Source: Eledone cirrhosa (taxonomy: Eukaryota). Taken from it: DNA of 64,000 bases. This document shows, in pieces, positions 1-64,000 of this stretch. Made by a program: the position numbers and the translations under genes. The stretch is taken from contig OZ024740.1 of assembly GCA_964016885.1 (NCBI GenBank), forward strand, positions 175,336,001-175,400,000, written 5' to 3'. The notes beneath the pieces were generated by a model. That model did not search any database. It was not told where the DNA came from and saw nothing but the letters and a program-made list of their open reading frames with translations. How positions within the stretch are numbered: the first letter of the stretch is position 1; every line of letters starts with the position of its first letter.

Positions 1-497
1 GATAACAAGTTATCGTTACAGACAATCCACTTAGATGTAGTCTAGTTAGTGTACTCCCTGTTGTGGATGGTATTAACGTATGGCTTAGTTTGACTCAACA
101 AGACGCTTCCATAGTGATGCAGCGAGTTCACGGTGATTTCTATGTAGGTTATACTTGGAGTAATAATAATTCAAGAAAGAAGAGCAACATAGTTGTCTGT
201 ACAATAAGGGCTTTATTCACAGTGCTGACAATTGTTTCTTTGATCTGGTAGGTCTAGAGTTCGCTAATCGCTTGGTATTGCGTCAATGGATCTCCAATAC
301 TTTGTTTATAACCAGTTAATTCATCGTCGCTCGCTCTGATGGATTGACTGGTTACAAACAAAGTATTGGAGATCGATTGACGCAACATCTAGCGATTAGC
401 GAACTCTAGACCTACCAGATCAAAGAAACAATTGTCAGCACTGTGAATAAAGCCCTTATTGTACAGACAACTATGTTGCTCTTATTTCTTGAATTAT
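1..497 (-). mobile_element. PLE-type non-coding element (family U) with 5' fold-back; arms ~168-326 / ~337-497
   Basis: ~160-bp inverted repeat. Bases 1-300 are the diverged reverse complement of 10790-11095. Contains a hammerhead and ends in (TA)n. Confidence 0.7.
333..439 (+). ncRNA. Type I hammerhead ribozyme, long stem II, A9->G (degenerate)
   Basis: GCT CTGATGG ATTGACTGGT...ACCAGATCAAA GAAA CAATTG TC AGC; palindromic stem III (ACAATTGT), GUC site. Confidence 0.55.
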
Positions 498-916
498 ATA
501 TATATATATATTATTTTTATTGTTTGACCCGAATTACTTGGTCGTTTGTTTTGGCTGTGCGGATGATATGTTTAATCATCATCTCAGTGTGTTTGCCCCT
601 TAACATATGTTGTAGCTCTGATTCACATGAATCATCGAGCGCTTGCCACACATATCGGACGTTGATTTTCCTTAATTCCTGAGCTGAAATACGATTCTCG
701 CTAATTTATATTTATATATATATATATAAATAGTCTGTTCGCTTGTTACGCGAACTTGAATTAGGCGAATTCGCTTTAACGTTTCTGTAAGAAATATTAC
801 TAAATATTCACTCTGCGTGAATAACGCGGTATAACGCGTGTGATTTTTATTTATTATTTTATTTATCAGAAAATTAGACTTGAATTACAAGATTTTGTAC
901 ATTTGTACAGTGTATG

Positions 917-1023
<107 letters not shown>

Positions 1024-1186
1024 GTATATATATATATGCGCGTGTGTGTGCGCACGCGCCTGTATTGATAAAAAATCAGAGAATGTATCAACATTTATAT
1101 ATGATTATATAGATGGAATGATGAGATCAATAAATAGATGTAACTATGGTGATTAGCTAAATAATAAAAAGAAAATGTGTAAAAAG

Positions 1187-1249
<63 letters not shown>

Positions 1250-1743
1250 TGTGTGTGTGTGTGTGTGTAATTAATTGTTTATGGCAGATTTAAAGATCAG
1301 AGGTGCTGTGGTGTGTGCCTCTCTGGGGACAAAATGATTAATGGATGTGAAGCAAAGATTTGTTAGAATATATGCAGATGTAATTGTTGTAAAGACGAAA
1401 TTATAATAGTAATATTAATGAGGTAAGTGAGATAAGAACTGTAGATATATAAAGATAATAAAGAAATTTAAAGTTGTAGAATATTAGCGTAAGATGATAT
1501 GGAGACAATATTCCTGGAGAAATTCTATGGAAGGTGATTATAAATTTGATAAAGTTTGACTGTATTCTGTTTAGAGAGCCTTAGTTTAAACTTTGAAGAT
1601 TGGCTTGACTTGTTTAGAAGCTAAGATGATTTGCCTTAAATATGGCTATTAGAAGGTTCATACATACACACATGCATGCATACATACATGTATACATCCA
1701 TACGTAAATACATACGTACATACCATATATATATATATATATA

Positions 1744-1923
1744 TTTCACAGTATTTTTTGACTAAAGAAATTTTAGTCTGATAATGGGGTTTAGAACCCT
1801 CAGATAAATGGAAAAAGATGAGTATTGACGTACATACGTCAATACTCATCTTTTTCCATTTATCTGAGGGTTCTAAACCCCATTATCAGACTAAATTTTC
1901 TTTAGTAAAAAAATACGGTGAAA
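1744..1923. repeat. Near-perfect 180-bp palindrome next to (TA)n
   Basis: ~89-bp arms centred on GACGTA-CA-TACGTC (~1833). Confidence 0.85.
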
Positions 1924-1982
1924 GCTATTCTATTTTCTAATTTCAAACCTGCTCACTGTTTCAAAGCATATTTTACTTGTCA

Positions 1983-2020
<38 letters not shown>

Positions 2021-2488
2021 GTTTTGAGAAAAACCAAAATTATAATTCAAATAATTTTATTAATTTGTACGTCCATTTCGATTTAATTAAATGTATTAAA
2101 CATCAATAATAATTTGCAAATTAATTAATTAATTAATTAAGTAAATCAAGAAACATTGCAATCATATATTACAAATCTCTTCACGAAACAAATATTAGCT
2201 TTGGTGAATGCATGACCCAAAGTACCAGGTAAAGCAGGTGGTAATCAGCAAGTAACACATATAAAGTGAAAAGATGTCTTTTTCAAAAAGCCAAATATTG
2301 TATACATACAATATGCAAACACAAGTATTGTATACATACAAAATGTTAACATTGATCTTCCACGGACTTGGTAACGAACGCGTGTTATACCGACATCTAT
2401 TGACCTCTTGTATCTACATCTCTCTCTCTTTCTCCCCCCTCTCTCTCTCTCTCACTCTCTCACTCTCTTCCTCTCTTTCTCTCTCTCT

Positions 2489-2550
<62 letters not shown>

Positions 2551-2569
2551 CGTTTTATCCTTCAGCAAG

Positions 2570-2777
2570 ACACTTTACTACACATTGATCCATTTCACTT
2601 AACTGTAGAAAAGAGTTGCGACGTCACTGGTGCCAAGCTGCGTTGGCCTTTGCTTTTCCCTTGGACTACACCAGTGACCTGGAGAAGGGAGAAAGTATGC
2701 TTGGGTGACTGCAAGGAGAGGAAATTTCTATGTGCAAAATCCATGGTCATTCGTGACCGATAGGGTGTTTACCCTTA
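2570..2777 (+). mobile_element. SINE 3' fragment (second octopus-type SINE family)
   Basis: gcgacgtcactggtgccaagctg...catggtcattcgtgaccga, recognised from memory as an abundant octopus SINE. Confidence 0.5.
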
Positions 2778-2799
2778 TCCATCATATATATAGATATAT

Positions 2800-2892
<93 letters not shown>

Positions 2893-3619
2893 TCACACAC
2901 ATATATTCGAACCAATGATTTTATGAGCTAACGACCCTCACAGAAACGCAAGCTATAACCGTTATTCACTTCTTCAGTTCAATGTGTTTGACACTACAGT
3001 AGACTGGCGTCCTGCCCAGTGGGGGAAGAATTGTACTTGCAGTCGCTTCCCATCACGGAACCGAGATAAGCACCAGCCTAACTGAATTGAGATAGTCTTT
3101 AGATTTTAGAGATAACTATAACAATAGTCGACTACTTTAAATTATAGTCATTGAACAAATCTGGCAAATCCTCATGGAAATGGACAGGAAATAGACAAAG
3201 ATAACTCCGAAGAATCCAACGGCCCATCTTTAATGTGCTGGGTGACCGCTTTTAATCATTACGCCAAAGCTTCAAAAGCCGTTAATTACCGTTCTCTTTA
3301 GAAGATTTATGCCTGAAGCTTGAAGGGTAACCACTCTGTTGACTTAATAAGGATTAAGACATTTGAAATTTGGAAATATAGTCGCCACTAAGCTGATAAC
3401 TATGATATTTGTTGACCTATTTAAATAATTGCTGAACAAATTGGGCAAATACCATTTATAATTATAGACAGAAAAAAGTGGGTAGAGACACACACGGGGA
3501 ATCAAAACAAGTCTTTGATTTCTTCGAGCCTTAGAGAGTAGGGGTATAGACAGAAATAATTGTCAAGAACTTCCCCTCCCTTAACTTAATTATGCAGAAT
3601 ATCAGGCTTTTCCAAGATC

Positions 3620-3880
3620 CTGCAGAGCCTTCTCATACCTCTTAACAAGGGATGTCTTCATCACGGTGCGTACACCATGAATGCAGAGTTGGTTTTCTGG
3701 ATAATCTTTCCAGAAGAAAGTATAGTTAGTTGAAGCTTCTGTGTCTTGCCCTTCACCAGATATATGGATTTTCTTTAAACCGGCTTTGTCCATATTGTAT
3801 CATTTGAGCTCACACATTCCAGAGCAATATGGTAATCAAGCTTGTTAGCCCGCTTTCGTTCCAGTAAGGTACACATGTAG
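3620..3880 (-). pseudogene. RTE-clade LINE AP-endonuclease remnant
   Basis: GEGQDTEASTNYTFFWK...IHGV resembles the RTE/BovB APE motif GEGQL.E...YTFFW.G...HGVG; frameshifted. Confidence 0.65.
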
Positions 3881-4408
3881 CCATATAGACAGTAGAAGGT
3901 TATTTTCTGTTTGAATCTCAAAGATTGGGCTTACCGCCAGCTGGGGGCCAACTGATCAGCATAGGTTTGGAACAAGCAATCCTTAGAGCACCTTATCTAG
4001 GTCTGTGCAGCATGGGAACGACTTGTATCACTCCTACAAACGACTGGTCGGTCCCCCAAGCCCATTGTCTTTCCAGTTCCGCAAGGCAACGACCCTGACA
4101 CAATGGTTTCCATGTGCTGGATTGAGGCTATCGACTTCGGGCCGTTTTAACAACATTATCGATCCTTAGCAAAACATTGCGCTAGGGTCATTATTTACAC
4201 AATCACTCACAGGAGTAAAAATGTAAATGGTCGATAATATGTGAAACATAAATTTTGCCAATACCATTGTTATTAACTGTTGAAGTGACATTAACATATA
4301 TGCTTTTATATAACGCCTGAGACATATGTGGTTACAGAGGTAACGATGGTATTAAATCAGAAGCAACTGTCAGTGTTCACTTACAACAATTGACATTAAT
4401 AATATTCA

Positions 4409-5041
4409 TCTATATATATAAAACTGAGGATGTGTGTGTGTGTGTGAGAATTTGAATCCCTAAAACTCGAGAAATACCCAACCGATTGTTTTCAAACTTT
4501 AAATGTATATTACTTATATTTCAGGGAGTGTTACGCACATAAAAATTTCAACTTTTTCATCACCTAGGGCCTGCATTAGGTGAAAAACTGCGTTTTTTTC
4601 AGCTTTTTAGGGTTTTTTTGAGGCGTTACGTCAGACCGATTTCCTTGAAATTGTAACTATGTATTAGTCAGTCTCTTCTTCATAACGTGAGCAAAGAAAA
4701 TCCAACTTTTTTATGACCTAGGGCCCGAATTAAGTGAAAAACTTCATTTTTTTCAGCTTATTAGGGCTTATTGGAGGCGTTACGTCTAGCCGATTTTCCC
4801 GAAATTTCAAGGCATATTATGCACATAAAAAAAATTAATTTCCTTGATCCCCTAGGGATTAGGTGAAAACCTGCATTTTTCCTGCTTCATCGAGGAAAAT
4901 CTTAAAGATTATCCAGCCATCAGAGTATTCGGTTTATTTTCTTTACATATTGTCCAGCATGCAGTTTTTCCACGATTAGGTCTGTTGGCGGCCCGCGTTC
5001 CAAAATACCTTATCCCGTGCAACGCCGGGTACCACTGCTAG
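4409..5041 (+). mobile_element. Non-autonomous Helitron, family A
   Basis: A|TCTATATATATAAAA start, (TG)n, 3' hairpin CCCGTGCAACGCCGGG, CTAG|T end, no TSD; copies at 15039 and 56557. Confidence 0.9.
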
Positions 5042-5667
5042 TATTTAATAAAATACATTCTAAATATGCATTTTCCGATAACAAATATCTATAATTTAGT
5101 ATAATATAGTATCTATTTATTTATTAACAGGTCACAATATACATAGACCTCTGTGCTCGTGGGACCCATGGGCAAATGCCTAGCGGTCTCTTGTGTCAAG
5201 ACGGCCTTGTAGCAACTGTCAGTTGAACTGTATCCATCAACATCACACCACGGCTGATTGCCACGAGAAAAAAGATTTGTGCTTTCATTGTTTGAGGTGT
5301 ATTTCTCATTGAATTGGTACTGACGCATATACTGGGTGACCAGACACCTATACTTAGAGTACTGATGTCGCCCTTGTCAAAATGCCTGTCACCTAACAAT
5401 GTTGCTTCACCCATATGGCTGGAGGAGTCCTCGTGTTCTTTAAGGGGTGACGTCTCTACTGAATCCAGAAACTCCAGTCCTCTTACTTAGTTTAGCATGC
5501 CGGTCGCAGGGGTTTACCCGAATATGTTCACTGGTGAACACAGCCACTCATTGGGAGCAACAGGTGAGAGTTGAGGGCCATTCGGAAATAAAGTTTTCGA
5601 GCTATTTTCGTTGGACATGATATTAGATAGCGGTGCTATCTATTACTCTCTCCCTCTGTCTCGACAC

Positions 5668-6275
5668 TCACAAACACATACACACAAATATATGAACACA
5701 AATACATATTTCATACACACACATACACACAAATATATGAACACAAATACATATTTCATACACACACATACACACAAATATATGAACACAAATACATATT
5801 TCATACACATACATACACACAAATATATGAACACAAATACATATTTGATACACACACATACACACAAATATATGAACACAAATACATATTTCATACACAT
5901 ACATACACACAAATATATGAACACAAATACATATTTCATACACACACATACATACAAATATATGAACACAAATACATATTTCATACACACACATACACAC
6001 AAATATATGAACACAAACACATATTTCATACACACACAAATATATGAACACAAATACATATTTCATACACACACATACACACAAATATATGTACACAAAC
6101 ACATATTTCATGCACACACATACACACAAATACATGAACACAAACACATATTTCATACACACACAAATATATGTACACAAACACATTTCATACACACACA
6201 AATATATGAACAGAAATACATATTTCATACACACACATACACACAAATATATGTACACAAACACATATTTCATAT
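5668..6275. repeat. Minisatellite, ~42-bp unit, ~14 copies
   Basis: Unit ACACACATACACACAAATATATGAACACAAATACATATTTCAT with some shortened copies. Confidence 0.9.
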
Positions 6276-6464
6276 ATAACAAAGTAAACTTTATTCCTTG
6301 CTTTTGGGAATCCCTTGGAATTTTGTGTTTTTCCAGCAGATTTTACAGGTTGTAATTACATTTCGGAACAAGTAATATACTTTAATCAATTTTAAACAAA
6401 ACTCTGCGTAATTTTATATTAAAAATTAAATTTATCCCTTGTTTTAAGCTTACTATTTTCTTTC

Positions 6465-6584
6465 CAGCATAGAGTTACGTCCCTTTACGGTCTGAGTTCA
6501 AATCCCGAGGAGATTAACTTTGCCTTTCATCCTTACGGGGCCGATAAAATATTTGCTGGCCTTGTGCCAAAAGTAGAAACAATT
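6465..6584 (+). mobile_element. tRNA-derived SINE (MetaSINE-like), 5' truncated
   Basis: B box GAGTTCAAATCC, GCCTTTCATCC...GATAAAAT core, GCTGGCCTTGTGCC tail. Confidence 0.8.
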
Positions 6585-7618
6585 ATTTTCTTTTGTTAGT
6601 TTATTAAGTTTTCCTAATATTCTTTTTGAAACATATATGATATATTAGGGGAAATAATGTTGGATAAATATTCGATATTGTATAAGCCGGTAGAAAAAAA
6701 TATGTATCTCTTGTATTTCCATTCACAATTGAAGTAAACATATTTATTTCTATATACAACCCTAGATGAACCAACCCCAAATCTAATATCATCAATATAG
6801 ATAATAATGAAGGAACAATTTTTTCATTTCCCAGTGTGGTTTGTATATTAACGAAGTTTCACTAATGTAAATAAATAAATAAGAGAAAAAGTGTATGCCT
6901 TATATCTTTGAGGATGGGGTGTGTGTATTATTTAGTAATAAAGAAAACCGATCAAGAAGAGAGAACATGGCGGAAAAAAGAGTGGTTAAGGATACGGAAA
7001 GGAGAAAGAAAAAGAGGAAGGAAAGGACATAAAAATGTGTGATAGAGGGTATTATATAGAAAAACAAACAAATATACATCACAAGTTATCTCATATTTCT
7101 AAAAATATTTGTGAAAAATCCATGTATTATCGGACAAAACAAAAAGCAAAAAACAATAACAATCTTTAAGAAAGAGGCATAATCACATATTAGAAACTAT
7201 TTATTATCCAATAACATTAGCAATGTTTACAAAAAAGCTGACGCTAATACACATAATTCAATAAATCTGTAAGCCAGACACAAATGCCACAATCATCAGT
7301 CTAGATGAGTGAGTAAGATATTTAGACCCACGTACACTATAACGATAGATCCTCCGACGGTTTCGGCAATCAACTGAACTATCGGCTCATCCCGCGCAAA
7401 GACAAACGCGTGCGTGTATATATGCGTCCATATACTTACATATACATAACTAGACGGGCGCGTATACCAACACGCATACACAGAGGGCGAGAGAAACGGA
7501 CAGACACTCACGCACACGCATACACGTATACATATTGTAAAACACATGGATATATGCGGAAACTCTTACCACTGTATGTATTGACTTCTTTTTTCCACTC
7601 GGTTGTAAACACAAGCGC

Positions 7619-7714
<96 letters not shown>

Positions 7715-7734
7715 CATCATTATTTGATATAGAG

Positions 7735-7922
7735 GGGCGGTGAATTGGCAGTATCGGTAGAGGGTTGGACGCCATGCTTTCTAGCATAGTTACGTCCCTT
7801 TACAGTCTGAGTTCAAATCCCGCCGAGGTTAACTTTGCCTTTCATCCTTACGGGGTCGATAAAATAAAGTACCAGTAATGTACTGGATAATTGCTGGCCT
7901 TGTGCCTAAAGTAGAAACAATT
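7735..7922 (+). mobile_element. tRNA-derived SINE (MetaSINE-like), full length
   Basis: A box TGGCAGTATCGG, B box GAGTTCAAATCC, GCCTTTCATCCTTACGGGGTCGATAAAATAAAGTACCAG domain. Confidence 0.85.
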
Positions 7923-9038
7923 ATTTGATATAGAAATCGCTTCTACAGGACTAGAACTGTCTCACCCGCATTAATTCATCAGGAATATATGTCATTTTTT
8001 ATATTATTATTTTCATATTCTTTTACTACTGGTTTCAGTCATTTGACTGTGGTCATGCTGGGCCACCACCTTAACTTATATTCAAGCTGCAGCTTCCCTT
8101 CCTCGCTACTCTGAGATTCCCGCTTCCTTTTTCGCAAAGGAGTTTAATAAATCTCTATTACGTGTATTAAATACTTTTTTATCCGTTCTTATTCGTATAG
8201 TGTTAAAATTAAGTCCCCCACTATCACTCACCAACACAAACGTATGCACACTACAGAATGTTCTCCACTAATATTGTCTAATTCATTTTCCGCTTTCATA
8301 CCATGACGTCATTACATTTTCTCACATTATATATAGCTACGCGATAGCACTTTCGTCAAAAAGGAAATTACTATTATTTTATCAGTAAGGTTATTAATGG
8401 TGTGTAAGCAAGATTTTGAAGTTCATTTTATGCCTCAAATAATTTATAACATATCAGCTATAGACCATTGCTAACAAGCGTGGGTGTTTATATATACATA
8501 AACACTCCCGCATATCATTATGCTTTGTGTATACATTTGCGAACACACATGCAAGCCCACTCATATACATATCTATATACATTTATATACTATAGATAGG
8601 CAGAATAGAGTGTAAAGGTGAACAGATGGCTTTGGCCAGTTACGAGCGTTGAGGGCGACTGTGCTATTTTTTTCCATTTGGTGAGAGCCTATTATCTGTT
8701 TTGCACAGGTCTATGTGTAACCATTTCATAAATAATTTGAGACGTTTCATAAACTGATAATATACTTATGATGACATTTGCCTGTTTTTCTTTCTTTAAT
8801 TTGAAACTTTTCTTTGAAGATAGGAGTGTTCATTTTGAAATGTCTATTTAACTGACTACGAAGTATAATCGTTTGACGTTTTAATTTCGACGCCGGCGAC
8901 CACGTTGGATTATTATTCATTTGTTGCAATATAACACGCGATTCATCGACCTTTCTTTCATTGTTTTTATATATATATACACACACACGTACGCACACGC
9001 ACACACACACGCACACACACACACGCGCACACACACAC

Positions 9039-9081
<43 letters not shown>

Positions 9082-9400
9082 TACATAATAAATGATTGAT
9101 TTTAGAAAGCCGGTACAATGAGATAGAAATATATAAAGGGGAAAGGATGACAAATAAATAAAAACAAAGTAATGTTTTTCTTACCGAGTATATTTCAACA
9201 TAATATTTCAGGGTTATTGCTCTTTTTTTATGCCCCCCCCCCCCCCAAAATAACAGAACAAGCGCTGCAAGACAAAAACGTACGATGTGTTTTTCCTTAA
9301 CTGGTCAAACCAGTTCGTTTTGCATCGTTTGCTTTTGTTTGGCTGGAAGGAACATTTGAGGATTCTGACCTCACGACCCTCTCAGGAATAAGTGGACGAA

Positions 9401-9431
<31 letters not shown>

Positions 9432-9435
<4 letters not shown>

Positions 9436-9549
9436 AGTATGTGTGTATACGTACATACATATATGTATACAGACGTACACACATACTTACATTTAAGTAA
9501 GTGCCGTACTAAGAGTGGGAAATGGAATTTCGTTTTCATTTTATTTCAA

Positions 9550-9552
<3 letters not shown>
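9432..9552. mobile_element. Fold-back remnant related to family T (23760-24692)
   Basis: Shares gtatacagacgtac and aagagtgggaaatg.aatttcgttt in opposite orientations; within (TA)n. Confidence 0.6.
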
Positions 9553-9587
<35 letters not shown>

Positions 9588-9592
<5 letters not shown>

Positions 9593-9683
9593 TAAAATAA
9601 CAGATTAAAGTTTAAGCAAAGAATCGCTGCTTTCACCCTTATCGAGCCCTCTTTGGATTTTAGTCTTCAAATTTATTATTATT
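9588..9683. mobile_element. Fold-back remnant of the PLE-2 terminal repeat
   Basis: Reverse complement of 35743-35797 joined to a copy of 32572-32615; flanked by (TA)n. Confidence 0.8.
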
Positions 9684-9761
9684 ATATATATATACACACA
9701 TATATATATATATATATATATAAATATAAATATATAAATACATATATATATATATATACAA

Positions 9762-9852
<91 letters not shown>

Positions 9853-10769
9853 CTAACGGCGACATAACATTTACCGGTTATATAAACTTTTCATGCTATA
9901 TAACATCGTACTGACTACATAGCCTTTTACATGCTACATAGCTTTACCGGCTACATAATGAATACCGGCTACGCAATTGATCTTGTTGTTTAAGGAAGTC
10001 TGCGAATAGTGTTTTAAAAAATTATTTGTTAACTCACATGATGTGAAATGGTAGTATTATCGCCATGAAGATTAACAACCGAAAATGAAAATAATTATGT
10101 CGTTTGATTTTACGATTGAAAGAAAATAATTGTCGCAAATTAGAAGTTTTATTTGTTAATGAAGTGTGTATGTGTGGTTAGAAATCCGGCACGTGGTTAA
10201 ATTGATTTAAAGTTTAATTATTCATTTGATGTGAGTGTGTGTTTGTATGTGTTTGCAAATAAATAAATCAATTTGAAGACTCACATTTAGAATAAACGAA
10301 ATTGTACGTTAATGTGGCTAATGTTTTTGTTGTTCAGTCTGTAAAGTGTATGAGTGAGAGAGTAAAACGGACAGTATCACCATCAACATGAACAATGTAA
10401 AATGAAAAGAATAGTTGTTTCAGCTTGGAAAGAGAAAGTAGTAGAAAGTATGAAGTTGTATAGATTTTGAAGGGTAATGGAAAGAGTTTAGCAGTTGAAA
10501 TGAGAGAGGATAAAATCGTAAAATATTGAGTTTTATCGATTTTTTGCGTAATTGTGGGTGAAATTGAAACAAATATATGTGCCATGACCCAATCAAAGCT
10601 ATTTCGAATACTGAATTGTAAATTTAAATTGAAGAAATTCTATATCGTAGATTTCTATAACAAAGAAATGTGACCATACACTGAGCTTTATAGATTATGA
10701 TATTTTATTATTGATGTTATTGTTTTGATTATACGCTATTTCTCTATATATATCTTGCCTTGTACGAAT

Positions 10770-11095
10770 TATTTTTGTATTCTGAGGATTTGATCAGAGG
10801 TAAATAATGTAATGGAGATCGAGTGACGCAACTTCGAGCGATTAGCGGCCTCTAGACTCACCTGATCAATGAAACAATTGTTAACACCTGAAATAAAGCC
10901 CCTTGCTGTACAGCCAACCATGTTACTCTTCACTCTTTCACTATTATTACTCCAAGTATAACCTACATAAGAATTACCACGAACTCACTGCCTAACTATG
11001 GAAACATCTTGTTGAGTTAAACAAAGCCGTACGTTAAAACTATCCACGACGCAGAGTACTCACAACCTCTAACGGGATTACCTATAATAACTTAT
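10770..11095 (+). mobile_element. PLE-type non-coding element, family U (second copy)
   Basis: Diverged reverse complement of 1-330; ends next to (TA)n. Confidence 0.7.
10777..10887 (+). ncRNA. Type I hammerhead ribozyme with ~80-nt stem II domain
   Basis: GTATT CTGAGGA TTTGATCAG...CTGATCAAT GAAA CAATTG TT AACAC. Confidence 0.65.
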
Positions 11096-11099
11096 TACC

Positions 11100-11161
<62 letters not shown>

Positions 11162-11476
11162 ATACACACAAACACACACACACACGCACACTCTCTATGC
11201 ACTCCTGAAAGGACCCGCCCGGTATTTACCGCAGATCCGTCGTCACAGCATCCTTGGTGTTTTTCACGTCCGGAAAAAGAGTCCCTTTGACTAATCACCG
11301 GTGGTGATTCCCCAGCAAGTCTGGTTCGGTTTCAAGACGCTTGAAGATGTGCCGACACACCTGCGCACGCCGCTCTTTCTAAATCCTGGTGGGGGAGCTG
11401 GTTTGGTCACCGCCTAGTCGAACATGAAGCAGGTTGTATACAGTAGCAGGCAGCGACCTGTTTTCGCATTAACATT

Positions 11477-11658
11477 GGATTGGCAGTATCGGTAGAGGGT
11501 CGGACGCCATACCTTAAAGCAAAGAGTTACATCCGTTTACGGTCTGAGTTCAAATCCCGCCGAGGTTTACTTTGCTTTTCATCCTTACGGGGTCGATAAC
11601 ATAAAGCACCAGTAATAAACTGAGATAAGTGCTGGCCTTGTGCCAAAAGTAGAAACAA
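11477..11658 (+). mobile_element. tRNA-derived SINE (MetaSINE-like)
   Basis: Same family as 7735-7922. Confidence 0.85.
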
Positions 11659-11676
11659 ACATATATATATATATGT

Positions 11677-11756
<80 letters not shown>

Positions 11757-14531
11757 GGTGAAATAACAACACAATCGGTAGAGTATATGGAGATGTTTAA
11801 TTGTCTGTGTGCACAATTATATACAAAATGTTACTTCGTAGTGGTGGTAGTGGTGGTGGCGGTTTACTATAGTTGACTAAAGAAAACATCGTTATGTCAG
11901 TAAACATACACTCACACACACACACATACATTCTCACATACACATACAATCTAACATACATTCACATACGTATACTAAGACAGACACATACACATACAAA
12001 ATGTGACGTCTACACTCTCACCTATACTCACACATTTTGTATGTATGTGTAGATGTGTGTGTTTAATTCTCTGAGGCCTAACTTACATAACAAACGCACA
12101 AACACACACACACACTCACAGACACATATACAGTCCGTGGTGGTGGTGGTGGTGGTGGTGGTGGTGGTGGGTTACTATAGTTAACTATAAAAATATCATT
12201 TTAGATAAAATCTTATTTTGTTTAAATCCAAATGAAAATAAAAATTACATGTTGATACTCTCGGGGTCTAATACTATTACCTTCTAAAATTTGATTTGAT
12301 TTGGTCCAGCCGTTAGCGAATGCATAAGAACAGACAGAGAGACAGAGAGACAAAGAATTTTATATAGAGAGAGATATATAAGGTGTGATAATTTGCTTGA
12401 AGTATTGTGGAATATGAAAATGAAAAATGAATATGTATAAAAAGCTGTACAATGCAAGTAGGTTAGAATTATCAAGGTAACAAGTCGGGAGGGAATTGAG
12501 AAAGATGAGGTAGAAAGCATGAGGTAGAATAGGTGAGAGAGGGAAAATAAAAGAAAAGAAAAGAGAATGACAAAATTACCATAGCAATTTATTAGTCCCA
12601 ATTTTTTTGAATATACCATACATTATCAAAAGTGGGTCTGTAGGGGTGGGGGGTGTCGTCACAGAAATCAGAGATTTCTTTCCTGTTAGCTGTTGCTCTG
12701 AAGCACCTCCTACAGACCCCCCTTGATAATTAATGGTAAATCGGAAGAAATTGTATGTACCTGTGTGTGTGCCTGTGTGCGCATGTTTATGCGTGTGTGT
12801 ACCTATGTGTGAGTGTATGTGCATGTTTGTGCGTGTGTGTGGGCCTATGTGTGCTGGTTTGGGCGTGTGTATGTCTCTCTGTGTGTGTGTGTGTGTGTGC
12901 ATGTGTATCTATGTGTGTGTGTGTGCATGTGACTTTAGTTGCAGGCTAGTTAAAAAGTGGTGAATTTCTCTTCTTCGTGTAGCAACACATGTCGAGAGAA
13001 ATGCTTTTCTTATGTATTTAGAAGGGTCTTGTTCAGTTGACGGTGGCGTGTGTATATTTAGATCTTCAAGCGCCATTGTATATAGATCTGTTCTGCTGAC
13101 GACAGCGTGTGTAGAAATAGCTGCCATTCTACCAAGATTCTCTATAGTTTAATCTCTGTTCTTTGTGCAGTTGATCTTCGTTATTTCCTCTTCCATCTTC
13201 ATTCTATGCTTACCTTTCTATTCGGTGTATGTCCCATCCTAACACTCCTTCTTCTCTCTGTTTTTCTTAACCTTACCTTCTCATGTTTTTCTTAACGTGT
13301 TTCATCACCTTCATCTCTTTCTTCTATTTCTTTATCTTCTTCTTTTCTTCAACCATCTTTCTTTAACATCTTTTCTCTTATCATTACTTTCATAATCGAC
13401 GTTTTTCCCCCTCCTTGATTTTGAATTCCACCTCCTTATCCTTAAGCTTATCACATTTATTTCTCTGCATCCTTCTGTCTCAACTCCTCCTCCTCCTCCT
13501 CCTCCTCCTCCTCCTCACCTCACGCCCCCCTCATCCTCCCATCCACCTCCACCACCACCAAGGCCACCACCACAACCACCTCTTCTCCTTCCCCTTGTTG
13601 TTGTTGTTGTTCTCTTCCTCCGCCTTCTTCTTCTTCTTCTTTTTCTCCCCCCCCCCACACCTCCGCTACCATGTTATCTTCCGATTCATCATCCTGTCGC
13701 TATTTACCTACCAGTCAGTGTTAAATGCAGTTTGTTGTTACTATTGTTGCTATTACTATTGTTACTGCTATTGTTCTGAATCTCCAGTAGCTGGACTTTT
13801 GTTTACGTAGCGAATATTTTGATGAAACCTCTTTTAATAATCCTTCGTCAATATTTCGTAATAGGTTTATGTAATTATATAGCTTTTAGAGTTCATAATA
13901 ACAGCAACATATTGTAGATATGTATTATCAAGAAGACATACATACCTAATTAAAAAAAGTATGCAAGAAACACAAGAAAAAGGAAAACAAAGGGGGGTAA
14001 GTAGGTAAGAAAAAAGAACCAAAGAAATGTAAGAAAAGAGAAGGAAAAGAAGGTAAAAAAAAAGGAAGCAATAAGTGGAGGAAAGATGAAGAAAAGAAGG
14101 AAGGGAAAGAAGTTTGGGCAGAAAATGAAAAGGGAAGCCAAAAAACAGAAGAAATATGGAAAGAAAGAAAGAGGAAATCAAAGAAAGAAGGTATGGAAGA
14201 ATATAAGAAAGAAAGAGACAAATAAATAACCAAGTAAAATGAAAAATAGTAAATGAACGAATGAAAGAAAAAAAAAAAGAAAGAGAGAAAAGAAGACGTG
14301 AAAGAAAGAAATATAGACAAAAAGTTAGATACTTTGATGGAGGGATGGGTGGGTATGAGGTTAGAAAGAAAGATAATGAGTCACACCATTGGTAAGATTT
14401 CTGACGAATTATTCTGTTTGTCTGGAATATATTGAATGGGTTTTATGTCATCTTCCTCTTCATTTATGACTTGAAGCTTTGAACTGTCTTTTGATGCAAT
14501 CACCCGCCCGCACAAGCACATAACTACATAT

Positions 14532-14640
<109 letters not shown>

Positions 14641-14674
14641 TGCACGCACACACACATACACAAAAACATATATA

Positions 14675-14745
14675 CAGGGTGTCCCCAAAAATGCATACAC
14701 ACTTTTATTAGAAAGCTGTTGAAGTGTGTTTTCCGAGACAACCTG
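14675..14745. mobile_element. 71-bp Tc1/mariner-type mini-MITE
   Basis: TA-CAGGGTGTC...GACAACCTG-TA; imperfect TIRs and TA target duplication. Confidence 0.6.
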
Positions 14746-14881
14746 TATGTATATATATATATATGTATATATATGTGTATATATATATATATATGTATAT
14801 ATATGTATATATATATATATATGAAACTAATAAACCTTTGTTCGTACTGCCTCTCTGTTTTGTTCCCGTTCCATTTTTCAC

Positions 14882-14954
<73 letters not shown>

Positions 14955-14961
14955 ATATATG

Positions 14962-14994
<33 letters not shown>

Positions 14995-15038
14995 TTATAA
15001 GAAATAAGATTTCGCTTCAAGCATAGCTTTATACAATA

Positions 15039-15963
15039 CTAGCAGTGGTACCCGGCGTTGCACGGGATAAGGTATTTTGGAACGCGGACCGCCAACAGAC
15101 CTAATCGTGGAAAAACTGCATGCCTGGACAATATGTAAAGAAGATAAACCGAAAACTCTGATGGCTGGATAATCTTTAAGATTTTCCTCGATGAAGCAGG
15201 AAAAATGCAGGTTTTCACCTAATGCGGGGATCAAGAAAATAATTTTTTTTTATGTGCATAATATGCCTTGAAATTTCAGGAAAATCGGCTAGACGTAACG
15301 CCTCCAAAAAGCCCTAAGAAGCTGAAAAAATGAAGCTTTTCACCTAATGCGGGCCCTAGGGCATAAGAAAGTTGGATTTTCTTTGTTTACGGTATGAAGA
15401 AGAGACTGACTAATACATAGTTAGAATTTCAAGGAAATCGGTCTGACGTGACGCCTCAAAAATCCCCTAAAAATGTAAAAAAACGCAGTTTCTCACGTAA
15501 TGCGGGCCCTAGGAGATTAAAAAAAAGTTGAATTCTTTATGTGCGTAACACTCCCTGAAACATAAGTAATACGCATGTAAAGTTTGAAAAAAATCGGTTG
15601 GATACTTCTCGAGTTTTAGGGATTCAAACTCACAGAGACACACACACACACAGACAGACATCCTCAGGGAGGTGACGTAATGCAGACAGCCAGACATACA
15701 GACAGATATTATAAGGGCGCGACGTTCTATGTATGTATCTATCTAAAAAGAGAAAGACTAAGAATTATAGAGCGAGATCGTTATATCGCCTAATGCGGTC
15801 GCTAGGGCATTAAAACTTTGAAATTGTTTGTGCTCAGAACACTCCCTGAAACATAAGTATTACATGTGTAGAATTTGAAAACAGTCGGTTGGGTGGTTCT
15901 CAAGTTTTAGGGATTCGAACTCACACACACACAGACAGACATTCTCAGTTTTATATATATAGA
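15039..15963 (-). mobile_element. Non-autonomous Helitron, family A, with duplicated 5' module
   Basis: Reverse complement of 4409-5041 over 15039-15667, plus a second 5' module 15830-15963 ending in TC; A|T target. Confidence 0.9.
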
Positions 15964-16073
15964 TGTATAGAAATATTGTATTTCGAAAGAAATACGGTTT
16001 TAGGAAGCCATAGCTTTCCAAACACCGGGGGGCTAACGCCCTCTGGTGATGTCCAGCAGAAGAAAGGGAGACA

Positions 16074-16117
16074 ACCGTCTATGCATTTCAGGCTTAACTG
16101 GCCTTCGTCAGGATGAT
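16074..16117 (-). ncRNA. Minimal type I hammerhead ribozyme (family R)
   Basis: ATCATC CTGACGA AGGC cagttaa GCCT GAAA TGCA TA GACGGT. Confidence 0.8.
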
Positions 16118-16286
16118 CCCTCCCATCGCTTGCGACTGCTGGACTAGAAGACAACCGAGAATAAATAGTTTTCTCGTCTGTGTAAATGAGGTGATTAATC
16201 TCATTTGCATATGAAGCTGCATAAGTTGGCTCAACTTATAATAGAAAAGAAATAAGATTTCGCTTCAAGCATAGCTTTATACAATA

Positions 16287-17388
16287 TTAGCAGAATAGCC
16301 CGGCGTTGCTCGGGATTTGCTCTCGGGTTCTTATATATTTGATATATATTTATCTTTATCGAGCCTCGTGAAATAAATACGTTTGTTTATATTTTGTTAT
16401 TGTGTATGCAAAAATATCTGTACACGAATATATAATTATATATAACAGGACAGAGAAGTACGAAATACCTCGGCCTCGGGATGGTGTCTACATTTTGTGC
16501 TTATAAAATTAGTATCAATAAACTTTCCTGGATATACTCTTATCCCAATCCTCTACATACTTCTGATTGTCACTTTTCATTTTTTTCGCGTGATACGCGA
16601 AGGAACCAACCAACAAACATCTCTCTTTTATATCTCTTTTATTTGTTCATTCAAAATATTTTTCAGCTAATTCTGTCGTACAATATACATCAGCAATCGT
16701 TATCTAATGTTTAAAACATATGAATAGCTGCGATATATGCACCATATCAATTAAAAACGATATGAGAATTGAATACCATACTAAAGCGCCAGTAAGCTTG
16801 CTAAGAACCTGCAGATAGAAATGTTAATAAATACAACATTTGGCTTGGGTAAACTTTAAGATGTTCTTTCATTGTAGGTTTCTTTTCTCAGCCAGTACGT
16901 TAAAGAAAATTGATAGTTACAACAATAAATGTTGAACAGAGAACACATTATTTAACAAACTTTGCAATAATTTGTACAACCATAATGGAAATTCCAAGTA
17001 ACAGAAAATACATAAATTACATTGTTAGAGCCTCAGAGTATACAATATTTTTTGTTCGGCCCTCGGGAGCAAAGAGAAAGAGTTTGTTTGGCGAGCTCAC
17101 TCTAGAGCATCCTACATACAATTGACCATGGCTTTCCCAGATGAAGGCCAGCCACTTTTAAGGTTTGACACTGACCTTTGTTGATGGTAATCGCGAAGCT
17201 TAGTCTCTCTGTTGTTCTAGTAACATTTTTTTTCCTGAAAAATCTGATCTTGCGGCCAGGCTAGGACTTTTTGGGTGGCCTATCGGCAGTAACAATGATG
17301 ATAAGCCGTCTGTGCTTTCGTGAAATAAATACGTTTGTTTATATTTTGTTTTTGTGTATGCAAAACTTTCTGTACACGAATATATAAT

Positions 17389-17450
<62 letters not shown>

Positions 17451-17827
17451 TAACAGATTAAAGTATAAGCAAAGAATCGGTGCTTTCAACCTTAACGGGA
17501 TATGCTGAAACTAAAAAAATCAATGTGTGAACGCAGAAGTAAATATTTCAAAAAACGTTGCAACCGAAAGAAAACAGGAAGATGATACTTTGGTTCGTGA
17601 AGACGTTAGGAATGTGGTATAACCGGAAGTGTTGACATTTGAAAATTTGAAAGAAGTTAATATTTAAATAATGTCTTTAATCTTTTAACAAAATTCAGTA
17701 GACAAAAATACCCTCACTTACATACTTGGAAAAAGTTACGTCTATGGTGCAAATTTGATGCCATTTGGTCCAGTCGGTTGGCGGAAAGTTTGTTACTTAC
17801 ATACGGCCGTCAGCTTTATAGTATAGA
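16287..17827 (-). mobile_element. Non-autonomous Helitron, family B, with PLE-derived interior
   Basis: 5' A|TCTATACTATAAAGCTG, 3' hairpin CCCGAGCAACGCCGGG, CTAA|T (CTRR) end. Confidence 0.75.
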
Positions 17828-17950
17828 TGTATAGAAATTTCGTATTTCGAAAGAAATACGGTTTTAGGAAGCCGTAGCTATGCACACACCGATCAGGGGG
17901 GGGGGGGGACTGACACCCTCTGGTGATGTCCAGCACAAGCAAGGGGGACG

Positions 17951-17994
17951 ACCGTCTATGCATTTCAGGCTTAACTGGCCTTCGTCAGGACCGT
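17951..17994 (-). ncRNA. Minimal type I hammerhead ribozyme (family R)
   Basis: GTC CTGACGA AGGC..GCCT GAAA TGCA TA GAC. Confidence 0.75.
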
Positions 17995-18272
17995 CCCTCC
18001 CATCACTAGCGACTACTGGACTAGAAGACAGCCGAGAATATATAGTTTTCTCGTCTGTGTAAATGAGGTGATTAATCTCATTTGCATATGAAGCTGCATA
18101 AGTTGGCTCAACTTATAATAGAAAAGAAATAAGATTTCGCTTCAAGCATAGCTTTATACCACGTGTATAGAAATTTCGTATTTCGAAAGAAGTACGGTTT
18201 TAGGAAGCCGTAGCTATGCAAACACCGGGGGGCTGACGCCCTCTGGTGATGTCCAGCAGAAGCAAGGGGGAA

Positions 18273-18316
18273 ACCGTCTATGCATTTCAGGCTTAACTGG
18301 TCTTCGTCAGGACGAT
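18273..18316 (-). ncRNA. Minimal type I hammerhead ribozyme (family R), one stem II mismatch
   Basis: ATCGTC CTGACGA AGAC..GCCT GAAA TGCA TA GACGGT; inversion junction directly 5' of stem I. Confidence 0.75.
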
Positions 18317-18481
18317 TGTATAAAGCTATGCTTGAAGCGAAAATTTATTTCTTTTCTATTATAAGTTGAGCCAACTTATGCAGCTTCATATGCAAATGAG
18401 ATTAATCACCTCATTTACACAGACGAGAAAACTATATATTCTCGGCTGTCTTCTAGTCCGGCAGTCGCAAGCGGTGGGAGG

Positions 18482-18527
18482 GATCGTCCTGACGAAGGCC
18501 AGTTAAGCCTGAAATGCATAGACGGTC
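18482..18527 (+). ncRNA. Minimal type I hammerhead ribozyme (family R), intact
   Basis: GATCGTC CTGACGA AGGC cagttaa GCCT GAAA TGCA TA GACGGTC; palindromic stem III ATGCAT. Confidence 0.88.
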
Positions 18528-18645
18528 GTCCCCCTTGCTTCTGCTGAACATCACCAGAGGGTATTAGCTCCCCGGTGTTTGCATAGCTACGGCTTCCTAA
18601 AACCGTATTTCGAAAGAAATACGAAATTTCTATACATATTGTATA

Positions 18646-18656
18646 TATATATATAT

Positions 18657-18704
<48 letters not shown>

Positions 18705-18706
18705 TA

Positions 18707-18754
<48 letters not shown>

Positions 18755-18850
18755 AATATATATATATATATAATATATAATATATATATATAATATATGA
18801 TATATATATATATAAATTATATATATATAATATATATATATATATAATAT

Positions 18851-18883
<33 letters not shown>

Positions 18884-18990
18884 TATAGATATATATATAT
18901 ATTATAGATATATATATATTATAGATATATATATAATATAGATATAGATATATTATAGATATATACATATATATATTATAGATATATATA

Positions 18991-19021
<31 letters not shown>

Positions 19022-19526
19022 ATATTATATTATATATATATATATATATATATTATATATTATATATATAAATTATATCTACATATATTATATATTATAT
19101 ATATATATATGATGTATATATATATTATATATTATTTATATATTATATATTATATTTATATATTATATATATATTATATATTATATATATATTATATATT
19201 ATATTTATATATTATATATATATTATATATATATTATATATTATATTTATATATTATATATATATTTATATATTATATATATATTATATATTATATTTAT
19301 ATATTATATATATATTATATATTATATATATATATGATGTATATATATATTATATATTATATTTATATATTATATATATATTATATATTATATATATATA
19401 TATGATGTATATATATATTATATATTATATATATATATATTATATATATATTATATATTATATATTATACATATGTATATTATATATATATATTATATAT
19501 ATTATATATGATATATATATATTATA

Positions 19527-19585
<59 letters not shown>

Positions 19586-19602
19586 ATTATATATATTATA
19601 TA

Positions 19603-19647
<45 letters not shown>

Positions 19648-19983
19648 TATATATATTATATATATATTATATATATTATATATTATATATATTATATATT
19701 ATATATATTATATATATATATATTATATATATATATATATTATATATCTTATATATATATTATATATATATATATTATATATATATATATTATATATATA
19801 TATATATTATATATATATTATATATATATATATATATTATATATATATATTATATATATATCGTACATATATTTTATATATATATTATATATATATATTA
19901 TATACATATATTATATATATTATATATATATCGTACATATATTTTATATATATATTATATATATATATTATATACATATATTA

Positions 19984-20074
<91 letters not shown>
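18646..20074. repeat. ~1.4-kb imperfect (TA)n array
   Basis: TA repeats with recurrent TATTA/TAATA interruptions. Confidence 0.95.
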
Positions 20075-20078
<4 letters not shown>

Positions 20079-20222
20079 CCAAAGATTAATATGGTTCATT
20101 GATTACTCAATGAATACAGATTTACAAGAGATTAAAAGCACTCAACAAAAGAATTTTCCTGGAGTTTTCAATATTATTCATAATATTAACAAATGAAGAT
20201 ATTCGCATAATCAAAATATATG

Positions 20223-20284
20223 CTTTATCATATATATTTCGAAGGTACTGTGTTGTTTTTTCAGTACGTCCTCGTCAGATAAAA
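20223..20284 (-). ncRNA. Type I hammerhead with G at the cleavage position (probably inactive), in a PLE-type remnant (20075-20349)
   Basis: TTTTAT CTGACGA GGACGTACTG..CAGTACCTTC GAAA TATATA TG ATAAAG. Confidence 0.7.
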
Positions 20285-20385
20285 TATATGATTTGATATA
20301 CGACATACCTCTACGGTCTTGATATTTCAATTCCAGTATTGGCAGTCCATATATATATTATATATATATATATATATATACATAA

Positions 20386-20513
<128 letters not shown>

Positions 20514-20660
20514 TATATATATATATACAATTGTAACAGAATAAATTGAGTTCAGATGCATCACTGACTTTTCGTTTTCTATTCTATCATACTCTGCACT
20601 GTAAGAGCATAAAGTTCTCAACCAGCAGGCATACCGCCTATGGAAGCATCTTAGCTACCA

Positions 20661-21632
<972 letters not shown>

Positions 21633-21634
21633 AA

Positions 21635-21825
21635 GGGCGGTGGATGGCAGTATCGGTAGAGGGTCCGACGCCATGCTTTGCAGCAATGAGTTACGGCCCT
21701 TCCCATTCTGAGTTCAAATCCCCCCGAAGTTTAACTTTGCCTTTCATCCTTCCGGGGTCGATAAAATAAAGTACCAGTAATACACTGGAATAATTGCTGG
21801 CCTTGTGCCAAAAGTAAAAACAATT
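21635..21825 (+). mobile_element. tRNA-derived SINE (MetaSINE-like)
   Basis: Same family as 7735-7922. Confidence 0.85.
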
Positions 21826-21855
21826 ATATATAATTTATATGTACATATTATATAT

Positions 21856-21888
<33 letters not shown>

Positions 21889-21955
21889 TACACATAGATA
21901 TTAAATATTATATATAAATAAAGTACCAGTAATGCACTGGGTAATTGCTATATTG

Positions 21956-21991
<36 letters not shown>

Positions 21992-22024
21992 AAGAAATGA
22001 AAAGATGGTTAAAAAAGTTCCATA

Positions 22025-22095
22025 TATTTTATTATGCGCATTTCACAAACAAATATCATCCTGGGACGATAATTGCGTTTTCATCAGATAAAATA
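22025..22095 (-). ncRNA. Type I hammerhead ribozyme with extended stem II
   Basis: TATTTTAT CTGATGA A..TATCGTCC CA GGATGATA..T GAAA TGCGCA TA ATAAAATA. Confidence 0.8.
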
Positions 22096-23169
22096 AGGTA
22101 ACATGATATGATGCCTAAAAAAACACTTGTGAACAAGAAAGTGTCCAAACAACATATGATAAAAAAATATAATAGGAGAGAGAAGATTGGAAAAAAGAAG
22201 AAGAGAGTAAAGGAAAAAGGAGAAAATAACGGAGGAAAAATTTAAGAAGGAAGGAGGAGAGAGAAAGGGAAAGGAGAGAGACTTTTAATTGGGAAAAGCT
22301 GTCAAAACTGAAAAACATCTGTGAATAACGGCTAAAAAATATATACGGTTACGAAATAAATAAATAAATAAATTGATGAGGTTTATGTGCTTAAATTACA
22401 GATATAGAAACTAGGTATATTATTTATTTAGGGTTTATATACTAAAAAAATTGATTAAGAGGTGTGAAAATGTATTATTAAAATAAAATAAAGTAAAATA
22501 AAATTAAATTAAATGATTTATAAGCGTAGAAGACAATATAATGTCATAGTTTGTTTAAATAGAGTGTAATTGAAAAATGTGAGAAAAATGTGTGAAGAGA
22601 TATTTATGTGAAAAAAAAAATATATATGTAAATAAGAGTAGTCAAACCATGTCAAAAATAAAAAATAAAAAATTTACTATTAAAAATTATAGATTATATA
22701 TAAAAAAATTATATATGTGGGAAAACTATTTAAATATTTAAATATTATTTTAAATAAAGGAAAATGTTATAATTATTTAAACGGAGAAAAATGCGTAGAA
22801 AAAGCGAAGAAAAAAACGAAGAAAAAAACATAAAACGTGATAATTTGTTTACAAAATCTACGAAGGTTTATTCTGATATGATGAAGGAGGAAAAATGAGC
22901 GACTTAAAAATAGTGAAAAAAAGAATATAAAGAAACATTAAATATGAACTATTTAAATATTATTTTGTACCACCAAGCAGATAAAGGAATTTGCTAGAGT
23001 GATTAAAAGACTAGAAGACCATATAACGTCATAGTATGTTTAAAACTTTGTAGAATGTACTGAAATATGCGAGAAAAAAAGTGTGTAAAAAGATATTTGT
23101 GTAAAAAAAATATATATGTGTAAAAAAAAAAAAAATTTAACCTTTATTCGTGGAATAAGATATAGGGTA

Positions 23170-23475
23170 TTAGATGTATACTTTGTGAAATGACCTAAAT
23201 GATTTATGGATGCAGAGAGCAAATAAATCGGTGCATCTATTTATTATAGAGTTGAAATTCGAGATAATGGTAACTTTTTCAGCTAGACATAAATTACAAG
23301 CCCTAGATATGGAAGCATTAGAATATGGAGAAGCATTGCATATTCTAATTTTTTAAGAAATTTTGTAATTAATGTTTTTGTCTTTTAAGGACTCGGTGAG
23401 TTCAGAGAGTGCAGTGTTTGTCCTTTTAAGTGGATATTTAAATGAAGAAGAATGGTTATATAGTCTTGCCTTAAA
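23170..23475 (-). pseudogene. PLE GIY-YIG endonuclease C-terminal remnant
   Basis: Manual translation FKARLYNHSSSFKY...TALS...LKDKNINYKIS*KI...CNLCLAEK...INR...CIH; one stop. Confidence 0.8.
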
Positions 23476-23610
23476 ATCAGTGCGAGCGATAACTAAATTA
23501 AGTTATCGGGACAGAGGAAAGTGAACAAACAACATGGTAGTAGCGCAACGTAAAGAGAGGAAAAGAAAAACAAGTCAATGAATCTTGTGGGCTTAAGTCC
23601 GACAAATCTT
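23472..23610. mobile_element. Family W fragments
   Basis: Match 27270-27332 and 26858-26893. Confidence 0.65.
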
Positions 23611-24025
23611 TTAATTTCTTCTTATATATACTCCAGTTCTATCAACTGTTGAGTGCTACTTATCGGATATATGCATAGTTTTATTGTTCTACAATTAAAC
23701 GCACCTCCTACATATATTATATATATAATATATATATATAATATATATATATATATAATAAACGGAAAAAATGAAACGAAATTTCATTTCCCACTTTTAG
23801 TACGGTTGTTACTTAAATATAAGTATGTATACGTACCTACATATATGTATACAGACGTACAGTAGTATGTATATATATATACATACATGCACACACATAT
23901 ATATGTACGTATGGATTAACCAAACATTTATTATAATGCTCGGTGTGTTTGTAAACAAACATCACGTATTAAGCCGTAGTGTCTAGCAACCACCGTTGCT
24001 CGTTTGTTCAACACTGACAAAGGAA

Positions 24026-24066
24026 CGCTGTACTAGTTTCAAGCTTGTTAGTTATCGTCAGCAACG
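24026..24066 (-). ncRNA. Minimal type I hammerhead ribozyme (family T)
   Basis: Reverse complement of 24448-24488 with one stem II change. Confidence 0.7.
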
Positions 24067-24447
24067 TATACCTTCCTGCCAGATAGTTGAAAGTCCGAAA
24101 GTATATACTTTCCTTATGCATATTAACGGCATACAAACACCGAGCATTATAATAAATGTTTGGTGAATCCATACGTACATATATATATATGTGTGCATGT
24201 ATGTATATATATATAGATACTACTGTACGTCTGTATACATATATGTATGTACGTATACATACTTATATTTAAGTAACAGCCGTACAAAGAGTGGGAAATG
24301 AAATTTCGTTTCATTTTTTTCCGTTTACCGTTTTCGGTGCACTCGGCCGATTAACTGACTCGATATGCAAATTGGGCTACTCAGCCGTTAATATGCTTAA
24401 GGAAAGTATATACTTTCGGACGTTCAACTATCTGGCAGGAAGGTATA

Positions 24448-24488
24448 CGTTGCTGACGATAGCTAACAAGCTTGAAACTAGTACAGCG
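24448..24488 (+). ncRNA. Minimal type I hammerhead ribozyme (family T)
   Basis: CGTTG CTGACGA TAGCT aaca AGCTT GAAA CTAG TA CAGCG; palindromic stem III ACTAGT, GUA site. Confidence 0.8.
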
Positions 24489-24783
24489 TTCCTTTGTCAG
24501 TGTTGGAAAACGAGCAACGGTGGTTGCTAGACACTACGGCTTAATACGGGATGTTTGTTTACAAACACACCGAGCATTATAATAAATGTTTGGTGAATCC
24601 ATACGTACATATATATATGTGTGCATGTATGTATATATATATACATACTACTGTACGTCTGTATACATATATGTATGTACGTATACATACTTATATATAT
24701 ATAATATATAATATATATATATATATAAAATTTTGCCTTCAATCCTCAGAATGAAAAAAAATATCTCTCTATATATATATTTT

Positions 24784-24842
24784 TTCATTCTGAGGATTGA
24801 AGGCTAAATTTTTTTGCTTTTAAGAAACCACTGGTGAATGGA
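24784..24842 (+). ncRNA. Type I hammerhead (family V), G at the cleavage site
   Basis: TTCATT CTGAGGA TTGAAGGC..GCTTTTAA GAAA CCACTGG TG AATGGA. Confidence 0.7.
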
Positions 24843-24940
24843 ATAATTGCCTTATGTTGTTTATTACATTACTACTATATATATGTATATATAAGGTTCA
24901 TATGAATTATCTAAGATTGAGTTTTGCACACACGCATGTA

Positions 24941-24993
<53 letters not shown>

Positions 24994-25133
24994 GTATGTA
25001 TGTGTGTGTTTGTATTTGGTTGTGCGTGTTTGTGATATGTACGTATTTGTATGTGTATAATTGTATAGCTATGTATGTATGTTAGTGTGTATGGGTATAT
25101 ATATATGTATATATGTGTGTGTATGTTTGTGTG

Positions 25134-25205
<72 letters not shown>

Positions 25206-25240
25206 CACACAAACATACACACACATATATATATATATAT

Positions 25241-25431
25241 AGTAATAATAATAAAATTGAAGACTAAAATCCAAAGAGGGCTCGATAAGGAAAATATATA
25301 TCAAATATATAAGAACCGTAGAGCAAATATTTATTAAAATAACAGATTAAAGTTTAAGCAAAGAATCGCTGCTTTCATGGGTGAAAGCAGCTATTCTTTG
25401 CTTAAACTTTAATCTGTTATTTTAATAAATA
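25241..25431. mobile_element. Fold-back remnant of the PLE-2 terminal repeat
   Basis: Reverse complement spans the PLE-2 3' end and 5' leader; hairpin centre GCTTTCA-TGGG-TGAAAGC. Confidence 0.85.
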
Positions 25432-25459
25432 TCTATATATATATGTATATATATATATA

Positions 25460-25659
25460 TAGGAACAAGTAAGACCCCGACGGCTGAGCTCAAGCCGTTT
25501 CGACGGCTAATTCTGGACGCGTCCAGAATTAGCCGTCGAAACGGCTTGAGCTCAGCCGTCGGGGTCTTACTTGTTCCTATTACCCACTCTACTACCCTAA
25601 GCATTGAGTACTTTGGTGCGTTATGGTCCACCTGGTTACTTACCACTTTTCCTTCGTTA
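25460..25659 (+). mobile_element. Family X fold-back (perfect ~120-bp palindrome) carrying the 3' half of a hammerhead
   Basis: Centre GGACGCGTCC; GAAA CGGCT tgagctc AGCCG TC GGGGTC; second copy at 35834-36028. Confidence 0.75.
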
Positions 25660-26047
25660 TATATATATATATATATATGTGTGTATGTGTATATGTGTGT
25701 GTATATATGTATATGTGTGTGTTTGTGTGTGTTTGTGTATATATTTGTGTATGTGTATGTATGTGTTTATGTATTTGTAGATGTATATTTATGTGTGAGA
25801 GTGTGTGTATGTATTTACCTTTTCGTACGTATGAGTACGTAAATTTGTGTGTACTGCTTACCACGCGTGTCTGTTCATCTACTCGTCGCTGTATCGCAGT
25901 CAATTTTTTATATGTATTTTTTCTTATATTTATTTGCGTGTGTGAATATGTAGAGGTGTGTATAGTTTTCTTATTTTGTACATGCATATGTACGCATTTA
26001 TGTATGTATATGTATGTGTGTATGGCTATGTGTGTGTATGTGTATGC

Positions 26048-26179
<132 letters not shown>

Positions 26180-26329
26180 TCTATATATATATGTGTGTGT
26201 GGTTGTATATCTGTATGTATGGATGTGTTGATATTTATGTGCGTATGTATGTATGTGTACATGTATGTGTATATGTGTATTTATATACACATATATATGT
26301 GTATATGTGTGTGTGTGTATGTATGAGTG

Positions 26330-26386
<57 letters not shown>

Positions 26387-26395
26387 ATGTATGCC

Positions 26396-26458
<63 letters not shown>

Positions 26459-26570
26459 TTGAAAGTGTGGTTTTATTTTATTTTTCGTTTCCTTCTTTCT
26501 CCAGCCTCACTTTCATATAGATTTCATTTTTGTTTTTAAAATCCAAATTTAATAAACAGACCAGGATTTT

Positions 26571-26627
26571 TTCATTCTGAGGATTGAAAGCAAATTTTTT
26601 GCTTTTAAGAAACCACTGGTAAATGGA
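26571..26627 (+). ncRNA. Type I hammerhead ribozyme (family V), intact GUA site
   Basis: TTCATT CTGAGGA TTGAAAGC..GCTTTTAA GAAA CCACTGG TA AATGGA. Confidence 0.8.
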
Positions 26628-26653
26628 ATAATTGCATTATTTTGTTTATTACA

Positions 26654-26693
<40 letters not shown>

Positions 26694-26714
26694 TATACAT
26701 ATATATAAATATAA

Positions 26715-27415
26715 AGAAAAAAAGATGAAATCGAAAATGCAACTGGAGTCTTATCTAAAAAAAATATATATATATTTATTTGGTTCCTTTACCGGTTTCG
26801 CTGTTCTCCTGCTTTTCAAAAGTAGAGTTGAGATGGAGGGTCTGTGGTTTAGAGAGAAGTCAATGAATCTTGTGGGCTTAAGTCCGACAAATCAAACGAC
26901 GAATAAAAAATAGACATGTCCGAGCCACCGAAAAGTAGAGAGAGGAAAGAATTAACGCAGGTCAGACGGGAGGAAGTGAGAGAGGAGGAGTAGCAGAGAG
27001 TGATGAGTGAAAGTATGAGGAAGGGGCCAGCTGAGAGTGTGTGACCAGGAGGGAGGAAAGTAATAGGTAAGGGGGAGAGAGAGAAAGAGGAAAGCAGTAA
27101 GGTAACAGAAAAAATACGAACCACAGCGAAGGGAAAATATATGTGAATGAAAAATGGCATGCTGCGTTGTTGCGAATATGAAAATATGAATAGAAATAGA
27201 CCGAGAAAAGTCCGTCATCAGTAGTCTGCTGATTCTCATTGGTATTTCTTCGCATTAAAGAGTAGATACCTAAAATCAGTGCGAGCGATAACTAAATTAA
27301 GTTATCGGGACAGAGGAAAGTGAACAAACAACTTTTGATTTGTCGGATTTAAGCCCACAAGATTCATTGACTTGTCTCTCTTTTCCACTCTTTACGTTGC
27401 GTTACTACCATGTTG
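26715..27415 (-). mobile_element. Non-coding PLE-type element, family W, with 5' inversion
   Basis: 27335-27380 is an inverted copy of 26850-26895; 26715-26850 matches 43590-43730 inverted. Confidence 0.7.
26786..26822 (-). ncRNA. U3-A8 variant hammerhead (family W)
   Basis: CTT TTGAAAA GCAG gagaa CAGC GAAA CCGG TA AAG. Confidence 0.6.
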
Positions 27416-27616
27416 GTAACTAATTAAAGTTTAATTTAATTTTGGACATATATAATATATTTATATATATATATATATATACATATATATTATATATATA
27501 TTATATATATACATATATATATATGATATATATATAATATATATATATTATATATATATTATATATTTATGTATATATATACATATATATATACATTATA
27601 TATATTATATATATTT

Positions 27617-27666
<50 letters not shown>

Positions 27667-27721
27667 GTGGAAAAGTAAGAAATCGGAGAATAGACCGTTA
27701 AAACATGTTTATTTAAAAAGT

Positions 27722-27760
27722 ACCTACGTACGTTTCGCCCAGTTGGGCTTCTCAAGGGCG
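27722..27760 (-). ncRNA. Putative U3-A8 variant hammerhead in the PLE-1 3' repeat
   Basis: CC TTGAGAA GCCC aact GGGC GAAA CGTACG TA GG; stem I weak. Confidence 0.55.
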
Positions 27761-28109
27761 TAAATAACCAAAAGCGTTCCAGACATTGTTCGGAAAGAGT
27801 TTTGGGGTTAAATTCACGTCAAGGTTTTGATTTTGCAGCAGGTCAAGGGAGGTAACTCTGGCCGCTGTTAGGGCAGTCTTTCCCGGACAAATTTTTATCC
27901 GTTACAAGATGAGGTTACAACCTTACCATTGTCGATACGCACAGGGTCATGTAGCCAATCTTATTTTGAGACGTTTGTTTTTCCGCACCTGTTTGTCTGG
28001 GTCGTTTGAGGCTGGGTCTGGTATGCATGGTTTGTTTCCTGGGTGTTATTTTGCAGCGCCTGCCCGCCGGGGTGTTAAGACTTGTTGTAGGGAGATGCGG
28101 TGCATGGTT

Positions 28110-29075
28110 TCACACCTCATCCTTAACCCATCTGAATAAGGATATTTTTAAGCGATGTGTACAACTTATCGCTGTTTCAGCTCTGCTGTTGATGAACTCG
28201 TGGGGTGCAGTTCTGATGTGGTAGAGCTCCATGAGGCAAAGATCGCACTTCCTCTTGAAGTTGTACGGTGCAGCCCTGCCGACAATATCCCAGTGCGTGG
28301 AGAAGCTGATGTTTAAATCCTTTAGTGATGTGATGTAGTCCGCGAGCGAAGTGGAGTGTCTTAGTTTTTTATTTGTGAAAGAGTGGAGATGTGTTCGAAA
28401 CCTAATTTGAAACGGGCCGGAGGTAGCCCCTATATAATGTTTAACGCTATTGTGGCTAGTTACAGTGCATCTATATATAACCCTATCAGTCAAGCAGCAT
28501 CCTCTAAGGGGGCAGCGTCCTCTGTCGCGGCAGTTGCAATTTCTGTCGCGCTTCCATCTATTTTCCACGGTAAGGCTATCATTGTTGCTGCGTACGTTGT
28601 TACCTACGCTCTCGCAGCTGTCCTTAGCACCATTACAACCCACAGAATGCGGGGTGGTGAGATTGTTATTCAGCACGTCATGTCCTGCATGTTGCCCAGT
28701 CATTTCGCGGTTATGCTGGTTGCGTCTGCGGAGGCCGTTGCCAGCACTATTGGATGCTGCTAGGGAGTTGTTAAGGCTGATATAGTTATTGTCAGGTGTA
28801 GGTGCGTATGTGTCGAGGTGCTGTGTCTTGGTGATCTTACTGTAGTTCGTTGTTCCTATGATGTCTGCTAGGTTAGGAATAGTAGAGAAGGATATTTTTA
28901 TATTGTTCCTATTAAGAATTTTTCTATACCTATGGTTGGGCGGGAAGTTCTTCTCTAAGGCTTCGAAGAATATCCGGGGTATGTTGGAGGCCACACTCCG
29001 AGAGTAGGAGGTGGAACCATAGGGCGTTACGGTGGCGATTACGTGTCCTTGTACGTTTGCTACGGGTGGTTCCAT
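28110..29075 (-). pseudogene. PLE-1 linker and GIY-YIG endonuclease (frameshifted from the RT)
   Basis: KILNRNNIKISFS..PNL, CNCRDRGRCPLRGCC, VIYRC...YIG.T...F..R...H..SF, CDLCLME. Confidence 0.9.
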
Positions 29076-30117
29076 CTAGGTGACCGCTCTTATGTATATT
29101 AATGCGCTGTAACCCGTTATGTGCCCCTTTCACTTTATGCTCAGGTTCACTCTTCTTCCCTCTTCCATGTTTATGTACAGGAAGATGTTGGTTGGAAGGC
29201 GTTTGTAGTAGGCCATCGCCTTTGTTGGTTTTGTAGTAGGGGAATAGTTCGAGTAATCTACAGTGGTCACCGTCGCCGGGGTCGTGATCTTTAGTGCGAT
29301 TATCTATTCTATTATATCCGACTTCAACGAGGTCGCCGCGTGATCGGTTATAGGTATGGCTTACTATAACGTTCGTTTTATGAGGGGGGTGGTTTCTAGA
29401 GCTACCGTTAGGGATGTAGGAAATTCCTCGGTTAAAGCCGGCGCTTATCAAGGCCCTATTGTAGTAATCTGCCGCTTGGTTGAAGATATCCTCATTGGCG
29501 GATAGCCTCAAGATTCTATGTGAGATACTATAGACTATGGAGTTGAGAGTCTGCTTAGGGTGGTTGGAGGCATAATTAATATAAGAGAGGCACTCTCCAG
29601 GCTTATGGTATGGCTTGTATAAGCCCGTACTCAACTCCAGGGTCACGTCCAGGAAGTTGACAAGCTTGTGGTTGAGGTCCATAGTTAGGGATAGGCCGTA
29701 TGACTTGAACAACCTGTGTATATGTTTGTTAAGGTTCTCTATCCTACGGGGGCTCTGGTTCCTAACGGTAAACATGGCGTCGTCCCTATATACACCTCCT
29801 TGTAGGGCCGGTATCTCGTCCCTAAGCTTATGTAGGAGGTATATCCCGACAAGGTCAGTTGCTTGCGCTGAGTCACTGGACCCCATCGTGACATCGAAGT
29901 TATCAGGACGGTTGTTTCTGGTCGAGAACTGGATAATGGTTCTACGCGCCGCTAGAACTATGTCTATTTCTTTTTCAGTGAAGCTAGTGTTAGATTTAGC
30001 TAAGATGAGTGCCTTATTTAAGAGTATGGGGGAGATAGAGGCGTAGTAACTATCTATGTCAAACTGGACGAACTTCAGAGTCGCTTTATCCGGCAACTCG
30101 GCAACTCGGTGAACCAA
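28930..30117 (-). pseudogene. PLE-1 reverse transcriptase (N-terminally truncated)
   Basis: FVQFDIDSYYASI, FDVTMGSSDSAQ..DLVG, GGVYRDD, VNFLDVTL, YINYASNHP. Confidence 0.92.
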
Positions 30118-30136
30118 TTTATGACCTGGTCGGTGT

Positions 30137-31420
<1,284 letters not shown>

Positions 31421-32177
31421 TATCACGATACATTAACGGAGCCATATACTCTCGCCGTTCCCTGTAAATAATGTGCTCAAAGGAGTGGAAATCCTGGGCA
31501 CTTTAGAATACAATATTTTGAAAAGGTAACACACTAGAGAGCGATACAGAGCGCCATCAATAAAACAGGGAAAAACCATCAGTGTATGGAAGCTATAACC
31601 TATGGAAGGCAGAATATAGACACGATAATTAAAAATATAAATTAAAGCGTAAATAAATACCTCTATAACTATATAACACACGTACAAATCCAAAGTGATC
31701 TGTTTCGCCAGTAAGTTGTTGACGGAAATGAAATAACCCAGGTACATCAGCGTGTGTTAGGCCATACATTTCAGACATCACTAAGAGAATTTTTAAAGCG
31801 ACCGTCTAACTACATGTGGGAGAGAGAAGTCACAGCGTGTTTAAGGGCAGTGAACCAGTGGCCTCTGATGAACGAGCTGCTAGAAAGGGCAGCCCACAAC
31901 CACTCAGAGAAGTGTGCTCTACTAAACAGAGAGAGATGAAAGACTGTTATAAGGTGCGAAATATCACGATACATTAACCGAGCCATAGACTCTCGCAGTT
32001 CCCTGTAAATAATGTGCTCAAAGGAGAGGAAATCCTGGGCACTTTAGAATACAATATATTGAAAAGATAACACACTAGAGAGAGATACAGTGCGCCATCA
32101 ATAAAACAGGGAAAAACCACCAGTGTATGGAATCTATATTTTATTGCTCGCGCTCTCTAGTGTGTTACCTTTTCAAC

Positions 32178-32183
<6 letters not shown>
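31421..32183 (-). mobile_element. Retrozyme-like family Y: ~540-bp tandem non-coding unit with a short 5' fold-back
   Basis: 31421-31595 repeated at 31961-32137; inverted piece 32148-32183; relative at 44155-44390. Confidence 0.75.
31674..31759 (-). ncRNA. Degenerate type I hammerhead with full-length stem III (family Y)
   Basis: TAACACACG CTGATGT ...GGC GAAA CAGATC actttg GATTTG TA CGTGTGTTA; 9-bp stem I, A9->T. Confidence 0.65.
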
Positions 32184-32214
<31 letters not shown>

Positions 32215-32218
<4 letters not shown>

Positions 32219-32389
32219 GTTTCTACTTTTGGCACAAGGCCAGCAATTACTCAGTACATTACTGGTACTTTATTTTATCGACCCCGTAAGGATGAAAGGC
32301 AACGTTGACGGGATTTGAACTCAGAATGGAAAGGGCTGTAACTCTATGATTCAAAGCATGGGGTCTGACCCTCTACTGCCAATCCACCG
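32215..32389 (-). mobile_element. tRNA-derived SINE (MetaSINE-like)
   Basis: Reverse complement of the 7735 family. Confidence 0.85.
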
Positions 32390-32414
32390 TATATATATAT
32401 ATATTATAGATATA

Positions 32415-32479
<65 letters not shown>

Positions 32480-32482
<3 letters not shown>

Positions 32483-35400
32483 ATAATAATAAAATTGAAA
32501 ACTAAAATCCAAAGAGGGCTCGTAGAGCAAATTTGCTCTACGGTTCTTATATATTTGATATATATTTTCCTTATCGAGCCCTCTTTGGATTTTAGTCTTC
32601 AATTTTATTATTATTACTATTTGGCACCCTCGGTTGAGCACTCTACTGACTTATATTCATCATGCAGAAACAACATCTGAATATTTCTACAAAGAACATA
32701 CCCGTACCAAGCAGGAAAACATACCTAAAACCCCTGATACAGAAAACAGACGCGTTCATTAAAAGGTTGCGTTGGCGTGCCTTTTATTTCGATAATCCGC
32801 GAAAAGCAGACAACAAACAGGATAAATTTGGATTTAAAACCTATAATAACCCTCCGTGGAACCCAGCATTGCTACCCTTCGAAAATGATGTCTTGGAACT
32901 CATTCGGAGTATCAAATTTCGGAATAGGAGCAATTCCTTCCAGCAAGACCTGAAGAATAGAATTCGTTCTATTAAGGATTCTAACGCCGTGCACGTCCAT
33001 TCCGACAAAACTGGCAACCTATATCAAGTGGAGCGCAGTACTTACCATCAACTACTACATAATGCTGTAACTAAGGATTACCGTAAAACTAATCGGTGCG
33101 TCATCAATGAAATCAACGATGCTGGGTTTAAAATCACATCTGATCTCAACATCCTGGACCGGACCGAACCTCTGGACCCTATCTCTCCCCACTTTACCCT
33201 GAAGGATCACAAATCCAATTTTCCGAACAACCCCTCTATTCGGCTTATTAACCCTACGAAGTCCGATTTAGGTAGACTTAGTAAAACGATTCTTGATAGA
33301 ATTATACCTGAAATTAGAAGTTTGGCCCCTCTCGGACTGTGGAACAATTCTTTCGCGGTGATTGATTGGTTCAACGGCATATGTAACAAGGAACATTGCC
33401 GTTTTATCTAATTCGACATCAACAATTACTACTCCTCCATCACTTTACCACTTCTCCTTAGAGCTATCAATTTCGCTAAAACACTCACAGTGGTTAAGGA
33501 TTTCGAAGTTGATGTCATCCTTAATGCCCGAAAGTCGGTGATTAATTTCGACGACGCTATTTGGATAAAAAAATCCAATAGTACCCCATTCGACGTGAGT
33601 ATGGCCGCCAGTGACTCTGCGGAGGTTACTGATCTTATTGGCCTTTTCCTTCTTTTCTCTATCAAGGACGAATTCCCCAACGCGGGCGGTGGTTTGTACC
33701 GTGACGATGGTCTTTTGACCATGACTAAGTGCGGACCTCGTGCTTCCGACAAGTTCAGAAAAGAACTCACAGCGTTCTTTAAAGGCTTCAACCTCTCTAT
33801 ACAGGTTGAGGCCAATCTCTCGGTCGTTAATTACCTCGACGTTACCCTCAATTTATTGAATGGGTTGTATTACCCGTATAGAAAGCCGAATGATACGCTT
33901 AATTACATAAGTAAGCATTCCAACCATCCTGCCAGCATAACCAAGAACCTGGTAAGAAACGTTTCGTTGAGGCTTTCCCGTCTTTCCACCAACGAGCACA
34001 TTTTCAACGACCATTCCACTTATTACAATGAAGCTCTTGCTCGAAGTGGATTTGTCGATAAGGTAGCATATACAGAGTACGAAAATAGACCTAGAAGAAA
34101 TAGATCCCGTCGCATTTGTTGGTTTAACCCACCATATAATATGGAGGTGGCCACACCATTAGCTAAGATCTTTCTTTCCCTTATTACGAAGCATTTTCTC
34201 CCTACACATAAATATAGTAAAATTTTTAATAGAAATACTATTAAAATTTCTTACTCTACGACTCCTAACCTTGCACATAACATCACAGCTTCAAATTTAG
34301 CTAAACTACCTAGCCGTAGGAACACGTGCAACCCTGTAGTTAGTACTAACTGTAATTGTAGGAATCGGGCTGATTGCCCACTATCCGAGAAATGCCTCTC
34401 TAGTAACATTTCTACAAATGTAAGGTTGTAACACCCACGTCCCGTAGGGCCTACATAGGGTTAACCGCCAATAGTTTCAAGCAGCGTCTTTACATGCATA
34501 CCCATTCTTTTCGTTACCCTCTAAGAAGGAATATGACGTCACTTTCAGCTTATATCTGGAGTCTAAAAGACAGCCACACCCAATATAAGTTACACTGGGA
34601 GATCCTAGCTAGGGCTAGATCGTATAACGGAAATAAAAGACCATGTGACCTCTGCGCCGCTGAGGCCCTGGAAATACTCTACGCCACAGACCACATCTTA
34701 AACAAAAAATCTGAGGCAATTTCGGCTTGTAAACATAAATTGCACAAAACTTTCCTGTATTACAGCCCCACGTTACACCCTAACGGATAGCACGATCTAT
34801 ACGTGGTTGTTTTACGTATTGATGTGGGAGCTAAGTATATGTTTTGTTTATTCCTTTACTTATTTGCATAGGTAAGTATATATTACCCGTATGTTTTGTG
34901 AAGGTATGTATACCTTCTCGTACGTATATTTGACTGTTATGGCGTATAATTTTTACATATTCTGGTATTTAGGGTTTGGCTATGTGTATACGGGAGTTTT
35001 GCGTCTGTGTGAGTATGCAGGTTCGTACGTATGGTGGGTGTGTGTATATGTGTACTTCTTGTTTTAGATGACTTACGTCTCCGAACATTCGTGTATTTAT
35101 ATGTAGGTATGTGTGTGCGCTTGTTATATACGTATTTATTTACTTATATACGTTTATATAATTATTTATTTATTTGTACACAAGCATACACACACACATA
35201 TTTATATGTGCGTGGTTTTGTATACCTATGGTAAGGTTTTGCGTATGCTTGTGTATGTACGTATCTGTTTGCGTGTATGTACTTATTTGTTTCTATTACT
35301 TCTGTATTGTATTTATTTACTTTGTTCTTAACTCTGTAGCGGAGATTCATTTGGTCTCCTAGTTAGAATTTTAGTCTACGACTTCTGCTATACCATTTAC

Positions 35401-35791
35401 GTGGTTTTGTCTTTGCGTGCTATTGTTCTCCACGCTCCACACATATGACTTATTATCTTCGTTTTTTCGTTCATTGCCAGAGAACGTCTCTATGCACCAC
35501 CTAAGAGAACATTAGTCTACGACCTCTTTTATACCATAAACGTGGTTCTGTCTTTGCGCGTAATGGTTTTTCACCGCTCCGCTCCTATTAATGACGTATT
35601 ATTCGTTTTTTCGCGTTCTTTGCCAACGAACGTTTCCACGAACCAAACTATCGTCTTCCTGTGTTCCTCCGGTTGCAACCTTTTTTTGAAATATCCAGTT
35701 CTGCGTTTACAGATTGACTTTGTTAGTTTCAGAAGATCCCGTTAAGGGTGAAAGCAGCGTTTCTTTGCTTAAACTTTAATGTGTTATTTTA

Positions 35792-35797
<6 letters not shown>
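32480..35797 (+). mobile_element. Penelope-like retroelement PLE-2 (Naiad-like), full unit length, with 5' fold-back
   Basis: Complete but broken ORF, ~1-kb 3' UTR, 5' inverted segment 32480-32530, (TA)n on both sides. Confidence 0.92.
32662..34790 (+). pseudogene. PLE-2 RT + GIY-YIG polyprotein (stop at 33409-33411, frameshift ~34410)
   Basis: STKNIPVPS, FIKRLRWRA, SDKTGNLY, TLKDHKSNF, RLINPTKSDLG, FI*FDI, GGLYRDD, WFNPPY, CNCRNRADCPLSEKC, YIG, CDLC. Confidence 0.93.
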
Positions 35798-36713
<916 letters not shown>

Positions 36714-37933
36714 TCCGTAGTGTTGTAATATGAATATTATACACAGTAGATGGACAGCTCACGTAGGCTTTGCTCGACGGTTCCAGTTGTAGTTTCAAAA
36801 GTAATCCGGAGAAAATAGAAGGATTTAAATGGATACAGTTCAGTAAAAGGAATTTATTGACACGTGTTTCAATAACAGTTATAAAACCTGAAAACCGCTG
36901 CTATCTACAAAGTATTAATTATGCAGACACTCAATATTTCAATGCTATTTTCAACTATCATTTCATCAGAATAATATCATTGAGAACTTGTTTGGTTTTT
37001 ATAGAGAATATTCAGAGGGAGGAGTGAAGTTGTTAGAAGAATAGTTAAGGGAGTGGATAGACATTTTTGATAGCAGTGGGTAATTAGATTCCCATCTGTT
37101 ATTTTGTTAGTTGAGTGTGACATTTTTATAGAATCTTCATTATTTGGCGTTGGCTGTATTGGTTATTTTTCTAAATCTATAGAAGGATTAGAGATAGTAA
37201 AGATATGCATGGTTGGTTTTGTGTTTGCACTTGATTCACATACAGACTTAAATTTTTCTTTCAAGTGTACGTATCCGTTCGCCCACACATAAATATATGC
37301 GTATATATACTTATTTTATTAAAAAACATACACATTCACACACTTACATATATGTACACCTCTACAAATACATACACTCACATACACATACTTACATACA
37401 TATATACCTGTACACATATATGTATATATATATACATACATATATATGTACATACATACGCATTCGTGTATATACACTTTCATACTCTACTTATCTTCAT
37501 ATACAGACTTATAGACACACACATATATACATACATACTCTTGTCCATGTATATATATATATATAAATACACATATACATGAATACACATACATTTAATT
37601 ATACACATCAAACATATATATATATATACACTCACCCACTTATTTACTTATTTATATACATTTTCACATATATACATTCATATGGTCGCTTTTAGACACA
37701 TTCATTATAGCATATTCGCACCTATTCTCGCCAGCATATTTATCCATTATTAGTGTGATAATTTAAGGTTATTAATAGTACATATATATGTCGAGAAGAG
37801 ATTGTTTTTATATTTTTCTAACTAGATTGAGGATTTGTATAGTTGGGAGGATGTCCCTCGTTTATGTAATATTCAGCTTGTAGTGGGAAAAAAGGGTTTT
37901 AGTTCGGTGACGGCAGAATTATGTTCGTTCAAT

Positions 37934-39668
37934 GATAATGACCCTAAAATTAGATTAATCTGCCCCTCTAAATCAGATATAGGTAAAATAAGCAAATATA
38001 TCTTAGATAGAATCATCCCCCTAATTAAGGCTAAGGTTAACATTAAACTCTGGGGGAAGACCCAAGAAGCAATAAGATGGTTTAATAACATTAGCAATAA
38101 GAATAAATCTAAGTTTATCCAGTTTGATATCGATGAATATTACTCATCGATATCACCCGAAACTCTGAATAGAGCCATTGAGTTTGCTAAGGATAACTCT
38201 GACCTTACAAACGAAGAAATTAAGATTATATTAGAAGTTAGGAAAACTATAGTCAAAATTAAGAACAGTTATTGGGTTCGTAAAGATAGACCCTCCAACT
38301 GTGACATAACAATGGGCTCTAACGATTCGGCGGAAATAACTGATATTGTGGGGTTATTTATCGCCTTTAGACTCCAGGAAAAATTCAGTAATCTCCATGG
38401 TGGAATATACCGCGATGATGCTCTCCTCCTAGTTAAAACCTAAATAACCAAAAACTAGAAAAACTACGCAAAGATATAAGAAAACTACTACTTGAAATAG
38501 GACTAACTATAACATACTAACACAACCTTAAAGTAGTTAACTTCCTGGATGTCACACTCAATTTAAACTCTGGTCTGATTAAACCGTTTCATAAATTGAA
38601 TGAAAATCTCAAGTACGTGAATGTTGGGTCTAACCACCCCATCTCTATAATTAAATCTATCCCTAAAAATATTTCCCTTAGAATCTCGGGTCTATCTTCT
38701 AACATACAAGTATTTAAGGAACACGCCGAGTACTACGATAACACCCTTAGTAAAGCAGGCTACCTCAACAAAATAGAATATATAGATGAAAACAATCAAA
38801 ACACCCAAAATAAATCCCACATAGGTAGAAATAATAACACAACACCAAACCACACTTACTACCATAGTGTACACACCAATAAACCAACACACAAAACTAA
38901 TAGAAAGCGATGCAAAGAGTACTTATGGTATAACCCTGAATACAATAGTTCCATTAGTACAAATTTACCAGTACTCTTCTTTAAAATAGTTAAGAAACAT
39001 TTTCCTACATCACACACATACCACAAAATCCTAAACCCTACCACTATAAGACTATCATACTCTACAGCGTTAAACCTTGAACAACACATAAAAAAGATTA
39101 ACACTAAAAACTTAAGTACAAAGAGCACAAAAAAAAAACAGTAGACAATACACTACAGAACATAAATAAACCACACCCAAGTTCGTCCGCAATACTACTC
39201 CAGAGTGAACCTAACTACAAAACCAACGTACACAACTGTAACTGCACCTATCCTGACAATTGCCCCCTCGGCAATAACTGCCTTGAAAAAAATATCATAT
39301 ATAAGTGTACCATTGAATCCGGAGGCAACGAGTGGTATTACGTGGGATCAACGGCAACATCGTTTAAATCTCGATTATATAGGCATTCTTACTCAATAAA
39401 ACACCAGAGCCAAAGAAATGTAACAACCTTAGCAGAAAAAGCTTGGACGCTCAGGGATAGCGATCAAAAGTTTACCCTAAAATGGGAGAAATTAGCTAAA
39501 ACCCAAAGCTTTTCCAGGAGCCAAAATTTCTGCAAATTATGTAATCTTGAGATTTATTACATAATCACACACAAGAAGAAATTGCTTAATAACAGAATTG
39601 AACGAACATTATTCTGCCGTCACCGAACTAAAACCCTTTTTCCCCACTACAAGCTGAATATTACATAA
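37934..39668 (+). pseudogene. PLE-3 RT + GIY-YIG (several stops and frameshifts)
   Basis: IRLICPSKSDIG, FIQFDIDEYYSSI, DITMGSNDSAE, GGIYRDD, VNFLDVTL, WYNPEY, CNCTYPDNCPLGNNC, YVG, CKLCNLE. Confidence 0.92.
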
Positions 39669-40541
39669 ACGAGGGACATCCTCCCAACTATACAAATCCT
39701 CAATCTAGTTAGAAAAATATAAAAACAATCTAGTCTCAACATATATATGTACTATTAATAACCTTAAATTATCACACTAATAATGGATAAATATGCTGGC
39801 GAGAATAGGTGCGAATATGCTATAATGAATGTGTCTAAAAGCGACCATATGAATGTATATATGTGAAAATGTATATAAATAAGTAAATAAGTGGGTGAGT
39901 GTATATATATATATATATGTTTGATGTGTATAATTAAATGTATGTGTATTCATGTATATGTGTATTTATATATATATATATATATATATACATACATGGA
40001 CAAGAGTATGTATGTATATATGTGTGTGTCTATATGTGTGTATATGAAGATAAGTAGAGTATGAAAGTGTATATACACGAATGCGTACGTATGTACACAT
40101 ATATGTATGTAAGTATGAGCATGTAAGTATGTGTATGTGAGTGTATGTATTTGTAGAGGTGTACATATATGTAAGTGTGTGAATGTGTATGTTTTTAAAA
40201 AAAATAAGTATATATACGCATATATTTATGTATGGGCGAACGGATACGTACACTTGAAAGAAAAATTTAAGTCTGTATGTGAATTAAGTGCAAACACAAA
40301 ACCAACCATGCATATCTTTACTATCTCTAATCCTTCTATAGATTTAGAAAAATAACCAATACAGCCAACGCCAAATAATGAAGATCCTATAAAAATGTCA
40401 CACTTAACTAACAAAATAATAGATGGGAATCTAATTACCCACTGCTATCAAAAATGTCTATCCACTCCCTTAACTATTCTTCTAACAACTTCACTCCTCC
40501 CTCTGAATATTCTCTATAAAAACCAAACAAGTTCTCAATGA

Positions 40542-40591
40542 TATTATTCTGATGAAATGGTAGTTGAAAATAACATTGAAATATTGAGTGT
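40542..40591 (+). ncRNA. Possible degenerate hammerhead in the PLE-3 pLTR (mirror copy ~36928-36976, minus strand)
   Basis: CTGATGA AATG...CATT GAAA TATT; stems I and III poor. Confidence 0.35.
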
Positions 40592-40902
40592 CTGCATAAT
40601 TAATACTTTGTAGATAGCAGCTGTTTTCAGGATATATAACTGTTATTGAAACACGTGTCAATAAATTCCTTTTACTGAACTGTATCCATTTAAATCCTTC
40701 TCTCTATATATATATATAAATATATATATATTATATATATATTATATATATATATTATATATATGTATATAATATACATATTATATATGTTATATATATA
40801 TATATATATATATTATATCTATATTATATATATATATATTATATATATATTATATATATATTATGAAAATAAACCAAAGAAGCCTTCAATACATCAAAAG
40901 TC

Positions 40903-40955
40903 CTTATTAGCCAACAATGTTTCGTCCTATTAAGGACTCATCAGGGCAATTAAAG
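40903..40955 (-). ncRNA. Type I hammerhead ribozyme (PLE-4, inverted arm)
   Basis: GCC CTGATGA GTCCT taat AGGAC GAAA CATTG TT GGC. Confidence 0.88.
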
Positions 40956-41286
40956 CTATAAGAAGCACTATCAGCCAATACAAGCCAAAAACTCAGAAGA
41001 ATATGGAGTGTACATACATTAAAGCATAGGAAAATTATCGGGTAAAAATTATCAAGTAAAAATTGCTAAGGGAGTGAATAACATTTTGAACCATATTACA
41101 AATATAGCCCAATGTAAAAACTAAATCTAAACAAAGGTGGTGATATAGAGCGGGAATTATTGTACTATATATAATATAATATAATATAATATAATATAAT
41201 ATAATATAATATAATATAATTGATAATGATAATAATAATAATAATATTAAAAGGCCCAATATACATATATATATACATATGTACAC

Positions 41287-41604
41287 AGGTTTAATTCTCA
41301 TATCTCTAATTTTAAACATGTTAAGTTTAAGAATTCTACTTCTTTAGCACACCATATTTGGGATCTTAAGGAGGGCAATATACCATATAGCCTTAATTGG
41401 CGAATAGTAGCACGCTCTAATAACCTTTCAACACATACTAAATTTTGTAATCTCTGTATCCTTGAGACCCACTCTATAATTTTCTCTAGGGAAACCTTAC
41501 TTAATAGAAAGTCTGAGATATTCTCTTCTTGCCCCCACGCCATTTCAAATTCTTACTTTTATTATAAACCTAAAGGTTCTAGTGGTGTAAATTGTATCCA
41601 TTAG
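41287..41604 (+). pseudogene. PLE-4 GIY-YIG C-terminal remnant (105 codons, open)
   Basis: RFNSHISNFKH...STSLAHHIWDLK...WRIVARS...CNLCILE...LLNRKSEIFSSCPH. Confidence 0.85.
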
Positions 41605-43334
41605 CTGCTATATTCCCTTACCTTTTTAGTTTAGGTTCATTTTGTTTACCACCATCATTATCATTATTATTATTATTGGTTTTTAACAGCTTTTCATTCT
41701 AGTTTTCATAGTCCTTTGGCTACCATACCATATCTATATTATATTTTCACTATTAACACCTTATGAGTTTATATCTGATTATATATTTTATTTTATATTA
41801 TTTTATTTTATTTTATTTGGATTCTTCTTTAGATAATTACCCCCCCCCCCCCACACACACTTGTCATTCGCCCCTTCAAATATACTATAATTATATTCAA
41901 TTCCCTTTTATGCTCCTTTCTATTGTATAATACAGTATATTGATTATTATTTTATGCTCCTTCGTATCCTCCATACATTTCTTTTTTCTGTCCCCATTGG
42001 CCTACCATAATTATACTTAAAGTCCGTTTATTAGTTAACGTTATTCAACTGATAGTAGAATATTTCATTCGTTTCCAGATATTTTTATAGTGATATCTTA
42101 AACTTTGGAGATTTTGATTACTTAAACCATAGCTAATTTTGTATTGACTTATGTATTTTAAATACTTTCAATATTAATTAATTTAATAGGGTTTTCTAGT
42201 CATTTATCCGGGTTTGTTTCCTAAATTTTTTACTTAACTGCATGTGACACCTAAGTAAATACTTTTGTTTTTTTTTTCGATTTCCGGTTGATTTTATTTA
42301 TATATTTATACTACCGTGCGTAGTTTTCTGTCTGGTTCCTATTCACTTATTCACAAATGTCTGTCCACCAACCACGTAATTATGTATATTATACTATGTT
42401 CAATATTTTATATTGAAATTTTTATATCATTCCACTCTTTGTAAACGTACTACTGATCTTTATTATTTACCGATTATTAAATGCACCATTATGTTATGTT
42501 AAATTTGTAAATTCTGTAATATGTTTATATTTTATAATTTTTGTAATGTTTGGATAATATTTATTTACACCAATTGTAGAGAAATGTGACCTCCATCTGT
42601 TTTCTTGCAATGGTTTTGATATTTTTCCAACATAATTTTTCCAACATAATTTAGTTCTGTACAATATTTTTTCTCACCCGGTCTGTAACTCTATATGATT
42701 TGTTAAGTTATATGCCATTATATTATAATATTGTTATTATAGTGTTATTGTAACATTTATATTGTTTGTGCAAATTAACCGGAGATTATCTATTATATAA
42801 TTATATAGTTTATTATATATTATATGTTTACTTTTAATCATTTCTTCTTCATTTTATACTGTAAATAATATATGTATTATATTTTTATTTTTATTCTTAT
42901 TATTCTTATTTATATTTAAACTCTTAATAAGGGTTAGTTTGTGCTTGTATTGATGGAAATGTGTATTGATATATATGTATATATGTGTACATATGTATAT
43001 ATATATATATGTATATTGGGACTTTTAATATTATTATTATTATTATCATTATCAATTATATTATATTATATTATATTATATTATATTATATTATATTATA
43101 TTATATTATATTATATTATATATAGTACAATAATTCCCGCTCTATATCACCACCTTTGTTTAGCTTTAGTTTTTGCATTGGACTATATTTGTAATATGGT
43201 TCAAAATGTTATTCACTCCCTTAGCAATTTTTACTTGATAATTTTTACCCGATAATTTTCCTATGCTTTAATGTATGTACACTCCATATTCTTCTGAGTT
43301 TTTGGCTTGTATTGGCTGATAGTGCTGCTTATAG

Positions 43335-43388
43335 CTTTAATTACCCTGATGAGTCCTTAATAGGACGAAACATTGTTGGCTAATAAAG
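43335..43388 (+). ncRNA. Type I hammerhead ribozyme (PLE-4 3' pLTR)
   Basis: ACC CTGATGA GTCCT taat AGGAC GAAA CATTG TT GGC. Confidence 0.85.
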
Positions 43389-43616
43389 ACTTTTGATGTA
43401 TTGAAGGCTTCTTTGGTTTATTTTCATAATTCTTCGGCTCTGTTTAATTACATTGAGCTATACCTTTACTGTCATTTCTATAATACGAAGAGGGTGTTTA
43501 ACTCCAACACACTCTAGTATTTTAAATTGTCTTATATTATATATATATATGTATTATATATATTGTATATATATTATCAGATGTGAGAAAAACCACAGAC
43601 CCTCCATCTCAACTCA

Positions 43617-43654
43617 CCTTTTGAAAAGCAGAAGAACTGCGAAACCGGTAAAGG
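43617..43654 (+). ncRNA. U3-A8 variant hammerhead (family W fragment 43590-43735)
   Basis: CCTT TTGAAAA GCAG aagaa CTGC GAAA CCGG TA AAGG; all three stems pair. Confidence 0.75.
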
Positions 43655-43800
43655 AACCAAATAAATATATATATTTAAAAAGAAAATAATACTCCAGTTG
43701 CATTTTCGATTCCATCTCTTTTTCTTTATACTTTCACTCGTGTAGGACACCTCGGTTATTTTTCATTTTGTAAAAAAAACCTCACTTTCTATATATATAT

Positions 43801-43834
<34 letters not shown>

Positions 43835-43869
43835 ATATATATATGTATATATATATATATTATATATAT

Positions 43870-43911
<42 letters not shown>

Positions 43912-43925
43912 GTATATATATATAT

Positions 43926-43986
<61 letters not shown>

Positions 43987-44063
43987 TATATTTATATATT
44001 ATATATATATATATATATTATATTTATACACACACATATAAATATATATATATATATATAGAT

Positions 44064-44095
<32 letters not shown>

Positions 44096-44154
44096 ATATA
44101 TATATATAAATATATATCTATCTATATATATATATATATATATATATAATAAGA

Positions 44155-44386
44155 CTAGTCTTGGCCGCGCTGTCCACAACTTCCTGGCGAAACAGATCTC
44201 TTTGGATTTGTACGCGTGTGTTATATAGATATAGAGGTGCGTATTGTATTTCGATTTATATATCTAATTATTGTGTGTCTACCCTGCGTCCCATAGTTTA
44301 TAGATTCCATACACTGGTGATCTTCCCTGTTTTATTGATGGCACACTATCTCTCTCTCTCTAGTGTGTTACCTTTTCAACATATTG

Positions 44387-44390
<4 letters not shown>
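44155..44390 (+). mobile_element. Family Y fragment, truncated within hammerhead stem II
   Basis: Reverse complement of 31505-31720; keeps GAAA-stem III-GUA. Confidence 0.7.
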
Positions 44391-44429
<39 letters not shown>

Positions 44430-44490
44430 CAACTAGAAATTGATTGACAAATATATATATCTAAAATATACCCATGAAGCAATCACAGGG

Positions 44491-44582
<92 letters not shown>

Positions 44583-44769
44583 CAAATTGAGATGACAGAT
44601 TAGATTTCTGAAACCATTAAATAACTACAGTGGTTAATATGATCGACTAAAATCATGGAATTGCCCCAGCAAGGCCGCAGTCTAATGACTAAAATCAGTA
44701 AAAGTATACATTGGAACACGCAAAATTTTAATTTGATGTTCTCGCTACTTCTGAAATTGCAGCATATAT

Positions 44770-45180
44770 GTAGATAGAGTAGCTAGAAATAGCAGTGAAC
44801 ATCGTGACATTGCTTTACGTAAATGCGATCAAGGTTTGTAGCGAATGCAACAGAATCAGGATTATACTCCACTGCACTTCATTGCATTGTTTCCACTATG
44901 AGAGAGAAGTTGGAACATAACACTCATCGGTGTGAATAATAACAAACAAAGTAGGCAGATGAACTATTATGCAAATAGAAGGATGTATCGAATCAATGAT
45001 TTTGGAACGTTACGAATAGGAACAAGATTATCACAAGTACACATTGTCAGTAGATGTTGAGAAAGGGAAAACTGCAATCTGAAATGGATTCGAAAGAATC
45101 AGCGAGAACTCAGAGTAGAATGAAACAAACGCAAATAATGGCAGTAATCATAAAGATGGTGTGCTTCTATCTTCTTTTCA
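44770..45180 (+). pseudogene. Degraded Helitron Rep/helicase N-terminal region
   Basis: YTPLHFIALFP, MNYYANRRMYRINDF..L..G.RL, NLKWIRKNQRELRVE resemble Helitron_like_N motifs (YDPL.YPLLFP; RL.YIR.NQ..LR.E). Confidence 0.6.
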
Positions 45181-46220
45181 TTAAATTGATCTGGTTCTAC
45201 AAAAACTCAATGCTGTTATTGATCCTATAAACGGAGATATATCAACCTATTTGTTAAAGTCACCTTAAAATGCATATGCAAAATGCAATGCTGAGCCTGA
45301 TCGGGTCAATTTCAATAATGGTAGAATTCCAATAATTCGGCGTAGCGGGAATTTTCCATTTGATCAATAATGCTGGATGCTGTGTTGTTGAATCCCACTT
45401 ATTCATTTGTAATCATAAATATGCTTGTTATACAAAACAAATCATATTCGTACAATATAACCTGATTTTTCTCTTGCGTAGAATCATCTCCAGAATAGCT
45501 CTCAGGTATCCTTAGTTTCACATTATCACCATCATGAAAATATAAGGAATGACGGGAATATTGCATCACTGCAATTCCAACAACTATACATTCTCTTAAA
45601 TCATTTACACTACTTCAAAATGTTGCCATTGCATCTTTAAACAGTTCGTACAGTTACGTTTTCAAGCGTGTGAACCAATTTCTGCAACATGGAATTATTA
45701 ACTGTATTCCACGCATAAGTGGTTTCATTAACACGCGCACTTGATTTCGTTGAGATTCTGGAATTGTCACTTCTTTGTATTTTCCAGCCCCCTCTCCTAT
45801 TTTGGTCAATGGCACCCTTGTCTTTATCCTACTCTTTACGTTATTTATTTCCAATGATCCACCTTTATCCGAAGTTTACATGAATAGAACACCAAAGGAT
45901 ACTGCACTAGTGCATAATAATATGGATAACGACATGTTGGTTGAAACAAAACTGTCAATTGCCCAGTATGATAGGAATATTGAGACGATAATAAAGTAAG
46001 TTTTCCTGAGAGAGAAAAAGGAAAACGATGGGAAAAAACGTCGTGCAGAGAAGATGAATGATTTCCAGTACAGATTATATATATATATTATACTATAAAT
46101 GAAAGTACTTATCATATAATTACTTTGAAAGGGGTAACATACAAGTTATGAAATATTACGATACCTCCCTCTCCACGCATACGAACGTTCAGGATAAATA
46201 GAACAAAGCGTATGTATGTA

Positions 46221-47063
46221 TATTTCTCTTTCTCTTAATTTCGAGTCAATTTTTGACCGGCCACCTTCCTGGTGGCAAGGTTGCAAAAGAAAAGAAATTG
46301 TCATCCCTTGAATCAATCGCAAGAATGTTTTGCAAATTTTGAAGGTGCCAGCTATCGCAGCCATTTGTAGTCTATGAATTAGGGTACTGCGCTCTTTGTC
46401 CACAAATCCAAAATCAGTCATACTTTGGTCCAAACGGGTTGGTATATAACCTGTTGCTCCAATAATGATGGGTATGGCTGAAGGTGTATCTTGGATTTGC
46501 AAACTCTTCATCCGTAGATATCCCCTTTCTCTTGTATTTTTCTTACAACGTTGACACCAAGTGGGCATCTGATCTCTACAACAGAGTACGTTTTCAATGT
46601 GTGGTCTCAAACAACAATATCAGGCCGGTTGTGTTTTAATTTGGTGGCAGTTTTTATTTTCATGTTCCACCATCTATCTCAACATATTCATCCTCATTTG
46701 TTTTTAATTTTGCTTTCTTAAGTGCGTTCCAGATGGTTCTAGCTACCGCATTGTGTCTCATTGGGAGGTAGTAGCGAGACGACATTCTTTCGCAGTTGGC
46801 AACAATGTGCCTAATATCTTCGATCTTTGTTTTACATAGCCTACATTTATTGTCAACTGATGGCCCTTCTCTTTTGTCTAGCAGATATTTGGTAGGGATT
46901 TCTTGTTCCTGTATTGCATAGAGATATCCTTCACGGTGGGATGTCATAAACTTGTCGGAACTCCATGCCAGGCTTTTTGAATGATTTATCCCCTCTATGG
47001 GCTGTGTTTTTCGTCTCAGGTACCCATGCACAACTTTCTCTGTAAATTAGTCCATTTTAAAAA
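46221..47063 (-). mobile_element. 5'-truncated R4/Dong-like RLE LINE (family B) in (TACA)n
   Basis: AIQEQEIPTKY, CRLC...EDIRHIVANC, RHNAVA, RPDIVV, IPIIIGATG; (TATG)n on both sides. Confidence 0.85.
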
Positions 47064-47135
47064 TATGTATGTATGTGTGTATGTATGTATGTATGTATGT
47101 ATGTATGTATGTATGTATGTATGTATGTATGTATG

Positions 47136-47241
47136 TTCAGCGCATCGGTAGGCTTCTCCTACATGGATATAAAGTAGTGGCCGTACTCGAAAACGAGTTG
47201 GCAGCCACCATGTATGTATGTATGTATGTATGGCAGCCACC
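47136..47241 (+). mobile_element. Two very short 5'-truncated copies of the RTE-N1 3' end, each with an (ATGT)n tail
   Basis: 47136-47209 and 47231-47241 match 47855-47928. Confidence 0.8.
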
Positions 47242-47319
47242 ATGTATGTATGTATGTATGTATGTATGTATGTATGTATGTATGTATGTATGTATGTATG
47301 TATGTATGTATGTATGTTA

Positions 47320-47928
47320 TGTCAGGTCACCAGCTGGTGCTACTGGTAACATGTATCCCAGTACAACCTGTCTCATGGTCGGGTCGTTGGCGACTAAACT
47401 GGCAACCTCACCAAGGTTGCTTGGTGAGGAGGCTGACTTTGGACATCCTGCAGGATTAAAAACAAAACCTGTCAAAGGGCAAAGGAGCTCTTAAGAGTCA
47501 ATGGCCATCCAAAATCACCGGGAGAGATGACCCCTTAGCCTTTGTCAAGGCAGAATTCTAGGAGAAGGAAAACTCTGATATAACACCTGCAACCCTGATG
47601 GTATCCAATGATGTTGACTTGTTCTTCCTTTTGGTAAATATCATCTTGGTTAAGAGAGTGGGACTGGCTTTGTGCAGTGCCTTTGCTCACTATAAAAGCT
47701 TCACGGCACGGGCATTGCTTTATATCTGGAGATCTCTCTGCACTTGTCATCACATGGTACCATGGGCCCAGCACTATGTGTCAATAATTGTCACAAGTGT
47801 AGTGTTTGTACCCGAGTTTTCAAGTCGCTGGCTGGACTAAAAAGTCACACTCGTTTAGCGCATCAGTAGGGGTTCTCTTACATGGATATAAAGTAGTGGC
47901 CGTACTCGAAAACGAGTTGGCAGCCACC
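47320..47928 (+). mobile_element. Non-autonomous RTE-derived bipartite element RTE-N1 (~610 bp) with (ATGT)n tail
   Basis: RTE 5'UTR-like GGAGAAGGAAAACTCTGA; C-terminal C2H2 remnant HKCSVCTRVFKSLAGL.SH; near-identical copy at 52716. Confidence 0.75.
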
Positions 47929-47966
47929 ATGTATGTATGTATGTATGTATGTATGTATGTATGTAT

Positions 47967-48567
47967 GTCGGGTCCTTCTTCATTACAACCTGTCGCATGG
48001 TTGGGTCGTCGGCGACTAGACCAGCAGCCCCATCCAGTTTACTTGGTGAGGAGGGTGATTTTGGACACCCTGCAGGACAAAAACAAAACCTGACAAAGGA
48101 TCCCTACCCTTTGTCGGGGCATTCTTCTAGGAAAAGGTAACTCAGGAAACTGGGATAACTCCGACATAAAACCTGCAGCCAAATAGTTACCGATGATGTT
48201 GATCTTTTCTTCTTTTCGTGTTATAGCTACTGTCGCTCAGAGTGTGGGATCGCCTCAGTGTACAGTCTTTCATCACTTAAAAAAAAATCTTTACGCACAG
48301 GCATTGTATGATAGCATTGTGAATTGGCAGTATCGGTAGAGGGTTGGACGCAATGCTTTCTAGCATAGTTACATCCCTTTATAGTCTGAGTTCAAATCCC
48401 GCCGAGGTTAACTTTGCCTTTCATCCTTACGGGGTCGATAACATAAAGTACCAGTAATGTACTGGGTAATTGCTGGCCTTGTGCCTAAAGTAAAAACAAT
48501 TAATTAATAATAATTAATAATGTTATATCGTGTAATGGCCATACTCGATAACGAGGGGGCAACCAAC
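47967..48567 (+). mobile_element. Related non-autonomous RTE-derived element RTE-N2, interrupted by a SINE
   Basis: Homologous leader; 3' GGCCATACTCGATAACGAG...(ATGT)n; uninterrupted junction seen in the copy at 58261-58501. Confidence 0.7.
48319..48501 (+). mobile_element. tRNA-derived SINE (MetaSINE-like) nested in RTE-N2
   Basis: Same family as 7735-7922. Confidence 0.85.
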
Positions 48568-49101
48568 ATGTATGTATGATTTGTCCTGTGGCTAAGACAT
48601 TCGCTTGCAAAGGAGTGGTTCTAAGTTTCATCTCATTTTGCGCCACCACCTTTAGCATCGGAATGAATTATCCCAAGGGAGCGGAATATGGTAGATGGGA
48701 ACCACATAGAAGTTGGACGTAAATATAACTATCGTTACTATATATTTATTGTATGAAAATTACTTCCAGGTTTTAAATACTTTACATTCATTAAAACTTC
48801 CAAAAATATTTCAGTCCTGAGTGAGCGTATGTGTGTGTGTGAGTACTAGCATGTATGAAACCTACGAGGACGTCAGAGAGTGAGTGTGGATATTTTAGTA
48901 ACATTACATATAGAGTGTGTGTGTGTGCGTTGATACTGGTATCGGTGTAGCTGTTAGACTGAATGGATGTCAATAATTCCCAGTGGACGAGATATGCATA
49001 TAAACTTTTAATCCTTTTATGTAATGTATGTGTGTGCAATTATGTATGTATGTATAGAGCTCAGCACGCTTCACTGCTAATGTATAATGCGCATTTGGAT
49101 A

Positions 49102-49134
<33 letters not shown>

Positions 49135-49206
49135 CTTCTTCTTCTTCTTCTTCTTCTTCTTCTTCTTCTTCTTCTTCTTCTTCTTCTTCTTCTTCTTCTT
49201 CTTCTT
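49102..49206. repeat. Compound (GTC)n(TTC)n microsatellite
   Basis: Seen directly in the sequence. Confidence 0.95.
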
Positions 49207-49214
49207 TAGAACTC

Positions 49215-49480
49215 TATTCACACACAGAGCGCACTGTGCAGGCTTCCCTGGGGGAATGTGTGTCTCAGTCTTCGAAGCACTGATTTCCATTTACGCCGTG
49301 CAGTACTCTGCAGCAAACCTATCAAGTGCATATCGGCGATCACCCTCTGAGGAACTAAGTAATACCATGTCGTCCCCAAATTCCAGCCAACTGATCCTAC
49401 ATTCTTCAGTATTGATACCACTTCTAGCCTGTCCGTGAAGGTTATTAACAAGAGAGGTGATTGTTCCCCTTCTTGGCGGA
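49215..49480 (-). pseudogene. RTE (Rex3/Expander-like) RT remnant
   Basis: FGDDMVLLSSSEGD...ALDRFAAE...MEISASKTE. Confidence 0.7.
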
Positions 49481-49518
49481 TTTCGATATCCCGTTAAAGG
49501 TTTCGAATTAGCACCAGT

Positions 49519-49684
49519 TATTCGATTACAAATACATGGGAATTCGTCTGGACTTCACGGCAGCAAGAAGCTGTCTATCGATCCTATACTCCTGCAAAAC
49601 TTTCCATAATAGGTCTTGTGCAACGTGGTTAGATTCTTGCTGCCATGAAGTCTATACTAATTCCCTAGTATTTGTGATCGAATA
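49519..49684. repeat. Old inverted repeat (~55-bp arms, ~55-bp spacer), MITE-like
   Basis: tattcgattacaaatac...cggcagcaagaa / ttcttgctgccatg...gtatttgtgatcgaata. Confidence 0.65.
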
Positions 49685-49812
49685 AATGATGCTAGGCGTC
49701 TACATAGCAATGCAGAGATTGATTTACTTACGAAACATTGATAAATTTGAAAATTTAAAATACATCAACTATTATTAAAATTATCTTCATTGTGGCGACT
49801 ATATTTAGAAAT

Positions 49813-49844
<32 letters not shown>

Positions 49845-49848
<4 letters not shown>

Positions 49849-50398
49849 GGAAAAAATGAAACGAAATTTCATTTCCCACTCTTAGTACGGCTGTTACTTA
49901 AATATAAGTATGTATACGTACATACATATATGTATACAGACGTACAGTAGTATGTATATTTATATACATGCATGCACACATATATATATGTACGTATGGA
50001 TTCACCGAACATTTATTATAATGCTCGGTGTGTTTGTAAACAAACATCCCGTATTAAGCCGTAGTGTCTAGCAACCATCGTTGCTCGTTTGTTCAACACT
50101 GACAAAGGAACGCTGTACTAGTTTCAAGCTTATTAGCTATCGTCAGCAACGTATACCTTCCTGCCGATTGCTAATAAGCTTGAAACTACTACATCGTTCC
50201 TTTGTCAGTGTTGAACAAACGAGCAACGATGGTTGCTAGACACTACGGCTTAATACTGGATGTTTGTTTACAAACACACCGAGCATTATAATAAATGTTC
50301 GGTGAATCCATACGTACATATATATATGTGTGCATGTATGTATATATATATACATACTATTGTACGTCTGTATACATGTATGTATGTACGTATACATA

Positions 50399-50402
<4 letters not shown>
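49845..50402. mobile_element. Family T fold-back
   Basis: 49845-50165 matches 23760-24080; inverted arm 50166-50402; (TA)n flanks. Confidence 0.85.
50111..50151 (-). ncRNA. Minimal type I hammerhead ribozyme (family T)
   Basis: CGTTG CTGACGA TAGCT aata AGCTT GAAA CTAG TA CAGCG. Confidence 0.8.
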
Positions 50403-50466
<64 letters not shown>

Positions 50467-52096
50467 TATATAACAAATAAATAATTTATCGCTCATATGT
50501 ATATATGCATATATATATATATATATATATAAATATTTCTACTCGCACATATATTTATATCCGGTATGTCTAGTTTTCTCTATAACATGAAACGTAGGAG
50601 GAATAGATACTTTCCTGAATAGATCAATGTAGAAATTGAATTATATGATTGATAGATGTAACGAGACACTTGTCATTTCCGCAACACTGTTGCTCTCTAT
50701 AGTGGTTACATATACTACATAAGTGCCATATATAAAAATCTAGGTGTAGTCAATGGTTAGAAGCTAAGTATTTTGACGATAGTCACGACACTGCTGTTTC
50801 AGCGATACTTTATGAACTATTGACATCATGGCTAAGTGTTTAGCACGATTTAGTCGCCCACCCTTTTCTTTTACACTATCGCTACCATTTTATCACTACT
50901 TACTCTCTCTCAATTTTTTTATTCTTAACTTTTCAAACGGAGGAAACAAACACAATACATGGGTAGAGTGATATATACTTTATTACGGCCGTGTAACTTC
51001 ATCAGAAACTCTATGCTCTCTCACGCGAGTCGCTGATTTAGCTCCACAGCTACACTAAAATATATAATTTTCATTATGGGGATCAACGCTATGACGTTTA
51101 CGCCTTTCTCTTACTGTCCCCGATGTTTAATATGAAATCAACAACAACAAAAACAAGATTTTTATATTTGGCACAAGGCCAATATTGAAGAACAGCTGAA
51201 GTCAATTCACTCACTACCAGTAACAGTTTAGTTATTTATAAACTCAATAAAGATTAAAAGAAATATTTGACCTAGACTAGAGATGATAAAGGGGACTTGT
51301 CTAAATACCGCAACGAATTTCGCCCTTCATGTTGGAATTCGAACATATATAATCATTTAAAGTTTATAAATAGATTTCTAGCACAAGTACAAGGTCACGA
51401 ATTTTAGGGGGATGGGCATTGTCGATAGGACGACCTCAGTACATGACTGGTATTTGATTTTATCGATCACAGGTCAATGAAAGTCAAAGTTGATTTCAGA
51501 ATGTAGGAACAAAGACGCATAGTTTTGGGGTCGCTCATTTGATTAAATAAACCGAAATATCATCCGAAAGGATGATAGGTTAATACTAACATGAATTCAG
51601 GACTTATCTGAATATAGAACAGTATATTGTCAATAGCTGAAGGATTTCTGCTATTAAACACATCATAGTTTATACAATAACAATTAGAAGATTAGGTTAA
51701 ATATATTCTGGCAAATATGCAATAATTTAAAAAAGCAAAAGTTTGATATCTATTTTCGCTGCTTAATTACAACTCGTATTTTTTTACCGACAGAGAACCA
51801 GGGATGGATAAAAATAGTGTTTGGAAGACCATCTGAAGAGGCCGGATTGATACTATGGAACCAATACACTGCATAGTTGTCAAACTCGTCGAAACATTTG
51901 TAATGGAAAATTTCCGAATACATTGTTGTAAAAATGTATTTTGCAAACTTATTCTTCACTGCATATACTCCGTCTGGACCACCAGATGTATTCTGTGATG
52001 CTTCAGGATGTTGAGTGCTTACCTCAGGATACTTCGTGATCTACCAGTTCCAATATCCTAACTGGTTATCTACCTGCATATAATATAATATAATAT

Positions 52097-52211
52097 AATT
52101 GTTTCTATTTTTAGGCACAAGGCCAGAAATTACCCAGTACATTACTGGTACTTTATTTTATCGACCCCGTAAGGATGAAAGGCAAAGTTAACCTCGGCAG
52201 GATTTGAACTA
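52097..52211 (-). mobile_element. tRNA-derived SINE, 5' truncated, in (ATATA)n
   Basis: Reverse complement of the 7735 family. Confidence 0.8.
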
Positions 52212-52300
52212 ATATAATATAATATAATATAATATAATATAATATAATATAATATCATATGATATATATAAATATGTATGTGTGTATGTATGTATGTATG

Positions 52301-52633
52301 TTATCTCTTTCTCTTAATTTCGAGTATATTTTTTTGACCGGCCACCTTCCTTTTTTGTCCGCCAATCCAAGTTCAGTCATACTTTGGTCCAAGCGGGTTG
52401 GTATATAACCCGTAGCTCCAATAATGATGGGTATGAAGCAAAAGGTGTATCTTGGATACTGGATTTTCTAAATTCCTCATCAATGGTCCGTAGATGTCCT
52501 CCTCCTCCTGTATTTTTCTGACAACGTTTACATCAAGTGGGCAGCTGATCTCCACAACAGAACACGTTTTCAATGTGTGGTCCCAAACAACAATATCAGG
52601 CCGGTTGTGCTTTAATTTGGTGGCAGTTTTTAT
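52301..52633 (-). mobile_element. 5'-truncated R4/Dong-like LINE (family B) in (TACA)n
   Basis: KHNRPDIVVWD...VVEISCPLD; same 3' end as the 46221 copy. Confidence 0.85.
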
Positions 52634-52635
52634 AC

Positions 52636-52668
<33 letters not shown>

Positions 52669-52715
52669 TGTATGTATGTATGTATGTATGTATGTATGTA
52701 TGTATGTATGTTTGT

Positions 52716-53321
52716 GTCAGGTCACCAGTTGGTGCTACTGGTAACATGTATCCCAGTACAACCTGTCCCATGGTCGGGTCGTTGGCGACTAAACTGGCAA
52801 CCCCACCAAGGTTTCTTGGCGAGGAGGGTGACTTTGGACATCCTGCAGGACTAAAAACAAAACCTGTCAAAGGGCAAAGGAGCTCTTTAGAGTCAATGGC
52901 CATCCAAAATCACTGGGAGAAATGACCCCTTAGCCTTTGTCAAGGCAGAATTCTAGGAGAAGGAAAACTCTGATATAACACCTGCAACCCTGATGGTATC
53001 CAATGATGTTGACTTGTTCTTCTTTTTGGTAAATATTATCTTGGTTAAGAGAGTGGGACTGGCTTTGTGCAGTGCCTTTGCTCACTATAAAAGCTTCACG
53101 GCACAGGCATTGCTTTATATCTGGAGATCTCTCTGCACTTGTCGTCACATGGTACCATGGGCCCAGCACTATGTGTCAATAATTGTCACAAGTGTAGTGT
53201 TTGTACCAGAGTTTTCAAGTCGCTGGCTGGACTAAAGTCACACTCGTTCAGCGCATCGGTAGGGGTTCTCCTACATGGATATAAAGTAATGGCCGTACTC
53301 GAAAACGAGTTGGCAGCCACC
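52716..53321 (+). mobile_element. RTE-N1 second full copy with (ATGT)n tail
   Basis: Co-terminal with 47320-47928. Confidence 0.8.
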
Positions 53322-53336
53322 ATGTATGTATGTATG

Positions 53337-56300
53337 TTCTTCTCGTTTTATAATTTCACAAAGTTTTACCAATAGAGAGAGAGTCGGTTTCTAACATAGA
53401 TACAAGACTCTCTCATTGGAATTTACACAATGTATGTATGCATGCATGTGTAGATATGGATGTTATTGTATGTGTGGATGTGTATGTTTTGAGTTGTATG
53501 TGTGCATGTTATTGTATGTGTGCATGCTTTGCATCTGTACATATGTATATGCAGTTATTAGATGCAACATTTTTGGAATGTTTTACATATTTTTACTGTT
53601 CCAATAATGGATTGTACTTTTAATTTCCTAACTAGTTGTGTTCTTTCTGTTCCTGTGAACCCTAGCTTCTCAGGATTTGTATTGAGGCAGTTACTAACAT
53701 ACCCCAGTGCCCCAATAATCACAGGCATAAATCTGAAGGTGTAATCAGGGTGGAGTATCTGCACTTTTCTCATCAGTTCTGCATAAATATTCTCCTTTTC
53801 ACTAATCTTTGATATTATATTGGCATCTGCTGGGCAGCTAATTTCCACTACTGTGCATACTTTCTTCTCCCTGTCCCATATCATAACATCTGGTCTGTTA
53901 TGCCTGCATTTTATTGTTTTTTTTTACTGGAACATTCCACCAGTACTCTTTCATATTATGTACATGAATGTCTTCCACATTGCTGTAGCTTTTAATGTGT
54001 TTATTATCGGGCTATCCTTTTTACGAACTGCATTGTACAGTGTTTTGGCCACTACATCATGCCTCATAGGTAGATAGTACCGCGATGACATCTTTGGACA
54101 GCTGCTGATGACATGGGTGATATCCTCGATGTTAGTTCTGCAGAGTCTGCACTTGTTATCACATCTAGGTATTTTGCCTTGATCCCTATCTCTTCTTTCA
54201 ATCAGGTACTTCGTGTTAATCTCCTGTTCTTGGATTGCAAAAGCGTATCCTTCAAAGTGGGAGCCAATATAGCGGTTGTTGGTCCAAGATAGACTACTTT
54301 CCTTATGTATATTACTCTCACTCTGGAGCTTCCTGGCAACATATACATGCATGATGTTATGCTGATAAGTATGCAGTTTTTCATCCTTGGATTCACTCCG
54401 ATACTGCTGAGCAGCTTCCCTGTGTGTGAGGCTTTGATTATAACACAGGGAATATCTCTCGAGGAGTTCCTTCCCAACTCTCATGATCTTATCATGAGAG
54501 TTCATGCAGATAGACTTGCTTGAGAAACGGGCCGCTACGCTTCGAGGTTCGTAGATGTTGTCGGAGAGATATGATGCGACATTCAAATGTTGTCTGGACT
54601 GATGTTAGGCCTCTGCCTCCCTGCTTACGTTTCAAGTAAAGGCGGTCTGTGTCACTGTTGATGTGGAAGTTTCCGGTGTTGTTTAGTATTTTTCGAGTTC
54701 CAACATCAACTGCTCGGATTTTGTCTATCGTCCAATTGAGTATTCCAAACGTTGGTGTTAGGACAGGCACAGCAAACGTATTGTGAGCCACTGTTTTGTT
54801 TTGCGCAGAGAGTTCCGATGACCATGTCTTTTTTAATCCGGTGTAGTATTCCCTGGTTACGCGTTCTTTATTACAGATACCATTATTGGATATGTTCTCA
54901 TCTATCCCCAGGTATCTGTAGCAGTCCTCATCAGATATCGGTGAAACAGTTAGGCCATTGATGACAATGTTGCTAGAATGGGTTGTTGTTTTTCCTCGCT
55001 TTACAGTCATGTATGAGCATTTATCTTGGCCAAACTCCATTCCTATATCCTTTGAGAACGGTGTAACCAGGTCAAGATTTTTCTTCATCCCATCCATGTT
55101 CTTGGCATAGAGTTTCAGATCGTCCACAAAAAAATTATGGGTTAGGTTCGTATTTCTGTCCTCCTGTGAGCCAATGATGTATCCCTCACATTTCTTGAGC
55201 AGAAAGGACAAGGGGTTTAATGACATGATGAATAATATCTCAGAGAGACTGTCCCCCTGAAATATACCCCTGCAATATTTTATTTTATCAGTGAAAATAG
55301 AGTCCTCCCTCTCTGTCTTTAACCTTAGGATAGTAGCCCAAGAAGAAGACAGCCTCTCTATGGCTCCGACAATAATGTCTGGAACTTTAGCAAGTTGGAG
55401 GGCCTCTATCATCCAAGAGTGGGGAACAGAATAGAAAGTTTTCCTGTAGTCCAGCCAGACTGTAGTCATATTCCTCCTAAGTTGTCGCACCTCCGACATC
55501 GCAGTTTTGTTGATTAGGAGGTGTTCAACACATCCCCAAACCCCTTTCTTTCTAGCTGCTTGTTCATCTGTGATGATGTTATTATTTTCACAGTGATCTT
55601 GGAGGAATAGGTTCAGGCAGGCTGTATACATCTTATACATCAGGTTCTGACATGCAATGGGTCGGTTGTTTTTTGCCAAGTGGGTGTCTTGGTTCTTCGG
55701 GACCAGTTATGTTTGTGCTAATGTTAACCATTCTGGTATAAGTGTATCTCCCTTAAGAACTTGTTGGTAGAGGTCAGTAAGATACCTCCGATAGTTTTTT
55801 GTACCAGTAGCCGACAATCATGTCTCTTCCTGGTGTTTTCTTATCTTGGAGTTTTCCTATCACAGTCTCAAGGGTACCCTCACTTATTTCGTATGTTTTT
55901 GTTGTAGTGTAGGAGCAATAGTTCTTTCGGATTTCTCTAGGCCACACTGCATCTTGGTTGAAATTCTTCTTTTCACCTCATATTTTGCTCCAAAAGGAAT
56001 CTATGTCTTTCTGAGATGGGGCCTCAGTGACACTTATTATTTTGCCCTTCATATCTCTATAGACTGATGTTTGGTTTCGTCTGAATCTTTTATTAAGCAC
56101 TTTCCCCTCATCTACCTTCTTCAGGTATCGGCGTTTTTCACTAACAGCTCTCAATTCTTGTTTGAGGGTGATCAGCTTATATTGGAGAGTTCTGGTTCTA
56201 CTGTTACCAAACATCGTCAATATTTTATTTTTCTCTCTTTGTTGGTGAGGAGTGAGGTTTTTTGTGTTTGTTTGCATGTAAGTAGCATTGTCACATATCC

Positions 56301-56500
56301 TATGTTTTTTCGTAGGTCAGCAATCTTTTTTCCTATTTTAGTTATATATGATGGTATTTTTGGTGGTGTTCTGTTCTTGTTAATATCTCTGCTATCACCA
56401 AGATAATGCTTCACTTTCGTTGCTAAGGGATATAAACAGGCGTTGATTTGCCAAAACATGTGGTGCCGAAAACATTTCTCATCCAAATCTCAACAATATC
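53337..56500 (-). mobile_element. R4/Dong-like RLE non-LTR retrotransposon (family A), degenerate
   Basis: RT, CCHC and PD-(D/E)xK ORF pieces; 3' end GAAGAA|(CATA)n. Confidence 0.9.
53558..56486 (-). pseudogene. R4-clade RT - zinc knuckle - restriction-like endonuclease ORF (frameshifted)
   Basis: RPIAC, WLDYRKTFYSVPHSW, RGIFQGDSLS, FVDDLKLY, RYLG, CRLC..EDITHVISSC, RHD, VVEISCP, PVIIGALG. Confidence 0.9.
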
Positions 56501-56556
56501 AGTATATACACTAGATTTGCTAGCAGAAGACCGCCCACCGGGTGGTTTTCTGCTAG

Positions 56557-57152
56557 TCTATATATATAAAACTGAGCATGTCTATCTGTGTGTGTGTCTG
56601 TGAGTTTGAATCCCTAAAACTCGAGAAGTACCCAACCGATTTTTTTCAAACTTTACATGTGTATCAACTATTTGATCACGCATTAGGTGAAAAACTGCGT
56701 TTTTTCAGCTTTTTAGGTTTTTTTTGAGGCGTTACGTCAGACTGATTTCCTTGAAATTGTAACTATGTATTAGTCAGTGTCTTCTTCATACCGCGAGAAA
56801 AGAAAATCCAACTTTTTTCTGGCCTAGGGCCCGCATTAGGTGAAAAGCTTCATTTTTTCAGCTTTTTATGGCTTTTTTGAGGCGTTACGTCTAGCCGATT
56901 TTCCCGAAATTTCAAGGCATATTATGCACATAAAAAAAAATCATTTTCTTTATCCCCTAGGGTCCGCATTAGGTGAAAACCTGGTGTTTTCCTAATTCAT
57001 CGAGGAAAATCTTACAGATTATCCAGGCATCAGATTATTAGGTTTATTTTCTTTACATATTGACCAGGCATGCAGTTTTTCCACGATTAGGTCTGTTGGC
57101 GGCCCGCGTTCCGAGATACCTCATCCCGTGCAACGCCGGGTACCACTGCTAG
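56557..57152 (+). mobile_element. Non-autonomous Helitron, family A
   Basis: TCTATATATATAAAA...CCCGTGCAACGCCGGG-TACCACTG-CTAG|T. Confidence 0.9.
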
Positions 57153-57325
57153 TATATTAATATAATTGTTTTCATCGATATGGTGGCCGAACGTTTTAAA
57201 GTTGTAGAAAATTCGAATGACTGAAACCAAGTCAGCAAAACAACTGATTAATGTTTGTTGTTATTTTTCCTTTACCTTGTTGTTGTTATATGTTAAACTA
57301 AAATATTATCGCACCTTTACAAATA

Positions 57326-57492
57326 AATTGTTTCTACTTTTGGCACAAGGCCAGCAATAACCCCAGTATATTACTGGTGCTTTATTTTATCGATGAAAGG
57401 CAAAGTTAACCTCGGCGGGATTTGAACTCAGACCATACAGGGCCGTAACTCTTTGCTGTAAAGCATGCCGTCCGACCCTCTACCGATACTGC
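57326..57492 (-). mobile_element. tRNA-derived SINE (MetaSINE-like)
   Basis: Reverse complement of the 7735 family with an internal deletion. Confidence 0.8.
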
Positions 57493-57838
57493 CTTTACAA
57501 ATAAATACAACGCAATTAGAACAGTTTTCGCGTTCCCCACACACTATCACAAAGAACCTTTCATGGCGATCTCACACCCTAAACATAGCTGAAACTTCAT
57601 CTAATACACAAGTACTTCCCTTCAGATTCAGAAAATTCTTCAGCCCACTACAACTTCCGATCCTTACAATATTCAAGTATAACCCAGAACGGAGTATATC
57701 TGGTATGGACCTATCAGCGTCACAAATATTATACTGTTAATAATCTCACACATACATGCATGCATACATACATGCATACATACATGCATACATACATGCA
57801 TACATACATACATACAAACATACATACATACATACATA

Positions 57839-58241
57839 CAGATTTATGCCTGTGATTATTGGGGCACTGGGATATGTTAGTAACTGCCTCAATACAAATC
57901 TTGAGAAGCTAGGGTTCACAGGAACAGAAAGAACACAACTAGTTAGGAAATTAAAAGTACAATCCATTAATGGAACAGTAAAAATATGTAAAACATTAAA
58001 AAAATGTTGCATGTAATAACTGCATATACACATGTAGATACAAAGCATATACACATGCACACATACAACTCAAAACATCCACATCCACACATACAATAAC
58101 ATCCATATCTACACATGCATGCATGCATACATAATCTACCTAGTTGATGTGTAAATTTCAATGAGAGAGTCTTGTGTCTATGTTAGAAGCCGACCCTCTC
58201 TCTATTGGGAAAAAATTTGTGAAATTATAAAACCAGAAGAA
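57839..58241 (+). mobile_element. 5'-truncated R4/Dong-like LINE (family A) in (TACA)n
   Basis: Reverse complement of 53337-53734; (TACA)n on both sides. Confidence 0.88.
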
Positions 58242-58260
58242 CATACATAAATACATACAT

Positions 58261-58501
58261 AACGGCTGCCCCCTCGTTATCGAGTATGGCCATTGCACTA
58301 TATACCATTATTAATAATTATTAATTAATGCTACCGTCCAGTGCCTGTGCGTGAAGATTTTTTTTAAGTGAGGAAAGATTGTGCATTGAGCCAATCCCAC
58401 TCTCTGAGCAACAGTTTTGCTTTTTGTCCTGCAGGGTATCCACCCTCACCTCTCACAAAGTAAACTTGGTGGGGTTGCCGGTTACATGTTACCAGTAGCA
58501 C
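58261..58501 (-). mobile_element. RTE-N2 copy, internally deleted
   Basis: Reverse complement of 48230-48567 without the SINE, plus leader pieces. Confidence 0.7.
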
Positions 58502-58559
58502 TCAAGAGTGACCCCACATAGATACATACATATATGTTGAGTGCTGCGCGGCAGGTATG

Positions 58560-59190
58560 AAAATCATTGCTGCGATGACTAAGACACTCGTCTTCTGAAC
58601 AACGCCTGTGCAGTGTATTCTACATAGGAGTGGAGTTACACTGAAGTAAGTGGAGAAATTCAAGTGCCGCAGGGGTGTTTTCACGAGTGATGGAAGACAG
58701 AATATTGGGGCTAGTGCAGTAATGCGCTACCTTCAGTACTGATCTTCAGAAGCAGTGAGGTAGGTGTGAAAGCCAAACAATTATATTCAAATCGGTGTTC
58801 ATGCCTACCCCACATACGGTCATGAATCTTGGGTTATTTACCGAAAGAATACGATTGCGAATACAAGCAGCCTAAATACCCCCCCCCCCCCCCCGAAGGG
58901 TCACTACAGTAACGTTTCACGATAGGGTGCGTAGCGCGGAAATCAGGAAGTCGCTCTAGGTAGAGTCTCTACTTCTCTGAATTGAGAGATCACAGCTCCG
59001 ATACTACGAGCATTTGGTTAGAATATCTCAAGAAAGAATCACTGGACAGATTTTACAGGCAAAACCAACCGGCAATAGCCCTGGGGGTAGACACCGAGCA
59101 AGATGGTTGGATAACATCCATGAGTTCAGTTGGTCTCGCTTGGGGAACCAACTAGATCATTAGAAGTCTGTTGCGTCTGATGGAAGAGCT
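58560..59190 (+). pseudogene. RTE (Rex3/Expander-like) RT C-terminal remnant
   Basis: VEKFK...VFTSDGR, YGHESW, DRVRSAEIR, IERSQLRYY.HL.R, QAKPTG..P.GR...RWLDNI. Confidence 0.8.
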
Positions 59191-59299
59191 CGATTTGAGG
59201 ATGATATGGCTGCAATTTTGGCTGGTCGAACAATCTTATAAAAACTCTTACTGTCTAGACGAGGGATTCCTTTCAAATTTATACGCAACTGTAGAATCA

Positions 59300-59680
59300 T
59301 TTGATAGTGAAATTAATGTAATAACGTAAAGAAGTGACGAAAAAAGACTTTCACAGAAATCAGCCTCTGTTAACTGGAACAGATCCAATATACTTTCAAC
59401 TCGCATATAAATGATTTTCCCCCACTTTGGCACTCTTAACAACATTGATTAGATCAAATTGTAGGCAATACTAAACATCTTAAGAAATATCATGTTTCAA
59501 GACTGTGAAACCATATCATTTGCTTTCTTGAAATTATCAAAGTAACGTACATCTTTGTTAGTTGTCGAATACAATTTTTCATGATAACTCTGTCAATCAA
59601 AAGAAGGTCCTTTATACCTTGACTTCCTTCTGTTTATGTCTCCTTTCTATTTAATTGGCAAACACTTATTCTTTGGATTT
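59300..59680 (-). pseudogene. Old R4-clade RT remnant
   Basis: GIKDLLLIDRVIMKNC...FKKANDMV.QS. Confidence 0.6.
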
Positions 59681-60114
59681 TGGCCATATAGTTTAACAGC
59701 AGACATACATGTTAGTAATTGCCAATGAATCTTCATCATCATTCTCATTATCTTCATCATCGCCATCTTCATCTTAGTTTTCATCATTATCAATTTCAGA
59801 CTGCATAGCTTTTTCCCCATCTTTCATTATACTATACAGGCTGTTCACTTTGATATCTTTGTCCGTCTAGACAGACATGACACAGAGTATAGTAGCCATA
59901 TCACATACCATATGTGTTGCATCCTTATAAGTTTTATTCTCAGCTTTTAACGTGGAAGTATTGGCAAATTGTCTAATGGATATAGATATAGTTACTAACT
60001 AACTAGATTATATCAGTGGATATATTCTCTAATTGAAAGACTGGATAAGTGGTTGGTGGTAATTCATGATCAGTGCTTTGTTCGCAGTTGACAATATGTG
60101 TCAAGAAAGTGATA

Positions 60115-60525
60115 GATTGTTAGAATCGTTAAAGAGCCGGTAAAATGCTTTACAGAATTTTGTCACGACCATTTACGTTCCAGCCGTGGTGAAGTTTGTT
60201 TTTCACCCTTCCGGGGTTTATAAAATATCTTACACATTGGAGTGGATACAATTGACTTTCTCCTCTCTACATATTGTTGGTCTTGTGCCTAAATTCGAAA
60301 TAATTATTATTTGCGAGAAAACAGCGGCAGATTTGCTGTATTGGTAGAGGTGTCGGACAAAATGCGTTACAGTATTTAGTTACGACATTCTACGTTTTAT
60401 TTTAAATCTCGATGAGGTCACCTTTGCTTTTCATACTTCCAAACTCGATAAAATAAAGTGCAAGTTAAGTACTGGGGTTTTCACATTCCTTCAAATTGCT
60501 GGCCTTGTGCCTATAGTAGAAAATC
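60115..60525 (+). mobile_element. Two tandem degenerate SINE copies (60115-60305, 60322-60525)
   Basis: Degenerate TTTCA.CCTTCC..GATAAAAT core and GCTGGCCTTGTGCCT tail. Confidence 0.7.
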
Positions 60526-60541
60526 ATTATTATTATTATTA

Positions 60542-61717
60542 TCTGTATATATATAAAATTAAGTATGTGTGTGTTTCTGTGTATTACCTATAGTGGCCTA
60601 CATCTTACGACCGATTTTCATGAAACTTTACAGGCTCATAGATTAGTCATCGGGGAGTGTTTTCTATATATCAGCTTATCGTTTTTTTTTTATTCCGGGG
60701 TCATTCTGCAGATGAAAATCGATAGGGGGTGGGCAAGTGGGGGTGGGTGGGGTTCACGTTTTTTTAGGTAACGAAAAATAAGATTTTTGGCTCTAGCTCC
60801 CACATTTTGCCACCAATTTCATTCAAATTTTAAAGCAAAATAGAATTTATCATTGCACATCCTATAATGGCTTTATATTTTGCATTTGTTGTTCAGGGAC
60901 GGCGTGGCAGCAGCTTAAATATTCAAAAATACCACTTTTAGACTCAAATTTCCACTTTTTCGGCTCTACCTCCCACATTAATCAACCTACTTTGTTCAAA
61001 TTTTACACTACGCTAGATCTGATTATTTCACGTCTTAAAGTGGCTTTACATTTTGGATTTTTTGTTCAGGAACGGCGTGGCAGCCGCTTAAATATTCGAA
61101 AATACCTCCTTTTCGCTCCCACATTTTTCAACCGGTTTCGTACAAATTCGAAACTTCGGCTCCACCTCACACATAAATCAATTTATTTGGTTCAACTTTT
61201 ATACTATGATAGAACCTATCATTGCACATCTTATAGTAGCTTTACACTTTGCAGTTTCTGTTCAGGGACGGCGACCTATCATTAGCTCCCACATTTTTCA
61301 ACCGATTTCGTTTAAATTTGAAACTTCGGCTCCACCTCACACATAAATCAATTTATTTGGGTCAAATTTTATACTACGATAGAACCTATCATGGCACATC
61401 TTATAGATGGTCAAAGGCAAAACGATGGCAACTGACATCATCTGAGCTTTTAGTTGTGTATTTGAGAATTCATCGGTTTCCAATCAGGTAACGTGAGGAA
61501 ATTTGGCTTAGTGTTAGAGGTCATTACATCCCTCCCCCAGAATGCCCCTTCGTCAGTCACCCGCGTTCCTCTGTGATAGAGGTCATCACCACCCTCCTCC
61601 GCATGGCCTATGTGTGGCCATAGATGAGTCATCGAGAAGGAGTCGCTAAGATCAACACCTTTTCATCAAAGCAGATATTATTTTACCTACCCAGGCAACG
61701 CTGGGTACTACTGCTAG
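60542..61717 (+). mobile_element. Non-autonomous Helitron, family C, with internal subrepeats
   Basis: A|TCTGTATATATATAAAA; 3' hairpin ACCCAGGCAACGCTGGGT, CTAG|T; subrepeats e.g. 61114-61235 / 61285-61405. Confidence 0.8.
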
Positions 61718-61729
61718 TTATTAATATAA

Positions 61730-61890
61730 ATCGACCCCAGTGCATTGCTGGTGCTTTATTTCATCGACCTTGTAAGGATGAAAAGCAACGCTAATCTCAG
61801 CGGCATTTGAACACAGACCATACAGGGCCGTAACTATATGTCGCGAAGCATAGTGTCCGACGCTCTACCGATACTGCCAATTCATCGCCC
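61730..61890 (-). mobile_element. tRNA-derived SINE (MetaSINE-like)
   Basis: Reverse complement of the 7735 family. Confidence 0.8.
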
Positions 61891-62557
61891 TTTATTGTTT
61901 ATTTCTATTGTTTTTAAATATTATTTACTCGATTTTTTTGTAAGCCCTCCCCATTGTCCCTTTTTTTTATATTGTTTCCTATATGTCGGTCCTTGTGAAC
62001 AATAAAGAAATCATCATCATTATTACTTCTTGAACAGTTTCATGCGAGTTTCTTCTGCATCACCAGAGATATCTCCGTGCACTTGACGTGTGTACAGTAT
62101 TATGTATTTCTATAGGTAGTGATAATATAAACTTTTCCAATTAATATACAGCATCAGTCATGTTTTGTTATAATGTTTCGCTTGTGTTATTTTAGTGATT
62201 GTTCTGTTGTTTATCCCGTGTGTTATGTAAGTTGTGTTATTTTATTGGGTATTAATATTGTAGAGTATAAATTACGTGAGTTGTATTGTATTATTTTATT
62301 AGGTGTATGTTCTATAGAGTATATTAACAGTATTCATATTATTGATGTAAATATTATGATTAATGTTGATGTTGTTATCAACATCATTATGCTTTTTAAA
62401 AATGTTTATAACATTTTGTAATAATTTCTTTAATTCTTTATTTCTTCGTGACTTATCCATTTAATTCATCACCTAATTGTAATTCTAAATGGTAAATATA
62501 TTACATTCCTGTGAATACTGCATATATTGCTCTTGTTAGAAAATTGCTTTTCAGTCT

Positions 62558-62620
62558 GTGGCTATGTTTTAGTTATATGATGTGGAACGTGTGGCTGTGT
62601 ATTTATTGCTTTTATACAAA

Positions 62621-62663
<43 letters not shown>

Positions 62664-62748
62664 ACACACACACACACACATATATATATTTATAAAAGCA
62701 ATAAACACACAGCCATACGTTCCACATCATATAACTAAAATATAGCCA
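62558..62748. repeat. ~58-bp inverted repeat around a (CA)n/(TA)n spacer
   Basis: 62558-62615 versus 62690-62748. Confidence 0.8.
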
Positions 62749-62753
62749 TATAT

Positions 62754-62850
<97 letters not shown>

Positions 62851-62867
62851 TGTGTGTGTATTTATAT

Positions 62868-62922
<55 letters not shown>

Positions 62923-62959
62923 CACACACATATATATATGTATATATATATATATATAT

Positions 62960-64000
62960 AAGGTTTAGTATGGTGATTAGGACGGAACAGGAGGAGAAAG
63001 GAAGAAAGGAGTTTCCATCGTCAGCTGTAAATGTATCCCGAACCGATGTTTCGGTGCTGAATTACAGGACATCGGTGTAGTTCGGGTGCGCCCGAGGCCT
63101 TTTATTAATCAAAAGGCCAGGTGGAAAAGGAGAGAAAAAGAGAGAGAAAAAGGGAGAGAGAAAATGAAAGAGAGGGAAAGGAGGAAGAACAGGGGGGGGA
63201 TGAGCAGAGAGGAAGAAGGGGAAAAATAGGAAAGCAATAAAAGAAAAAAGTGTGCAGATCCCATCGTGGGAAGACACAGGTGAAAGAAACATGCAAAAAA
63301 GTAACCGTGGAAAAATAGGGAAAGTAAGTTGTGGCCAACCTGGGAGACTTTAGCCTGGGGGTCAGCTACGACTCAGAGCTGGATTGATCGTCCTGCCTCT
63401 CACATAGACAGGAGAAAGTGAGAGAGAGACACGGGCAACCAAAAGTGAGGAGGAGAAGGGAGATAATCCAGAAGGGTTTTTTTTTTACGACGGTGGTAAA
63501 ACCGTGCTGCAAAGATTGCGGACAGAGAGGCCACCACGGCACGTGTGAGCATGTCAACAATCAAAACCGAACGGATGAATAGAGAGAGAGGGAGAGAGAA
63601 AATAAAACGAGAATGAGGAGGAGAAGGGAAGAGAGAAGGGAGGGTCGATGCGAACGTGTGGAGGGTACACAGATCGACCAAAGTAGGTAGGGGTCACAGC
63701 GGTAAATACAAAAAGTTATGAAACGAAAGGAGCTGTGTGGTTAATTTTTTGCATGTTTCTTTCACCTGTGTCTTCCCACGATGGGATCTGCACACTTTTT
63801 TCTTTTATTGCTTTCCTATTTTTCCCCTTCTTCCTCTCTTCTCATCTTGTTCCCCCTGTTCTTCCTCCTTTCCCTCTCATTTTCTCTCTCCCTTTTTTTC
63901 TCTCTTTCTCTCTCCTTTTCCACCTGGCCTTTTTGATTAATAAAAGGCCTCGGGCGCACCCGAACTACACCGATGTCCTGTACTTCAACGCCGAAACATC
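62960..64000 (-). mobile_element. Non-coding fold-back element (family Z), probably PLE-type; runs off the window end
   Basis: 63046-63300 is the reverse complement of 63745-64000; left end in (TA)n. Confidence 0.65.

Follow-up and report, generated by a model that had tools for sequence, protein, structure and literature searches.

A single bond of a hammerhead retrozyme is a landing site for many Helitron groups in the genome of Eledone cirrhosa

In the genome of Eledone cirrhosa, one bond of a dispersed hammerhead retrozyme is a sharp, orientation-specific landing site for many independent groups of Helitrons. There are 39 distinct filled junctions, all at this bond and in one orientation, corresponding to ~3% occupancy. 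The bond and the orientation match a general Helitron target motif, A|T-N5-ATAAA, and the junction is filled 5-15-fold in excess over identical 11-mers elsewhere, an excess that is unexplained by the target matrix or by regional density. The most likely cause of this excess is the easy opening of a TA-like palindrome. The full account, in which many Helitron families inserted independently at one bond that carries the general motif within such a palindrome, has in our judgment about an even chance of being correct.

The window, i.e., the whole 64,000-nucleotide stretch of DNA that was analyzed, contains one short Penelope-type insertion (tail, units, and inverted copy) between two (TA)n tracts. 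The left tract, the target entered by the retrozyme, spans 14885..14999 and has no strand. There follow, on the minus strand, the retrozyme 3′ tail (14999..15038; unit positions 284-323, placed by blastn, after the junction on the ribozyme strand), Helitron A (15039..15963; non-autonomous, 925 bp, at A|T), retrozyme unit 1 (15964..16286; 323 bp), Helitron B (16287..17827; non-autonomous, 1541 bp, ending in CTAA, at the same A|T of the next unit), and retrozyme unit 2 (17828..18163; 336 bp, hammerhead at 17951-17994). The third junction (18155..18170, minus strand) is mutated and empty: it reads TATACCACG|TGTATAG, with AATA changed to CACG at normal length and the A|T absent. Unit 3 (18164..18314, minus strand) is 5′-truncated and stops just upstream of the hammerhead core at an inversion point, after which an inverted retrozyme unit lies on the plus strand (18315..18645; hammerhead at 18483-18526). 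This inverted unit begins at a distance of 1 nt from the junction bond; its end (18629-18645) reads TCTATACA|TATTGTATA and then (TA)n, supplying an intact empty site. A long TA-rich tract, again without strand, closes the locus on the right (18631..21633). The order of tail and then (TA)n seen at 14999..15038 is also that of most retrozyme loci.

The first-pass annotation of this DNA had placed two different Helitrons, on the ribozyme strand and without target-site duplication (TSD), at the same A|T of consecutive units; these statements are confirmed, as are an empty third junction and an inverted copy that gives the pre-insertion site, and all its coordinates for A, B, and the junctions hold. 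It had also described a hammerhead tandem array. The hammerhead unit stands, by core letters and fold, whereas the satellite-like array gives way to the single Penelope-type insertion. Two adjacent filled junctions need no extra cause, because simple arithmetic, from ~3% occupancy and 14 close pairs among 100 empty junctions listed, leads to an expectation of ~0.15 such loci. No piece across the locus was found in four sequencing runs.

The host repeat is a dispersed non-LTR retrozyme with a minimal type I hammerhead fold and Penelope-type anatomy. It has more than 1,000 copies in the 3.0-Gb genome (2,750 candidate matches, 40 scored), and exact empty junction 25-mers number 1,039 genome-wide. 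The unit length of 323 bp falls within the range of the class (170-400 bp), the copies are dispersed as in that class, and units 1-3 contain no coding frame of 120 aa or longer, forward or reverse. In each unit, a putative hammerhead is recognized by its core letters and by stems I/II; in unit 1 the predicted minimal type I fold (16074..16117, minus strand), which rests on core letters and folding, would consist of CUGACGA, stem II, GAAA, a palindromic AUGCAU replacing stem III, and UA. Of 92 copies, 70 retain an unbroken core pattern, and conservation is slightly higher in the core columns (97.8%) than across the unit on average (94.4%). An Rfam search called no hammerhead at the locus, and the fold energy has no advantage over shuffles (z = -0.42).

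The usual retrozyme locus consists of (TA)n, a 40-50-nt tail, a unit, a truncated unit, and an inverted copy, so that partial tandem, inverted copy, tail, and microsatellite target, the traits of Penelope-type insertions, are all present. Unit body and tail meet at the Helitron bond. One proposal holds that retrozymes derive from Penelope elements and are non-autonomous (bioRxiv 10.64898/2026.07.22.740005, in the text available). A search for a coding Penelope partner with a pLTR like the unit covered 30 of the 150 GIY-YIG loci listed (10,596 candidates) without a match, and none occurred among 27 frames near retrozymes. The unit was also considered as a Helentron-like element, on account of its short inverted AGCTATGC repeats and a hairpin near the junction; this candidate was dropped because the copies have tails, inversions, and (TA)n targets.

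As for the inserted elements, both A and B have canonical Helitron ends: a 5′ TC, a 3′ CTRR, and a GC-rich subterminal hairpin. Read on the minus strand, A starts with TC in TCTATATATATAAAAC and ends with the hairpin and CTAG, and B starts with TC in TCTATACTATAAAGCT and ends with the hairpin and CTAA. The two share their flanks (left …GCTTTATACAATA, right TGTATAGAAAT) and their strand, which is that of the hammerhead, and comparison of filled with empty junctions confirms insertion at A|T without target duplication. Helitron A has two further copies within the window, and its group counts 7 members at the retrozyme junction genome-wide. The family with the richest record, family C, has 2,286 exact ends genome-wide under the search pattern used; its autonomous partners are 8 kb long with a 1598-aa RepHel frame containing Helitron_like_N (PF14214) and PIF1 (PF05970) domains (locus L345). 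Among 14 loci examined, none was an autonomous RepHel partner for A or B.

How sharp is the landing site? Exact filled junctions number 31 genome-wide, against 0 for a reversed control. When the gap from the upstream anchor was left free (0-30 nt), 29 of 31 matches fell at the bond, and the other 2 were not Helitrons. A search for the opposite orientation gave 11 matches, all outside the unit, 4 of them being Helitron ends in abutting TA tracts. A second stretch, which holds the only site in the unit that scores above the junction in the target matrix, gave 4 matches, of which 0 or 1 lie in the unit: three resemble Helitron ends and are situated in TA-like DNA where the tail stops or past it, and one is a chance match. 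The genome-wide scan covered all unit positions except roughly 200 nt. These counts bear out the landing site that had been suggested at the outset, a sharp one with a fixed orientation. The 39 filled junctions form 12 clusters, two of which are variants of family C, giving about 11 Helitron groups. One of the 39 has no hairpin, and one has a short remnant as its host.

Could such a pattern arise from a local duplication of one insertion, or from misassembly? The best match between A and B is an 18-nt stretch in the 3′ hairpin, the only one they have in common, and the same junctions occur on many contigs. Support for either origin was looked for and none was found, and both, although raised in the first reading of the sequence, are extremely improbable.

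The insertions are, moreover, independent. The 16 at-site family-C copies are scattered among 59 other copies in a tree and include several structural (deletion) variants. In 36 pairs, the average divergence is 8.2% between host flanks (minimum 3.9%) and 1.35% between their family-C Helitrons (maximum 1.8%). These figures bear directly on the idea, also put forward in the first-pass annotation, that Helitrons travel as cargo in PLE-mobilized ribozyme RNAs, such that the filled copies stem from few insertions copied inside retrozyme RNA. The shared orientation of Helitron and ribozyme is in its favor, and so is the tie between family C and one retrozyme subfamily, which holds 11 of the 14 family-C insertions with a readable flank and 2 of 15 insertions of other families (p = 0.0007). 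Age matching, however, may explain this tie, and the scatter in the tree, the structural variants, the mismatch in divergence, and the presence of about 11 groups at the junction all oppose the cargo reading, which we reject as very unlikely. The filled copies do not behave as a Helitron-retrozyme composite carried as cargo: host and Helitron divergence are unequal, and the copies are not monophyletic.

The target preference of family C was read from 70 sites, of which 10 (tandem, duplicated, or nested) were dropped and 60 outside the retrozyme were kept; position +15 of the resulting matrix is constrained by the search pattern. T occupies +1 at all 60 sites, followed by A at +7 (78%), T at +8 (80%), and A at +9 (78%), +10 (75%), and +11 (80%), and the exact T-N5-ATAAA is present at 24 of the 60. 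The retrozyme junction, A|TATTGT ATAAA, fits the motif exactly and ranks second of the 58 AT sites in the unit. At 18 sites of other families, several of them chosen for their position in TA tracts, the DNA is TA-rich and the exact motif occurs at 3, so that the phase of ATAAA is clear only for family C. In barley, the targets that Helitrons favor carry an AAA triplet 8 bp downstream of their A-T site (PMC5738225, from the portion available); the same limited view of the sources gives an AT-rich preference strongest on the 3′ side for Helraiser (PMC4778049), and an AT preference alone for wheat (PMC13286980). The earlier remark that Helitrons are known mainly for A|T is incomplete in view of the published barley triplet.

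A more specific reading, already voiced in the first-pass annotation, is that the junction mimics the Helitron 5′ end (the Rep nicking origin) and that its sequence-specific binding goes beyond the general motif. The likeness that prompted it is real in part: TCTATA and TATAAAGCT are common to the junction, the 5′ end of B, and some family-C variants. The register, however, is 2-3 nt off, TATAAAGCT lying at +6..+14 from the target bond and at 8-16 from the 5′ end of B, and the TCTATAC of the unit is upstream of the bond, on the wrong side. Furthermore, the letters of GCT are disfavored at the 60 family-C sites (G at +12, 7%; C at +13, 5%), and it is a subfamily without TC (TTTATACA) that carries the 11 of 14 readable family-C insertions. 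Family C is also found in or at the 5′ ends of other Helitrons (12 ends examined, tandem joins included), which would suit mimicry. On balance, mimicry is quite unlikely. As general background, maize Helitrons insert near other Helitrons.

If the motif accounts for bond and orientation, it does not account for the frequency. The 11-mer 3′ of the bond joined to a Helitron end occurs 41 times genome-wide: 30 were inspected (25 retrozyme, 5 not), 9 coincide with known filled junctions, and the last 2 fall one on each side, making 35 in the retrozyme and 6 elsewhere, one of the 6 being doubtful. Empty 12-mers number 4,157, about 1,190 in the retrozyme and about 2,970 elsewhere; this split is extrapolated from 100 listed places on one contig, with 41 exact 25-mers and, among the 59 others, 38 inspected, of which 4 were retrozyme. 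The comparison is therefore 35 of ~1225 retrozyme junctions with 6 of ~2976 identical 11-mers elsewhere (odds ratio 14.6, p = 8e-14), and with worst-case denominators the odds ratio is 5.5 (p = 4e-6). For family C alone, estimates give about 1.3% of junctions filled, against about 0.06% of generic A|T-N5-ATAAA sites.

The extended matrix context does not provide the cause: the G that the junction has at +5 is present in 2% of the sites, and its score does not exceed that of control 12-mers. Neither does a fixed distance from (TA)n, since only 2 of 67 family-C sites lie at 35-60 nt, both in recurrent repeats. Another possibility is that retrozyme copies are transcribed or nucleosome-free and that Helitrons favor such DNA, the motif picking the bond in the open patch. 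In the available parts of the literature, Helraiser is enriched 14.2-fold in open chromatin (PMC4778049) and non-LTR retrozymes are strongly expressed in other animals (PMC7229834), and in the present genome seven Helitron-like ends (4 + 3) lie in TA tracts abutting retrozyme ends, although these seven matches come with no calibrated expectation. There is, on the other hand, no regional enrichment, with 3 Helitron ends per 200 kb around 20 empty junctions and 5 per 400 kb of random DNA, both small counts, and the higher-scoring site 54 nt off in the same unit is almost unused. Open chromatin is a rather unlikely cause.

The site is palindromic, TATACA-TAT-TGTATA, with 6 bp of perfect stem around a 3-nt loop; in one subfamily the stem extends to 8 bp. 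Both the 6-bp and the 8-bp subfamilies are filled, and the longer stem brings no clear gain, in a comparison that is not calibrated. At 43 ordinary sites the mean best stem is 3.1, against 2.7 in permutations (p = 0.01), a difference driven by two AT-only sites; stems longer than 3 bp in the same geometry number 0 (p = 0.35), and stems of at least 5 bp are not enriched (4 vs 3.7 expected, p = 0.51).

Another question concerns the position of the bond at an end of the host. Among the loci examined, which are a non-random sample, 51 sense-strand unit ends lie at -3..+4 of the Helitron bond, 102 junctions continue, and 30 are classed as filled; 62 more anchor matches at -4 to -6, mostly spurious, were left out. 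Helitrons might enter at breaks, either nicks or gaps, that would be made by a Penelope GIY-YIG endonuclease where body and tail meet in retrozyme and Penelope copies, with only the orientation left to the motif. The 51 ends, on the same strand, are consistent with this, as are several inversion or truncation points in the same place. HUH transposases, however, cut the target themselves, and no nick was observed. Most unit ends, in fact nearly all, lead into (TA)n, which accounts for the coincidence by TA microhomology and leaves the exact cut unreadable. The Penelope tail has been ascribed to endonuclease resolution (PMC8557442, in the text available), which would fit such a nick. Taken together, pre-existing nicks appear improbable, at about the level of open chromatin.

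The retrozyme is not alone in attracting Helitrons to one bond. Of 100 insertions of family C, the youngest Helitron family, at least 12 are concentrated on five single bonds, each within another repeat, and four of these five repeats have Penelope-like features: among the 100 places listed, 1 is the retrozyme junction and 11 are shared out over one site in each of four further repeats (3, 3, 3, and 2), three of these four being Penelope-like. The repeat of site ii has a hammerhead on the Helitron strand and was found beside a GIY-YIG match, and those of sites iii and iv are tandem or head-to-head, with copies that end or invert at the Helitron bond; each of these features also lends some weight to the nick reading. 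In the repeat of site iii or iv, the Helitron apparently runs against the host direction, which suggests that orientation follows the motif and not the RNA strand. Copy numbers of the four repeats have intervals too wide for occupancy. Because these repeats show the same one-bond pile-ups, the retrozyme case is a hot spot, and the special partnership envisaged in the first-pass annotation is unlikely. A broader proposal is that Helitrons home on the Penelope-type body/tail boundary, using a site nicked or hairpin-opened for another element's endonuclease resolution; we consider it unlikely, though slightly less so than nicks alone.

Returning to the preferred account, independent insertion into an easily opened palindrome, the steps may be as follows. 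The unit would be copied by a Penelope-like element and inserted into (TA)n. The stem TATACA-TAT-TGTATA might then extrude or melt, exposing the bond as single-stranded DNA, which is the weakest step of the scheme. HUH enzymes work on single-stranded DNA, and this action is discussed in the part of PMC5876387 available. RepHel would read ATAAA, which lies downstream of the nick at a distance of about one helical turn, and the Helitron 5′ TC would be joined to …TATACA-3′. A|T, five bases, and ATAAA would together fix both the position and the orientation of the insertion.

How do these findings compare with known systems, as far as the accessible texts go? The AAA triplet asymmetry is like that of barley (PMC5738225); here the genome is that of an animal and the motif is the fuller A|T-N5-ATAAA, and single-bond pile-ups in other repeats, as well as a 5-15-fold excess beyond the motif, are features of this genome that the accessible barley text does not have. 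Helraiser and canonical Helitron1 elements (PMC4778049, PMC5876387) are alike in TC, hairpin and CTRR, A|T, lack of TSD, 3′-side AT bias, and RepHel, whereas a single-bond hot spot in another element does not appear in those texts, and A and B are non-autonomous. With non-LTR retrozymes (PMC7229834, bioRxiv 10.64898/2026.07.22.740005) the host shares a ~320-bp non-coding tandem unit, one type I hammerhead per unit, and >1,000 dispersed copies; it differs in its minimal hammerhead of the Penelope/Terminon kind and in loci mostly of 1-3 units with tail and inverted copy. Penelope-like insertions (PMC8557442, PMC3846280) likewise consist of a partial tandem next to an inverted 5′-truncated copy, with an optional tail and a (TA)n target; their published tail is 30-40 nt long, against about 40-50 nt here. 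A literature search, conducted without most subscription papers, turned up no description of a Helitron hot spot in a retrozyme or at the end of a Penelope element. Each component is of a known kind; their convergence on one bond, and its excess, appear new.

The choice and opening of the target are the least understood step of the Helitron cycle, and this site, which exists in ~1,200 near-identical copies and has been filled ~40 times at a single bond, offers a natural, saturating test substrate in which motif, palindrome, and flanks can each be altered separately. The asymmetric motif known from barley is extended to an animal genome. Annotators should also be warned that recurrent Helitron-retrozyme composites resemble co-mobilized units but are not. 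Finally, if the Penelope-boundary reading were true, target choice by a DNA transposon would be linked to the cutting site of a retroelement.

The retrozyme insertion is not the only hammerhead element of this window. A second element with inverted arms occupies positions 40865-43430, and it contains two matches to the Rfam model Hammerhead_1, at 40906-40950 (minus strand) and 43340-43384 (plus strand), both below the gathering score. It adjoins a TA tract, and its layout is Penelope-like. Elsewhere in the genome, another hammerhead repeat (locus L386, positions 1000-1290; also L362, L363, and L114) is very abundant, with 4 motifs in 400 kb of random DNA. In L386 it adjoins a match to GIY-YIG, the Penelope-type endonuclease domain, and the repeat doubles as a recurrent Helitron landing site. 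At two further loci, L399 and L403, GIY-YIG matches have another hammerhead-like motif alongside.

The window also holds, at about 20520-20660, a relative of repeat iv, one of the repeats in which family-C Helitrons pile up at a single bond; this relative runs out in (TA)n near the bond hit by Helitrons in other copies. As for the empty third junction of the retrozyme insertion, AATA has become CACG at 18160-18163, i.e., three substitutions within four bases, exactly at the junction. Scarring left by repair may account for this change, as may a mistake in the assembly.

Other mobile elements are present as well. LINE-type fragments with reverse-transcriptase and zf-RVT matches lie at 54495-55706 and 46660-47043, both on the minus strand. 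Two additional family-A Helitrons (4409-5041 and 56557-57152) and one of another family (about 61,700) all have 3′ flanks resembling the target motif, A|T-N5-ATAAA. The 64 kb of the window contain 5 Helitron ends, whereas random DNA has about 12 per Mb.

Double insertions occur at other loci, too. In L364, two family-C Helitrons occupy consecutive units of a ∼590-bp tandem repeat, in opposite orientations and at unit positions differing by 4 nt; in L368, two lie about 150 nt or less apart. The young autonomous members of this family (L345, positions 1790-9797; L346, L348, L350, L351, and L354) have long, open frames for the transposase RepHel, of up to 1598 aa, and carry an internal copy of their own 3′ region. 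Family C may still be active.
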